DNA of 62,000 nucleotides from Octopus vulgaris (Eukaryota). A model generated the notes under the pieces. That model searched no databases, was not told the DNA's origin, and saw only the letters and a program-made list of their open reading frames with translations. The translations under genes were made by a program, and so were the position numbers. Below, piece after piece: positions 1-62,000 of the stretch (the stretch's first letter is position 1; every line of letters begins with the position of its first letter). The stretch lies in NCBI GenBank assembly GCA_951406725.2, contig OX597815.1, forward strand, positions 189,802,001-189,864,000, read 5' to 3'.

Positions 1-8
1 ATATATAC

Positions 9-74
<66 letters not shown>

Positions 75-664
75 ATATATATATATGTTTTGCTGACACA
101 TATGAAATGACAACTGGTACAAAAATTCCTCATGCTTCATTGCATGTATGTGAATATTTTCTAAGAGGAGATATCCAATTCCATTTCAGCATCACTATTA
201 TTTGCTTACCTCTTTTCTGTAGGGATTCAACTTTTAATAATACAGTCAGAAGATGAAAGACCCATTTTTTTCTATCTTTTCTTTTTTATGCTTTGTGAAT
301 TTCTAATTCTCCTGACTTGTCCTGGTATGTCATCAGTTCGATTGACTGTTTTACAGATCAGTAACTCATAACTTAGTAGTTCGTACCAGATATACTAGTA
401 TATATATAGTGTGTGTGTGTGTGTGTTTGGACAAACCATGGTGACTAACTTGTAAATAGGTCAGTTATCTTTGTTTCAAATCTAATGGTTAGAATATTCA
501 ACTCAATACACACACACACGCATGCACACACACACACATACACACACGCACACACTTATAAACAAGTGAACTGTTGTTTTGATAAGTATCGGTGCATAAC
601 CCAGGTCTTCCATAATTAACTCTATGTTATGTATCGGCTTTGATGTAATTTTCCTTAATAATAT

Positions 665-832
665 GTGTGTATGCATTCAGTCACCTATGCCTGAGGAGCT
701 AAGTCTGAATGATAAGCCTATGAAACTTGAAGCTGCATGAAGTTAAATCAAACTGTTATTAAATACTATTATATGTAACTCCTTCCAAGTGTGCTGTGTG
801 CCTCTTTGTTTCATTTCTCCACTCATTCATAT
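665..832. repeat. Unclassified ~170-bp interspersed repeat, copy 1 (copy 2 at ~4436-4600)
   Basis: Direct sequence match gcattcagtca...gaagctgcatgaagttaaatcaaactgtta...catttctccactca, roughly 90% identical by eye; both copies lie beside (TA)/(GT) tracts. Confidence 0.8.
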
Positions 833-870
833 GTATATTAATCTCTCTCTCTCTCTCTCTCTTTTTTTAC

Positions 871-899
<29 letters not shown>

Positions 900-905
<6 letters not shown>

Positions 906-1262
906 TAAATAAAATAAAACATATGCATATATATAAACATATATGTACGTACCTACCTCTACATGTACATATACACGCATATATGAGTACAGGACACCAA
1001 AAAGGACGTCGAACACAATGAGAAACGAAAACATAGACACAAACCAAAGGAACTGGACATTTATTTACAAACAGCAAAAAAATAGAATACAGGACAATTA
1101 ACACAAAGAAAAAACCCCTTCTTCAGTCGCTAAAGCTTTCATCTACTCTACGTTTCGAAGGATAAAAGTGAGACGTATCTTCGACAAGAAAACTTTCCTT
1201 CCTGCGAAAAGCAAATCAATTAAAATTCTGAGATCTTTTCGCAGAGGGGTAAAAAATAGTAA
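900..1262 (-). mobile_element. Penelope-like non-autonomous repeat family P1 (other copies ~14600-14830, ~60005-60130, ~60420-60675)
   Basis: Shared blocks gtacaggacaccaaaaa..aacacaatgagaaa.gaaaac and tcatctactc(t/c)acgtttc; (TA)n-flanked; contains hammerhead-like motifs. The Penelope assignment is inference. Confidence 0.55.
1146..1190 (-). ncRNA. Degenerate minimal hammerhead-like motif (U6-type core UUGUCGA)
   Basis: Minus strand: ttc-TTGTCGA-A-GA...TC-GAA-ACGT-A-gag. Stems I and II are weak. Confidence 0.35.
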
Positions 1263-1384
1263 CAACAGGACAACACACACACACATACACACTCATTTAC
1301 ATACACATACACACGTATGCATACACATATTATTTAGTCTAGATTGAATGGTTTAATTACTGATAAATTTGTTATTGTTGTTAA

Positions 1385-1750
1385 TGTTGTTTAGGCTCAG
1401 ACCAGCTCTGATTGAAGTGACCTAAGAATAAAGGCGTTCCAATCATGACCAACCTGTTTGTAAACTCATGACTACAATGTCCAGCATGTTTTTCCTCTTT
1501 TTAAAATGCTAGGATTTTTTTAACAGGATTTGGTTAGTATTTCTAACATTAGTACAAGGCCACATATTTAGAAAGAAAGCATAGTCAATTATATTGACAC
1601 TAGTACTTGACTAGTATTTAGTTTTATTGACCCCAGAAGGATGAAAGACAAAGTTCACTTCGGCGGAAACTGAACTCAGAATGTAAAGGGCTGCACCTAA
1701 ATACTGTAAGGTATTTTCTTCAACACTTTAACATGTCAGCTGACCCTTTA
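1385..1750 (-). mobile_element. Old tRNA/Nin(Deu)-like-domain SINE with tail type G
   Basis: Reverse complement contains gagttcagtttcc (B-box-like) and ctttcatccttctggggtcaataaaa (central domain as in SINE-B). The ttgtttagnnncag..ttccaancatgacc tail also occurs at ~6235, 9300, 47140 and 50520. Confidence 0.55.
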
Positions 1751-2081
1751 TTTTTTACAATTCCTAACTATAAAAACTGTTACATATTTGCATATTTTAT
1801 CAACAGTTGGCTGCTTAGTTAACCGTTAGCCATTCAACCATGAAGTATGAGCAGAATTTGTTTCTGTTTTCATTAATTTAGGCAAACTGAAGCGAGTAAT
1901 AGAGTATCTTTCTTAATAGTAAGGCATTACAACTGAATTAATAAAATAAGCTGTAGGAGATAATTTCCATCTATCAGCTTTTTGATTATATTGTGGTGTA
2001 CTTCTGGTGGCCAGCTATCATAGGGGAAGACAATCCCTTCTAGATTAACTTAAGTAGAAGTGGGTCTGGAAGTTTGAAATT

Positions 2082-2113
<32 letters not shown>

Positions 2114-2286
2114 TTAGGGAGTATAACTCCAAACTTACAGGGAAAAATTCAATTTAGTATTAAATCAAATTTCACAGTATAAAAAATATAAAATATGAAT
2201 TAGAGATAAAACCACTATTATGCAACTCAGACAGTGATAGACATAAACCAATACATAAATAACAAATAATATATATAATTAATATA

Positions 2287-2351
<65 letters not shown>

Positions 2352-3184
2352 CTATGTATGTTTGATGTATGTGTGCCTTTGTTTGTATCCTCCACCACTG
2401 CTTCACAATTGGTGTTGGTGTGTTTATGTCTCCATAACTCAGCAAAAGGGATTAAAAGATTAAGAACTCAGCTATTAAAAAAATGCCCCATCATGGCTGC
2501 AGTCTAATGACTGAAACATATGACCGATAAATATTTGCATATGCATAGAAAAAAAATCTATTGTGGTTGAGGTCATTGATTCAACTCATTCCATAATGCC
2601 ATCTCCGTATTCCAGGAGAATGGTTTCTCTTATCCTACAAAGATTAACTGCAGTTAAAGAAAAGCAAGGAAAGAATTAACATAATTTATTTTCAGGAATA
2701 TAGTGGTACCAGACCAAAAGAACTGTGTTTCAGTGACACTATAGTGCCAATGATAGCAAAAGGTAAAAAAAAAGAAGGTAAAATAAATGATCAGGGTTTA
2801 ATACAATTAGATGAAAATGTTGTTATAAATCTAATATCAGGCCAGTTAGTACTTTGTGACTCACTTGCTATGAGTTGAGTTTATGGCATCTTTAAATAGC
2901 TTCTCTAATTTGGTTTATAGGAAATAATCTGGCATTCTCTCTGATTTCTCAAAATGTTGCAAAAAAAAATCATAATTAAGATACTATGAAAAAGAATCTT
3001 TAGAAAGATCTGTCAAAAGAAAATACCAATTAACTTTAATCAAATTATGAATTCTTAGTTCAGAAGAAATCAGTTTTTAGTCTATTGGAAATTAGTGACC
3101 ATCTCCAAAGAAAAATGGAAACTCCTGGTAGGTTCTATCTGGAATTAGTTTCATCTTGTTTCTATTATTAATATTCTTAATAGA

Positions 3185-3640
3185 TGGAAGGCAGCAAACT
3201 GGCAGAATCGTTAGCATGCTGGGCAAAATGCTTATCAGTATTTCATTTGTCTTTACATTCTGAATTAATATTCCGCCAAGGTCAACTTTGCCTTTTATCC
3301 TTCTGGGATCCATGAAATAACTACCAGTTATATACGGAGGTCAATTAGCTCCCTGCTCCAAAATTTCAAAGTTTATGCCTATAGTAGGAAGGATTGTTAA
3401 TATTCTTAATAGATGTCATGTGATAAAATGGCAGAATTGTTAGCACACCGAGAAAAATATTGTGCAGCATTTCATCTATCTGTACATTCTGATTTCAAAT
3501 TCCACTGAGGTCTACTTTGCCTTTAATTCTTTCAAGGTCGATAAAATAAGTACCAGTTGAGCACAGGAGCTGATATAATTGACTTGCAGCATCCCCTGAG
3601 ATAGCTGGCCTTGTACCAAAAATTTTAAACCAATGAAGCC
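3185..3640 (+). mobile_element. Two degenerate SINE-B-type copies with alternative tails
   Basis: ggcagaatcgttagc...aattccgccaaggtcaactttgcc and a second ggcagaattgttagc...gtcgataaaataagtaccagtt. Confidence 0.7.
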
Positions 3641-3696
3641 TTATTTCATTTCCTGTCTTTATACACCTGTATATTTACAACCTTGTCAACATCATT

Positions 3697-4010
3697 ATCA
3701 TCATCATCGTTTTAACATCTGTTTTCCCTGCTGGCATGGGTTGGATGGCTTGACTGAGGAGTGGCAAGCCAGGTGGCCGTACCGGGCTCCAATCTGATCT
3801 GGCAAGGTTTCTACAGCTGGATACCCTTCTTAATGCCAACCACTCTGAGAGTGTAGTGGGTGCTTTTTATATGCCACCAGCATGGGGGCCAGTCAGGCGA
3901 CACTGGCATCAACCATGCTTGAAATGGTGTCTTTTACATTCCACTGGCATGGGAGCCAGTCAGGCAGCACTGGCACCAACCATGCTCGAATCGTACTTTT
4001 TAAATGCTAC
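3697..4010 (-). mobile_element. Family C retroposon 3' portion with (ATG)n tail (other copies ~10590-10922+, 17873-18245-, 20616-20815+, 26745-26850+, 28880-29195+, 45955-46200-, 48245-48492+, 51245-51592+, 59045-59205-, 60675-60830-)
   Basis: Sense consensus ...gtggcacgtaaaagcacccactacact..ggagtggttggcattaggaagggcatccagctgtagaaac...ccaacccatgccagcatgga..cgttaaatgatgatg. All copies are 5'-truncated. The trinucleotide tail suggests RTE-type mobilisation (inference). Confidence 0.8.
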
Positions 4011-4342
4011 TGTTTATGCAAATTGTCAGAGTAACTGTAACTATTTGTTAGAGAGAATAACAAATTAATGGTAAACGGTAGAAGTATGGCTGTGTAGTGA
4101 AGAAATTCACTTCACAAATAAATGGCTTCGAATTCATTTCTAATATTTAGTACCTTGGGCTAGTGTCATCTTCTATAGTCCCAGGCTGACTAATATTTCA
4201 TGAATGAATTTGGTACATAGAAGCTGAAAAGAAACCTACTGTACATGTGCATGTGCCTATATATATATATATATATATAAAATTAGATTTAATCCTAAAT
4301 CTAATTTTCCCTGTAAGTTTGGATTTACTCCCTAATGTTATT

Positions 4343-4394
<52 letters not shown>

Positions 4395-4606
4395 GTATGT
4401 GTGTGTGTGTGTGTATACATGCATACATGTATGTGTGTGTATGCATTCAGTCATCTGTGCCTGAGGAGCTAAGTCTGAGCGATGATCCTATGAAACTTGA
4501 AGCTGCATGAAGTTAAATCAAACTGTTACTAAATACTATTATATGTAACTCCTTCCAAGTGTGCTGTGTGCCTCTTTCTTTCATTTCTCCACTCACTCAC
4601 ATTATT

Positions 4607-5238
<632 letters not shown>

Positions 5239-5929
5239 ATATATATATATATATATATATAAATCCTTCTTTCTCTTTCTCTCTCTTTCTCTCTCACACA
5301 GTGGGACTGAACCAGGAACCATATGGTTGGTAAGCAAGCTACTTACCATATAGCCACTCCTGCGCCTATATATATATATATATATAAATCCTTCTTTCTC
5401 TTTCTCTCTCTTTCTCTCTCACACAGTGGGACTGAACCAGGAACCATATGGTTGGTAAGCAAGCTACTTACCATATAGCCACTCCTGCGCCTATATATAT
5501 ATATATATAAATCCTTCTTTCTCTTTCTCTCTCTTTCTCTCTCTCTCTCTCTGTATATATATATACACACACTCACACACATTTACATACACGTATACAC
5601 ATATGCATACACATATCATGTGCGTTTGTGTATGCCTGTGCATTCATGCACGTGTGTGCTGATGAAATTCTCTCTGTTGATGTAACCTGCACTTTTGCAG
5701 ACACTTTTATAAAAGATGATTTCTCAGGATGATTACAGCAGCTTACAGTGTCCAAATGGATGTGACTAATTCTCAAAGTGTTGTGCTAGAAACATATTAT
5801 ACCAGGTGGCTGGGATATTTAGCCTTCTAAGCTCAGAGAAGTCTTAAATTCCATTGAGTAGCTTTGCTTTGGAAGGTGTTAAGCAGCAAAGATATAATTC
5901 TGCAAAAAAAAATAGGATGCTGCTCTATT

Positions 5930-6019
5930 GCAGGTTGTTGTCACTGTTGTTCTTGTTGTTCTTGTTATTGTTTTTATTGCTGATATTGTTGTTGCTGCTG
6001 CCGCCGCTGTAATTGTTGT

Positions 6020-6052
<33 letters not shown>

Positions 6053-6104
6053 GGCTGCTGCTGTTGCTGCTGTTGTTGTTGTTGTCGTTGTTTTTGTTGT
6101 TGTT

Positions 6105-6135
<31 letters not shown>

Positions 6136-6238
6136 TTGCTGCTATTGTTGTTGTTGCTTTGTTGTTTTTGTTGTTGCTGCTGCTATTGGTGTTGTTGTTG
6201 TTGTTGTTATTGGTGTTGTTGTTGTTTTTTATTGTTGC
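5930..6238. repeat. Compound (GTT/GCT)n trinucleotide microsatellite
   Basis: Seen directly; explains the poly-V and poly-L ORFs. Confidence 0.95.
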
Positions 6239-6688
6239 TTAGCTTCAGGTCTGCTCTCAGCAAGCAAATTCTATGACTGAAAGAAATTCTATTGGGTTTT
6301 CCAGAAAGTTTGTGCCTTTGTCATATGTGTGGCATAGTATATATATATATATATTTGTGTAAAAAAATTTATGAGTCATTCGATAACTAATCAGAGTTTC
6401 ACATGTGATAAAATGGCTCAGCTTTCATCAATAAAATCTGAAACTCTGATTAGCTGCACTGTGGATTATTAATTTTACAGAAATATAAAAGTAACTTAAA
6501 TAGAGAGATGCTATTGACAATCCAATAATTTATTTATATTATAAGATTACATGGTATACTATGGATATAATATAACATAATATTATATAACATAAGCAAT
6601 TATTAAAAAAAAAAACGTAAAAGGCCAACAAATTGTTTCACCTTAGATATGTATTCTGATATACATACACAATAACTGTTCCCTTATA

Positions 6689-7258
6689 TATTAAGTTGTC
6701 CGGAAAGTTTGAGCCAATGTATAGTAGCTTATCTTTCGACTTATTTTAGAACATGGTTGAGTCCATAAAATAGGATTTGACTACACCTCCATTTAGAGCA
6801 CAATTTAAGCTATCTTTTTGTGGAAGAAGGTTTATGTTCCTATAACCTGTGTTAATTCTGTAACCCTTTAAAATGGAAGATAAGAAAGTTCATTTTCGGC
6901 ACTTGATGCTTTGGGAACCAGACAAAAATTGCTGCAGCTTGACTGGGATGTGTAACCCCACCCTCCATATTCACCAGATATTGCTCCTTCGAATTTCCAC
7001 TTATTCAGGTCTCTGCAGAATAGTCTTAATGATAAAAATTTCAATTCCTTGGATGACATAAAAAGATACCTTGATGAATTCTTTGCCATGAAACCACCTC
7101 AGTTCTGGGAAGAGAGTATTTTCAAGTTAAAGGAAAGATAGAGATGCATTGTGCAACAAAATGGTTCATATTTGGTTGATTAAAAATGTAATGGCAAGTA
7201 TTTATCGACTTTTTTCTTTCCTTTAAAAATTGGCATGAACTTTCCGGACAACCCAATA
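6689..7258 (+). mobile_element. Internally deleted non-autonomous mariner (~570 bp)
   Basis: ~30-bp TIRs (TAttaagttgtccggaaagtttgagccaat / attggcatgaactttccggacaacccaaTA). N-terminal MEDKKVHFRHLMLW is fused to C-terminal ...HPPYSPDIAPSNFHLFRSLQNSL...IVQQNGSYLVD*. Confidence 0.95.
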
Positions 7259-7286
7259 TTTGTCTACATGCATACCTATTTGTTAA

Positions 7287-7502
7287 CCCTTTAGCATTCA
7301 GGTTACTCTCTTGAATTAAATGCTTATTTTATTCACATTGTTTTAAATTAATCCTGCATTGTCTCATAGCTTCAATATATCTGATTGTTGATTATTAGAA
7401 TGACATTGTAGGGTAGGTGTGAGAGGCCAGATCCAGCTGGTATTGGTCATAAAACAAGTAAAACATTTGGATTAGATATGGCTGGTTTAAATGTGAAAAA
7501 CA
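7287..7502. mobile_element. Probable piggyBac-type MITE, right end degenerate
   Basis: TTAA|CCCTTTAGCATT left end; right end ggtttaaatgtgaaaaaca|TTAA is only partly complementary. Confidence 0.45.
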
Positions 7503-7583
7503 TTAAGACAGAAGACATGATGCAAGAGAGATTTATTTGCTACTTCTTGCAGATTATGTAACAGGATAGAAACTGTCTCATAA

Positions 7584-8239
7584 GGCAGCGAGCTGGCAGA
7601 AACTTTAGCATGCCAGACGAAATGCTTAGCAGTATTTCGTCTGCCGCTACGTTCTGAGTTCAAATTCTGCTGAGGTCGACTTTTCCTTTCATCCTCTTGG
7701 GATCAATTAAATAAATACCAGTTACGCACTAGGGTCGATATAATTGACTTATTCCGTTTGTCTGTCCTTGTTTGTCCCCTCTATGTTTAGCCCCTTGTGG
7801 GCAATAAAAAAATTAAGAAACGTTCGCATGCCGGATGAAATGCTTAGCAGTATTTCGTCTGCCGCTACATTCTGAGTTCAAATTCTGCTGAGGTCGACTT
7901 TGCCTTTCATCCTTTCAGGGCCAATTAAATAAATACCAGTTATGCACTGGGGTCGATGTAATCGACTTAATCCATTTGTCTGTCCTTGTTTATTCTCTCT
8001 ATGTTTAACCCCTTGTGGGCAATAAAAAAAGTAGAAAACGTTAGCACGCCAGGTGAAATGCTCAGCAGTATTTTGTCTGCTGCTATGTTTTGAGTTCAAA
8101 TTCCGCCAAGGTCGACTTTGCCTTTCATCAATTAAATAAGTACCAGTTACACACTGGGGTCGATGTAATTGACTTAATCCCTTTGTCTGTCCTTGTTTGT
8201 CCCCTCTGTGTGTAGCCCCTTGTGGGCAGTGAAGAAATA
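7584..8239 (+). mobile_element. Head-to-tail trimer of tRNA/Nin(Deu)-like SINE-B inside one TSD
   Basis: Three monomers containing gagttcaaattc..ctttcatcc..ggggtcgat..gtaccagttac; flanking repeat agaaactgtctca(t/c)aagg at 7568-7585 and 8240-8257. Confidence 0.9.
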
Positions 8240-8915
8240 AGAAACTGTCTCACAAGGTAGTATTTCTAGGTGATCTAATCCATACTTCCAACATCCATTT
8301 GAATTTAGACAATGTAAAAAAAATGAAATGTTTTATTGAGAAATACAAAGAAGTCCGTGCAACAGATTGAACTGACAATCTTTGACCAAATAGTGCTGTC
8401 GCTTACCGATTTTATCATTTAAGTTCTGCATACACTCTACAGAAAGACATGGAAGTGAGTTACATAATAACATTTCATCTCATGAAAAGCAGTGCTCCTT
8501 GGTAAGAAAGAAAGAACAGCGTAGTCATCTTTGTCAGCTAACAGGAAAGGAAAAAATGCCTTATCATTCATATTCTGTCAGTATCCAAGAGTGATTTGAC
8601 AGACAGGAAATAAATATTGTACTTTTATTGAGATGGCAGTGACACAACACTGTTATCGCTATTAACAACAAAATACAGTTACAAATAAGCAATAGACAAC
8701 TTCCTTAAATGCCAGTCACGTCTGACATAACGAGGAAAGTCAATACTTTCAGGAGACAGTCAAGAAATCTCGGCAGCCCAATTACTACGACGAAAGATAT
8801 TCAAATAAACAATTGCAGAATACGCACTTTTATACGAGTTGAAATCTTCTGTCATGGACACAGTTTCCTTAAATGAGAAACCAAATGTTGGTTGTCTTGT
8901 TGTTATTGCTGTTTA

Positions 8916-9299
8916 TGGAGGCGCAATGGCCCAGTGGTTAGGGCAGCGGACTCGCGGTCATAGGATCGTGGTTTCGATTCCCAGACCGGGCATCGCGAGT
9001 GTTTATTGAGCGAAAATACCTAAAGCTCCACGAGACTCCGGCAGGAGATGGTGGTGATCCCTGCTGTACTCTTTCACCACAACTTTCTCTCACTCTTACT
9101 TCCTCTTTCTGCTGTACCTGTATTTCAAAGGGCCGGCCTTGTCACTCTCTGTGTCACGCTGAATATCCCCGAGAACTACGTTAAGGGTACACGTGTCTGT
9201 GGAGTGCTCAGCCACTTACACGTTAATTTCACGAGCAGGCTGTTCCGTTGATTCGGATCAACCGGAACCCTCGTCGTCGTAACTGACTGAGTGCTTCCA
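8916..9299 (+). mobile_element. tRNA-derived SINE-E with 11-bp TSD
   Basis: A-box tggcccagtgg, B-box gtttcgattccc; TSD attgctgttta at 8905-8915 and 9300-9310; inserted into an older tail-G repeat. Confidence 0.92.
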
Positions 9300-9430
9300 A
9301 TTGCTGTTTAGCTCCAAATCAACACTGACTGAACAGATGTAGAAGTGAAGGAATTCCAACCATGACCATTTCATCCATTTCCTATGTACAGGTGGCCCAG
9401 AACCACAAAATTCGAAGAATGTAATTTGTG

Positions 9431-9565
9431 AAGGCACATGGCTCAGTGGTTAGAGCATCATGGTCACAATCTTGCCCGCATTTGTGCCTTGGAGAGGAAC
9501 TTTGTAAGTGCAATCCCATGGTCATTCATGACCGAAGGGGGTCTTTACCCTTACACTTACCCTTT
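9431..9565 (+). mobile_element. Short internally deleted tRNA-SINE remnant with (CTTACC)-like tail
   Basis: gaaggcacatggctcagtggttagagc head; accgaagggggtctttacccttacacttaccc tail. Confidence 0.55.
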
Positions 9566-9784
9566 CATTTCTAAGATAGAGGATGTGGGATGGTGATGGG
9601 TGGTGGTGAGGTGGGGATGAGTCAAGGGAGATTTGACTATTATATCTAGCAAGTTGCACACATTGGCTTATACCATTGTAGTTTGTGATGATGACACTGG
9701 TAGAGTATTAATGATAATAATTTTCATTGTGATGATAATTACGAGGAAAAATATTGATGACAATGTTGATGACAATGACGAAGT

Positions 9785-10001
9785 TGGTGGTAGAGGAGGT
9801 GGTAACGGTGGTGGTGGTGGTGGTGTTACTGTTGTTGTTGTTGTTGTTGTGGTGGTGGTGGTGGTGGAAATGGTGTTGTTGTTGTTGGTAGTGGCGGTGA
9901 TGGTGTTGTTGTTGTTGTTGTTGTTGCTAGTAGTGGTGGTGGTGGCAGAAATGGTGGTAGCGGTGATGGTAATGGTGTTGTTGTTGTTGCTGTTGTTGTT
10001 G

Positions 10002-10033
<32 letters not shown>

Positions 10034-10100
10034 GGTGGTGGTGGTGGTGGTGATGAAGATGACGACAATGATGATAACGATGCTGATGCTGACAATGGTA

Positions 10101-10131
<31 letters not shown>

Positions 10132-10150
10132 CCACCACTGATGATGGTGA
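9785..10150. repeat. Compound (GGT/GTT/GAT)n microsatellite
   Basis: Seen directly. Confidence 0.95.
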
Positions 10151-10312
10151 TCATCAACATAATATCAGTTTCACTGATTACCATGTAATGCATTTACTTA
10201 TATAAAATATGCAATACATTTATTTATATAAAATAAAGATGGAATCATTAACATTACAAATAATTAAAATTTTAATTCATCCTTTAATTACAGAACAAAA
10301 TATTATTTAATA

Positions 10313-10553
10313 TTACGGAGATGTACTCGCATAGCAAGTGATTTGATCTGAGATCGTGTGCTGGAAAGAAAACAATTGCAGCGTGGAAGGTGTTTGTAAG
10401 CCATTTAAGAAACACACAAAAGCCGTCAGTGAACAGGTCACGGATTTTAGCGACGAAAATATTTTGACAAATTAAACTTAAATGTTGAAGTGAATCGAAC
10501 GGTTTTTGTGTGTTTCTAAAATGGCTTACAAACACCCTTCCACGCTGCAATTG
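10313..10553 (+). mobile_element. Fold-back hammerhead retroposon (family F1) with 12-bp TSD
   Basis: Inverted arms 10372-10426 / 10499-10554; one-sided ~58-bp extension on the left; TSD tattatttaata at 10301-10312 and 10554-10565; a deleted copy lies at 56131-56236. Confidence 0.8.
10425..10468 (+). ncRNA. Minimal type-I hammerhead ribozyme, G3-C8 variant core
   Basis: gtca-GTGAACA-G-GTCAC-ggatttta-GCGAC-GAA-AATATT-T-tgac: stem I 4 bp, stem II 4 of 5 pairs (mismatch fits CpG decay), palindromic stem III, UUU site. Confidence 0.65.
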
Positions 10554-11254
10554 TATTATTTAATAATATTCCACAATATCATTTAATCATATCAAGTGTT
10601 GGGCCTCACGAAGGCAATGGCCAAGACCTTTGGCATTATGTCAGGCTTGAGAAGAAGACCCTTCAAGCCGAGCAAAATTGCAGACGTGGCAGATATTGGT
10701 GTCATGCAAATGGCACCCATGCTGGTGGCATGTAAAAGCACCAATTACACTCTCAGAGTAGCTGGCATTAGGAAGGGCACCCGGCCATAGAAAACCATGC
10801 CAAATCAGACTGGGGTCTGGCACAGCCTTCCAGCTTACCAGTCCCAGTGAAACCGTCCAACCCATGCCAGCATGGACAATGGATATTAAATGATGGCGGA
10901 CATGATGATGATGATGATGATGATATCCGGCCCAAATATAATACCTGTTTTATGTACAGACTGACCATATAGTGGTGGCAGTAGTTGCGGCAGTGGTGGT
11001 GGTGGTGATGGTGGTGGCAGTGGCAGCGGTGGTGGTGGTGGTGGTGGCTGTTGTTGTTGTTAAGCAACAAGACGGGTAAGGGTGATTAGGTGATGGTCTA
11101 GGGCTTAGGGGCGGGAGACCCCAGACTTTGGAAAAAAAAAACTTTGGTTGTCTTGTTGTAGTCAAGGGCTCTTTGTTGACATCTGACACCACTGGGAGGT
11201 GGCCCTTGAAGTCGCTGGAAATGGAGATCTCCAGGTCCAAATTCTTGAATGGCT

Positions 11255-11720
11255 GGTGATGATGGTGGTAGTGGTGGTGATGATGGTGGCGGTAGTGGCA
11301 GTGGAGATGGTGGTGGTGGTAGTGTTGGTGGTGATGGTGGTAGTGATGGTGGTAGTGATGGTGGTAGTGGTGGTGGTGACAGTGGTGGTGGTAGTGGTGG
11401 TGATAGTGGTGGTGGTGGTGTAGTGGTGGTGGTGGTGATGGTAGTGGTGGTGATGATGGTGGCGGTAGTGGCAGTGGGGATGGTGGTGGTGGTAGTGGTG
11501 GTAGTGGTGGTGGTAATGGTGGTAATGGTGGTAGTTATGGTAGTGGTGGTGGTGACAGTGGTGGTGGTAGTGGTGATGATGGTGGTAGTGGTGGTGATGG
11601 TGGTGACAGTGGTGGTGGTGGTGATGGTAGTGATGGTGGTGGTGGTGGTCGTTGTCATCATTGCTGTCATTGTTGTCGGCGTCATCATCGTAGTAGTAGT
11701 AGTAGTAGTAGTAGTAAGCA
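11255..11720. repeat. Compound (GGT/GAT/GTA)n array with a ~180-bp higher-order duplication
   Basis: Block gatgatggtggcggtagtggcagtgg(a/g)gatgg occurs twice (~11280 and ~11455). Confidence 0.9.
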
Positions 11721-12125
11721 GCAGTAGTTGTTGATGATGCTGCAGTAAAGGACTGATTCATGGTAAGGTCAAAAGAAGCAGAGGTTATTTCAGAAGTAAG
11801 CACAACATGCAAATCTTACCATTTTGACAACATGGATTCTTGGTTTTAATAATCCGAGTGTTTTTTATGCCCACTGTAATATCTCCAGTGAAACGATTGC
11901 GTGGAAGTAACAAAACAGCAATAACACTGAAAACAGCAATGATACAGTTGTACCGAAACCTATTATTTTACTTTCAGGATATGTAAAAACGATACAAATA
12001 ACCAGAGTCACGGTTTACATAATTGCCAACAGTATTCTAAAAATAAAACCGCCTCAAGTTCGCACACATATCTGTTGAATTATTATTATTATTATTATTA
12101 TTATTTATTATTATTATCATTATTA

Positions 12126-12166
<41 letters not shown>

Positions 12167-12264
12167 TTATAATTGAGCCATTAAATTTCGCTTCTTTTCT
12201 AGTATTCTGATAGAATTCCATCATTTGTCTCAGATATTTTTTTGATAGCTTGTTTGAGTTTTAC

Positions 12265-12301
<37 letters not shown>

Positions 12302-12735
12302 GTTATTATTATTATTATTATCTCTTTTTATTTTTTCTCATTTTATTATTATTTTTTTTTTTTTTTTTTTTACAAAGTACCATATTCACAAGCAAGCAGT
12401 ACTGATACATGCAAGAAAATAAATTAAATGCCACTTTCAGGAATTATTTGAAGTAAAACTATACTTTGCAGTATTAGACTTAAATTTGCATATTGTGTAA
12501 ATGACATTCTCTGATGCCAAAGCTTTTAACTGTTTACGGATTCATGGTTCAAATTATTCATGCATGAGTTACTTTATCTGAAATTTAGGAACAAAGTGAA
12601 GACTGTTAATTTATTTGTTTGCTTCTTAAAACTTAAACAAATTCAGTGTCCAATTATAGAAAATTGACAAGTTTTATTGACAAATAGATTACTTTCTGAA
12701 ATTTTTGCAGTTGTTGTTGTTGTTGTTGTTGCTGA

Positions 12736-12769
<34 letters not shown>

Positions 12770-13304
12770 GCTATTGTTGTTGTTGTTTTCATGCCAAACT
12801 ATAAAAACAATATGATTTCTGAAAGTCTATTGAAACATTCATTAACACCTGTTGTAATTTGAATTTATTTATCCTGAGATATGTCATGCATAAAGCAATG
12901 AGAATTTATTCATAAGATACAACAACCAGGTTGGAAAGATTTATTACTTGAAATGATGCAGAAGGCAGTAGATTATAATGAAAATTAGGTTTCGGCGCTG
13001 GCTTAATTTAGTAAGTAATTCACAATGTCACTGTCTGGCGTTGCAGCGATACACTATATAAATATTCATCATCTCATTAATGGTCTATTTATAAGCATGG
13101 ATAAAGTTAACATTTACCGAATTACAACAATGTAAAGGGCTAGTACATATCTCCATTTTCCATTGCAATAGGCAGATAAGAGACAAAATTCCCATAAGAT
13201 AACATGTTTCTGAGAATTTCTTCCATGGGAGGAGCTGAGCTAACAACTGCTGTCATTATTACAAGCAATAAGCTATACCATGTTGCAGTAGCTGTTGAAA
13301 ATAT

Positions 13305-13524
13305 ATGAATTCTGTAGACGAGGTGAGAACAGTACTGGAGGCGTATTTTTTGGCAAGGAGAAGTGAATTTTGGAAGAGGGGCCTTGCAAGTCTACCTGGA
13401 AGATGGAAGAGCATTGTAGAAAATGATGGAGAGTATATCTTAGATTAAAAAAGAACTTTGTTTATCTTAAGTCTGAAAAATGAAAGAAGTATAAAACATA
13501 CCGCATTATTCATGGGTTAACTCA

Positions 13525-13526
<2 letters not shown>
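13305..13526 (+). pseudogene. 3' fragment of a mariner transposase plus 3' end
   Basis: 13305-13448 reads MNSVDEVRTVLEAYFLARRSEFWKRGLASLPGRWKSIVENDGEYILD*, a typical mariner C-terminus; ends in a TIR-like ...ctcaaTA. Confidence 0.8.
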
Positions 13527-13570
<44 letters not shown>

Positions 13571-13572
<2 letters not shown>

Positions 13573-13764
13573 CGGAGTAAACACATAAATGTGAAACAAG
13601 GTGGAAAAAGAGTACTCAAATACCAGTGGTAGAGTAATATGCTTTATTTAAAGCAGCAGAAAATTCAACAAAACCTGTTACTCTGAGTTCCCCGTCTCCG
13701 ACGAACGGAGACGGGAAACTCAGAATAACAGGTTTTGTTGAATTTTCTGCTGCTTTAAATAAAG
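13571..13764. mobile_element. Fold-back element F2: 59-bp arms, 5-nt loop, one-sided ~70-bp extension (related fragment 52903-53010)
   Basis: Arms 13642-13700 / 13706-13764 with 2 mismatches; arm ends at AATAAAG; (TA)n on both sides. Confidence 0.85.
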
Positions 13765-14004
13765 TATATATATATATATATATATATAATTTTAATCCAA
13801 ACGGGAAAACAAAAAAACAACAACAGTGGAACAAAACAGTATTATTATTAATAGGCGCTCAGGAAATATGTTCTTTTACTTGTTTCACTCATATGTAGAA
13901 GCATATTGAATAAATAGTTCGAATTTACTGAAAACAAAAGATGAAGATAGATGAGGAAACAACAAACAGGTTTATTAGTTTGACACTCAGGAAGAATGAA
14001 AAAG

Positions 14005-14042
14005 TCTTTGACAATTCGGGCCTATGCTCTTTGACAGAAAGG
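14005..14042 (-). ncRNA. Decayed hammerhead-like motif of the U6 family
   Basis: ccttt-CTGTCAA-A-GAGC-atag-GCCC-GAA-TTGT-C-aaaga; homologous to the copies at 47477 and 58447. Confidence 0.4.
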
Positions 14043-14823
14043 ACTGAGAAAGAGAAAAATGGAGAGAGAAAAAGTCCTTTGCCAATCTTTATATTAACCA
14101 GTTTCCCAGTATAATGTCCACACTTGCACACAAGCTGTTTTACTGTACTTTAGTTGCTTGCTGATGTTCGAAAAGGAAACTTTTTGCAGGTGGAGTGATA
14201 TAATTTTTGCTCTCGTGACTGGACTGAGGCTACATTGTTTTCCCATTATTAATCAATTGTATAATAACGTTAAAATATAACATTATATAGTGCAGTTAAG
14301 CTAGTTGTGTGACCACCCATTTTGGCAAAAAAATTTGCATACATATTACATGGTCTTAAACTAATTTTGCCAGTAAATTTGAAATGTTTATATTAATTTA
14401 GCATTAGAATTCTTCAAGTTGCATAAAAATAGTTATTGTCTGCATCATTCGAAAGAGAAATAAATTCTGCACAAGGTATAAAAGATAAAGATAATTTGTA
14501 TGGTGTTAGTAACAAAATATTTTGTAAGAAATAAAACTTTTATCATCGGTCTTAAATATATTTTTGCCAGTGTATGTATATATATATATATATATATATA
14601 TGCATATATGGGTACAGGATTACAGGATGTTAGCAAACGTAAGCAATATGAAATATGAAAACAACATGAAATACGAAGACAAGCGTTTTTTTTGTGAATA
14701 ACAAGAAAAACAATTGGAAAACAAGACAAGTAACATAAAAAACGACCATTCATCAGTTGTTGGCTGTTTATCTACTCCACATTTTGAGCAATTCATGACA
14801 ATATGTGCCTTCAAGAAAACAGC

Positions 14824-14883
<60 letters not shown>

Positions 14884-14924
14884 TGTATGTATGTATGTAT
14901 GTATGTATGTATTTATTTATTTAT

Positions 14925-15136
14925 GTGTGCGTGTCTTTGTGCTTTGAGTCTGCGTTTGTGCCCCACTGTTGCTTGACAACCGATATCGGTGTGCTTATGT
15001 CCCTGTAACTTAGCAGTTCAGTAAAAGAAACCGATAGAATAAGTACCAAGCTTGCAAAGAACAAGTCCTGGGGTCAATTTCTTCAAATAAAAGGTGGTGC
15101 TCCAGCATGGCCGCAGTTTGAAGCAAGTAAAAGAGT
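14925..15136 (+). mobile_element. SINE-A 3' half (similar halves ~18385-18590-, 33490-33718+, 61745-61960-)
   Basis: gcttgacaaccgat..ccgatagaataagtac..ggtgctccagcatggccgcag..aagtaaaagagt. Confidence 0.9.
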
Positions 15137-17545
15137 AAATCTAGAAATAGAGAGAATGTAGCGAAAATACTGATTATAAATGTTAGCAATAAGAAAGGAA
15201 ATACTTTTAATTGCTTGGAGAAGCTCGTTTGATTGAAGGTTTTTCATCTTATTATACATCATTCATGTGACTCCCTACTGTATTCATGTCTCGTAAGCAG
15301 AATGTTTCCCCGGAGGTATTTTATTAACAAAGATGAATTGTTTCCATAAAAGATTTATGAAAGCAATTTTTATCATTTTTCCTGTTAGCTAAATGAAAAT
15401 ATGAACCCTATATAACTACCAGTTTTTAAATATATATCGAAATTGAAAAATAAATAAACAATGTTAAAAAAAACATTGCAGCACAAAGGAAGGCAAAATG
15501 ATTTATGATTTTAAACCTTTGCAATGATATCAAACAAGGAAATTAAAAAATAACAAATAAAAAGCCTCTGTAGAAATCAATCTCAAATTAAAAAACAAAT
15601 ATATTTACATTTACAGTCAATTCAGTCTACATCAAAGGCCACTTATTCCCCATATAGACTAATATATGTTTCCAAACCTCTGGCTCAGTGATTTATAGTA
15701 ACCTTAATATCCAATGACTTATTCCTGATAACACATTTAGCGGCTGCTGTTGCTATTGCAATTTAACACAGAATGAATTCACGATCTATGCGGATCAGGA
15801 CAGCAATTATTCCTGAACTAGAAGCATGCTAGTGTAGTATTTATAACTTACTAGTAATTCAGTGTAGCATTATGGAATAACATTCAAACGCAAAAGGGAT
15901 ATTAGTATGCACAACTCAATTTCCATTCTGAACATAAGCTTGAGTGAAAGTCCTTCTGTGTAAAGCTAATCATTTTTAGTTTCCGCTTTTTGCAAAAAAA
16001 AATTTACCAGCTGTCTTCATAACGATTTATATCATCCTATTATAAACCTACATGTTTTGGTTATTTTATTTGCTTTAGAACCTCCTCTTTTTATGTGGAG
16101 GTCAGCTAATCAAAACCAATACTAAAGTGTGGATAGAATGAGATAAATCTGTGTTCTCAGTCATATGGTTACACTCCAAGAATAATTTTTTCTTCAGTAA
16201 TGTGTTAATTATGAAATCAATTGTTAATATTTTGCTATTATAAACATGACACTTAAAACTTGTTTTTTCAGCCAATAAAATATTTTTTCAGAGTAAGACT
16301 GTTCCGAGTTCAAAGGGCCTAGCTAATCATTAAAAATTTAGTTTAGCTCTAAAAATGGAAGCTTAAAACAAAATAGAATAAGACGAAAAACAAATTGCTC
16401 CATAAATATTGATTATAGGTAGCAATAATATCTGGTAGAAGATCATCAAAACTTTGACTAACATCGTAGTGACTGAGAAAAACATTATTAAATGCAAAGG
16501 TTTCATAGATAGAATCTATAAAAGTACATTAAAGAAATGAAGAGTTGCTTTTGTTTCTAAGCATTTTCAGTGTATTGAAATATGTGTCATGATAATTTTC
16601 AGAATTTTATTGATTAACCATTTTCTGAGTTTGTTACAGACACACATCCATAGCAACTAAAACTTTCTCTGCTTTAGAAAAGTGATATATTTGATTGACT
16701 TGCAGCAACTTGGATGGTTACAAATATATATTATAAAAGAGTTATGTAATTTACGAGTACAATAATTTCAGAACGTGATATTGGTTTCATTTGAATAGAT
16801 ACAAGGATACTATATTTGCAAAGAAGATTACATGGGATATTGCAATGTTCATACCTCTCCAAAAGCATTATCTGTGAAAATGAAGCAGAATGGTTCCAAT
16901 GTGAAATATACTCTCAACTGGCATACAATCTCATTTATTTATTTTATAAAGCAATTTGTGCACAATAGCTTCATTGGTTACAGGTTTCCAACAGACCAAT
17001 AATTGATTCATAGTATTTCTGACAGTGGCAATAACAAAGGAATGTCTATAATTTGGTGTAGAACAAATTATTTAAGGGAATTCATCTGAGAACTGTTGTT
17101 TTGTTTTGTTTTGTTTTTCTCGTCAATGTTTAGTTCCTTTGCTGTTACACACCACCAAAACACACACACACGTGTGTATGTCTGTGTGTGTGTGTGGTGT
17201 GGCAGATGGACTTCCAACAGAATAAAGAAAACTATCTTTCCATTGGTGTTTCCAGGCAGTGGTACGATATGTTGGCTGAGAACTCTTGACAGAAATGTTG
17301 CTATTTGGTGATGGAGTGGAATTTGATCCCTGAATGCACAACACCTCATCACAGATACCCTAAGGCATCTCATCCAATGCTCTAACAATTTCTGCCAATC
17401 CACCCAACATCAACCATAACCCCTCTGCTACATTTTAAAAATTTATTTATTTATTTTGCATATACATATCCATGTGAGTGTGTATGCGTGCGTGTTTGTG
17501 TGAGTGTGCATGTGTGTGTGTGTGCATGTGTGAGAGAGAGTATTT

Positions 17546-17678
17546 ATGTGGATATCTTTCACCAATGTGTGTGTGTGTCTGTGAGAGAGAGAGTATCTGT
17601 GTGGATATCTTTCATCAATGTGTGTGTGCATGTGTATATGTGTGTGTGAGTGTGAGTAACTATGTGGATATCTTTCAT

Positions 17679-17711
<33 letters not shown>

Positions 17712-17830
17712 TGCATGTGTGTGAGTAAGTGGATATGTTTCATCAATATGTGTGTGTATGTGTGTGTGTGTGTATGTGTGTGTGTGTGTGTCAGTGTGTG
17801 TGTATCTATGTGGATATCTTTCATCAATAT
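17546..17830. repeat. Minisatellite: five ~20-bp cores (tgtggatatctttcatcaat) separated by variable (GT)n spacers
   Basis: Cores near 17546, 17599, 17661, 17727 and 17808. Confidence 0.9.
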
Positions 17831-18588
17831 GTATGTGTGTGTGTGTGTATGCACACACATTGGATAGTTCAGATCATCATCATCATCATCATCATCATCG
17901 ATTAACGTCCATTTTCCATGCTGGCATGGGCTTCACGGTTTGACTGAGGGCAGGAAAGCCAGCAGCTGCACCAGGCTCCAATCTGATCTGGCAAAGTTTC
18001 TACAGCTGGGTGCCCTTCCTAATGCCAACCACTCCAAGAGTGTAGTGGGTGCTTTTTACGTACCACTGGCACAGGAGCCAGTCAGGACAGGCTTGCCATC
18101 GACCACGTTTGGATAGTACCTTTTACGTGCCACCGGCACAGGGGCCTGTCACGAGGTACTGGCATCGGCCACATTCGGATGGTGCTTTTTACATGCCACT
18201 GGCACAAGAGCCAGTCAGAGGATACTAGCATCAGCTATTGGGAACTGAGGGACATTTAGCGATGCCAGATTGTGACAGTGATGTGAAGAGTTGTTTAGTC
18301 ATGTTGCCATAGCAACTCTGATGTGGCAGAAGTAAAACTGTAACTCAGGGCTTTGAGTTCAAATTTTCAGCCTATTTATCTCTTTTACTCTTATGCTCTT
18401 TTACTTGTTTCAGTCATTTGACTGTGGCCATGCTGGAGCACTGCCTTTAGCCGAGCAAATCGACCCCCAGGACTTATTCTTTGGAAGTCTAGTACTTATT
18501 CTATCGGTCTCTTTTGCCAAACTGCTAAGTTACGGGAACATAAACACACCAGCATCGGTTATAAAGCAATGTTGGGGGGACAAACACA

Positions 18589-18630
<42 letters not shown>

Positions 18631-18784
18631 TATATATATAAGAGAAAAAATCTGTAAATTTTTTCCACTTGAATATATATTTATATTATATAGAGGGCAT
18701 TATTACACATAAATACCGCATGCTAGGAGGGACTCTTAAAGTCAAAACTACTAGCATGCAGCATTTATGTGTAATAATGCCCTC

Positions 18785-18826
<42 letters not shown>

Positions 18827-18990
18827 CAAGTATTTTATTACATTTATCAATTCATTTTGCACGATTCCTGATGTGAAATTGTATGCTGAAAAAGATATTG
18901 TTGTATTTCGGTATGGACATATTTTTGTTTTGCTTTGCCAAATAAACACGCGTTTATTACTGTTCTTATTTTATTATTTTAACTCCATGT

Positions 18991-19139
18991 CCATTGTCTG
19001 AAAGTCCTTCATCACAAATCTGTGACCTCTACAGGGACACTTTCCATCTTCATGTGTGTTCTTGCTTCACTTACTCCATTCTCTGAAAAGTGTCACTGAA
19101 GAGGTCACAGATGTGTGACAAAAACTTTTTGGGCAATGG
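18991..19139. repeat. Inverted pair of decayed hammerhead-bearing repeats
   Basis: Arms 18991-19045 / 19085-19139; right arm tgtca-CTGAAGA-G-GTCAC-agatgt-GTGAC-(A)AA. Confidence 0.6.
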
Positions 19140-19146
19140 GCTTACA

Positions 19147-19471
19147 AAGCTTACAAAGAATAAGTCCTGGGGTCAATTTCTTCAACTAAAAGGTGGTGCT
19201 CCAGCATGGCCGCAGTTTGAAGCAAGTAAAAGAGTAAATCTAGAAATAGAGAGAATGTAGCGAAAATACTGATTATAAATGTTAGCAATAAGAAAGGAAA
19301 TACTTTTAATTGCTTGGAGAAGCTCATTTGATTGAAGGTTTTTCATCTTATTATACATCATTCATGTGACTCCCTACTGTATTCATGTCTTGTAAGCAGA
19401 ATGTTTCCCCGGAGGTATTTTATTAACAAAGATGAATTGTTTCCATAAAAGATTTATGAAAGCAATTTTTT
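19147..19471 (+). repeat. Near-identical local copy of 15048-15372 (SINE-A 3' tip plus ~235 bp unique flank)
   Basis: About five substitutions in ~325 bp by eye. Confidence 0.95.
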
Positions 19472-19644
19472 AAATAATAAAATAAGAACAGTAATAAATG
19501 AGTGAAGAACAAATATATAGTGCGTGTGTTTATTTGGTAAAAGAAAAAGATGACCGTCCCAAAATATAGCAATATCAAATATTTTAGTTTTCCTTAAAGT
19601 ATGAATATTTTGAAAGTTATCAAATACAATATCCTTTTAAAATC

Positions 19645-19870
19645 TTTTATTCTTTTACTTGTTTCAGTCATTTGACTGTGGCCATGCTGGAGCACTGCCT
19701 TTAGTTGAGCAAATCAACCACAGGACTTATTCTTTGTAAGCCTAGTACTTATTCTATCAGTTCCTTTTGCTAAACCACTAAGTTACAGGGACATAAACAC
19801 ACCAGCATGGGTTGTCAAGCAATGTTGGGGGTACAAGCACAGACACACAAACACACGCACACACACACGC
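19645..19870 (-). mobile_element. SINE-A 3' half; probably one element with the 5' half at 20846-21007, split by nested insertions
   Basis: Same orientation and complementary halves; the intervening ~975 bp consists of fold-back, hammerhead and family-C elements in (TA)n. Confidence 0.75.
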
Positions 19871-19874
19871 ACAA

Positions 19875-20243
19875 AGAAAATAAGACAAGGTAGAAAATGC
19901 TAAAATAATTTTATCATGAAGACCATTTTAGTACCGGTTTCAGTCATTGCACAGATTCCAGATCAAAATTCCGAAAATCAAAAAAATAGCATTCAGCAAA
20001 CACATCGACATTTGCTCCAACAACAAACAACCAGGTTGTATCATCCCTGTATTGATAGAGGGGGCAGATTCTGAAGCTTGGTTGTTTATTGTTAGCGCAA
20101 ATCTCAAAGTGTTCGCTGAATACTATTTTTCCGTTTCTTTTTTTTTAAATTTTGATCTGGGATCTGTGCAATGATTGAATCTGGTACTAAAATGGTCTTC
20201 GTGATAAAATTATTTTAGCATTTTTTCCTTGCTTTATTTTCCT
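19875..20243. mobile_element. ~370-bp imperfect fold-back element
   Basis: Outer arms 19875-19968 / 20148-20243; inner arms continue (aatagcattcagcaaacac..aaacaacca / tggttgttt..gtgttcgctgaatactatt). Confidence 0.8.
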
Positions 20244-20405
20244 TATACATATCAACTCGTGTGTTCCTTTTCAACCTTCTACATACATATATATATATAT
20301 ATATATAGTTATGCCAAACAAGAAAACACGAAAAAACACAACAACGTGAGGACGTGGAACAAATATAGTATTATTGGATGCTCAGGAAAGAAGGAAAGAA
20401 GGAGG

Positions 20406-20440
20406 GTTTAATGTTTCAAGCAGAGCTCTTCATCAGAAAC
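20406..20440 (-). ncRNA. Minimal type-I hammerhead motif with canonical core, in a ~20325-20510 repeat
   Basis: gttt-CTGATGA-A-GAGC-tct-GCTT-GAA-ACAT-T-aaac; ACAT fits CpG decay of ACGT. Confidence 0.65.
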
Positions 20441-20539
20441 ATAGGAGAAGGAAAGATCCAGAGAAGGGAAGACAGAGGAAAAAAATCGCCAACGGTACAC
20501 ATGCGGTCACATTTTGAATATATATATATATATATATGC

Positions 20540-20571
<32 letters not shown>

Positions 20572-20845
20572 GTATATGTATATATATATGTATATATATA
20601 TATTTATATATATATACCATCCAAACGTGGTCAATGCCAGCACCGCTTTTGTGCCAGTGGCATGTAAAAAGCACCATCCAATGATAGTCGATGCCAGCTC
20701 CTCTGGTCCTTGTGCTGGTGGCACGTAAAAAGCACCAACTACACTCTTGCAGTGGTTGGTGTTAGGAATGGCATTGAGCTGTAGAAACACTGCCAGACAA
20801 GATTGGGGCCTGGTGCATGTATATATATATATATATATATATATT

Positions 20846-21007
20846 CAATGGGCTTCTTTCAGTTTCTACCTACCAAATCCACTCACAAGGCTTTGGTCAA
20901 CCTGAGGCTATAGTAGAAAACACATGCCCAAGGTGACACACAGTGGGACTGAACCAGGAACCATGTGGTTCGGAAGGAAACTCCTTACCACACAGCCACT
21001 CCTGCAC
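20846..21007 (-). mobile_element. SINE-A 5' half
   Basis: Reverse complement of gtgcaggagtggctgtgtggtaag...ggttcagtcccactg...gtgagtggatttgg..aaactgaaagaagccc. Confidence 0.85.
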
Positions 21008-22659
21008 TTATGTAGATTACAATCTCATCACTGCTCTTTTACACACACATACACAGCTTGTGTAAGATACCTGACAGAAAAATATTTAATTAACTGCATT
21101 TAAAAAAATGTATATTTATTCTGTTCTGACATAATTTTGGCATTCGTTTCTGAAGTGAAAGCATGTGGGTCTGAGAAGAGTTAAAATATGAAGAATAACA
21201 ATAAATTTCAGTTTATTCTTGTTCAAGTTTTAATTACTATGAAGATAATATTTGATTAGTTACTTGTGTGTCATTAGTTCACCTGGGTAGGCAGACAGGG
21301 GGAAGTGTATTTCATTGTGGTACCACTTATAGCTTTAGTTTTTCTTAAAGTATGAATATTTTGAAAGTTATCAAATACAATATTGTTTTATTCTTTTATC
21401 CTTTTATTTGTTTCAGTCATTTGACTGCGGACATGCTAGAGCACCGCCTTTAGTTGAGAAATTTTATTTCGGAAAGCCAATTCACATAGTTGTACTAACA
21501 TCGCTGGGATGTGAATGAAGAATGTTTTGTCAAGAGGAATTCAAAACGTGCATGTAGGTACAGGTATGGCTTTGGAGTAAGAAGTTTGCTCCCCAACCAC
21601 ATGGTTCTAGGTTCAGTCTCACGGAAAGTGTCTTCTTCTATAACCTTGAACCTTGTAAGTGGATTCGGTAGGCAAAAACTGTGCATTCACTCAAACCAAC
21701 GAGGGAGTCTCTAAATGGTTGCTCGCTCTGGTAAAAATAGCAGTCAAATTACTGTAAAAATTACATCTTTTGCATGAACCAGTCTTTCCAAAATAAAGAA
21801 ATATGAACATTGCAGATTTTGGAAAAGAAGAGTGTGGAAAATATTTTGAAGAAACAAAAAAAGGCTGATCAACAGACAAGAAATATTAAACATGGTGCCA
21901 AGATTTAAAAGTTTGAATGAAGGCTTCCACAGGAATTTTGAGAATTAATGATAAAACAGAGAGTTTGAAAGAAAATAAATGGACAGGTCTTTATATTATT
22001 CATTAAATTTCAAACATGTGCAAAAAATGTTTTAAAAATAAAAGCAGATAAGAAATAAAAATATAAAAATGTGAACACACACAAAGACAAAAAATGAATT
22101 GCCAGATAATAATAGAACCATTATTCTGCTTTTGGAAAGGAATAAAACCACAAGGAAAGTAGATGATTTTGTTTTTTAAAGTGAAAGCTAAAATAAGGAG
22201 AAACTAAAAGTACTTAATCCTTGGAAATCATAAATAGTAATCCCTTGGTTATCACGGATATCGATTACATTGAACCCAGTATGCAACTGGTACTTATTTT
22301 ATCAACCCTGAAAGGATAAAAGGCAAAGTCGACCTTGGCAGAATTTGAACTCAGAACACAAAGACAGATGAAATACCACTAAGCATTTTACCTAGTGATA
22401 CTACCCGTTCAAAGCCTTCGTTAAGTGTGTTGTATCAGTAGAGATTTTTTTGTAAGAGATTTTCATATTTCCATGTAAATCCTTCGCAGTTTATTTGTTT
22501 ATTTGAAAATTGTTATCAAAATTTGCAGACTAGCTCAACCTCATCAAAGTCAGGAGTGTTGTTAGCTAATGTACTGCCTCTTTTACAGTGTGGAACTTCT
22601 GCTTCTGCTGACTTATTGCAAGAATTTAGATGCTAAGAGGTTTCGTATTACCAGGCATC

Positions 22660-23224
22660 TATTGGGTTGTCCAGAAAGTTCATGCCGATTTTTAAAGGAA
22701 AGAAAAAGGTCAGTAAATACTTGCCATTACATTTTTAATCAACCAAATATGAACCATTTTGTTGCACAATGAATCTCCATCTTTCCTTTAACTTGAAAAT
22801 ACCCTCTTCCCAGAATTGAGGTCGTTTCATGGCAAAGAATTCATCAACGTATCTTTTTACGTCATCCAAGGAATTGAAATTTTTACCATTAAGACTATTC
22901 TGCCGAGACCTGAATAAGTGGAAATCCAAAGGAGCAATATCTAGTGAATATGGAGGGTGGGGTAACACATCCCAGCTGAGCTGTAGCAATTTTTGTCTGG
23001 TTCCCAAAGCATCAAGTGCCGAAAATGAACTTTCTTATCTTCCAAATTAAAGGGTTTGAGAATTAACACAGGTTATAGGAACATAAACCTTCTTCCACGA
23101 AAAGATAGCTTAAACTGTGCTCTAAATGGAGGTGTAGTCAAATCCTATTTTATGGACTCAACCATGTTCTAAAATAAGTTGAAAGGTAAGCTACTATAAG
23201 TTGGCACAAACTTTCCAGACAACC
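22660..23224 (-). mobile_element. Second copy of the internally deleted mariner
   Basis: TIR tattgggttgtccagaaagttcatgccgat; ORF 22735-23007 GTRQKLLQLSWDVLPHPPYSLDIAPLDFHLF...; same deletion junction as 6689-7258. Confidence 0.95.
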
Positions 23225-23361
23225 ACAGGAGTAGCTGTGTGGTAAGCAGCTTGCTTACCAACCACATGGCACCTTGGGCAAGTGTCTTTTACTATAGCCT
23301 CAGGCCGACCAAAGCCTTGTGAGTGGATTTGGTAGACGGAAACTGAAAGAAGCCCGTTGTA

Positions 23362-23416
<55 letters not shown>

Positions 23417-23630
23417 ATATATTTGTGAGTCTCTTTGTCCCCCCACCAACATCGTTTGACAACTGATGGTGGTGTGTTTACATCCTCGTAACTTAGCGGT
23501 TCAGCAAGAGAGACAGATAGAATAAGTACTAGGCTTCCAAAGAATAAGTCCTGGGGTCAATTTGCTCGACTAAAGGCAGTGCTCCAGCATGACAGCAATC
23601 AAATGACTGAAACAAGTAAAAGAGAAAAGA
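23225..23630 (+). mobile_element. Near-full SINE-A abutting the mariner TIR
   Basis: Head acaggagtagctgtgtggtaag; the B-box segment is deleted (acatgg|caccttggg); tail gactgaaacaagtaaaagag. Confidence 0.9.
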
Positions 23631-25745
23631 GAGAAACCCAATATTTTAACCATTAGTATTATGCATCATCAATCATCTGCTTATCCTGTTTGTATTATCT
23701 GTATTTTATTGTTCATTTAATTTATCTTTGCATTTTGATATGTGCATTTATTACATAATCAAGCCTCTCTTTTTATGAGGAATTCTATCTTGTGTGGGTG
23801 TATTATCTATTAGCATTTTTCTGTCTAGTTTTGTTTACGATGTGCAGTATTGTAATTTCTCCTTATTGTTTATGCATAAGGGAGTGCTGTGCTCACATGG
23901 TTAATGTAACAGTTAGACTCATCAAGTTTACAACTTATAGATTTACAGGTGAATCTATAAATTATGAATGATGACATGTAATTATAAAGGCCAAAATATA
24001 TGCTTGATACTGTGGGATTCTGTCAAGTTCAGGCAGTAAAGCCTGCATAAATAAAAGTCACCCATTATGTATGTGACAGTTTATAAGCCAACAACACTTC
24101 ATATCCAGATGATGAGACAGAGACAGTTTGACAACATCAATAATAATGAATTCAAGAACTTCATCTTGGAACTAAGTGAACTGAGCGATCATATACAGAA
24201 ATACAAAAATATCTTCATAAGAATGATTAAATTGGAAATTCCGTTTTTGTTATGTCTAAAAGAAATATTGTTTCCCATATACAAAAATACACATGCACAC
24301 ACACACAAACATATATATACATACACACTTGCTATATTATATTGAATTATTTTATACTAATAGGAGTAATAGTAGCTTTATTATGAAGCATTAGAATTGA
24401 CTCAACTGTGAAACTGCACTTCCTGTCTAATTTTACTGCGGTATTAAGTTGATTTACCTCATGATGAAAACTAATCAATTGCCACATTAATTTCTACCGT
24501 AAGTAGTAGTAGTAGTAGTAGTAGTAATAAATTTTTAAGACTATAAAAATAATAGTGTTATTCAATAAAATAATAATTTTTAATTACTGTTTTGTAAAAG
24601 AAAAAGAAAATAGAAATTTGTTTTGAAAACTATTTTCTAGAATAGTAATTTGTTTGTGAGAATGTTTTGTAAAATATTTTGTATACGATATAGTTTGTAC
24701 AATTGTTTGTAATTAAATGACTGGAATAAATAGGAAAGTGTTTTTGTATCCGAAGTGATAGAATGAGGGCCCACCAACTGTGGAGTTAAAGGTTATTATT
24801 GCTCCGTTGGTCAGACATTTAACTCTGAATGGCCCTATAGAAACACTGAATATTGAACAAAGAGTTTCATTAGTTTTGCAGCCTAAGGTTTAAATTTTCC
24901 ATACAGACTGAAGTAAACAACAAGGAACTTCTCAAGTGCAATATATCTTGAAAATTCAATAGAAATTACAAGATCTTCAAAGGTCAGAATTGAAATCAGC
25001 TAGGGAGTTTGTTGCTAACAGTAAAAAAGTTGTAAATTCTAAAGAATATTAAATATACTTTATAATAATAGCTTGCTTATAGACCATGCAGTTTAGAAAT
25101 AAATATTTAATTCACAATAGGGGAAAAATTCATGATATTATAAAAATCAGAAGTAAAATATGAGCCAGAAGCCATCTATATTAAAACATTAGATAAAAAT
25201 GTAATATCAGCTGGTTTTTTTTATTTTTTTATCAACTTTACAAGTGAACTCTTTGAAAATTCAATTATAAAATATAGCTTTCTATGTATTAAATTCTGTG
25301 GTTACTGAGTTCATACGCTGAAGGATTTTTTAATACTAACTAGTGTAACCATTAGTTTAACATGAACTCTTAACAAAAAAAGTTTTATTTACACTTGTTT
25401 TACTTGAAAGTTCTCAAATTACACTATCTGCTACTGACTTGAAGAAAAAAGCATTCTCTATTATTGAAGAATTATAATAACTTCATGATGAAGTATAAAT
25501 TATCATGAATAGGAATTAATACACAATTCTAGATGCTGACAGAAGCCTACAGACTACCAGTTCCATTTTATCGAATTCTGAGAGCTGAAAAGCAGTTGGT
25601 TTTATTCAGTTACAAGACTGTGTTTTCTTCTTTTAAAAATGAAATGAATTTAGGCGATTATTTCAAACACCCTATATTGTTAGAAATTATATTGAAGTTA
25701 CAAAAGAAAACCCCTAAAAATTAGGGAAACTGAATTGCTAAATAT

Positions 25746-25799
<54 letters not shown>

Positions 25800-25803
<4 letters not shown>

Positions 25804-26011
25804 AACTCTTTTACTTGCTTCAGTCATTTGACTGTGGGCATGCTGGAGCACCACCTTTTAGTCGAGCAAATCGACCCCAGGACTTATTCTTTTGTAAGCC
25901 CAGTACTTATTCTATTGGTCTCTTTTGCCAAACTGCTAAGTTATGAGGACGTAAACACACCAGCATCAGTTGTCAAGCAATGTTGGGGAGGGGGACGAAT
26001 ACAGACACATT

Positions 26012-26052
<41 letters not shown>

Positions 26053-26222
26053 CATATATACGATGGGCTTCTTTCAGTTTCTGTCTACCAAATCCACTCA
26101 CAAGGCTTTGGTTGGCCTGAGGCTATAGTAGAAGACACTTGCCTAAGATACCACGCAGTGGGACTGAACCTGGAACCATGTGATTGGTAAGCAAGCAACT
26201 TACCACACAGTCACTTCTACGC
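25800..26222 (-). mobile_element. Full-length SINE-A
   Basis: All three SINE-A blocks present in order. Confidence 0.9.
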
Positions 26223-26952
26223 CTACAGTATTTCATTGAACTCAGAACATTGGCAGTTTGGAACAAGATACAACTCGGTATTTATTTCATCTCTCACCTG
26301 TTTGAATCCTACTTTTCATAATTTGTATTAATTGTGTAGGCTGGTATGAAATTTTAAAACTTAATACTGATATCTAACCACAGGAGTGACACTTAGAATA
26401 TCTTGAATATATCTGAAATGAACTGAAATATACAGATGTGTTTCATTAAAAATAGGTCCTAAATGATTAATGGTATTTAGGAAACTAAATTTATTTTAAC
26501 TCAGAAAGCACAAAGCTGGAAGATATTGCAAAGCATTTCATCCAATGCTCTGAGAATTATACTGATCCTTTACTCTGTTTTTTTTTTTGTTTTTGTTTTT
26601 TGGGTTTTTTTTTGTCATTCTTCCCAGGACAGCTTTGTCTTTTGTCCTTTTGAGGTACCCAAAGAGATGAATAGTAAAACTGACTTTGGCAATATTTGAA
26701 CTTAGAGAGATAGGACAAATACCACAAGGCATTCCATGCAACACTCGAACAGACCATGGTACATAGTGCAGCTACTGGCTTTGCCATCTCCTGTCAAACT
26801 GTCCAACCCATGCCATCAGAGAAAACAGATGTTAACTGATGATGTGGATGACATTAATTACTACACCTGTCCACCAAGGACAGGTGTAGTAATTAATCAT
26901 AGTTATAGTGGAGATAATAATAGTTTATAATGGAGCAACTACTTTACAATTT

Positions 26953-27580
26953 TACTCACCGGTAAAATTTCCACTTATTTCTTATTTTTATTTTCCTAAA
27001 ATTTTCATTTCATCTTGCAACCTTTTCAATATTGAAAAGGTTGCAAGAGGCAATGAAAATTCTAAGAAAATAAAAATAAGAAATAAGTGGAAATTTTACC
27101 GGTGAGTGTGTTATATTATAAGGCACAAAAAGAAAATTACTCTCCCCAGACAACAGACTATGGTTTTTAAAATTTCAGATATGGCGCCTTCTTTCAAATG
27201 GATTTTTGAGTCTATACAAAACTTTATGATTCTTTATTAATTAGCTAAACAGCTTTTAATTCAAATTTGGTCTACATGGCATAAACTTTGTTTTCTTTTT
27301 CTTTCTTTTCCCTTTTTTTTTTCTTTTTTGAAGCACCAGAATGGCAACTGCAAATGGCAAACAACATTCGCAAGAGAGCAAATACTTGCTTGCAACAAAG
27401 TTAGAGAAGATTTTACTAATCAGAGACAACATTTTAATCCAATTTGTGAAAGGGGGGGAAATGTCTAGCAACGGGTAGTAGGCACAAAAAGAAAATGACT
27501 CTCCCCTGACACAACAGAATATGCTTCAACACACAAACTCATATAAAGAATCTTGCAAACTAAATCCAAAATCGAAATAT
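26953..27580 (+). mobile_element. Fold-back element F3 (U3-A8 hammerhead family), centre collapsed, arm tip duplicated around a ~320-bp insert
   Basis: Palindrome centred on ccttttcaat|attgaaaagg; ~42-bp arm tip at 27122-27162 and 27481-27523, followed by the family tail ..gcttcaacacacaaactcatataaagaatcttgcaaac. Confidence 0.75.
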
Positions 27581-27877
27581 AATACAAGAGCTGATCTAAA
27601 AGTATCAGGACTGGTGCTATAAAAAGAAAACTACAAAACATATCATTTTGGCATTTAATCTCCTTCGAAGTAGTCCCCTTCTGAAGCCATGCACATTATC
27701 CAGTGTTGCTCCCATTGGAGGAAGCATTCCTGGAACTCCTGTTTTGGGGATAATGAGCAACTGCATCCTCTTGGATTTCCTTAATGTCTTGAAATCTTTA
27801 TCCTTGCAAGAGAGATTTGATTTTTGAAAAGATTCTTGACCATAATAACCTTCAAGCCATGTCTCTTTCCTATTTCT

Positions 27878-28100
27878 TTACTACCCACAAGGGGCTAAAC
27901 ACAGAGAGAACAAACAAGGACAGACAAACGGATTAAGTTGATTATATCGACCCCAGTGCGTAACTGGTACTTATTCAATCGACCCCGAAAGAATGAAAGG
28001 CAAAGTCGACCTCGGCAGAATTTGAACTCAGAAGGTAGCGGCAGACGAAATACCACTAAGCATTTCGCCCGGTGTGCTAACGTTTCCACCAGCTCGACGC
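27878..28100 (-). mobile_element. SINE-B monomer (other copies ~22270-22400-, 30733-30965+, 45800-45930-, 54860-55030-, 58725-58920-)
   Basis: Reverse complement of gagctgg..gaaacgttagcac...gagttcaaattc.gccgaggtcgactttgcctttc...ccccttgtggg. Confidence 0.9.
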
Positions 28101-29261
28101 CTTCAAACCATGTGTCTTTCCATGTTCACATGCACACACACACACACACACACATATTTTCTCTGCCGTGGTCACTGATGGAACGTCTGTGGTTTGACCA
28201 CATTCTAAACACTTTACTTTGAAGCACTACTATAAACAATGGAAGTGAGCAGGAAGGTCATAACTTACTGTTCGTGCTCATCAGAGTTCAAGGTCAATCT
28301 GTGCCAAGTGGCTTTTCTCTGCATACTTTAGTTCCGTTACCTTGGCAACAGCCCCAATACTTTTTTGATCAGACCTCGTATTCTTAAATTCCATCACTAG
28401 AAATAAAATGCATTGCTGAGCAAGAAATATAACACTTAATAGCTAAGTCCACTTTTGGAAACTTATAAGGAGAAACAAATTATTGATTTTAGTCAGATAT
28501 ATTGCATAATTGATAGGCATTGTCATTATTTTGAAGTGGTACCTTAAAAGTACTCCATGGGGTACTGTAACCATAAGTATGTCATTAGTAGTATTGTCAG
28601 TGATTGCTAATTTCATAAGAATGTTTTATTTTCTTGGCTTCAGGCAATTTAAATGAACCAGAGAAATGTATAACGATTACTACACTTATATCAGGTTAGG
28701 CAACCGTGTATTTTCTTTGCGGTAGTACACCTGTTTCTGTCTTCATTCCTGATCATTCTCTCTCTCTGGCCAGGTAACCTTGAACTTCATCTACAGCAAG
28801 ACACCTGTATCTCTCTCATTATAACCGTTTCATCATCACCTCCTCCAATGCCTCCTCCCCTCTTAAAAGTTTTTGTCTTGCAGGTACTTGGTGACCCTGT
28901 CAGTATAGGTAACACATAAAAGCACCCTGTCCACTCTGCTGAGTGGTTAGTGTTAGGAAGGGCACCCAGCTGTAAAAACCTTGCCAAAACTGACCTCACC
29001 TGTGCTTGTGCCCCATAAAAAGCACCAAGTCCACTCTGCTGAGTGGTTGGTGTTCGGAAGGGCATCCAGCTGTAAAAATCCTGCCAAAACAGTCACAGAA
29101 GTCTGGTGCAGGCTTCAGTCTGGCTGGCTCTTGTGGTACTGTCCCACCCAAGCTAGCATGGAAACGGATGTTAAATGATGATGATGATGATGATAACCCA
29201 CCTTACCACAAAATCTTTGGCATCATACCTGCCTAACAATAGAAAAGTTATTCTTCACATA

Positions 29262-29475
29262 AGGCAGCAAGCTGGCCGAATCGTAAGCACGCTGGACAAA
29301 ATGCTTAGGTGTATTTCCCTCATCGTTACGTTCTGAGTTCAAATTCCACCGAGGTCGACTTTGCCTTTCATCTTTTCAGGGTCGATAAATTAAGTACCAG
29401 TTACGCACTGGGGTCGATGTAATCGACCATCCCCCTCTCCCAAATTTCAGGCCTAGTGCCAGTAGTAGAAAGGAT
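29262..29475 (+). mobile_element. SINE-B head with alternative tail B2 and ~14-bp TSD
   Basis: TSD attcttc(a/g)cataag on both sides; tail ccccctctcccaaatttcaggcctagtgcc..gtagaaaggatt. Confidence 0.85.
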
Positions 29476-30399
29476 TCTTCGCATAAGACACAGTGACATA
29501 ATAACAAACAATGCATGGAACTGGACTGCTCGTTAAATGTGGGAGAGGTTTGTTACTGCAGAATATGACTTTATCAATCCAACATTAAGGATCTCCAGAA
29601 ACATCGTTGCTTCCAAAAGGGGATTAAAAGTAATATTATAGCACAAGAACAAGCAAAGCAAAATAAACCAAATTCAGAATTTCATATATTAATTGCATTT
29701 TTCTGAATATTGGCAGAAACTTTAATATCAACATTAACTTATTTTGAAAAACCTTATATATATTGTTTCCTAATTGATTTTCTTGGAAGAAAATGTATGT
29801 AAGATTGGGATAAAAAGTTATTTTCAGTATTTGAAGGAATGGACTGTTGGCGATTAATGAGCCATTAAAAAACCATTAGCAAGACATTTCAAAAACCTGA
29901 TTTTGGTTTTATAGACAAATGCCTAGATAAGAGATAGTGAAGATTCTATATAATGTCTTGTCCAATCAATATTTTCTCCAATAACGATTTCATGCGAATG
30001 GAAAATAAAACAAATAAAAATGAAAGTTTGAAAGGAAAACAAATGCTAAAATAAAACAAGAAAAAAGAGAATGTTTCATTAGAGTCTTCCTTTGAGGAAT
30101 GTCTGCATAGGTAATATCACTCTTTCTGCTGAAATCTTTTGGTGCTTACTGATTGTGTTGAAATATTTTTTTACATTTATTTTTTTATATTATTTTATAT
30201 TATTTCATTTGTTTGTTTATTTATTCATTTTTTTCTTTTTTTAAAAATAGTCTTCTCTCAAATAGCTTCTAAAAGCCAAATTTTAAACTTTCGGTAGTTT
30301 TCACTTAAGGCAATATTTTATATATATACACACTTATTATGGAAACATATGCATGCATGTTTATATATACATGCATATATGTAGGTATATATCTGCATA

Positions 30400-30455
<56 letters not shown>

Positions 30456-30963
30456 TGCATATATATATATACTCATACATGTATATATATTTATATATAT
30501 AAATATATATTCATACATGTACTTATGTGCATGCATATATAAATATATATGTGTGTTTATATATATATATATGCTAGCATTGACCATGGACATTAAATAA
30601 TGATGATATACATATATATATGTATATATATGTATGTGTGTGTATGTATATATACATATATACATATATATATACATATATATATATAATACATATATAT
30701 ATATACACATATATACATATATATATATACATGAAGGCGGCGAGCTGGTAGAAACGTTAGCACGCCGGGCGAAATTCGTAGCCGTATTTCGTCTGTCGTT
30801 ACGTTCCGAGTTCAAATTCCGCCGAGGTCGACTTTGCCTTTCATCCTTTCGGGGTCGATAAATTAAGTACCAGTTACGCACTGGGGTCGATGTAGTCGAC
30901 TTAATCCCTTTGTCTGTCCTTGTTTGTCCCCTCTGTGTTTAGCCCCTTGTGGGTAGTAAAGAA

Positions 30964-31016
<53 letters not shown>

Positions 31017-31505
31017 CATACACACATATATATACATACATATACATATACATGTGCTTACTATACGTGTATGTATTTATGTATGTATATATCTATCTTT
31101 CTACTATCTATTAACTATCTATCTATCATATATATATATATATATATACATTATATTATATTATATGCATATACTCATGTGATTGTGAGGAGATGCAGAG
31201 GCATAGACATGTAAAAGTAACAAACTTCTGCGAGGAGCAAAACACAACAATTGCTGCATGCTCAATGTGGTTACAACTGTCATTGGTTTGGTGTGATGGC
31301 TGCTTGGTTAACAGCAAAAGTATACTATCAAGCATTTCAAGTGAACTTTTCAGGTTGTTTCAGTACAGCTCAGCACTGCTGGACGACTGAAAGTACTGTT
31401 AAAAGTACGGAAAATGTGGACATTTCTGGCTGACAACCAATAGAGGGAGTGTCCCCTAGGGTAAGCCATATAGAAGTATGTGCATGCAAAAACTCACACA
31501 TATAG

Positions 31506-31546
<41 letters not shown>

Positions 31547-31599
31547 GGTATTTTGTTCTGTACAGCATCCAGCTGTAAAAAAACCTTGTCAAAACTGAT

Positions 31600-31753
31600 C
31601 TTAGTAATCTATGCAGGTTAAATAAAAGCTAGTATGGTATATTAATTTTTATTTGGTTACAAAATATTAAGATTTGAAATCTTAATATTTTGTAACCAAA
31701 TAAAAAATTAATATACCATACTAGCTTTTATTTAACCTGCATAGATTACTAAG
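31600..31753. repeat. 154-bp near-perfect palindrome (76/77-bp arms, 1-nt spacer)
   Basis: Left arm 31600-31675, G at 31676, right arm 31677-31753; one single-base indel in an A/T run. Confidence 0.97.
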
Positions 31754-31769
31754 AAATTTCATTTTATAT

Positions 31770-32720
31770 ATAAATCTAAATATAATGAAATTAGAATTTT
31801 TTGCTACTCTCCTACATAGAATGGAAAAAAAATTCTATATATCTAGGGAAATTACTTAGTTCATCTTGATTACCTCCCTTCCACTACTGTTTAATATATC
31901 TTATTAACTCCTGGTATATTTACTAAGTTGATAAAATTCTTCTCCATAGTTAGTAAATATTATGTCTAACATATTCTTTTAATTCGACTCTTTAATAAAA
32001 TAAATCACCATTTAGTAACTAATTATGATTTTGATTTTGATTTTGATTTTTCCAGTTTCAGCTAATGAGCTGTGGCCATGCTGGGGCACCGCCATTTGGT
32101 TTGCTACACGGTTTTACCTCACGGATGCTTTTTAGCAAACGCCATCTGATGCATGAGAGAGTTCGATGCAGCTGCCCGCATCTGCACCTCCTGCCGTGAA
32201 GTTGGTTCATCCGGGACACCTGACAGGAAGAGATCCAGTCCTACTTTAAAGACATCTGCATCTACACCATGCAGGTCCCTCAGGTTATTCGGGAGGATAT
32301 TGAAGAGCCGTGGGCCTCTGAAGCCCAGGCTATCACAATATCTTGTCCTACATCTTGATGGCAAATTTGGAGTCCATTTGGAGTTATGATTCTATATTTA
32401 TAGAAATGGACATATATATATATCTATATAAATATGAAATAATTGCAAAAAATTCTATATATCAAGAGAAATTACTTGGTTCATCTTGATTACCTCCCTT
32501 CCATTACTTTTTAATATATCTTATAGACTCCTGATATATTTGCTAAATTATTAAAGTTTTTTCCACAGTTAGTAAATACTATGTCTAACATTTTCTTTTA
32601 ATTCAACTCATTAATAAGATAAATTACCATTTACTAGCTAATTATGATTATATATTAATAGAAATGGATATATATATATATTTATATAAATATGAATTGA
32701 TTTCTATATTTTCTATAATA
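31770..32720. repeat. Diverged ~260-bp tandem repeat (about 2.3 units) interrupted by a LINE fragment
   Basis: 31820-32030 matches 32441-32648 (~85% by eye); 32384-32445 matches 32642-32700. Confidence 0.85.
32031..32383 (-). mobile_element. 5'-truncated CR1-group LINE (ORF2 C-terminus, 3'UTR, (ATCAAA)n tail)
   Basis: ORF 32119-32364 ..GPRLFNILPNNLRDL..FKVGLDLFLSGVPDEP..RAAASNSL; TSD ttatgatt at 32023-32030 and 32384-32391. Clade assigned from memory of the motif. Confidence 0.85.
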
Positions 32721-33428
32721 TACTAATTTTTATTGAAATCCTTTAGAAGATTATCTAAAGGATATTTACTTAAATTTCTTAAGAGAGAATCTGGATGTCA
32801 AATAGTAAGATTTAGATTAAAACCTCTAGAGCACTAGTAGTCTATGTTCCCCCTACCCCTCTAACTTTAACCTACTAGCTTTTTGCTATAATACATTTAA
32901 ATATATCTAAACTGAATTCCTCAAAATGGGAATGGGTTTATGGTTTTGACATTTGTACTACCCCTTCCTGTATCTATAAATAGAAAAACTTCTTTGTCTC
33001 CATCCAACCAAAAATAAAATCCCTCCCCACTGACAGATCTAAATAACAAGGTGAACTCAATAATAAAATCTACAGTCAGAGAGTGAATATGCTACTATCA
33101 TGTTCTTAAGAATGAAATCAACCTCTCTGTTTATATATCTACCCTCTTTATAATGTTGGCAAATGAAATATGGATAAGAATGAGCATTGTCCGTTTGATT
33201 AGGAAATTCTATAATGGCTGAAGATTGCTCGACATTTTAAAACTGATGTAATACTTACAGTGTTTAATAAAATGAAGTAACATGAAACAATTGTACTACT
33301 CTACCTTGGATATACTTGTTGCTTATTTTGATTATAATCACCCCATTTGATTTATATGGATAATACCATACAAAATTCTGGTGCCTTTGACTTAAGTACC
33401 ATATTCATCTGAATCTAATTTTGCAGAA

Positions 33429-33490
<62 letters not shown>

Positions 33491-34221
33491 CATGTGTGTG
33501 TATATGTTTGTGTGTCTGTGTTTGTCCCTCCAACACCGCTTGACAACCGATGCTGGTGTGTTTACGTCCCTGTAAGCTAGCAGTTTGGCAAAAGAGACTG
33601 ATAGAATAAGTACTAGGCTTCCAAAGAATAAGTCCTGGGGTCGATTTGCTTGACTAAAGGCAGTGCTCCAGCATGGCCACAGTCAAATGACTGAAACAAG
33701 TAAAAGAGTAAAAAGAGAGAATATATATATATATATATATTATATTCACTGTACCATGCTACAAGTAAAATGAAGGGAAAACATTTGATCAGTTTATCCT
33801 GTAACTTTATTATCTCGTTTTACGTTGTATAATGTAGAGTGTTGGCACTTCTCCTTGTCATAAAGTGCATGGTTAAACTAGAAGTAAGTGTTGTACTTGT
33901 ATGCTATATTCGGTATGGTTTTATGCTATATTTTGCCAGTCATCCCTTCCAGTGTGTCCTATACACTTTGTAAAGTATTTTATGAACAAACAAGGACATT
34001 ATAACGTTGAGAGAATCCTTAGTCTGGTGTCCTTAGGGGCATACCAACCTCTCTAGTACTGGTACCATAATTTTATATTGTGAGTAAAATGTGAAAACTA
34101 AGCATCCAATTTTGTTTTGATGCTCAGCTGTTTTGACCAATATGTGAAATTTAATTGTAAATTTCATACATCATTAGTTTCATGTATATCATGTTTGTGA
34201 CATGTGTATTATTAATTTGTC

Positions 34222-34345
34222 AAGAAAGTTCTTGCAGTTTTTAACCTTTAAATACAGCTCAAACAAACTTTATTAATCGAAATAAACATCATCAAAATCA
34301 ACACACTTTTGCCAACGCGAAACAAGTTTATTTATGCTAAGTTTA
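34222..34345 (-). pseudogene. Mariner 3'-end fragment
   Basis: Reverse complement reads ..INKLVSRWQKCVDFDDVYFD*; TIR-like ttgtcaagaaagttcttgcagtttt at the left. Confidence 0.7.
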
Positions 34346-34609
34346 TTTTGCTGCTGCCATTAAATTCAATCCTTTTTTTCCCACAGGTAACGTAAAATGG
34401 CTCTCATCGCTATTTTTTTTATTTTACCACTCACTATCAAAGCTATAAGATAAAGAACAAACAATGAACATCAATATGTTATTAAAGAAAATAAAGAATA
34501 AGAAACCCAGCAATGAGTGGACAAGTTGTATTAGGTTATTCATAACATGGTGGTAGAAGTTGCCAAAAATCATCAGTGAAAATCCGAAATGACCTTCGAC
34601 TCAACCTGG

Positions 34610-34842
<233 letters not shown>

Positions 34843-34843
<1 letters not shown>

Positions 34844-35191
34844 AGGCAGGGAGCAGGCAGAAACGTTAGCGCGCCGGACGAAATGCTTAGCGGTATTTCG
34901 GGGTCGATTAAATAAGTACTAGTTACACACTGGGGTCGATATAATCGACTTAATACGTTTGTCTGTCCTTGTTTGTCCCCTCTGTTTAGCCCCTTGTGGG
35001 TAGTAAAGAAATAGGTATTTCGTCTGTCATTACGTTCTGAGTTCAAATTCCGTCGAGGTCGACTTTGCCTTTCATCCTCTCGGGGTCGATAAATAAAGTA
35101 CCAGTTTCGCACTGGGTCGATGTAATCGACTTAATCCCTTTGTCTGTCCTTGTTTGTTCCTTCTATGTTTAGCCTCTTGTGGGTAGTAAAG

Positions 35192-35195
<4 letters not shown>
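34843..35195 (+). mobile_element. SINE-B dimer; first monomer internally deleted at ttcg microhomology
   Basis: ggtatttcg|gggtcgat junction; second monomer joined at gtaaagaaata|ggtatttcg. Confidence 0.9.
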
Positions 35196-35237
<42 letters not shown>

Positions 35238-35328
35238 ATGTGTGTGTAAATTCTAACTTGTCTTACCTCCTCCATCTCTCTCTCTCACTCACTGTGTATA
35301 CACGTGTCTGTATGCGCGTGAGTATAAA

Positions 35329-35373
<45 letters not shown>

Positions 35374-36132
35374 CATATATATATAGAGAGAGAGAGGTGG
35401 AGGAAGGACAGAGAGGACTTAACATAGGTCTGTAAAAGTTTAAAGAACAAACATTCAAAATTTAAATAACTGGCTCTCAAATATTAGAATCTTTCTACTG
35501 AATTAACAATATCATCACTGTGACGAAAATAGATATAATGGCAGAATATACATGTGTTCCAGACCTATCATTTAACTGATGCAGTTTATCTTAGCCAAAA
35601 TCAGTAAGAACTTGGAAGAACTAGAAGAATTAGAAGGTAAGTTGCATATTATGATCAAATTTAACGAAAATCTAATACCAGGTGATTTTAAAGAGTTAAT
35701 GAGGTGATGTTCAATTTTTCTACATGCTACCATTAGCCGGGAAATTGATTATATTCCAAATGCATAAGAAATTGAAGAAATTGAACAAATGTGCCATGTT
35801 ATGATGGTAATTTAACGAACATCAAATATCTATACGGATTTTGGATACTATGAACTATACTCTCAATGACAGCTCCCCACAACAATTTAATATTTCATCA
35901 TGAAACCTTTGAAACAATTTGATATTGTATTCATTTAACATCTGCCCTTTGCACGAAACCCTTTGTAATTCTTTAGATTCGACCAAATGTTTATGGTTTT
36001 CAGATAAAACGAACTGTTATAGCTGAAATGTACGAGATGCATTCAGAAAGTAGTGTCTGACTTTACTTTTTCCTGCCAAAATTAATGCCACATTGGCAAA
36101 ATCCTTTTATATGAGAGGTGACGCCACCCTTC

Positions 36133-36540
36133 TGCGGCGAGCTGGCAGAATCGTTAGCACGCTGGGCAAAACGCTTAGCGGTATTTCGCCTGCTGCTACG
36201 TTCTGAGTTCAAATTCCACCGAGGTCGACTTTGCCTTTCATCCTTTCGGGGTCGATAAATTAAGTACCTGTTACGCACTGGGGTCGATATAATCGACTTA
36301 ATCCGTTTGTCTGTCCTTGTTTGTTCCTTCTGTGTTTAGCCCCTTGTGGGTAGTAAAGAAATAGGTATTTCGCCTGCCGTTACGTTCTGAGTTCAAATTC
36401 CGCCGAGGTCGACTTTGCCTTTCATCCTTTCGGGGTCGATAAACTAAGTACCAGTTACGCACTGGGGTCGATGTAATCGACTTAATCCGTTTGTCTGTCC
36501 TTGTTTGTCCCCTCTATGTTTAACCCTTTGTGGGCAATAA
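36133..36540 (+). mobile_element. SINE-B dimer with the same inter-monomer junction as 34843-35195
   Basis: gtagtaaagaaata|ggtatttcgcctg. Confidence 0.9.
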
Positions 36541-36559
36541 CATAACATTTGCAGGCAGT

Positions 36560-37662
36560 AACATAACATCGATGAATCCTTGACGAAGGAGTAGTACAGG
36601 TTTTTTTAACAAGCACAGAAGACAATACATTGTTTCCAGAGATAACACCACTGACAAGAGTAATGTGCACGGGTGGATTAGGAAATTTCAAGGCTCAGTG
36701 AATAGAAACCATGAATTCAAAGACCATCAACTACGACGACTAACTCGAATCGCCAGCGAGTGGCTGAAATGACTCATGTGCACAGACGAGTCTGGGGTTT
36801 GCAGAACAACTAGACTGTAATCATAAGCTTTACAGAAACGATTAGGGGACTGGCTATGGGAAAGTGTGTATAATGTGGGTACCTCGACAAATGCTGCTCG
36901 ATTTGTGGACAGAAGCCTGATCTGTTGGAAATGGTTGAATCAACAATGAAGATACGTTTTTGTTTCGATTTTGTGACAGGGGGGTGAAACGTGATCCGTA
37001 TCTTAATCATCTGGAAAGGAAGGCTCAGCCCGTGGAATGGTGTCAGATCTCTCCAAAACCTAAGCATTTCAAGACTCATCAATCAATACAGAAAGTCATG
37101 ATGACTGTCTGGTGGGGGGGATAACATTTGAGTCATTCAACTTGATTTACAACGTGGCTGTATCGTGAACCCTGGATGGTAGACTAAGACACTCAAAAAA
37201 GCTTAGCGAAGTTATTAGAAGGAAGAAACTGAACAAGACTGACATCGATTCACATTCACTCTGACAATGTGTGACCACAGGCACACCTTTGGCAATAAAT
37301 CAAGCAATCAGCAAATTGGCTGTCGGTGGTAACCCATTTATCGTACAGTCCGGATCTGACGCCTTTCGACTCCAATCTGTTTAATTCAATGAAGAATAGT
37401 CTTCGAGAACAATGATTTGAAGACATAGACGTGATGAAAGAGGTTGTGAAGCAGTGAGTACGACCGTGCACACCTCAAGTTCTTCAAAGAGGACCTGAGA
37501 ACTGGCTTTAACATTGACGCAAATGCATCACTTGTGATGCAAAGTGCATCGAGTAGATTTAATTTTATTACTCTATCGTCGTGCACAATTACAATTACGT
37601 ATGTTAGTCGATAAAATTGTTGCGCCATCTTTTGCATTACTTTTAGTATAACTCTCGTTGTA
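36560..37662 (+). pseudogene. Highly decayed mariner transposase
   Basis: Collinear motifs across frameshifts: SNVHGWIRKFQG (HTH), WVPRQM, FVTGGET, PKPKHFK..KVMMTVWW, HSDNV, SYSPDLTPFDSNLF, RKCITCD; TIR-like gcattacttttagtataactctcgt. Confidence 0.85.
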
Positions 37663-39585
37663 TTTTCGTCTCATTATTCATGACATTGAGACATTGCTAA
37701 TTCAGTAGTAACCCGCTGATGTCTAAGAACAAGCTTGTGTGTGTGCGTGTATGTGTATGAGGTTGGGTTAATATTTATAATTACTAAGGGCAGTGTTTCG
37801 TTTCCTGGCTAGAACGGACTATAAGCCATATCTAAAGATTTTTAGCCGAAAGTATGTTACGACAAACCTAAACCTACACGATGCTCGCGGGCAGACAAAG
37901 AAAAAAGGAACTGCTGCACATTTGAGATTTGTTAGTAGCTGTTCATCTTCCTTGATTATTACTTTATCCACTAAATAGCAGTAGATTTGCAAGCAGTGTA
38001 GCTGTGGACAGTTAAACAAGTAGCACAGCTGCTAACGAAATGACAGAGTTGATACGTGCAGCATACACCACTGTTCCTTCCTTTTTCTGTCGACGAACTT
38101 ACTGTGTGTATTAATGTAATGTTGACAGTCATCATAACAGATAGCGTTGGCAAAAAAATTTATAGATATCCTCAAAAATATAAGGAAGAAAAGAAGCAAA
38201 CAGTTAACACATTAGTAATTTAATATTCAAGATACCACAAAGTGTTAAATATACAAAATGATTTATCCACTTTACTGAAACCATTAATATCAGTGAGTTT
38301 ATAAGCAGTGCGTTGGTAAATAGTTAATGAATGTGTGTAGCTGCTGACGAAACTCTAAACAGAACTGAAATGTGCTGCACTGGCATTGGATGTCTACAGA
38401 GCTTCAAGGCCTTCCAAAAACGATAAATATTAAGAGTTCTTTTTTAAAGACAAAGAAATTCGCAGAAATTTCATCTGTAAAGTCGTTATGTATTCAACGT
38501 GTAAGCAGGATAAATTTGCTTTGGATAAACTTGTTCTGATAACGATCTTTTGAAAGTAGATCGTTCCTCGAATTTAACAGGTTGTGTGTATATTGCTAAA
38601 TCCAGAAACTGTAGAATATGGTTTGGTAAATTAAACCATTTAATAGAGCAATTTAAAATTTATGGTACTTTAATCATTTAGTCGCCATAGTGTTATGAGA
38701 GAGATATGAGCTTTCTTTTCTTGGGCAGCACTATACACTATTCTTTAATGCAATATAAAACAAAATAAAAAGTGCGAGCGCAATATTATTTGCTCTGTAG
38801 TTTGGAAAAATCTACGCGAAGAAAAATTTGCCAAACATGTTTGCGTAAATTTGATGTGTTAAAGTGAAGGATATTGCAATTTGAATAAATTATTTGTTCG
38901 AAATGCTGCAAAACTTCATCCACACACACTGGTAAAAGCAAAGCATTTTAGGAGAAAAACGTGTTTTATCTGATCTTTAAAGGGCAGTATTTGAGGAAAA
39001 ACAAAAGAATACAACCTATAGAAAATGAATGAAGGTAGGTGATGAGATTGCATTGAATTCTTCTTTATAATAAAAACTTTTGAAATAATTTATAAATATC
39101 AACAAGCGTACGTGAAGGTTTCTTCTAAATGAAAGAAGTCAAAGAAATCTCCTTCAATACTTAAATCAAAAATTGGATGTAAAATGTTCTTGTTATCACA
39201 CCGATGGATAGATTAAGTCATGCTTTTTTCTTCAGAAAAATGGTAATTTACGTTCATGTGGATATAAAAAAAAAAGAAATTGCTATTCTTTGTGAGGTGG
39301 GCCACAACGTATTCCAAACCCCACAAAATACTGAAAATAAGGTAGTTCTAACTTCTCTACTTACTACAAAGGGAATATGTTCACACTGCCAGAATATTGG
39401 TTTTTACAGTAAAGAAAGGATTTGTCGGGCTTAGAACTATTACAAGTATGGATGAAAGTAGAGTGAAATTCTTAGTTCTTCAAGAAAGAAAGAAAAGCCT
39501 ACAGCAACTGCCAAGAAAGTCTAGGACTGCAAGCAGCAAAATTGCTTCCAGAAGGATTATTACAAAAAGTTATAAAGCCGGAAGT

Positions 39586-39835
39586 GGATGCGTGTGGCTT
39601 AGTGGTTAGGGTGTCAGCATCATGATCGTAAGATTGTGGCTTCGATTCCTGGACCGGGCGATTCGTTGTGTTCTTGAGCAAAACACTTCATTTCACGTTG
39701 CTATAGTTCACTCAGCTGGCAAAAATGAGTAACGCTGCGATGGACTGGCGTCCCGTCCAGCTGGGGGACACATACGCCATAGAAACTGGGAAACCGAGCC
39801 CATGAGCCTGGCTAGGCTTTAAAAGGGCGCATTTA
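39586..39835 (+). mobile_element. tRNA-derived SINE with a Meta/V-like central block and tail F
   Basis: A-box tggcttagtgg, B-box gcttcgattcc; ttgtgttcttgagcaaaacacttcatttcacgttgct..cactcagctg; tail gatggactggcgtcccgtccag..gaaactgggaaaccgagcccatgagcc. Domain names are from memory. Confidence 0.8.
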
Positions 39836-39939
39836 TTTTTATTTATTAAGCAGGTAGGGATAACCCAGAATGTTATCTATGCAGACCGGGTGAGATATTC
39901 TACTTTGGCTGCATTTCAAAAACTGTGAATCAGGTGGTG

Positions 39940-40190
39940 GTGGTGGTGGGGGTGGGGCGGGGGGGAGTTGAAATCAAAGTATGGGATATATTTTCACCTG
40001 CAGGTGTTGGAAAGCATGTAAGATACGAACATTCAATTACGGCTTTTGAATACATAAAGAATTACAAAACCAGTTATTTCCCAGACTGTAGAAGTTATTT
40101 CTTGGAGTAAAAGACAACAAAGAAATCATTTTTCAATAAGACAATGCTTCTGCCAATACAGCGAAGGCAACAAAATAAAAAAATAAAGTG
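39940..40190 (+). pseudogene. Tc1-type transposase remnant
   Basis: IKVWDIFSPAGVG.. and IIFQ*DNASANTAKAT match the Tc1 motifs VMVWGCFS..GVG and FQQDNAP.HTAK. Confidence 0.65.
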
Positions 40191-41109
40191 AAGGCTCATG
40201 ATATTCCACAAAGATTTATAGAGGTATTTCTGTATATTGGCTTGTACTTATAGATTTTTAAACAAAATATTACAAAAACTGATTAAAAATTAATTTGGCT
40301 ACTTTTTGTTCCTAGGTCTACACATATGTATGCATGCGCATTCATACCTGTGCGTGTGTGTATATTTTACATACTATATGTGTAGTGCTCTCAAACCCAC
40401 TCACCTGACGACGTGCTATTGGCTGGATCATGTTTATATAATATTTAAAACATATATAATATGGAAAACTCAGCAGTCAACAGCTGACGCTAATGCACGG
40501 AAACAATTGTTGTGTCTTGGATTTATAGCTCAGTCATTCCATCTTCTTGTGTTATAAAATTATCCATCCATTTATCCACCCATACATACATACATACATA
40601 CATACATACATAATTTATAAGGAAATAATTGACAGTGGCATGGAAACTTCGTTCTTGATGGACTTGTCAGACTCTGAGTTCTGTATTCTTAAGTATTGGT
40701 TATATACTTGGCTCCATCATATGTGTGGAGTACAATCAGCGCCATATAAACGTGGTCTGTAACGTATAGTTGTTTTTTGAGTTAAAGAAAAATTGGATCG
40801 AGAAGTATATAGTATTGTTAAGAATTAGTTATACTTTTTTAATCCAATTTTTATTTAATTCAGAGCTGCTTCTCATGGTTTAGAATGTATAAATAATTCT
40901 TAAGAATGCAAGCATACATATATGCACGTATATAACATATAATGTATGTGCGTATACGCGGTGTTAATATGTGTGAATATACGTCTACATGTGTGTGTGT
41001 GTACGTGTGTGCATATATGTGTGTGTGAATCTATGTATGACTACATGTGTTTGTATGTGTAGTATACGTATATGCATATAATGCGTGTATGTTTAATTGA
41101 GAAAGTGAT

Positions 41110-41546
<437 letters not shown>

Positions 41547-42152
41547 CGGCAATTAGTGTACACTCGTTTCACTTCTTTGAAGTAGTTCCAAGCAGTAAAA
41601 TAAAAGCAAAGCCGTCCACCTGTCTAATATATACCTATTTTCATGTCAATCACTCAGGGAAAAAGAAACAGAAATCACAAAAGTGGGAAGAACTGATTGT
41701 GTAAAGGTGTGACGTATTTTTTTTTACTGAACAACAGAGTTCTTCCTTGTCTTTGAGGCAATAAAATGGTTTGTTTTTAGCGGTTCTCTGATGTTTTTTA
41801 ATGCAATACGATGTCATTTCGTTTACTTTCATTGGCATGTGATTGTTTTTGGAATGTATTTTAGACATAGGTTTTACTGTGACGAATCGAGTTTACTCTC
41901 TTACTGTGGCAGGTATTGGTTTTTTTGAAACGTGTTACAGATGTAGAGTTTATTGAAATGGATACGTCCAATCGGAAATACGCTATCAGCTATAAATGTG
42001 GATTTCGATGTGAATTTAATTGAAAAGGATTATGATGATTCGGAGAGGTGTTGACCTCTTAGTTTGATGTTTTGAAATATTAATTTCATTGAAAGATTAT
42101 TTTAAAATGTAAAATTTATAACTACTGGAGTATCGGAAGCGAAAAATGTAAA

Positions 42153-42253
<101 letters not shown>

Positions 42254-42307
42254 GTATATATTGTGTGTGTGTGTGTGTGTGTGTATGTGTGTGTGTGTGT
42301 ATGTATA

Positions 42308-42383
<76 letters not shown>

Positions 42384-42404
42384 CACACACACACACACAC
42401 AAAA

Positions 42405-42716
42405 TTTTACAATGGAAAAGTTCTTAAGCAGATCAGGCCGAAAATGTCACTAGAAGCTAGGATCACCAAGCATAGATTGGCATATTTTGGTCATATTATG
42501 AGGAGAAAATCCCTGGAGAAGGATATCATGCTCGGAATGGTCAGTGGCAAGAGAGGAAGAGGCCGACCAAGAACCCGCTGGCTTAACGCCATCAAGAGTG
42601 ATACCGGAATGGACATAGCCAGTCTGAAAGAAGCAGCCCAGGATAGAACTGACTGGAGGACACTGATCCATGGCATAACCGAGAGTCGACTTCGACTGAG
42701 CGGATAGATAGATAGA
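42405..42716 (+). mobile_element. 5'-truncated RTE/BovB-like LINE with (GATA)n tail
   Basis: [76 protein letters not shown]; stop codon 42705-42707 lies in the GATA tail. Confidence 0.92.
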
Positions 42717-42755
<39 letters not shown>

Positions 42756-43055
42756 TTAATAGTAGAGAATATAAAATTACAAGGCAACAGGGGAAAACAA
42801 ACTCAATTTAGTAATACTAAATCAAGTTTAACGATATATTATATATATAAAGAATTAAGAAATAGAACCTCCATGAAATTAATTCAATTAATAGTGAAAG
42901 ATATTATCAATAATAAAATTTAATTGTAACTATATTATTAATATTGTACTAACAGTTACTATACTAAATAATACTCATTAAATCGACTACGCGCGTTTCG
43001 TAACGATATATTTAAATTGACAATATCAAAATCAGTAATCTCCAAAATTTATATT

Positions 43056-44052
43056 AATATAATCTGTTGGTGCCAAATCAGGTAAGTATGGCGGGTGTGG
43101 CAGCACTTTGCAGTATTGCGTTCGAATGGCTTCCTTGGTCATATTGGCAATACGAGGCGCGGGCGTTGTCGTGCAGAAGAAGAACTCCATGCTGACGATT
43201 AGGGCTTTTCTCTTGAATAGTCGTGTTGAGTCATTCCATCTGTTGAGCATAGAGTTCCGAATTGGCCGTTTGGTTCCACTCAAGCAATTCGAAATGGATA
43301 ATCCCTTCCCAGTCCCACCATACGCACAACATCGTTTTACGAGGATGAAGAACTTGTTTCGCTAAGCCATTCCTTATGCTGCTTCATATTGATGTACCGG
43401 TACCATTTTTTTGTCACCAGTAACGATTTAGTAAAGAAATCATTGCTTGTGTCCATGAGTTGAGCGGTGATGAGCAAGCAAACCAGCAGAGATTGTGGCT
43501 CGTTGATTTTTGTTGTCACTTAAAGCATGCGGAACCCATGCTCGATACTGCTGAACATTTCCTATCGAGTGAAGATGCTTCTCTATAGCAGCGTGGTAGC
43601 ATTCCATTTTCCATGCCAGTTCCTTTGTCGTTTGATGAGAAGTTGGTTTAATCGCTCTTCATCGAACTCAACTAGATGGCCAGAACAAGGCGTGTTTTTG
43701 AGGTCAAAATTTCCATTTTTGAACTTGACATACCAATCATGAGCGGTTCTTTTAGTAATGGCACCCTCTCCATACACAGCACAAATGTCACGAGCAGCTT
43801 TTGCGGCCTTAGAGCCTTGATTCAAAGCAAAAAGAAGGAGGTGTCGAAAATGCTTATTTTCCTTAACTTGACATTGCATTTTAATGATCTGAAAATAAAC
43901 AAAAATAAACTAAAATTAACTAGAAAAAATACAAAACACATTCCAAAATTATTCAAAAATAGAATTCACGAAAAAAATAGATTCCAAAATTTAAAAACGC
44001 AATAAATTCCAAAATTTTAAAAAACGGCGGGAACTTAGTTGCCAACTCAATA
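43056..44052 (-). mobile_element. 3'-truncated, frameshifted mariner (DD34D) with 5' TIR
   Basis: ATG at 43879: MQCQVKENKHFRHLLLFALNQGSKAAKAARDICAVYGEG..; WVPH, VTGDKKW, HDNAR, HPPYLPDLAPTD (34 residues between the 2nd and 3rd D after one frameshift); TIR ..gaacttagttgccaactcaaTA. Confidence 0.95.
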
Positions 44053-44079
44053 TATGAACCATAACGCATATATGACAGA

Positions 44080-44461
44080 CTAGCAGTATCGCCCGGCGTT
44101 GCTCAGGTTTGTAAGGGAAATAACTATAAAGCATTTTTAGAGAGTTATAACCAAAAAATAGCAAAAAAATGGAAAAAAATGATGGTAAATTTTTTTGAGA
44201 GTTAAAAAAGGATGGAGTTGCGTCCCCTAGACAGTTTGTGGTTCGTGTTTCTGATTCTCGACCCCATGTCGAATTTATCGATTTTTTTCAGAACTGGGGA
44301 AACTTTTCAAAATTTTGGCTGCGTTAGTTTTGAATTATGACATTGGGCTATGTGTGTGTCAAGTTTCATCAGAATCAGTTGAAAGCCGTGGTCAGGGTGA
44401 GGGTACAAGCAAACAGACACACAGAAACACGCACAGACAAACTGCCGTTTATATATAGAGA
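44080..44461 (-). mobile_element. Non-autonomous Helitron, copy 1
   Basis: Minus strand: A|TC start (atctctatatataaa), subterminal hairpin cctgagcaacgccggg, CTAG|T end; no TSD. Confidence 0.85.
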
Positions 44462-44505
44462 TATATATATATATATAAAACATATATAATATATTACACA
44501 TATAT

Positions 44506-44674
<169 letters not shown>

Positions 44675-44956
44675 TATAGATATGATGCACAACGCACCAT
44701 ATGTTTAATAATCTGAAATGTTTAATAAGAAATATCTAATGATAAACAATACAAATTTTAGCTTAGCTTCTGCTGCGGTGTGCAATATAATACATCTGGA
44801 CAGTTGTAAGCAAATGTTTATCAATAATCTACAATGTTTACAGAACTTAGAGACATGTTATTACTATGAAACCTTCTGACATGTATGGTTGATCAACCAC
44901 ATTAAACTGTGGTTCGGGTTATATAATCACTGTTTATCTCAAATATATTAACATAT

Positions 44957-45240
44957 TTCGTTTTTTGGATTTGGTTTGCAAGATTCTTTATATGAGTTCA
45001 TGTGTTGAAGCATATTCTATTGTGTCTGGGGAGAGTCATTTTCTTTTTGTGCCTTATTATGTAACACACACACCGGTAAAATTTCCACATTTTTCCACAA
45101 TTTTCAAAACTATTGAAAAGGTTGCAACACGCAACGAAAATTTTAAGAAAATAAAAATAAGAAAAACGTGGAAATTTTACCGGTGAGGGTGTTACATAAT
45201 AAGGTACAAAAAGAAAATTTTTCTCCCCAGACACAATAGA
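44957..45240 (+). mobile_element. Fold-back element F3 with 12-bp TSD
   Basis: ~75-bp inverted arms, one-sided ~55-bp tail on the left, TSD atattaacatat at 44945-44956 and 45241-45252. Confidence 0.85.
45110..45147 (+). ncRNA. Minimal hammerhead motif, U3-A8 variant core
   Basis: cta-TTGAAAA-G-GTTGC-aacac-GCAAC-GAA-AATT-T-taag. Confidence 0.55.
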
Positions 45241-45480
45241 ATATTAACATATATTAATATATATAACACTTTATACACTTCTGACTTGAACTTGGTATTT
45301 CTTTATGCAATAGTTTTTGGTTTCTCAATAGTTTAAAGTGAAGCAAAGATAATGTGATCTATTATTTGGGCCAAGATATACACACGACATAGAACAGAAA
45401 ATAAAAATATTGGTTTCAAATTTTCGTACAAGGCCAGCAGTTTTGGGGAAGGATCTAGGTTAATTACATCAACACGAATG

Positions 45481-45782
45481 TGGAGGCACATGGCTTAGTG
45501 GTTAAAACAGCGAACTCGCGGTCAAGGGATCGTGGGTTCGAATCTTTGACCGGGCGATATGTGTGTTTATGAGCGAAATACCTAAGCTCTACTCGACTCC
45601 GGCAGAAAGTAATGGTGAACTTCTGCTGACTCTTTCGCCACAACATTCTCTCACTCTTTCCTCCTGCATCTTGCAGCTCACCTGTGACGGACCGGCGTCC
45701 CATCCAGGTGAGGAAGCTATACCTCAAGGAAACCAGGAAACTGGCCCTTATGAGCCAGGTAGGGCTCGAGAAGGAACATTAA
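45481..45782 (+). mobile_element. Chimeric SINE: head and body of SINE-E with tail F
   Basis: The first ~180 bp match 8916-9100; the last ~100 bp match 39735-39820. Confidence 0.85.
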
Positions 45783-46276
45783 CACCAATGCTCAACTGAC
45801 ACTTAATTTATTATCCCCCGAGAGGAGGAAAAGTATAGTCGACTTCAGTGAAATTTGAACTCAGGACATAAAGATGGATGAAATGCTGCTAAGCACTTTG
45901 TCCAGTGCACAAACGATTCCGCCAGCTCAATGGCTTAGAAAGGACTAATCGCCATCATCATCATCATCCTCATTTAACATCCGCTTTCCATGCGGGCATT
46001 GGTTGGATGGTTTGACTGAGCACTGGTGTGCCAGAAGGCTGCACCAGGCTCCAATCTGATCTGGTAGAGTTTCTACAGCTGGGTGCCCTTCTTAATACCA
46101 ACCACTCCGAGAGTGTAATGGGCGCTTTTTACGTGCCACTGACATGGGAGCCAATCAGGCAGCACTGGCATCGACCACGTTCAGATGGTACTTTTTACAT
46201 ATCCTGTGTTTCAATTACTTACCAAATTTCAACAGTAGAAGAAAAGTTACATACATAACAGTATTTTTAGTTCTGT

Positions 46277-46452
46277 ATATAAGAGTTGAGGAATTATGTA
46301 CATTATTTACATTTGATGGATATTTGTCCTCATCTTGTTTGTTGTTAACACAACGTTTCGGCTGATATACCATCCAGCCTTCATCAGGTGTCTTGGGGAA
46401 ATTTTGAACCTGGGTTCTCATTCCTAAGGTATTTTTCGATGTCATTATTATT
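46277..46452 (-). mobile_element. Penelope pLTR-like short element carrying a canonical hammerhead
   Basis: Bounded by TA-rich sequence and a (TTA)/(GGT) tract; contains the ribozyme motif at 46347-46392. Confidence 0.6.
46347..46392 (-). ncRNA. Minimal type-I hammerhead ribozyme, canonical C3-G8 core
   Basis: gacac-CTGATGA-A-GGCTGG-atggtata-TCAGCC-GAA-ACGT-T-gtgtt; all core residues intact; palindromic ACGU stem III; GUU site. Confidence 0.85.
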
Positions 46453-47476
46453 ATTGTGGTGGTGGTGGCAGTGGTGGTGATGGTGGTGGTGGTGGTGCTG
46501 GTGCTGTTGCTGCTGCTAGTAATAGTAGTATTAATAGTAATAGTAGTAGTAGAAGCAGCAACTTTATACAGTAATATATAGTTTTTTTTATAAACAAAAT
46601 ACAAATGATTCAATATTGACAGTATTATATGAAAGTGAAGTACTCACACACACACACACACACACATGCACATCAAACAGTAATTTCTTTCATACAACAG
46701 ATACACCTAGTGAAAGTGAATAATTAATTCATTAATAAATAATTAGACTCTTGTAATGCTAATAATGATTATCAAAATTAAATAACCATAGTATATAGCC
46801 ACATATGAAAAGCCTGCAATTAGACAGCAAAATGTCTAACAGTTGGCAAACTTTATATTTCATTATATTAATTCCATTGATTACAGTTTGAATACAATGG
46901 CCGTTAGAGTTATTAGTAAACACTGCTTAATTCTTGGCTTATGATGTTGTTAAATATTTTACATCTTTACATGGATTTGTGTGTGTGAAGACGTGTGTTG
47001 GTAGTTGGAGTAATTAGTGAAATAAGTTAGTTATTGGAATAAAATATTTCTTCTTCTTTCAATCATTTGTAAAATTGGTAAAATATGGATTTGGACAGTA
47101 TTGTTTCCGTTACTTTGTCATTGGTGTTGGTGTTGTTGCTGCCTTTGTTTAGCTTCAGATCAACCTTTATAATTGAGGGCACTCCAGCTGTAGCCAATCT
47201 GTCATATTTTTATATTTATTTTATATTTATATATATTTATGTATATTTATTTTATATTTATATATATTTTTTTCAAGTAAATTTCATCTAAGAACACATG
47301 TTGCAATATATTATTTCTATTTTTTAAAGTGTGATATGAAAGATATACAGCTGCTATTTCTAGCATATCTAGTAACTATATAGACCAGACATTCTCAACC
47401 AGGCTCCATGCAATCCCTGGGAGTACACATATAAGTTTTGAGTATTCGCACAAGCAAAATAGTAAATTTCTGTGTT

Positions 47477-47514
47477 CCTTTCTGTCGAAGAGCATAGGCT
47501 CGAAATGTAAAAGA
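47477..47514 (+). ncRNA. Minimal hammerhead-like motif, U6 core
   Basis: cttt-CTGTCGA-A-GAGC-atag-GCTC-GAA-ATGT-A-aaag. Confidence 0.55.
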
Positions 47515-47694
47515 CTTTCTCACTTCCTGAGCATTAAGCTAATACATCAGTTTGTTGTTTACACACCCATCTTTGTCTTTTGTTTTTTCGTAAATTCTAC
47601 CTATATACTGTCACCTTTTATAGCATTTTATTTATATTCCTTCGATCTTATATAGCTCTAATACATCACAAATTTTTCTACACATATACATCTT

Positions 47695-48205
47695 TTATCT
47701 TTTATCTTTCACTTGTTTCAGTCATTTGACTGCGGCCATGCTGGGTCACCACCTTTAGTCGAGCAAATTGACCCCAGGACTTATTCTTTGTAAGCCTGGT
47801 ACTTATTCTATCGGTCTTTTTTGCCGAACCGCTAAGTTACAGGGATATAAACATACCAGCATCGGTCGTCAAGCAATGTTGGGGGGACAAACACAGACAC
47901 ACTTATATATACATATATACAATGGGCTTCTTTCAGTTTAGTAGACGGAAACTGAAAGAAGCCTGTCGTATATATGTATATGTATGTGCGCGTATATGTT
48001 TGTGTGTTTGTATTTGTCCCTCCAACATCACTTGACAACCGATGCAGGTGTGCTTACATCCTGTAACTTAGTGGTTCGACAAAAGAGACCAATAGAATAA
48101 GTACTAGGCTTACAAAGAATAAGTCCTGGGGTCAATGTGCTCGACTAAAGGTGGTGCTCCAGCATGGCCACAGTCAAATGACTGAAACGAGTAAAAGAGT
48201 AAGAG
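47695..48205. mobile_element. Two headless SINE-A copies fused head-to-head into a ~500-bp fold-back
   Basis: ggcttctttcagttt-agtagacgg-aaactgaaagaagcc at 47925-47963. Confidence 0.9.
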
Positions 48206-48718
48206 TATATATATACACACACACACATATATATATATATATAAGGCCCCCGTGCCGGTGGCACGTAAAAAGCACCATCCGTCCGTGGCCGTTTGCCAGC
48301 TCCGTCTGGCTCCTGTGCGGGTGGCACGTAAAAAGCACCCACTACACTCACGGAGTGGTTGGCGTTAGGAAGGGCATCCAGCCATAGAAACACTGCCAGA
48401 TCAGACTGGGCCTCGTGCAGCCTTCTGGCTTCACAGACCCCAGTTGAAACGTCCAACCCATGCGGACGCTAAATGATGATGATGATGATGATGATATATA
48501 TTATATATATATATATGTGTGTATGTATGTATGTGTGTATAAACACACACACACACACACACTGATATATGTACATGTGTATGTGTGCATATACATTTGT
48601 TTTGTTTGTACATGTCTGTAATTGCCTTGTTATGCTCATGTTCATACATAGACATATATTGCAGTAGTATATGTGGAGATATACCATATATGGGGTATAA
48701 CGTATGTCAGCATGCATG

Positions 48719-48753
<35 letters not shown>

Positions 48754-49510
48754 ATACTGTATGTAAATTCATTTCTGTTTGGAAATTATTTTTACTATAG
48801 GATTACATTTAAGTATACATTCGTATTCATGTGAAACTATCTGTATATATATATATATGTGTGTGAACATGCATGTAATATCAATGTGTATACACATATA
48901 ATATATGTGAACTTGTGTATTTATGTCTGTGTATACTTATTAAAGAGATTTAATTCTTTGAAGTACAAAATCCATTAAAATAAACTTTAACATGAATTAA
49001 GTAATCTTGCTTAGTTTGACCGACTTCAAAGACTCAAAATGCACTCCATTAATTCTATTTCATACAGAATTAGAATTTTTAAGCACCTCATACCCTTACA
49101 CTTAATCAGTATCATATAAGAATAAATATATGGGATAAGGGTAAACTCTAGATATTAATTAAAATACTATGCATTCCTATTACATAGCTATCGGCTTCTC
49201 TATGAACAAAACTTCAAATGGAATAAAATATTTTAAAAGTTTTGCAAATTACAAAGAAATGTTATGCAGTTTTTTCAAAACATATTTTATTGTCGACCAC
49301 AATAAAATTTTTTCAAGAAAAAAAAAAAAGTAATTTTAGTGGAAACATTCATGTTTCTAGAACATTCAGACTGTTAAGAATATGTTAATTAAATCAAAAC
49401 AAAGAATTTCTTATATGTAACAAATTTACATTTAACGCCATTTATCTTCAAGCTGCCAAGATAGAAAAAGAAAAAGAAAAAAAGCTCAGATAAATTTTAC
49501 ATCACTTCAG

Positions 49511-49598
49511 ATTGTGAAAGAGGAAGAATGTTCTGTTGCTAAACACTTGTTCCATAACTTGGAGCCAAATATCTCAATTCTTCTAAATACCAAAGCTG
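49511..49598 (+). other. Candidate internal coding exon of an unrecognised gene
   Basis: ttttacatcacttcag| acceptor, |gtaact donor, open frame IVKEEECSVAKHLFHNLEPNISILLNTKA; no homology recognised. Confidence 0.15.
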
Positions 49599-51206
49599 GT
49601 AACTTTGCTTGATGAAAGAAGTAAAGAAATAGAATAAAGTAGAGAAGAATATCAGTAAGTTCTCTACATATTTACATAAAGGTGAGAATGATAGACAGGC
49701 AGACAGAGACAGAGAAATAGAAGAGTATATGTATACCTGTGTAAGTATGTGTTTGTGTATATGTGATTTTATGTGTGTGTTTGCAGGGATGGGTGGGGCT
49801 GGAAATAAAGTAAGCAATAAAGTTTTAATTTGAAGGAACACAAGTTAATGATAGATTAATGATAGATAATTAATGATAAACAATAAAAGATAGGTGTGTA
49901 AGAAGCAGTCTATGAAGTTTACCTTAAAAGTGAGTTTCTCTCACATGTTTCCTTTCATTTGAAGTTTTATTCATAGAGAAGCTGAAAGTTGCGTAATAGG
50001 AACAGTTAGTATTTTAATTGATATCTCAAGTTTACCCTTATCCCATGTATTTATTCTTAAATGACACTGACTGAGTGGAAATTATATGTGCTTCTTAAAA
50101 GTTTTTCTAACACCAATTACAGCTAACTTTATAGATGAGAAAAACATCCTATTTATTTGTATGTCTATACTGTTGACTGTCTGCCTAACGTCATTGGATT
50201 TCGAATGACATGAAGAAACAAACCATCAATGTAGAGAAAGTAATTTTAATTGTGAATTACTGCATAGATTTTTATTCTACATGATGTCATCGTTGTTATT
50301 GCTTAGCCTATGAATTGGTAAAATCATTAGAGAGATGTCCAAAATATTGGTGGCATTTAGAAATGACTCTTTACATTCTGAGTTCAAATCCCACTGAGAT
50401 CAGTCTTACCTTTTATGCTTCCAAGCAAGGGCAATAAAGTGAAGTAGCAATCAAGTAATGGGGTTGATTTAATATTGTTATAAAGCACCCTAGATGTTAA
50501 TGGAATTATAATATAAGATGAAGGCTAGCCCCAGGTCAACGTTGATCAGGTAGACATATATTGGAATGGATTTCAACTATGACCACCTTGTAACTCCATC
50601 TCAAGGATTTGGTAATTAAATGTCGCTTCCTATTTTTAAGATGAAAGCCTGCAATTTGAGAGAAATTTTTCTGCTATTTCCTGCAGATCAAAAACACACA
50701 TCGAGGCTGTCTCCGTGGTTCATATTCTACTTGTAATGGTTTCCACTTCTTTTTAATTGTCACTTGTTTCAGTCATTGGACTGTGGCCATGCTGGGGCAC
50801 TATCTTGAAGGGCTTGGTTGATCATATCAACTCCGATATCTATTTTAAATCTGGCATATATTTCTTCAATCTCCTCTTGCCAGACAACTAAATTAAAGGA
50901 TGTTAATAAACCAGCAATAGTTATCAAGGAGTAAGGCACAAAGACAAACAGAAAGACCACACAGCCATACACAGGTATTGCTGTGTAGTTATGAAGTTTG
51001 CTTCCCATGCAAATGGTTTTGGGTTCATTGTGTGGCACCTTGTGCAAGTGTCTTCTACTATAGCCTTAAACCTACCAATGCCTTGTGAGTAGATGTGGTC
51101 GATGGAAACTTAAAAAAGCCTGTTGTATGTGTGTGTGTGTTTATATATATAACCCGTGCTAGCGCGGAAAACGGACGTTAAACGATAATGATGATGATGA
51201 TGATGA

Positions 51207-51248
<42 letters not shown>

Positions 51249-52279
51249 CATCCAAGCATGATCATTGCCAGGGCCGCTGACTGATTCCCATGCCAGTGGC
51301 ATGTAAAAAGCACCATTCAAACATGGTCATTACCAGCATCACCTTACTGGCACTTGTGCTGGTGGCACGTGAAAGACAACATTGAGCGAGGTCGTTGTCA
51401 GTACCGTCTGACTGGCCTTGGTGCCGGTGGCACGTAAAAGCACCCACTACACTCTTGGAGTGGTTGGCGTTAGGAACGGCATCCATCTGTAGAAACTCTG
51501 CCAAATCAAGATTGGAGCCAGTGCAGCCATTTGGCTTGCCAGTCCTCAGTCAACCCATGCCAGCATGGAAAGCAGACGTTAAATGATGATGATGAGGAGG
51601 AGGAAGTGGAGGAGGAGGAGGAGGAGGAGGAAGTGGAGGAGGAGGAGGATATATTGTTGCTTTTTTTTTAAACAGAGGAAAAGTACTTTTCCAAACTCAC
51701 AAATCATTCATCTGTGAAATGAGAGCGGACTTTATTTTTAAGCTCAGCAGGTTATGGAAAAGCAAGGCTAAGTTGTCTGTTTTAGAACACAGGACATCGC
51801 TTCTAAAAGATGTAAAATAAATATTGCAAAAACGTTCGCCAAATGTAATATCGTATATTAAATATTTTATTGACAGAAGCTCCAACTTGCATGGGGTTTC
51901 TTATATGAGATGTGTCTGTCACGAAAACTTCAGAAAATAGTTCATGACACGTAAGTTTGTCAGATGATATAGTCTAAAATGAAGTTTCTTATAGCTTATA
52001 GCATCATTCTTAAAGGGAAAAATAGAACATTATATGACAGAAACGTTAATGCAATAACTGTAAAATTTATGAACTCTTTCCTGCAGGACACAGGAGAAAA
52101 TATGTAACAGACCAATATAACTCCATGACCTCAAAAAAAATCAATCACATCAATCACAATTATCTGATACAAATTGAAGTATAATTTCTTGTCTCTTCAT
52201 AGTGCTAATATCCAGTCATTTTCACCCTGACATTAAATACTCAATAAATATCATTTTTCATTCATTTCTTTTTCAATAG

Positions 52280-52386
52280 ACTATGACAAACATTCTTTAC
52301 GAATGAAAGAATCATGCCACAAAGATTCAAGGCAGAAACACAACATGGCAACGGAAATACAACAAATATCACAGAATCAGAAATAG
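52280..52386 (+). other. Candidate terminal exon, phase-compatible with 49511-49598
   Basis: Strong acceptor ttcatttctttttcaatag|; (D)YDKHSLRMKESCHKDSRQKHNMATEIQQISQNQK*; AATAAA near 52429. Confidence 0.15.
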
Positions 52387-52769
52387 AACAAGCATTTCTG
52401 AAGAAAGACATTATTGCAAATAGGGTACAATAAACATCAAAACACTCTAGAATTGACTGAAAGTGTAAGTAAAGACAACAGGAAAACCCATCATCATAAG
52501 AACATGTCAGATGCGTTTTCAATAATCAGCATCAATTATATAGTTTTCAGTTACTTCATCAGAATATTCTTTGCTTTCATTCTATTTATGTTATTAGAGT
52601 TGCATGGCATAGCTTTATGGTTATGGAGTTGGGTTATTAAACCATGTGGTTCCATGTTTGGTCTCAGAGCACATGCAGCACTTCATGCAACAGTTTTCTA
52701 CCATGGGTTTTAAGTTGACACCAATGTCTAGTGACTGAACATTGGTTGATGGAAGCAATATAGATACCC

Positions 52770-52905
<136 letters not shown>

Positions 52906-53044
52906 CCATTCGTCGGACAGTTTTGTTTTTGATAAAGCATATTACTCTACCTCTGGTATTTGAGTACTCTTTTTTCCACCTTGTTTCATATTTATGTGCT
53001 TACTCCAGTATATATATATATGCACATACATATATCGTTATCAT

Positions 53045-53630
53045 TTATTTTTATCTTTTCCTTGTTTCAGTCATTAGACTGTGGCCATGCTGGGGCACTG
53101 CCTTGAAGAATTTTTAGTCAAATGAATCAAACCCGGTTCTTCTTATTATTTTTAACCCTGGTACGTATTCTATTGGTCTCTTTTACTGAACCACTAAGTT
53201 ACAGGGATGTAAACAGACCAACACTGTTTGTCAAGCAGTGGTGACAAGGTGGGACACAAGCGCAGACACAAAATACATGCGCGTATGCACACACATTCAG
53301 CGACAGGCTTCATTCAGTTTCCATTTACCAAATCCACTCACAAGTCTTTGGTTGCCCTGAGAATATAGCAGAAAACACTTGCCAAGCAATGGCGCCAAAC
53401 CTGGAGTTTAATGCTACTGAATTAAACTTCTTACTTCACAACCACCGTGATGTTGCTTAAATTATGCAACATGTGTGGTAAGTAGCTTGCTTACGAACCA
53501 CATGGTTCCGGGTTCAGTCCCACTGCATGACACCTTGGGCAAGTGTCTTCTACTATAGTCTCGGGCCAACCAAAGCCTTGTGAGTGGATTTGGTAGACGG
53601 AAACTGAAAGAAGACCGTCGTATATATGTG

Positions 53631-53661
<31 letters not shown>

Positions 53662-53877
53662 ATATGTTTGTGTGTCTGTGTTTGTCTACCCAACATCGAT
53701 TGACAACCGATGCTGGTGTGTTTATGTCCCTGTAACTTAGCAGTTTGGTAAAAGAGACTGATAGAATAAGTACTAGGCTTACAAAGAATAAGTCCCGGGG
53801 TCGATTTTCTCGACTAAAGGCGGTGCTCCAGCATGGCCACAGTCAAATGACTGAAACAAGTAAAAGAGTAAAGAGTA
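53045..53877. mobile_element. Head-to-head inverted pair of SINE-A copies (53045-53450 minus, 53468-53877 plus)
   Basis: Both copies contain head, central and tail blocks; spacer is about 20 bp. Confidence 0.88.
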
Positions 53878-54405
53878 TGTTTCCATAGCATTGTTATTTA
53901 TTTGTTCTTTTATGTGTTACATCACATGATTACATAATCAGACTATATCGTCAGGCATTTTAGACAGTTGACAGTAAAAAAAATGACTAGCAGAAATTTC
54001 ACTTCAAAGTTTATTTTACCTATAAATTGTTCAAAATGCCTGGAAAAAATGATCTGGTAATATAATTATGTAATGTAACACATTAATAAGCAAATAAATA
54101 AGCAGGCTACAGAAACATAAGTAGCATGATTTAAATAACAATGCTATTAATATTCTTTTATTATATTTTCCACCACGTTAAGTGTACTGTGATTGTTGTT
54201 AAGTATGATGGATTTACTGAGTACTTAATATCATAATTTAAGTAGTTAATATTGCACTGTCTCTTCTGTTGACTGTTTGATAGGCAGTGACTATCATCAG
54301 TATTCCTGCTGAGTATTCTGTTAGCCAAATACACACTTCAGTCACCTGAGTTAATCACCTGAGTTATTTGCCAGGACTATTTAGATCTCCACTACTTGGT
54401 ATATA

Positions 54406-54437
<32 letters not shown>

Positions 54438-55048
54438 AATTTAAATAAATTTAAATAATTTAAATTTTAAATTTTATATTTTATATATTTTGTAAATTAT
54501 TTTAATTATTTTTATTTTTATGTTTTGGTTTATGTTTTTCACTGTTTGATTTGCCTAATAGTGGTTTTATCACTAATTTAATTTATATATATATATATAT
54601 ATATATACATATATACACGTATATGTGTCTGTGTGTCTATGTATATATATGTAGAGAGAGAGAGAGAGAGAGAGAGAGATACAAACACACATACACGAAC
54701 ACACGTTCTCACTTTTAAGTTTACCTCTACAGATTTTGTATGCAATTCAGTGCTAGCAATGAAAGTTATGACCATTTGTATACAAATGTTTATGCAAGCA
54801 ATAAGATCAAAGATAGGGTAATTGGTGTATATGCATATTTCACATGGTTGGTGGGAAGGGGTAAGCTGAATAACATCGACCCCAGTGCTCAACTGGTACT
54901 TATTTTATCAACCCTGAATGGATGAAAGGTAAAGTCGACCTCAGCAGAATTTAAACTTAGAACATGAAGATGGAGGAAATATCACTAAGAATTTTGCCTG
55001 GCATGCTAATGATTCTACTAGCTTGCCACCTTTTCCTCTTATCTAATA

Positions 55049-55467
55049 CTAGCACTATAGCCCGGCGTTGCTCAGGTCTGTTTTTTAGTTGCACTTAAAA
55101 TGGCAGACTTTAGAATTGGAATTTTTGAAAAGTAAAACGTTTGCATTATGTAGCTTGTTATTCTCTTTAAGTGAACATTTTTCTGGTTGAAATACACCAA
55201 AAAATGGCGACACAGCAGTCAAAAAATCATTTAAAAAATAGAGATCTTCATAGAAAAAAAGCTCCTTTTTGATGTAAATAATTTTTGGTGTTAACATGGT
55301 CCAATTTGAATTTGTTCTTCTACAGAAGAAAGAGCAAGCCTTCTTCTATCACACTTTCAATTTTGGTCAACTTGCACCGCAGCGTGTCGGAGGAGATAAT
55401 GCTAGTTGAAGGCTACCAAACCTGCCACATACACACACACAGACAACTTCAGCTTTATATATATAGA
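55049..55467 (-). mobile_element. Non-autonomous Helitron, copy 2 (same termini, different interior)
   Basis: A|TC start (atctatatatataaag), hairpin cctgagcaacgccggg, CTAG|T end. Confidence 0.85.
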
Positions 55468-56130
55468 TAACATGTCATTTCTGTTCGGTTTACTTACTGA
55501 CTTTAAGCAGTAACAAACAATGGTAGATTGTTAACAGTTTATGCCGTTCTCTCTCTCTTAAAATTTATAAATTATTCACTTTTGTTTTTGAAGTGGAATA
55601 AATTTTGCACATTTAGACATTTAAGAATTGTTAAAGTAATTGTTTTTACAGCTGAATGGTTTTTTGTACTCTAATGGTTATATAATGGTTTATCAGAAGT
55701 GTCAGGAAAACTGGTTTTAGTAATAATATTTAAAGTAAAGAACCTGTACCAAGCAGTCTTAACTAGGTGACCCATAGAAAATATCTCAGGGACATGTTCT
55801 GCATGCAAATAGGAATAGCATTTGTATTTGTGTACCATTTCTCCGTTTTTTACTGTCCTTCTTTTGTATACATTTGCTGCTTTCTTCCAAGGAATCTAGT
55901 GCTCTTAGTTTAGATTTTCCTTGGGGCTGGCCAGATTGAAGCAGTCTTGAGTATAACCAGTCAAAACTGCAAAGATGATCTGGAACTCGACTGAGGAAAG
56001 AAAACTCCGAATGACCCATCCTTGTTTTCTCTTGTCCCTTTTTGTATCATCTGTCTGGATGGTTTGTCGTCGCCTGTTGTATTCTTGTCCCACTTTTTGT
56101 ATTCTTATATATATATATATATATATATAT

Positions 56131-56236
56131 TACGGAGATGTACTTGCATAGCAAGTGACCTGATCTGAGATCGTGTGCTGGAACGGTTTTTGTGTGTTTC
56201 TTAAATGGCTTATAAACACCTTCCACGCTGCAATTG
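56131..56236 (+). mobile_element. Deleted copy of fold-back F1
   Basis: Matches 10314-10366 joined to 10500-10554 at a GAA microhomology. Confidence 0.9.
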
Positions 56237-56364
56237 TTTATATATATATATATGTGCGTGTGTATGTGTGTGTGTGTGTGTATACAGGGTAAGAGTTATT
56301 AAAACAATAACTTTTACCAGGGGTCAGCATACGTAATAAAAGTCAGAAAAAATAAATATTTCTA

Positions 56365-56670
56365 TATAACAGTGTATAAAAAATTTACACACACAGAGAA
56401 GGCCACCATGTGGACTTCTAACATGCTGAAAAGAGCAGTCAAAACCCAGACTACGAAAACAAAGATTCTTCTTTAAGGCATGTTGCTTTTAAGTGAGCAG
56501 GATATCTAAATGAATAAAAGTCTCAGTTAAGCCTATACCCATTGAGTTTCTGCATTAATGATCAAATAATCTTTCTTTTCAGGGTTTGAGTTTTGACTGC
56601 CTTTTTCATCATGTAAGAAGTCCACATAGTGGCCTTCTCTCCGTGTATAAATTTTTCATACACTATTATA
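56365..56670. repeat. Fold-back with ~90-bp arms and ~130-bp spacer
   Basis: agagaaggccaccatgtggacttct..gcagtcaaaac / gttttgactgc..agaagtccacatagtggccttctct. Confidence 0.85.
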
Positions 56671-56681
56671 AATATATATAT

Positions 56682-57011
56682 TTCGTTTTGGTTTGCAAGA
56701 TTCTTTATATGAGTTCGTGTGTTGAAGCATATTCTGTTGTGTCTGGGGAGAGTCACTTTCTTTTTGTGCCTTATTATTCAACACACTCACCGGTAAAATT
56801 TCCACATATTCCTTATTTTTATTTTCTAAAATTTTCGTTGCATGTTGCAACCTTTTCAATAGTTTTGAGAGTCAAAACTATTGAAAAGGTTGCAAAACGC
56901 AACAAAAAATAATTTTAGAAAATAAAAATTAAGAAATAAGTGGAAATTTTACCAGTGAGTGTGTTAAATAATAAGGCACAAAAAGAAAGTGACTCTCCCC
57001 AGACACAACAG

Positions 57012-57013
<2 letters not shown>
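56682..57013. mobile_element. Most complete fold-back F3: ~140-bp arms, short loop, one-sided tail
   Basis: Centre caatagttttga-gag-tcaaaactattg; arms extend to tattctgttgtgtctgggg / ccccagacacaacagtata. Confidence 0.9.
56826..56862 (-). ncRNA. Minimal hammerhead motif, U3-A8 variant (best copy)
   Basis: cta-TTGAAAA-G-GTTGC-aacat-GCAAC-GAA-AATT-T-tag. Confidence 0.6.
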
Positions 57014-57049
<36 letters not shown>

Positions 57050-57068
57050 TATATATATTATTATTATC

Positions 57069-57453
57069 ATTATTAATATTAGGAAATCAATATCAAAACT
57101 CCTCAGAAAGATATACATGTGTGAAAATAATTGTTGTATTAAAAATATCTAAATAAATAGATAAATAAATAAATAAATAAATATACATATGTATAAAAAT
57201 ATATGTAAACATGTATAAGTATAAATATATAATGTATACGAGTATCACAGTTAAAAGTTTTGAATTAATTATTTAAATAATTAATTCAAAACTTTTAAAC
57301 TGTCATATACATTATATATTTATACTTATACATATTTACATATATTTTTATACATATTTATATTTACTTATATATTTTTAATGCAACAATTATTTTTCAC
57401 ATGTGTATATCTTTCTGAGGAGTTTTGATAGTGATTTCCTAATATTAATAATA
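57069..57453. repeat. ~385-bp AT-rich imperfect palindrome with a perfect loopless 48-bp centre
   Basis: Centre at 57274/57275 (ttaaaagttttgaattaattattt|aaataattaattcaaaacttttaa); outer arms aatattaggaaatc..ctcctcagaaagatatac / gtatatctttctgaggag..gatttcctaatatt. Confidence 0.92.
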
Positions 57454-57597
57454 ATATATTATTTAAAAATATATATGTATATAATCGCTCATATTAAATA
57501 TATAAATACTTTAATAGTATTAATTCTTTGATACAATTGAGCACTCAATATAAATTCAGTATATAATGTTCTTATTGAATATATCTAACTAAAGATT

Positions 57598-57629
<32 letters not shown>

Positions 57630-57633
<4 letters not shown>

Positions 57634-57905
57634 CTCCCCCCTCCTCACCTATCCTTTCCCCCCGACCCCTACTTCTTCAGTCCTTCATCCTTTCACCCCT
57701 ACTCCCCTTCCCTTCTTCCCTCTTTCTCCCTCCCTCTTCCCCTTCCCTCTGCTCCCTCACTCCCTCTCTCCCCTTCTCTCTTTCCCTCTCCCTCTTTCCT
57801 CCTTCATCCCCCTCCTCCCCCATCCTCTCCTCTTCTCCCCTCTCCTCCCCCTCTTCTTCCCCTCCCCTTCTCTCCCCCTCTTCTCCCCCTCCCCCTCTTC
57901 TCCTC
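57630..57905. repeat. ~275-bp polypyrimidine (C/T) tract
   Basis: Seen directly; G/A-rich on the minus strand. Confidence 0.95.
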
Positions 57906-57949
57906 ACTACACCACATGACTTTACACATCACATCACATATGATGTGCC

Positions 57950-58285
57950 ATACTAATACACACACCAACTAATACATACTAATACGTACTAATACATACT
58001 AGTACATACTAATACATACACCAACCCTATACATACACACGTCCAGACCCCGCATACGCACTTATACTCTCTCATACACACACACACACACTTATACATA
58101 CCAATACGTACTAATACATACTAATACATACTAATACATACACCAACCCCATACATACGCACGTCCAGACCAATCCTACGCACTAATACTCTCTCATACA
58201 CACACACACACACACCCTTATACATACTAATACATACACCAACCCTATACATACACACATCCAGACCCCTCCTACGCACTATTAG
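57950..58285. repeat. Minisatellite: three ~110-120-bp units with embedded TACTAATACATAC repeats
   Basis: accaaccc(t/c)atacatac(a/g)cac(g/a)tccagacc..tacgcact near 58020, 58142 and 58239. Confidence 0.85.
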
Positions 58286-58446
58286 CTGGTCCCTCAACCC
58301 TTTTATCAACCCTATTATCTCCCCTTATTTCGCTCTCGCGTCTCATGTTTGATCTTTGACCTCTGGCCGAAATCAGATCGCCATGTTGATTCGTTAGCAC
58401 GCATTTTTTTTCTCTCCTTCTTTCTGTGTTTTTCTCTCTCTGTGTA

Positions 58447-58484
58447 TCTTTCTGTTGAAGAGCGTAGGCTCGAAACGTTAAAGA
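58447..58484 (+). ncRNA. Minimal hammerhead-like motif, U6 core (best copy)
   Basis: tcttt-CTGTTGA-A-GAGC-gtag-GCTC-GAA-ACGT-T-aaaga; all three stems perfect. Confidence 0.65.
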
Positions 58485-59255
58485 CTTGTTTTATTTATAT
58501 TTCCTGAGCGCCATACTAATACAATTGTTCGTTTGTTTTCCACCTGCCTTCGTCTTTTGTTTATTTTCATAAAGCTTCCCGTTATATATATACATATACA
58601 TATACACACATTTTGGTGTTATTTGAACCCAGAAAGTCAAGAGCTGGAAGAAGCACTGCCAAGTAATTTTCCTGACACACTAATGATTCTGCCAGCTTCC
58701 TGCCTTAAATACCTCTCTAACAATGATTTCAAATTTCGGCACAAGGCCAACAATTTCAAGGGAGTGGTAAATAAAATTATATTGACCCTAGTATTCAACT
58801 GGTATTTATTTTATCAACTCTGAAAGGGTGAAAGGCAAAGTCAATCTCAGTGGAATTTGAACTTGGAATGTAAAGTTGGATGAAATGCCCTAATTAAAAA
58901 TCCTGCCAACTCACTGCCTTAAATACTAATGAGTTTGTGTATCTGGTCTGTTGGTAATATGTCAAATTATTACTTTATAATTCATATTCTGATGGCCCAA
59001 AGTTGCGTAAGTCTGTCGACTGTAAAAGATGAACTTCACTAAACACCATCATCTTCATTTAACGTCTTATTTTTCATGCTGGCATGGATTAGACGATTTT
59101 GAAGGAGCTGGCAAGGTTGAGAGCTGGACCATACTCCATTGTCTGTTTTGGCTTGGTTACTACAGCCTGATACCCTTCCTAACTCCAACTACTTTACAGA
59201 ATTTATATATATATATATATGTGTATATATATATATATATATCTATATATAAGTA

Positions 59256-59429
59256 TAGTCGTCACTACAGTGACAGAGGGTGCCAGTCAGCACCAGAATT
59301 CCTAGAAATACAAGTCGAAACAACTCTTAGCCACGTGAGGACACTTTTCTAATGACTGGCTAAGAGTTGTTTTGACAGTTATTTCTAGCAATGCTGACTG
59401 GGCACCCTCAATTATTTTAGTGGCAACTA
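59256..59429. mobile_element. 174-bp fold-back MITE-like element
   Basis: Termini tagtcgtcacta / tagtggcaacta; inner arms gagggtgccagtcagca..caactcttagcca / tggctaagagttg..tgctgactgggcaccctc. Confidence 0.7.
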
Positions 59430-59881
59430 CGCTTGCAGCCTTTTGAATTGTCAGTCACCACATACAATGTATTTCACTATAAACAGACATCGTGTTGAAT
59501 TGAGGGCAGCAAGCTAACAGAATTTTTTTTTAAATGTGTTATCTCTGTATCGATTGATTTCGGGATTAATCCAATGGATATTTCCTTCATCAGCAGAGAA
59601 TACAATAAGAAATAAATGAAATGCTTACAAGCACCCATGGAAAAAGTAGAAGCAAAGTCATTTGTATGCATAAGCACCCCAAACATATGTAAATATAAAT
59701 TCGGTAACAAGCCTCAATGCATGTGTAATCAGTCAGGAACCACAGCTTAGAGTGGTCACCAGTCCCAAAGTGAATGGTAATAATTTTACTTCTAGTATAG
59801 GATAAAATTTTTCAAAAAATTTCATCAAGTGGCCAGCATATTAAGATATCTTTTAAGGAGAAAATTATAAGCAATTATAAT

Positions 59882-59998
59882 TAAGGGCAGAAGAAAAATT
59901 TGTATGCCAATATGCTGAGAAATATATTGTATATGGTGTTTGATGATTTAAATTCTATTTTTCAGCATATTGGCATAGAAATTTTTCTTTTGCCCTTA
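59882..59998. repeat. Fold-back with ~43-bp arms and ~31-bp spacer
   Basis: taagggcagaagaaaaatttgtatgccaatatgctga / tcagcatattggcatagaaatttttcttttgccctta. Confidence 0.85.
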
Positions 59999-60144
59999 TT
60001 TATAATTGTGGAGTAGATGAAACAGGGACGACTGATGAAGGGGCATATTCTTTATGTTGCATGTCTCGTGTATACATACATATATATTTATAGATATATG
60101 CATACATACATATATATATGTATGTATATATATATATGCATGTA

Positions 60145-60184
<40 letters not shown>

Positions 60185-60364
60185 CAACAATTGAGGGTAA
60201 AATTAATTAGCTATTAATCAATTTCACCAAGTATTCAGTATGTAAAGGGACCATTTAAGGCGAATTCAAAATATTACATTGTATAAAAGGGCTTAGTAAA
60301 ATAAATTACTTTGCCACATACTGAACTCATTAGAAATAGCAGCCCAAAAAAAGATTTTGTAGCC

Positions 60365-60421
<57 letters not shown>

Positions 60422-62000
60422 AATTAATAAATAAAACATATGCATATATACATACATACATATATGTATGTACCTACCTCTACATGTATATATACATGCA
60501 TATATGGGTACAGGACACCAAAAAAACGTTGAACACAATGAGAAATGAAAACATAAACACAAAACCAAGGAAATGGACATTTTTCTTAAACAACAAAAAA
60601 ATAGAGTACAGGACATACAAAACAAGGAAAATTCCCCTTTTTCAGTCACCTTTGTTTCATCTACTCCACGTTTCAACATCATCATCATCATACAAGGTCT
60701 GTTGTCAATACTGGTATGGGTTGGACAGTTTGACAGAAACTGGCATGGTTGGGAGCCATACCAGGCTCTATCATCTATTTTGTCTTGGTTTCTACAGTTG
60801 GGTGGCGTCCCTAACACTAACCATTTTTTACAGATGTTTTTCATATAGCAAACAATTGGCCCTAAAAATGAATCCTGCTCTATGCCAATAAAGGAATGAA
60901 AACTTTAGATAAAACTCCATTGTAACTACAATGAGGAAAACAGATTAATATTTGTTAACAAATGTATGGATATTTCTTTTGCAGCAATCCTCAATAGAAA
61001 TAAACACAACATTATTAGCTGTGTAAATATATATTTGTTTCCAAATGATAATAAATGAGTGATTGAATCAATCAATCGTACCTATTGTAATCCTGAACAC
61101 AACTTAGCCTAATATTGTTGAACAAACACAAGTTAAACTGGGTCAGTGTTTCAGATTGGAATATCATATCTTAACCAGCAATTGTTAAGTCGTTTCATTC
61201 AATTTACCGAAAAAGTTGTTGATAAAAATCTTTTCTATGAAGAAAAAAAATAAACAAAATTACTGCATAAGTTACAGTGAAACTGGAGTATTAATGATGG
61301 AGAACCATCACTTGTTATGGCACCACACACACAGAGACTGAGATTATATTTTACCTGAAATCATGGACAAGCTTTCCTATTTAACTCATAAAATCAATAC
61401 TTACACTGTAGCTGTTCATAATAGAACAGTAAGTAGTGTTACAAGGAATTTAGGAAGCTTTTGTTTTTGTTAATAATTTAGTATTTTTTTTTCTCTCTTT
61501 GCAAAAAGACAGTTGTAGGTGTTAAAGGTTAGACACAAATACTGCGATGCATTAAATCATGGTTTGCAAAGTTCATGAAATCAAGTAGAAGACCTACAAA
61601 CAGCTACGAGGCCTGAAAAATATATTATTTTCTAGAAGTGTAATCATAAAGACTATCATAAACCATGTTCTTGAAACAATTAGGGTGGAAAGCAAGTCTT
61701 GTTGCATTTCTAACGCATTCGTTTTGGAAGTACTATTTCAATATTTACTCTTTTACTCTTTTACTTGTTTCAGTCATTTGACTGCGGCCATGCTGGAGCA
61801 CCGCCTTTAATCGAGCAACTCGACCCCGGGACTTATTCTTTTGTAAGCCCAGTACTTATTCTATCGGTCTCTTAGCCGAACCGCTAAGTAACGGGGACAT
61901 AAACACACCAGCATCGGTTGTCAAGCAATGCTAGGGGGACAATCACAGACACACAAACACACACATCATCATCATCATCACATCGTTTAGCGTCTATATA

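What the first reader, a model, noticed from the sequence alone, without database searches (positions are those of the whole stretch)
10425..10468. Natural hammerhead with a swapped G3-C8 tertiary pair
Seen: GUGAACA replaces CUGANGA inside an otherwise complete type-I topology (stem I, stem II, GAA, palindromic AAUAUU stem III, NUH). Established: C3 and G8 form a Watson-Crick tertiary pair in the active hammerhead, and compensatory swaps can keep activity. Inference: a double compensatory change in a mobile family implies selection for cleavage; standard CUGANGA searches would miss it.
Basis: partly seen in the sequence, partly recalled or inferred. Interest (0 to 1): 0.88.

Follow-up and report, generated by a model that had tools for sequence, protein, structure and literature searches.

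The report
Retroelement hammerhead motif with swapped core pair
The 44-base motif is real and looks like the small "dimer-type" hammerhead ribozyme carried by Penelope-like retroelements of animals, here with its C3-G8 core pair flipped to G3-C8, but only one copy could be examined and self-cleavage is untested.

Summary
The motif is at 10425-10468 (+) as described.

It is not a chance match. A descriptor built to fit it expects 0.025 hits per shuffled window. Its closest relative in the window (19092-19131) has the canonical CUGAAGA core. The window also holds three other families of minimal hammerhead-like motifs with the published traits of Penelope-like-element (PLE) hammerheads: an extra base after A9, a G10.1-C11.1 pair, a palindromic helix III and head-to-head inverted copies.

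The host repeat looks like a young 5'-truncated retroelement insertion. It has an 11-bp target duplication and an inverted partner copy, and the predicted cut lies 90 nt from its 3' end.

The G3/C8 swap was probably inherited from the source element. Selection for cleavage is not shown:
- the only other copy of the repeat lacks the motif;
- the source species is absent from every searchable collection;
- a neighbouring family propagates with an uncompensated core change.

Verdict: a plausible new core variant of a known ribozyme class. Interest is moderate.

The parts
10313..10554 (+). F1 copy 1: the whole inserted repeat unit (TTACGGAG...GCAATTGT), 242 bp.
   Evidence: Bounded by an 11-bp direct repeat. 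The termini are shared with copy 2.
10302..10312 (.). Left copy of the putative target-site duplication, ATTATTTAATA.
   Evidence: Read directly from the sequence. An identical 11-mer lies at 10555-10565.
10555..10565 (.). Right copy of the putative target-site duplication, ATTATTTAATA.
   Evidence: Read directly from the sequence.
10313..10366 (+). L segment (54 nt), shared with copy 2. It may be the PLE 'tail' extension; that is inference.
   Evidence: Alignment A6 shows 3 differences in 54 nt. The tail concept comes from PMC8557442 and PMC11167929.
10370..10426 (-). Inverted, more truncated copy of the R segment. It forms the left arm of the long hairpin.
   Evidence: Inverted repeats I1 and I2. 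It differs from R by 2 substitutions and 1 indel in 56 nt.
10425..10428 (+). Helix I, 5' strand (GUCA). G10425 and U10426 can alternatively pair with C10500 and A10499 of the long hairpin.
10429..10435 (+). Core strand GUGAACA, positions 3-9: G3, U4, G5, A6, A7, C8, A9.
   Evidence: The homologues at 19096-19102 and 19028-19034 (minus strand) read CUGAAGA and CUGUAGA.
10436..10436 (+). Unpaired G between A9 and G10.1.
   Evidence: This is a conserved trait of PLE minimal hammerheads (PMC4209133). All other motif families in the window have it too.
10437..10454 (+). Helix II: GUCAC/GCGAC with an A·C mismatch and an 8-nt loop. The G10.1-C11.1 pair is present.
10455..10457 (+). G12, A13, A14.
10458..10463 (+). 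AAUAUU palindrome, positions A15.1 to U16.1. Helix III can form only between two molecules or two copies.
   Evidence: The dimer model comes from PMC4209133 and PMC6765202.
10464..10468 (+). U17 (10464), the predicted cleavage site 10464|10465, and the helix I 3' strand UGAC (10465-10468).
10469..10498 (+). 30-nt spacer between the motif and the R segment.
10499..10554 (+). R segment: the 3'-terminal part of the repeat and the right arm of the hairpin. Its end is 90 nt from the predicted cut.
56130..56237 (+). F1 copy 2: L joined directly to R inside a (TA)n microsatellite. It lacks the left arm, the hammerhead motif and the spacer.
19084..19133 (+). Homologue B: GUCA CUGAAGA G GUCAC-AGAUGU-GUGAC AAAA. 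It has canonical C3/G8 but G12 changed to A.
19007..19046 (-). Homologue A, head-to-head with B: GUCC CUGUAGA G GUCAC-AGAUUU-GUGAU GAAG. Its core is decayed.

Best explanation
**What it is.** The locus is a young, 5'-truncated insertion of a Penelope-like retroelement, or of a short element that depends on one. The 44-nt motif is that family's minimal type-I hammerhead.

**Build of the insertion.** It has the typical PLE layout:
- a 3'-terminal fragment (motif, 30-nt spacer, R segment);
- an even more truncated inverted copy of R abutting its 5' end, which creates the roughly 60-bp hairpin;
- an extra segment, L, at one end;
- an 11-bp target duplication.

**How the ribozyme would work.** The mechanism is the published one for this class; none of it is shown here.
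- Helix I (4 bp) and helix II form within one RNA.
- The AAUAUU palindrome of two copies pairs to build a shared helix III.
- The G3-C8 pair replaces C3-G8 in the core.
- The chain is cut after U17 (10464|10465), leaving a 2',3'-cyclic phosphate and a 5'-OH.

**Origin of the swap.** It was most likely already present in the source element's RNA when this copy was made. That is inference.

**Status today.** This genomic copy is probably an inert fossil. I put about 0.35 on RNA of this sequence showing detectable dimer-dependent self-cleavage in vitro.
For: **The motif is not random.** The architecture is complete and non-random.

**It matches published PLE minimal hammerheads** (PMC4209133):
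- an unpaired base between A9 and G10.1;
- a G10.1-C11.1 pair;
- a 4-5 bp helix I;
- a palindromic 15.x-16.x segment;
- dimer dependence.

**The window holds more motifs of this build.** They total far more than shuffles give: 4 hits with at most one mismatch against 0.02 expected, and 4 against 0.043.
- 46347-46392 (minus strand): canonical core.
- Family D: a U3-A8 core.
- Family C.
- The A/B pair at 19 kb.

**A relative has the canonical core.** The 44-mer's best relative in the window has the canonical core, and no shuffle reached its alignment score (0 of 300). The consensus of F1, A and B is CUGAAGA...GAAA.

**The insertion shows PLE hallmarks** (PMC8557442):
- heavy 5' truncation;
- an inverted truncated copy at the 5' end;
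- insertion in or beside microsatellites.

**The geometry fits.** The cut site lies 90 nt from the 3' end. In the Anolis PLE, reverse transcription starts 85-92 nt 3' of the cut (PMC11167929).

**The swap probably predates the insertion.** The two arms differ by 2 substitutions in 56 nt, about 2% per arm. Two specific post-insertion hits at positions 3 and 8 are therefore improbable, on the order of 1e-4 (my estimate).

**Catalysis is feasible in principle.**
- The C3G/G8C double mutant partly restores cleavage in a PLE hammerhead (PMC11167929).
- U at position 17 avoids the proposed G3-C17 trap (inference from PMC3884650).
- Natural hammerheads with 2-bp helix II exist (PMC3088659).
Against: - No PLE reverse-transcriptase or GIY-YIG coding remnant was found in the window. 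Ten ORFs tested against Pfam gave only a mariner domain.
- Only one copy carries the motif.
- Helix II is weaker than the 6-8 bp typical of PLE minimal hammerheads, and it has an A·C mismatch.
- The isolated 56-nt RNA folds no better than shuffles (z = -0.14).
- In the full element the long hairpin dominates (-113.5 kcal/mol), and the hammerhead helices are not in the minimum-energy fold.
- Homodimer folding prefers other pairings to the double-hammerhead.
- No Rfam hammerhead model matches. The same is true of the canonical-core motif, so this counts for little.
- Published PLE minimal hammerheads cleave poorly in vitro even with canonical cores (PMC4209133).
Confidence: 0.6

Rival explanations
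1. The G3-C8 hammerhead is the working ribozyme of an active mobile family. The double change was fixed because cleavage is selected, and the RNA cleaves as a dimer.
For: - The two differences from the canonical homologue fall exactly on the 3-8 pair and keep it Watson-Crick. I estimate the neutral chance at about 0.02, given 10 differences in 42 aligned sites.
- All other core positions, G10.1-C11.1, helix I and a perfect 6-nt palindrome are intact in F1. The relatives A and B each carry inactivating core changes.
- The family is young: 2-6% divergence between copies and arms.
- The swap probably predates the insertion.
- The double mutant is partly active in vitro (PMC11167929).
Against: - It rests on a single copy; the other F1 copy lacks the motif.
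- Three sequences give no statistical support.
- Family C propagated with an uncompensated A6U change.
- Hammerhead mutations did not affect PLE insertion in vitro (PMC11167929), and Naiad PLEs thrive without hammerheads (PMC8557442).
- Helix II carries a destabilising A·C mismatch.
Confidence: 0.25
2. An inactive relic. The motif descends from a PLE-type hammerhead, but the two core changes are neutral decay that happens to be complementary, and the RNA does not cleave.
For: - Relatives A and B and several family D copies show ordinary core decay: G12A, A6U, C11.1U.
- Family C shows that core-variant families spread here.
- Helix II is weakened, and thermodynamic folding does not favour the hammerhead fold.
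- With thousands of such motifs per animal genome (PMC4209133), a few complementary double hits are expected.
Against: - Both changes are C/G transversions on the one tertiary pair, and every other core base is kept.
- The changes probably arose before insertion, in a lineage still able to transpose (inference).
Confidence: 0.3
3. A chance look-alike. The repeat is simply a hairpin-forming element (MITE-like or miRNA-precursor-like), and its loop happens to resemble a hammerhead.
For: - The motif sits in the 72-nt loop of a near-perfect hairpin.
- Rfam's only hits are long-hairpin miRNA models, far below their thresholds.
- The local fold is unremarkable.
- The descriptor was tailored to the motif after the fact.
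Against: - Shuffle expectation is 0.025-0.043 per window.
- There is a significant homologue with a canonical core.
- Three other motif families of identical build lie in the same window.
- The element's ends are not inverted repeats, and the 11-bp duplication points to a retroelement rather than a MITE.
Confidence: 0.08

Closest known systems
Minimal type-I hammerheads of Penelope-like elements (Cervera & de la Peña 2014, PMC4209133; Lünse, Weinberg & Breaker 2017, cited in PMC6765202).
   Same: - Open helix I of 4 bp.
- An unpaired base between A9 and G10.1.
- A G10.1-C11.1 pair.
- GAAA followed by a palindromic 15.x-16.x segment, so helix III forms only in a dimer.
- It occurs as a single motif in truncated copies and in head-to-head inverted arrangements.
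- It lies about 90 nt from the 3' end of the unit.
   Different: - The core pair is G3-C8 instead of C3-G8, or the known U3-A8.
- Helix II is shorter (5 pairs with one A·C mismatch, against 6-8 bp).
- The palindrome is 6 nt rather than the usual 4.
- No PLE reading frame lies nearby in the window.
Natural U3-A8 hammerhead core variants (Perreault et al. 2011, PMC3088659; Cercyon PLEs of Schistosoma mansoni, PMC4209133).
   Same: - A Watson-Crick-preserving change of the 3-8 tertiary pair in natural sequences.
- The window itself holds such a family (family D, UUGAAAA core).
   Different: - Here the pair is inverted (G-C) rather than replaced by U-A.
- The U3-A8 variants are supported by many copies and by assays. 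This one is a single copy with no assay.
Engineered C3G/G8C double mutants (Martick & Scott 2006, as cited in PMC11167929; the PAc PLE hammerhead, PMC11167929).
   Same: The same two substitutions. They show that the swapped pair can support partial activity, including in a PLE hammerhead.
   Different: Those are laboratory mutants of otherwise optimal ribozymes. Rescue is only partial and depends on context.
Dimer-dependent hammerheads of newt satellite 2 and ASBVd (Forster et al. 1988, cited in PMC4209133 and PMC6765202), and non-LTR retrozymes of animals.
   Same: A weak or absent helix III in the monomer, so activity needs two copies.
   Different: Those occur as tandem repeats that supply the second copy in cis. 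F1 is dispersed and has one sense copy per locus.

Membership tests
Hammerhead ribozyme (core definition) | Core strand 1: C3 U4 G5 A6 N7 G8 A9. | tested here: not met
   The sequence is GUGAACA. U4, G5, A6 and A9 are present. Positions 3 and 8 are G and C instead of C and G.
Hammerhead ribozyme (core definition) | Positions 3 and 8 can form a Watson-Crick pair. | tested here: met
   G10429 and C10434. The homologues have C and G at these positions (CG in 2 sequences, GC in 1).
Hammerhead ribozyme (core definition) | G12 A13 A14, A15.1-U16.1, and position 17 not G. | tested here: met
   GAA at 10455-10457, A10458, U10463, U10464. The 15.1-16.1 pair can form only between two copies.
Hammerhead ribozyme (core definition) | Three helices around the core. 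| tested here: inconclusive
   Helix I has 4 bp. Helix II has 3 bp, a mismatch, then 1 bp. Helix III exists only as an intermolecular 6-bp A/U duplex, and it is not the preferred homodimer fold.
Hammerhead ribozyme (core definition) | Site-specific self-cleavage after position 17. | not testable with these tools
   This needs transcription and cleavage assays, or mapping of RNA ends.
Hammerhead ribozyme (Rfam models) | A match to an Rfam hammerhead covariance model. | tested here: not met
   There is no hammerhead hit at gathering score or at E<=10. The canonical-core minimal motif at 46347-46392 and families C and D are also missed, so the test is blind to this subclass.
PLE-type minimal hammerhead | An unpaired nucleotide between A9 and G10.1. 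| tested here: met
   G10436. The feature is defined in PMC4209133.
PLE-type minimal hammerhead | A G10.1-C11.1 pair. | tested here: met
   G10437-C10454.
PLE-type minimal hammerhead | Palindromic 15.2-16.2 (dimeric helix III) and a short helix I (4-5 bp). | tested here: met
   AAUAUU at 10458-10463; helix I is GUCA/UGAC.
PLE-type minimal hammerhead | A long helix II (6-8 bp). | tested here: not met
   Five positions with one A·C mismatch. Homologue B has 5 perfect pairs.
PLE-type minimal hammerhead | Location in the pseudo-LTR or 3' region of an element that encodes a PLE reverse transcriptase and GIY-YIG endonuclease. | tested here: inconclusive
   No such reading frame was found in the window (only 10 ORFs tested). 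Structural hallmarks are present: an inverted 5'-truncated partner, a target duplication, a microsatellite context, and a cut site 90 nt from the 3' end.
PLE-type minimal hammerhead | Membership of a consensus family of many copies with covariation in the helices. | tested here: inconclusive
   Only three related sequences are available (F1, A, B). There is one compensatory pair (3-8) and no statistical power. The source genome is not in any searchable collection.
MITE or hairpin miRNA precursor | Terminal inverted repeats at the element ends with a short fixed-length target duplication, or a match to a curated miRNA family. | tested here: not met
   The termini TTACGGAG... and ...GCAATTGT are not inverted repeats, and the hairpin arms are internal. 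The miRNA models score 31-53 bits against thresholds of 98-245.

The most novel reading that the evidence does not exclude
A recently active Penelope-like lineage, or a short element that depends on one, propagates in this animal with a hammerhead whose C3-G8 tertiary pair is inverted to G3-C8 and still cleaves as a dimer. That would be the first natural G-C-swapped hammerhead core. It would show that evolution constrains the pairing at 3-8 and not the identity of the two bases, and that motif searches fixed on CUGANGA undercount hammerheads.
Probability: 0.25. Interest if true: 0.5.

Novelty: new variant of a known kind. Interest (0 to 1): 0.38.

Why it matters
If the G3-C8 version is conserved across the family and cleaves, all three observed states of the 3-8 pair would exist in nature: C-G, U-A and G-C. 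That would be natural confirmation of the tertiary pair seen in the full-length crystal structure.

It would also argue for relaxing hammerhead descriptors and covariance models. Those already miss the whole PLE minimal class in this window.

The class, its dimer mechanism, the U3-A8 covariation and the activity of the engineered double mutant are all published. The gain is therefore incremental and does not change a concept.

Tried and rejected
**Rfam.** I searched at gathering score and at E<=10 on three sub-regions. No hammerhead was found anywhere. I do not count this as evidence, because the canonical-core minimal motif is missed as well.

**External copies of the repeat.** None of these searches produced a usable copy:
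- Two metagenome scans found nothing.
- Of two genome-collection scans, the first found nothing. The second gave six 19-mer hits in bacterial MAGs with about 25% flanking identity, so they are chance matches.
- Two viral-contig scans gave 11 hits to a 17-base pattern, presumed random and not examined, and none for the arm.
- A protein search with the 88-aa spurious ORF that spans the element, meant to catch called ORFs from other copies, found nothing.

**Identifying the source species to fetch more of its genome.**
- The mariner fragment's best hits reach 66-68% identity, in bees and in unnamed ENA contigs.
- The retroelement-tail fragment reaches 70% at best.
- The species is therefore not represented, and the family-wide conservation test could not be run.

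**Other attempts.**
- Pfam on ten ORFs, looking for PLE reverse-transcriptase or GIY-YIG remnants, gave only a mariner HTH domain and one sub-threshold low-complexity hit.
- Thermodynamic folding of the monomer, the homodimer and the full element does not single out the hammerhead fold. This does not discriminate, because the canonical motifs behave the same way.
- A covariance model built from the window's other motifs was abandoned because MAFFT misaligned the families.
- I first scored the extra G at 10436 and the loopless stem III as defects. The literature shows both are hallmarks of PLE minimal hammerheads.
- No tRNA was found in the window.

Full report
**1. What is in the sequence**

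The window is AT-rich (about 35% GC). It is packed with microsatellites, SINE-like repeats and mariner fragments, has no tRNAs, and contains no long non-repetitive ORF. It is a piece of an animal-type nuclear genome.

At 10425-10468 (+) the sequence reads GUCA | GUGAACA | G | GUCAC-GGAUUUUA-GCGAC | GAA | AAUAUU | U | UGAC.
- a 4-bp helix I;
- a core strand with G and C at positions 3 and 8;
- helix II, then GAA;
- a six-base palindrome that cannot fold on itself but can pair between two copies;
- U at position 17, which puts the predicted cut at 10464|10465.

One is an unpaired G (10436) between A9 and helix II. The other is an A·C mismatch that interrupts helix II after three pairs.

**2. Context**

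The motif lies at the tip of a near-perfect hairpin of about 60 bp, with arms at roughly 10370-10426 and 10499-10554. The 281-nt stretch spanning the hairpin (10295-10575) folds at -113.5 kcal/mol, z = -13.

The unit is bounded by an 11-bp direct repeat, ATTATTTAATA (10302-10312 and 10555-10565). It runs from TTACGGAG to GCAATTGT (10313-10554).

The only other copy of the repeat in the window is 56130-56237, inside a (TA)n tract. It joins the left segment L directly to the right segment R. It therefore lacks the left arm, the motif and the spacer. The 'F1 family' supplies no second copy of the motif.

**3. Is it chance?**

- A descriptor that accepts the motif finds it and one other site. Shuffled windows give 0.025 hits on average, and none with G3/C8.
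- That descriptor was written after the fact, so I looked for independent evidence.
  - The 44-mer's best other alignment in the window is 19092-19131, GUCA CUGAAGA G GUCAC-AGAUGU-GUGAC AAAA. It scores 17, against a maximum of 16 in 300 shuffles. This relative has the canonical C3/G8 but has lost G12.
  - A head-to-head partner on the other strand (19046-19007) is a further decayed copy. The consensus of the three is a canonical hammerhead core.
  - A half-descriptor (core strand, one extra base, helix II closed by G-C, GAAA) gives 4 hits with at most one mismatch against 0.02 expected. It gives 4 hits with any Watson-Crick 3-8 pair against 0.043 expected.

The hits across these scans are:
- the finding itself;
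- homologue B at 19096-19123;
- a perfect canonical motif at 46347-46392 (minus strand): GACAC CUGAUGA A GGCUGG-AUGGUAUA-UCAGCC GAAA CGU U GUGUU;
- family D, with a UUGAAAA (U3-A8) core, five copies, always in head-to-head pairs;
- family C, with CUGUYGA (A6U), in all three copies.

The window is therefore rich in one particular kind of motif, and the finding belongs to it.

**4. What kind**

Cervera & de la Peña (PMC4209133) described minimal type-I hammerheads in the pseudo-LTRs of Penelope-like elements (PLEs), scattered in thousands through metazoan genomes. The traits they list are:
- a short helix I;
- a conserved unpaired nucleotide between 9 and 10.1;
- a conserved G10.1-C11.1 pair;
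- a palindromic 15.2-16.2 segment, so that helix III forms only in a dimer;
- frequent single motifs from truncated elements;
- pairs on opposite strands 100-700 bp apart;
- low activity in vitro.

They also found a natural U3-A8 covariation, as did Perreault et al. (PMC3088659). All motif families in this window show these traits, including the finding. What I first counted as defects (the extra G and the loopless stem III) are class hallmarks.

Craig et al. (PMC8557442) list the insertion hallmarks of PLEs: heavy 5' truncation, an inverted 5'-truncated copy abutting the 5' end, a 30-40 bp 'tail' at one end, and a bias for microsatellites.
- F1 copy 1 fits as [L][inverted R][motif-spacer-R] with a target duplication, lying between large trinucleotide arrays.
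- Copy 2 lies in (TA)n.
- Families D and A/B are head-to-head pairs.

In the Anolis PLE studied in vitro, reverse transcription starts 111-118 nt into the ORF and the hammerhead cut is 26 nt into it. The copy's 3' end is therefore 85-92 nt past the cut (PMC11167929). In F1 the distance is 90 nt, and in families C and D it is about 100-110 nt (my reading).

I found no PLE reading frame in the window. The assignment to a PLE, or to a short PLE-dependent element, is therefore an inference from architecture.

**5. The swap**

Relative to homologues A and B, F1 differs at both position 3 (C to G) and position 8 (G to C). It is the only pair in the three-way alignment with a change on both sides. 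With three sequences this has no formal power: 164 of 500 shuffles do as well.

As a rough estimate, there are 10 differences in 42 aligned sites. The chance that two of them fall on these two sites and preserve pairing is about 0.02.

The two hairpin arms, presumably identical when the insertion formed, differ by 2 substitutions and 1 indel in 56 nt. That is about 2% per arm, so two specific later hits are very unlikely. The swap was probably present in the RNA that was copied, that is, in an element still able to move. Copies and arms differ by only 2-6%, so the family is young.

**6. Does it cleave?**

For:
- The engineered C3G/G8C double mutant partly restores cleavage, including in a PLE hammerhead (PMC11167929).
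- A G3-C8 variant was reported to be hampered by pairing of G3 with C17 (PMC3884650). Here position 17 is U, which should lessen that trap (inference).
- Helix II of 2 bp occurs in active natural hammerheads (PMC3088659).

Against:
- Even canonical PLE minimal hammerheads cleave poorly in vitro (PMC4209133).
- Rescue by the double mutant is only partial.
- Helix II is weak.
- The hammerhead fold is not favoured for the monomer (z = -0.14), the homodimer or the full element.
- Family C carries a non-compensable A6U change in all copies, so a mobile family here can carry a variant core with no sign of catalytic constraint.
- Hammerhead mutations did not change PLE insertion in vitro (PMC11167929), and Naiad PLEs lack hammerheads altogether (PMC8557442).

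I put about 0.35 on detectable dimer-dependent cleavage. This genomic copy is truncated and has no evident promoter, so it is most likely inert.

**7. What could not be done**

The decisive test is conservation of G3/C8 across many copies, and it needs the source genome. The species is absent from every searchable collection:
- The metagenome scans found nothing, and the bacterial-genome and viral scans gave nothing or chance hits.
- A search with the spurious ORF that spans the element found nothing.
- Two transposon-protein searches reached only 66-70% identity, in unrelated taxa.

Rfam finds no hammerhead for any motif here, including the canonical one.

**8. Verdict**

This is a member of the known PLE minimal-hammerhead class in a young truncated retroelement copy. 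It carries a G3-C8 core pair that I could not find reported as a natural variant in the searchable literature. It counts as a new variant of a known kind and is of moderate interest. The variant rests on a single copy, and neither conservation nor cleavage has been tested.

Noticed in passing
window 46347-46392 (minus strand): A textbook PLE-type minimal hammerhead with a fully canonical core: GACAC CUGAUGA A GGCUGG-AUGGUAUA-UCAGCC GAAA CGU U GUGUU. It has a 5-bp helix I, a 6-bp helix II and an ACGU palindrome. It is single-copy in the window, next to an (ACC/ACT)n array. No Rfam hit.
   Followed up: partly
window 45105-45161 (+), 56812-56867 (-), 56873-56908 (+), 27030-27080 (+), 26981-27031 (-): Family D: minimal hammerhead-like motifs with a UUGAAAA core (U3-A8, the known natural covariation), G as the extra base, helix II GUUGC/GCAAC, and GAAA AUU U. 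They always occur as head-to-head inverted pairs or long palindromes of about 230-290 bp. Some copies have decayed (C11.1U, G12A).
   Followed up: partly
window 47482-47505 (+), 58452-58475 (+), 14014-14037 (-): Family C: CUUU CUGU(C/U)(G/A)A A GAGC-NUAG-GCUC GAAA CGU N AAAG at the 5' end of a repeat of about 150 nt. The minimal-hammerhead build is perfect, but core position 6 is U instead of A in all three copies. I could not tell whether this is an inactive family or a tolerated variant.
   Followed up: partly
window 19007-19046 (-) and 19084-19133 (+): A head-to-head pair of decayed copies related to the finding, separated by 37 nt. They lie immediately upstream of a SINE-like repeat (19143-19400) that is 97.7% identical to 15044-15301.
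   Followed up: yes
window 10364-10562: Rfam long-hairpin plant and animal miRNA models (MIR2646, MIR8562, mir-3145) give sub-threshold hits, 31-53 bits against 98-245. These reflect only the long inverted repeat. A similar hit (MIR6445) falls on the family D palindrome at 45053-45203.
   Followed up: yes
window 22738-23034 (-) and 43035-43909 (-): Degenerate mariner/Mos1-type transposase fragments: an HTH_48 domain (E = 4e-19) and a C-terminal piece 66-68% identical to its best database hits, which include SETMAR-like proteins of bees.
   Followed up: partly
window 42405-42704 (+) and 32122-32391 (-): C-terminal tails of retroelement reading frames with no Pfam match. The first is embedded in a (CA)n/(TA)n tract, and its best database relatives are 51-70% identical.
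   Followed up: partly
window 3686-3939, 10711-10924, 17873-18126, 20662-20817, 28917-29194, 45953-46200, 48265-48495, 51383-51588 and others: A SINE-like repeat of about 200 bp with at least 10 copies (73-85% identity). A second repeat of about 100 bp has about 12 copies (for example 19143-19238, 25789-25899, 47701-47801, 53771-53872). Together with the microsatellites they make up a noticeable part of the window.
   Followed up: no
window 9800-10140 and 10890-11800: Very long imperfect trinucleotide arrays (TGG/TGT/GAT and related) flank the F1 insertion on both sides. They generate long spurious low-complexity ORFs.
   Followed up: no
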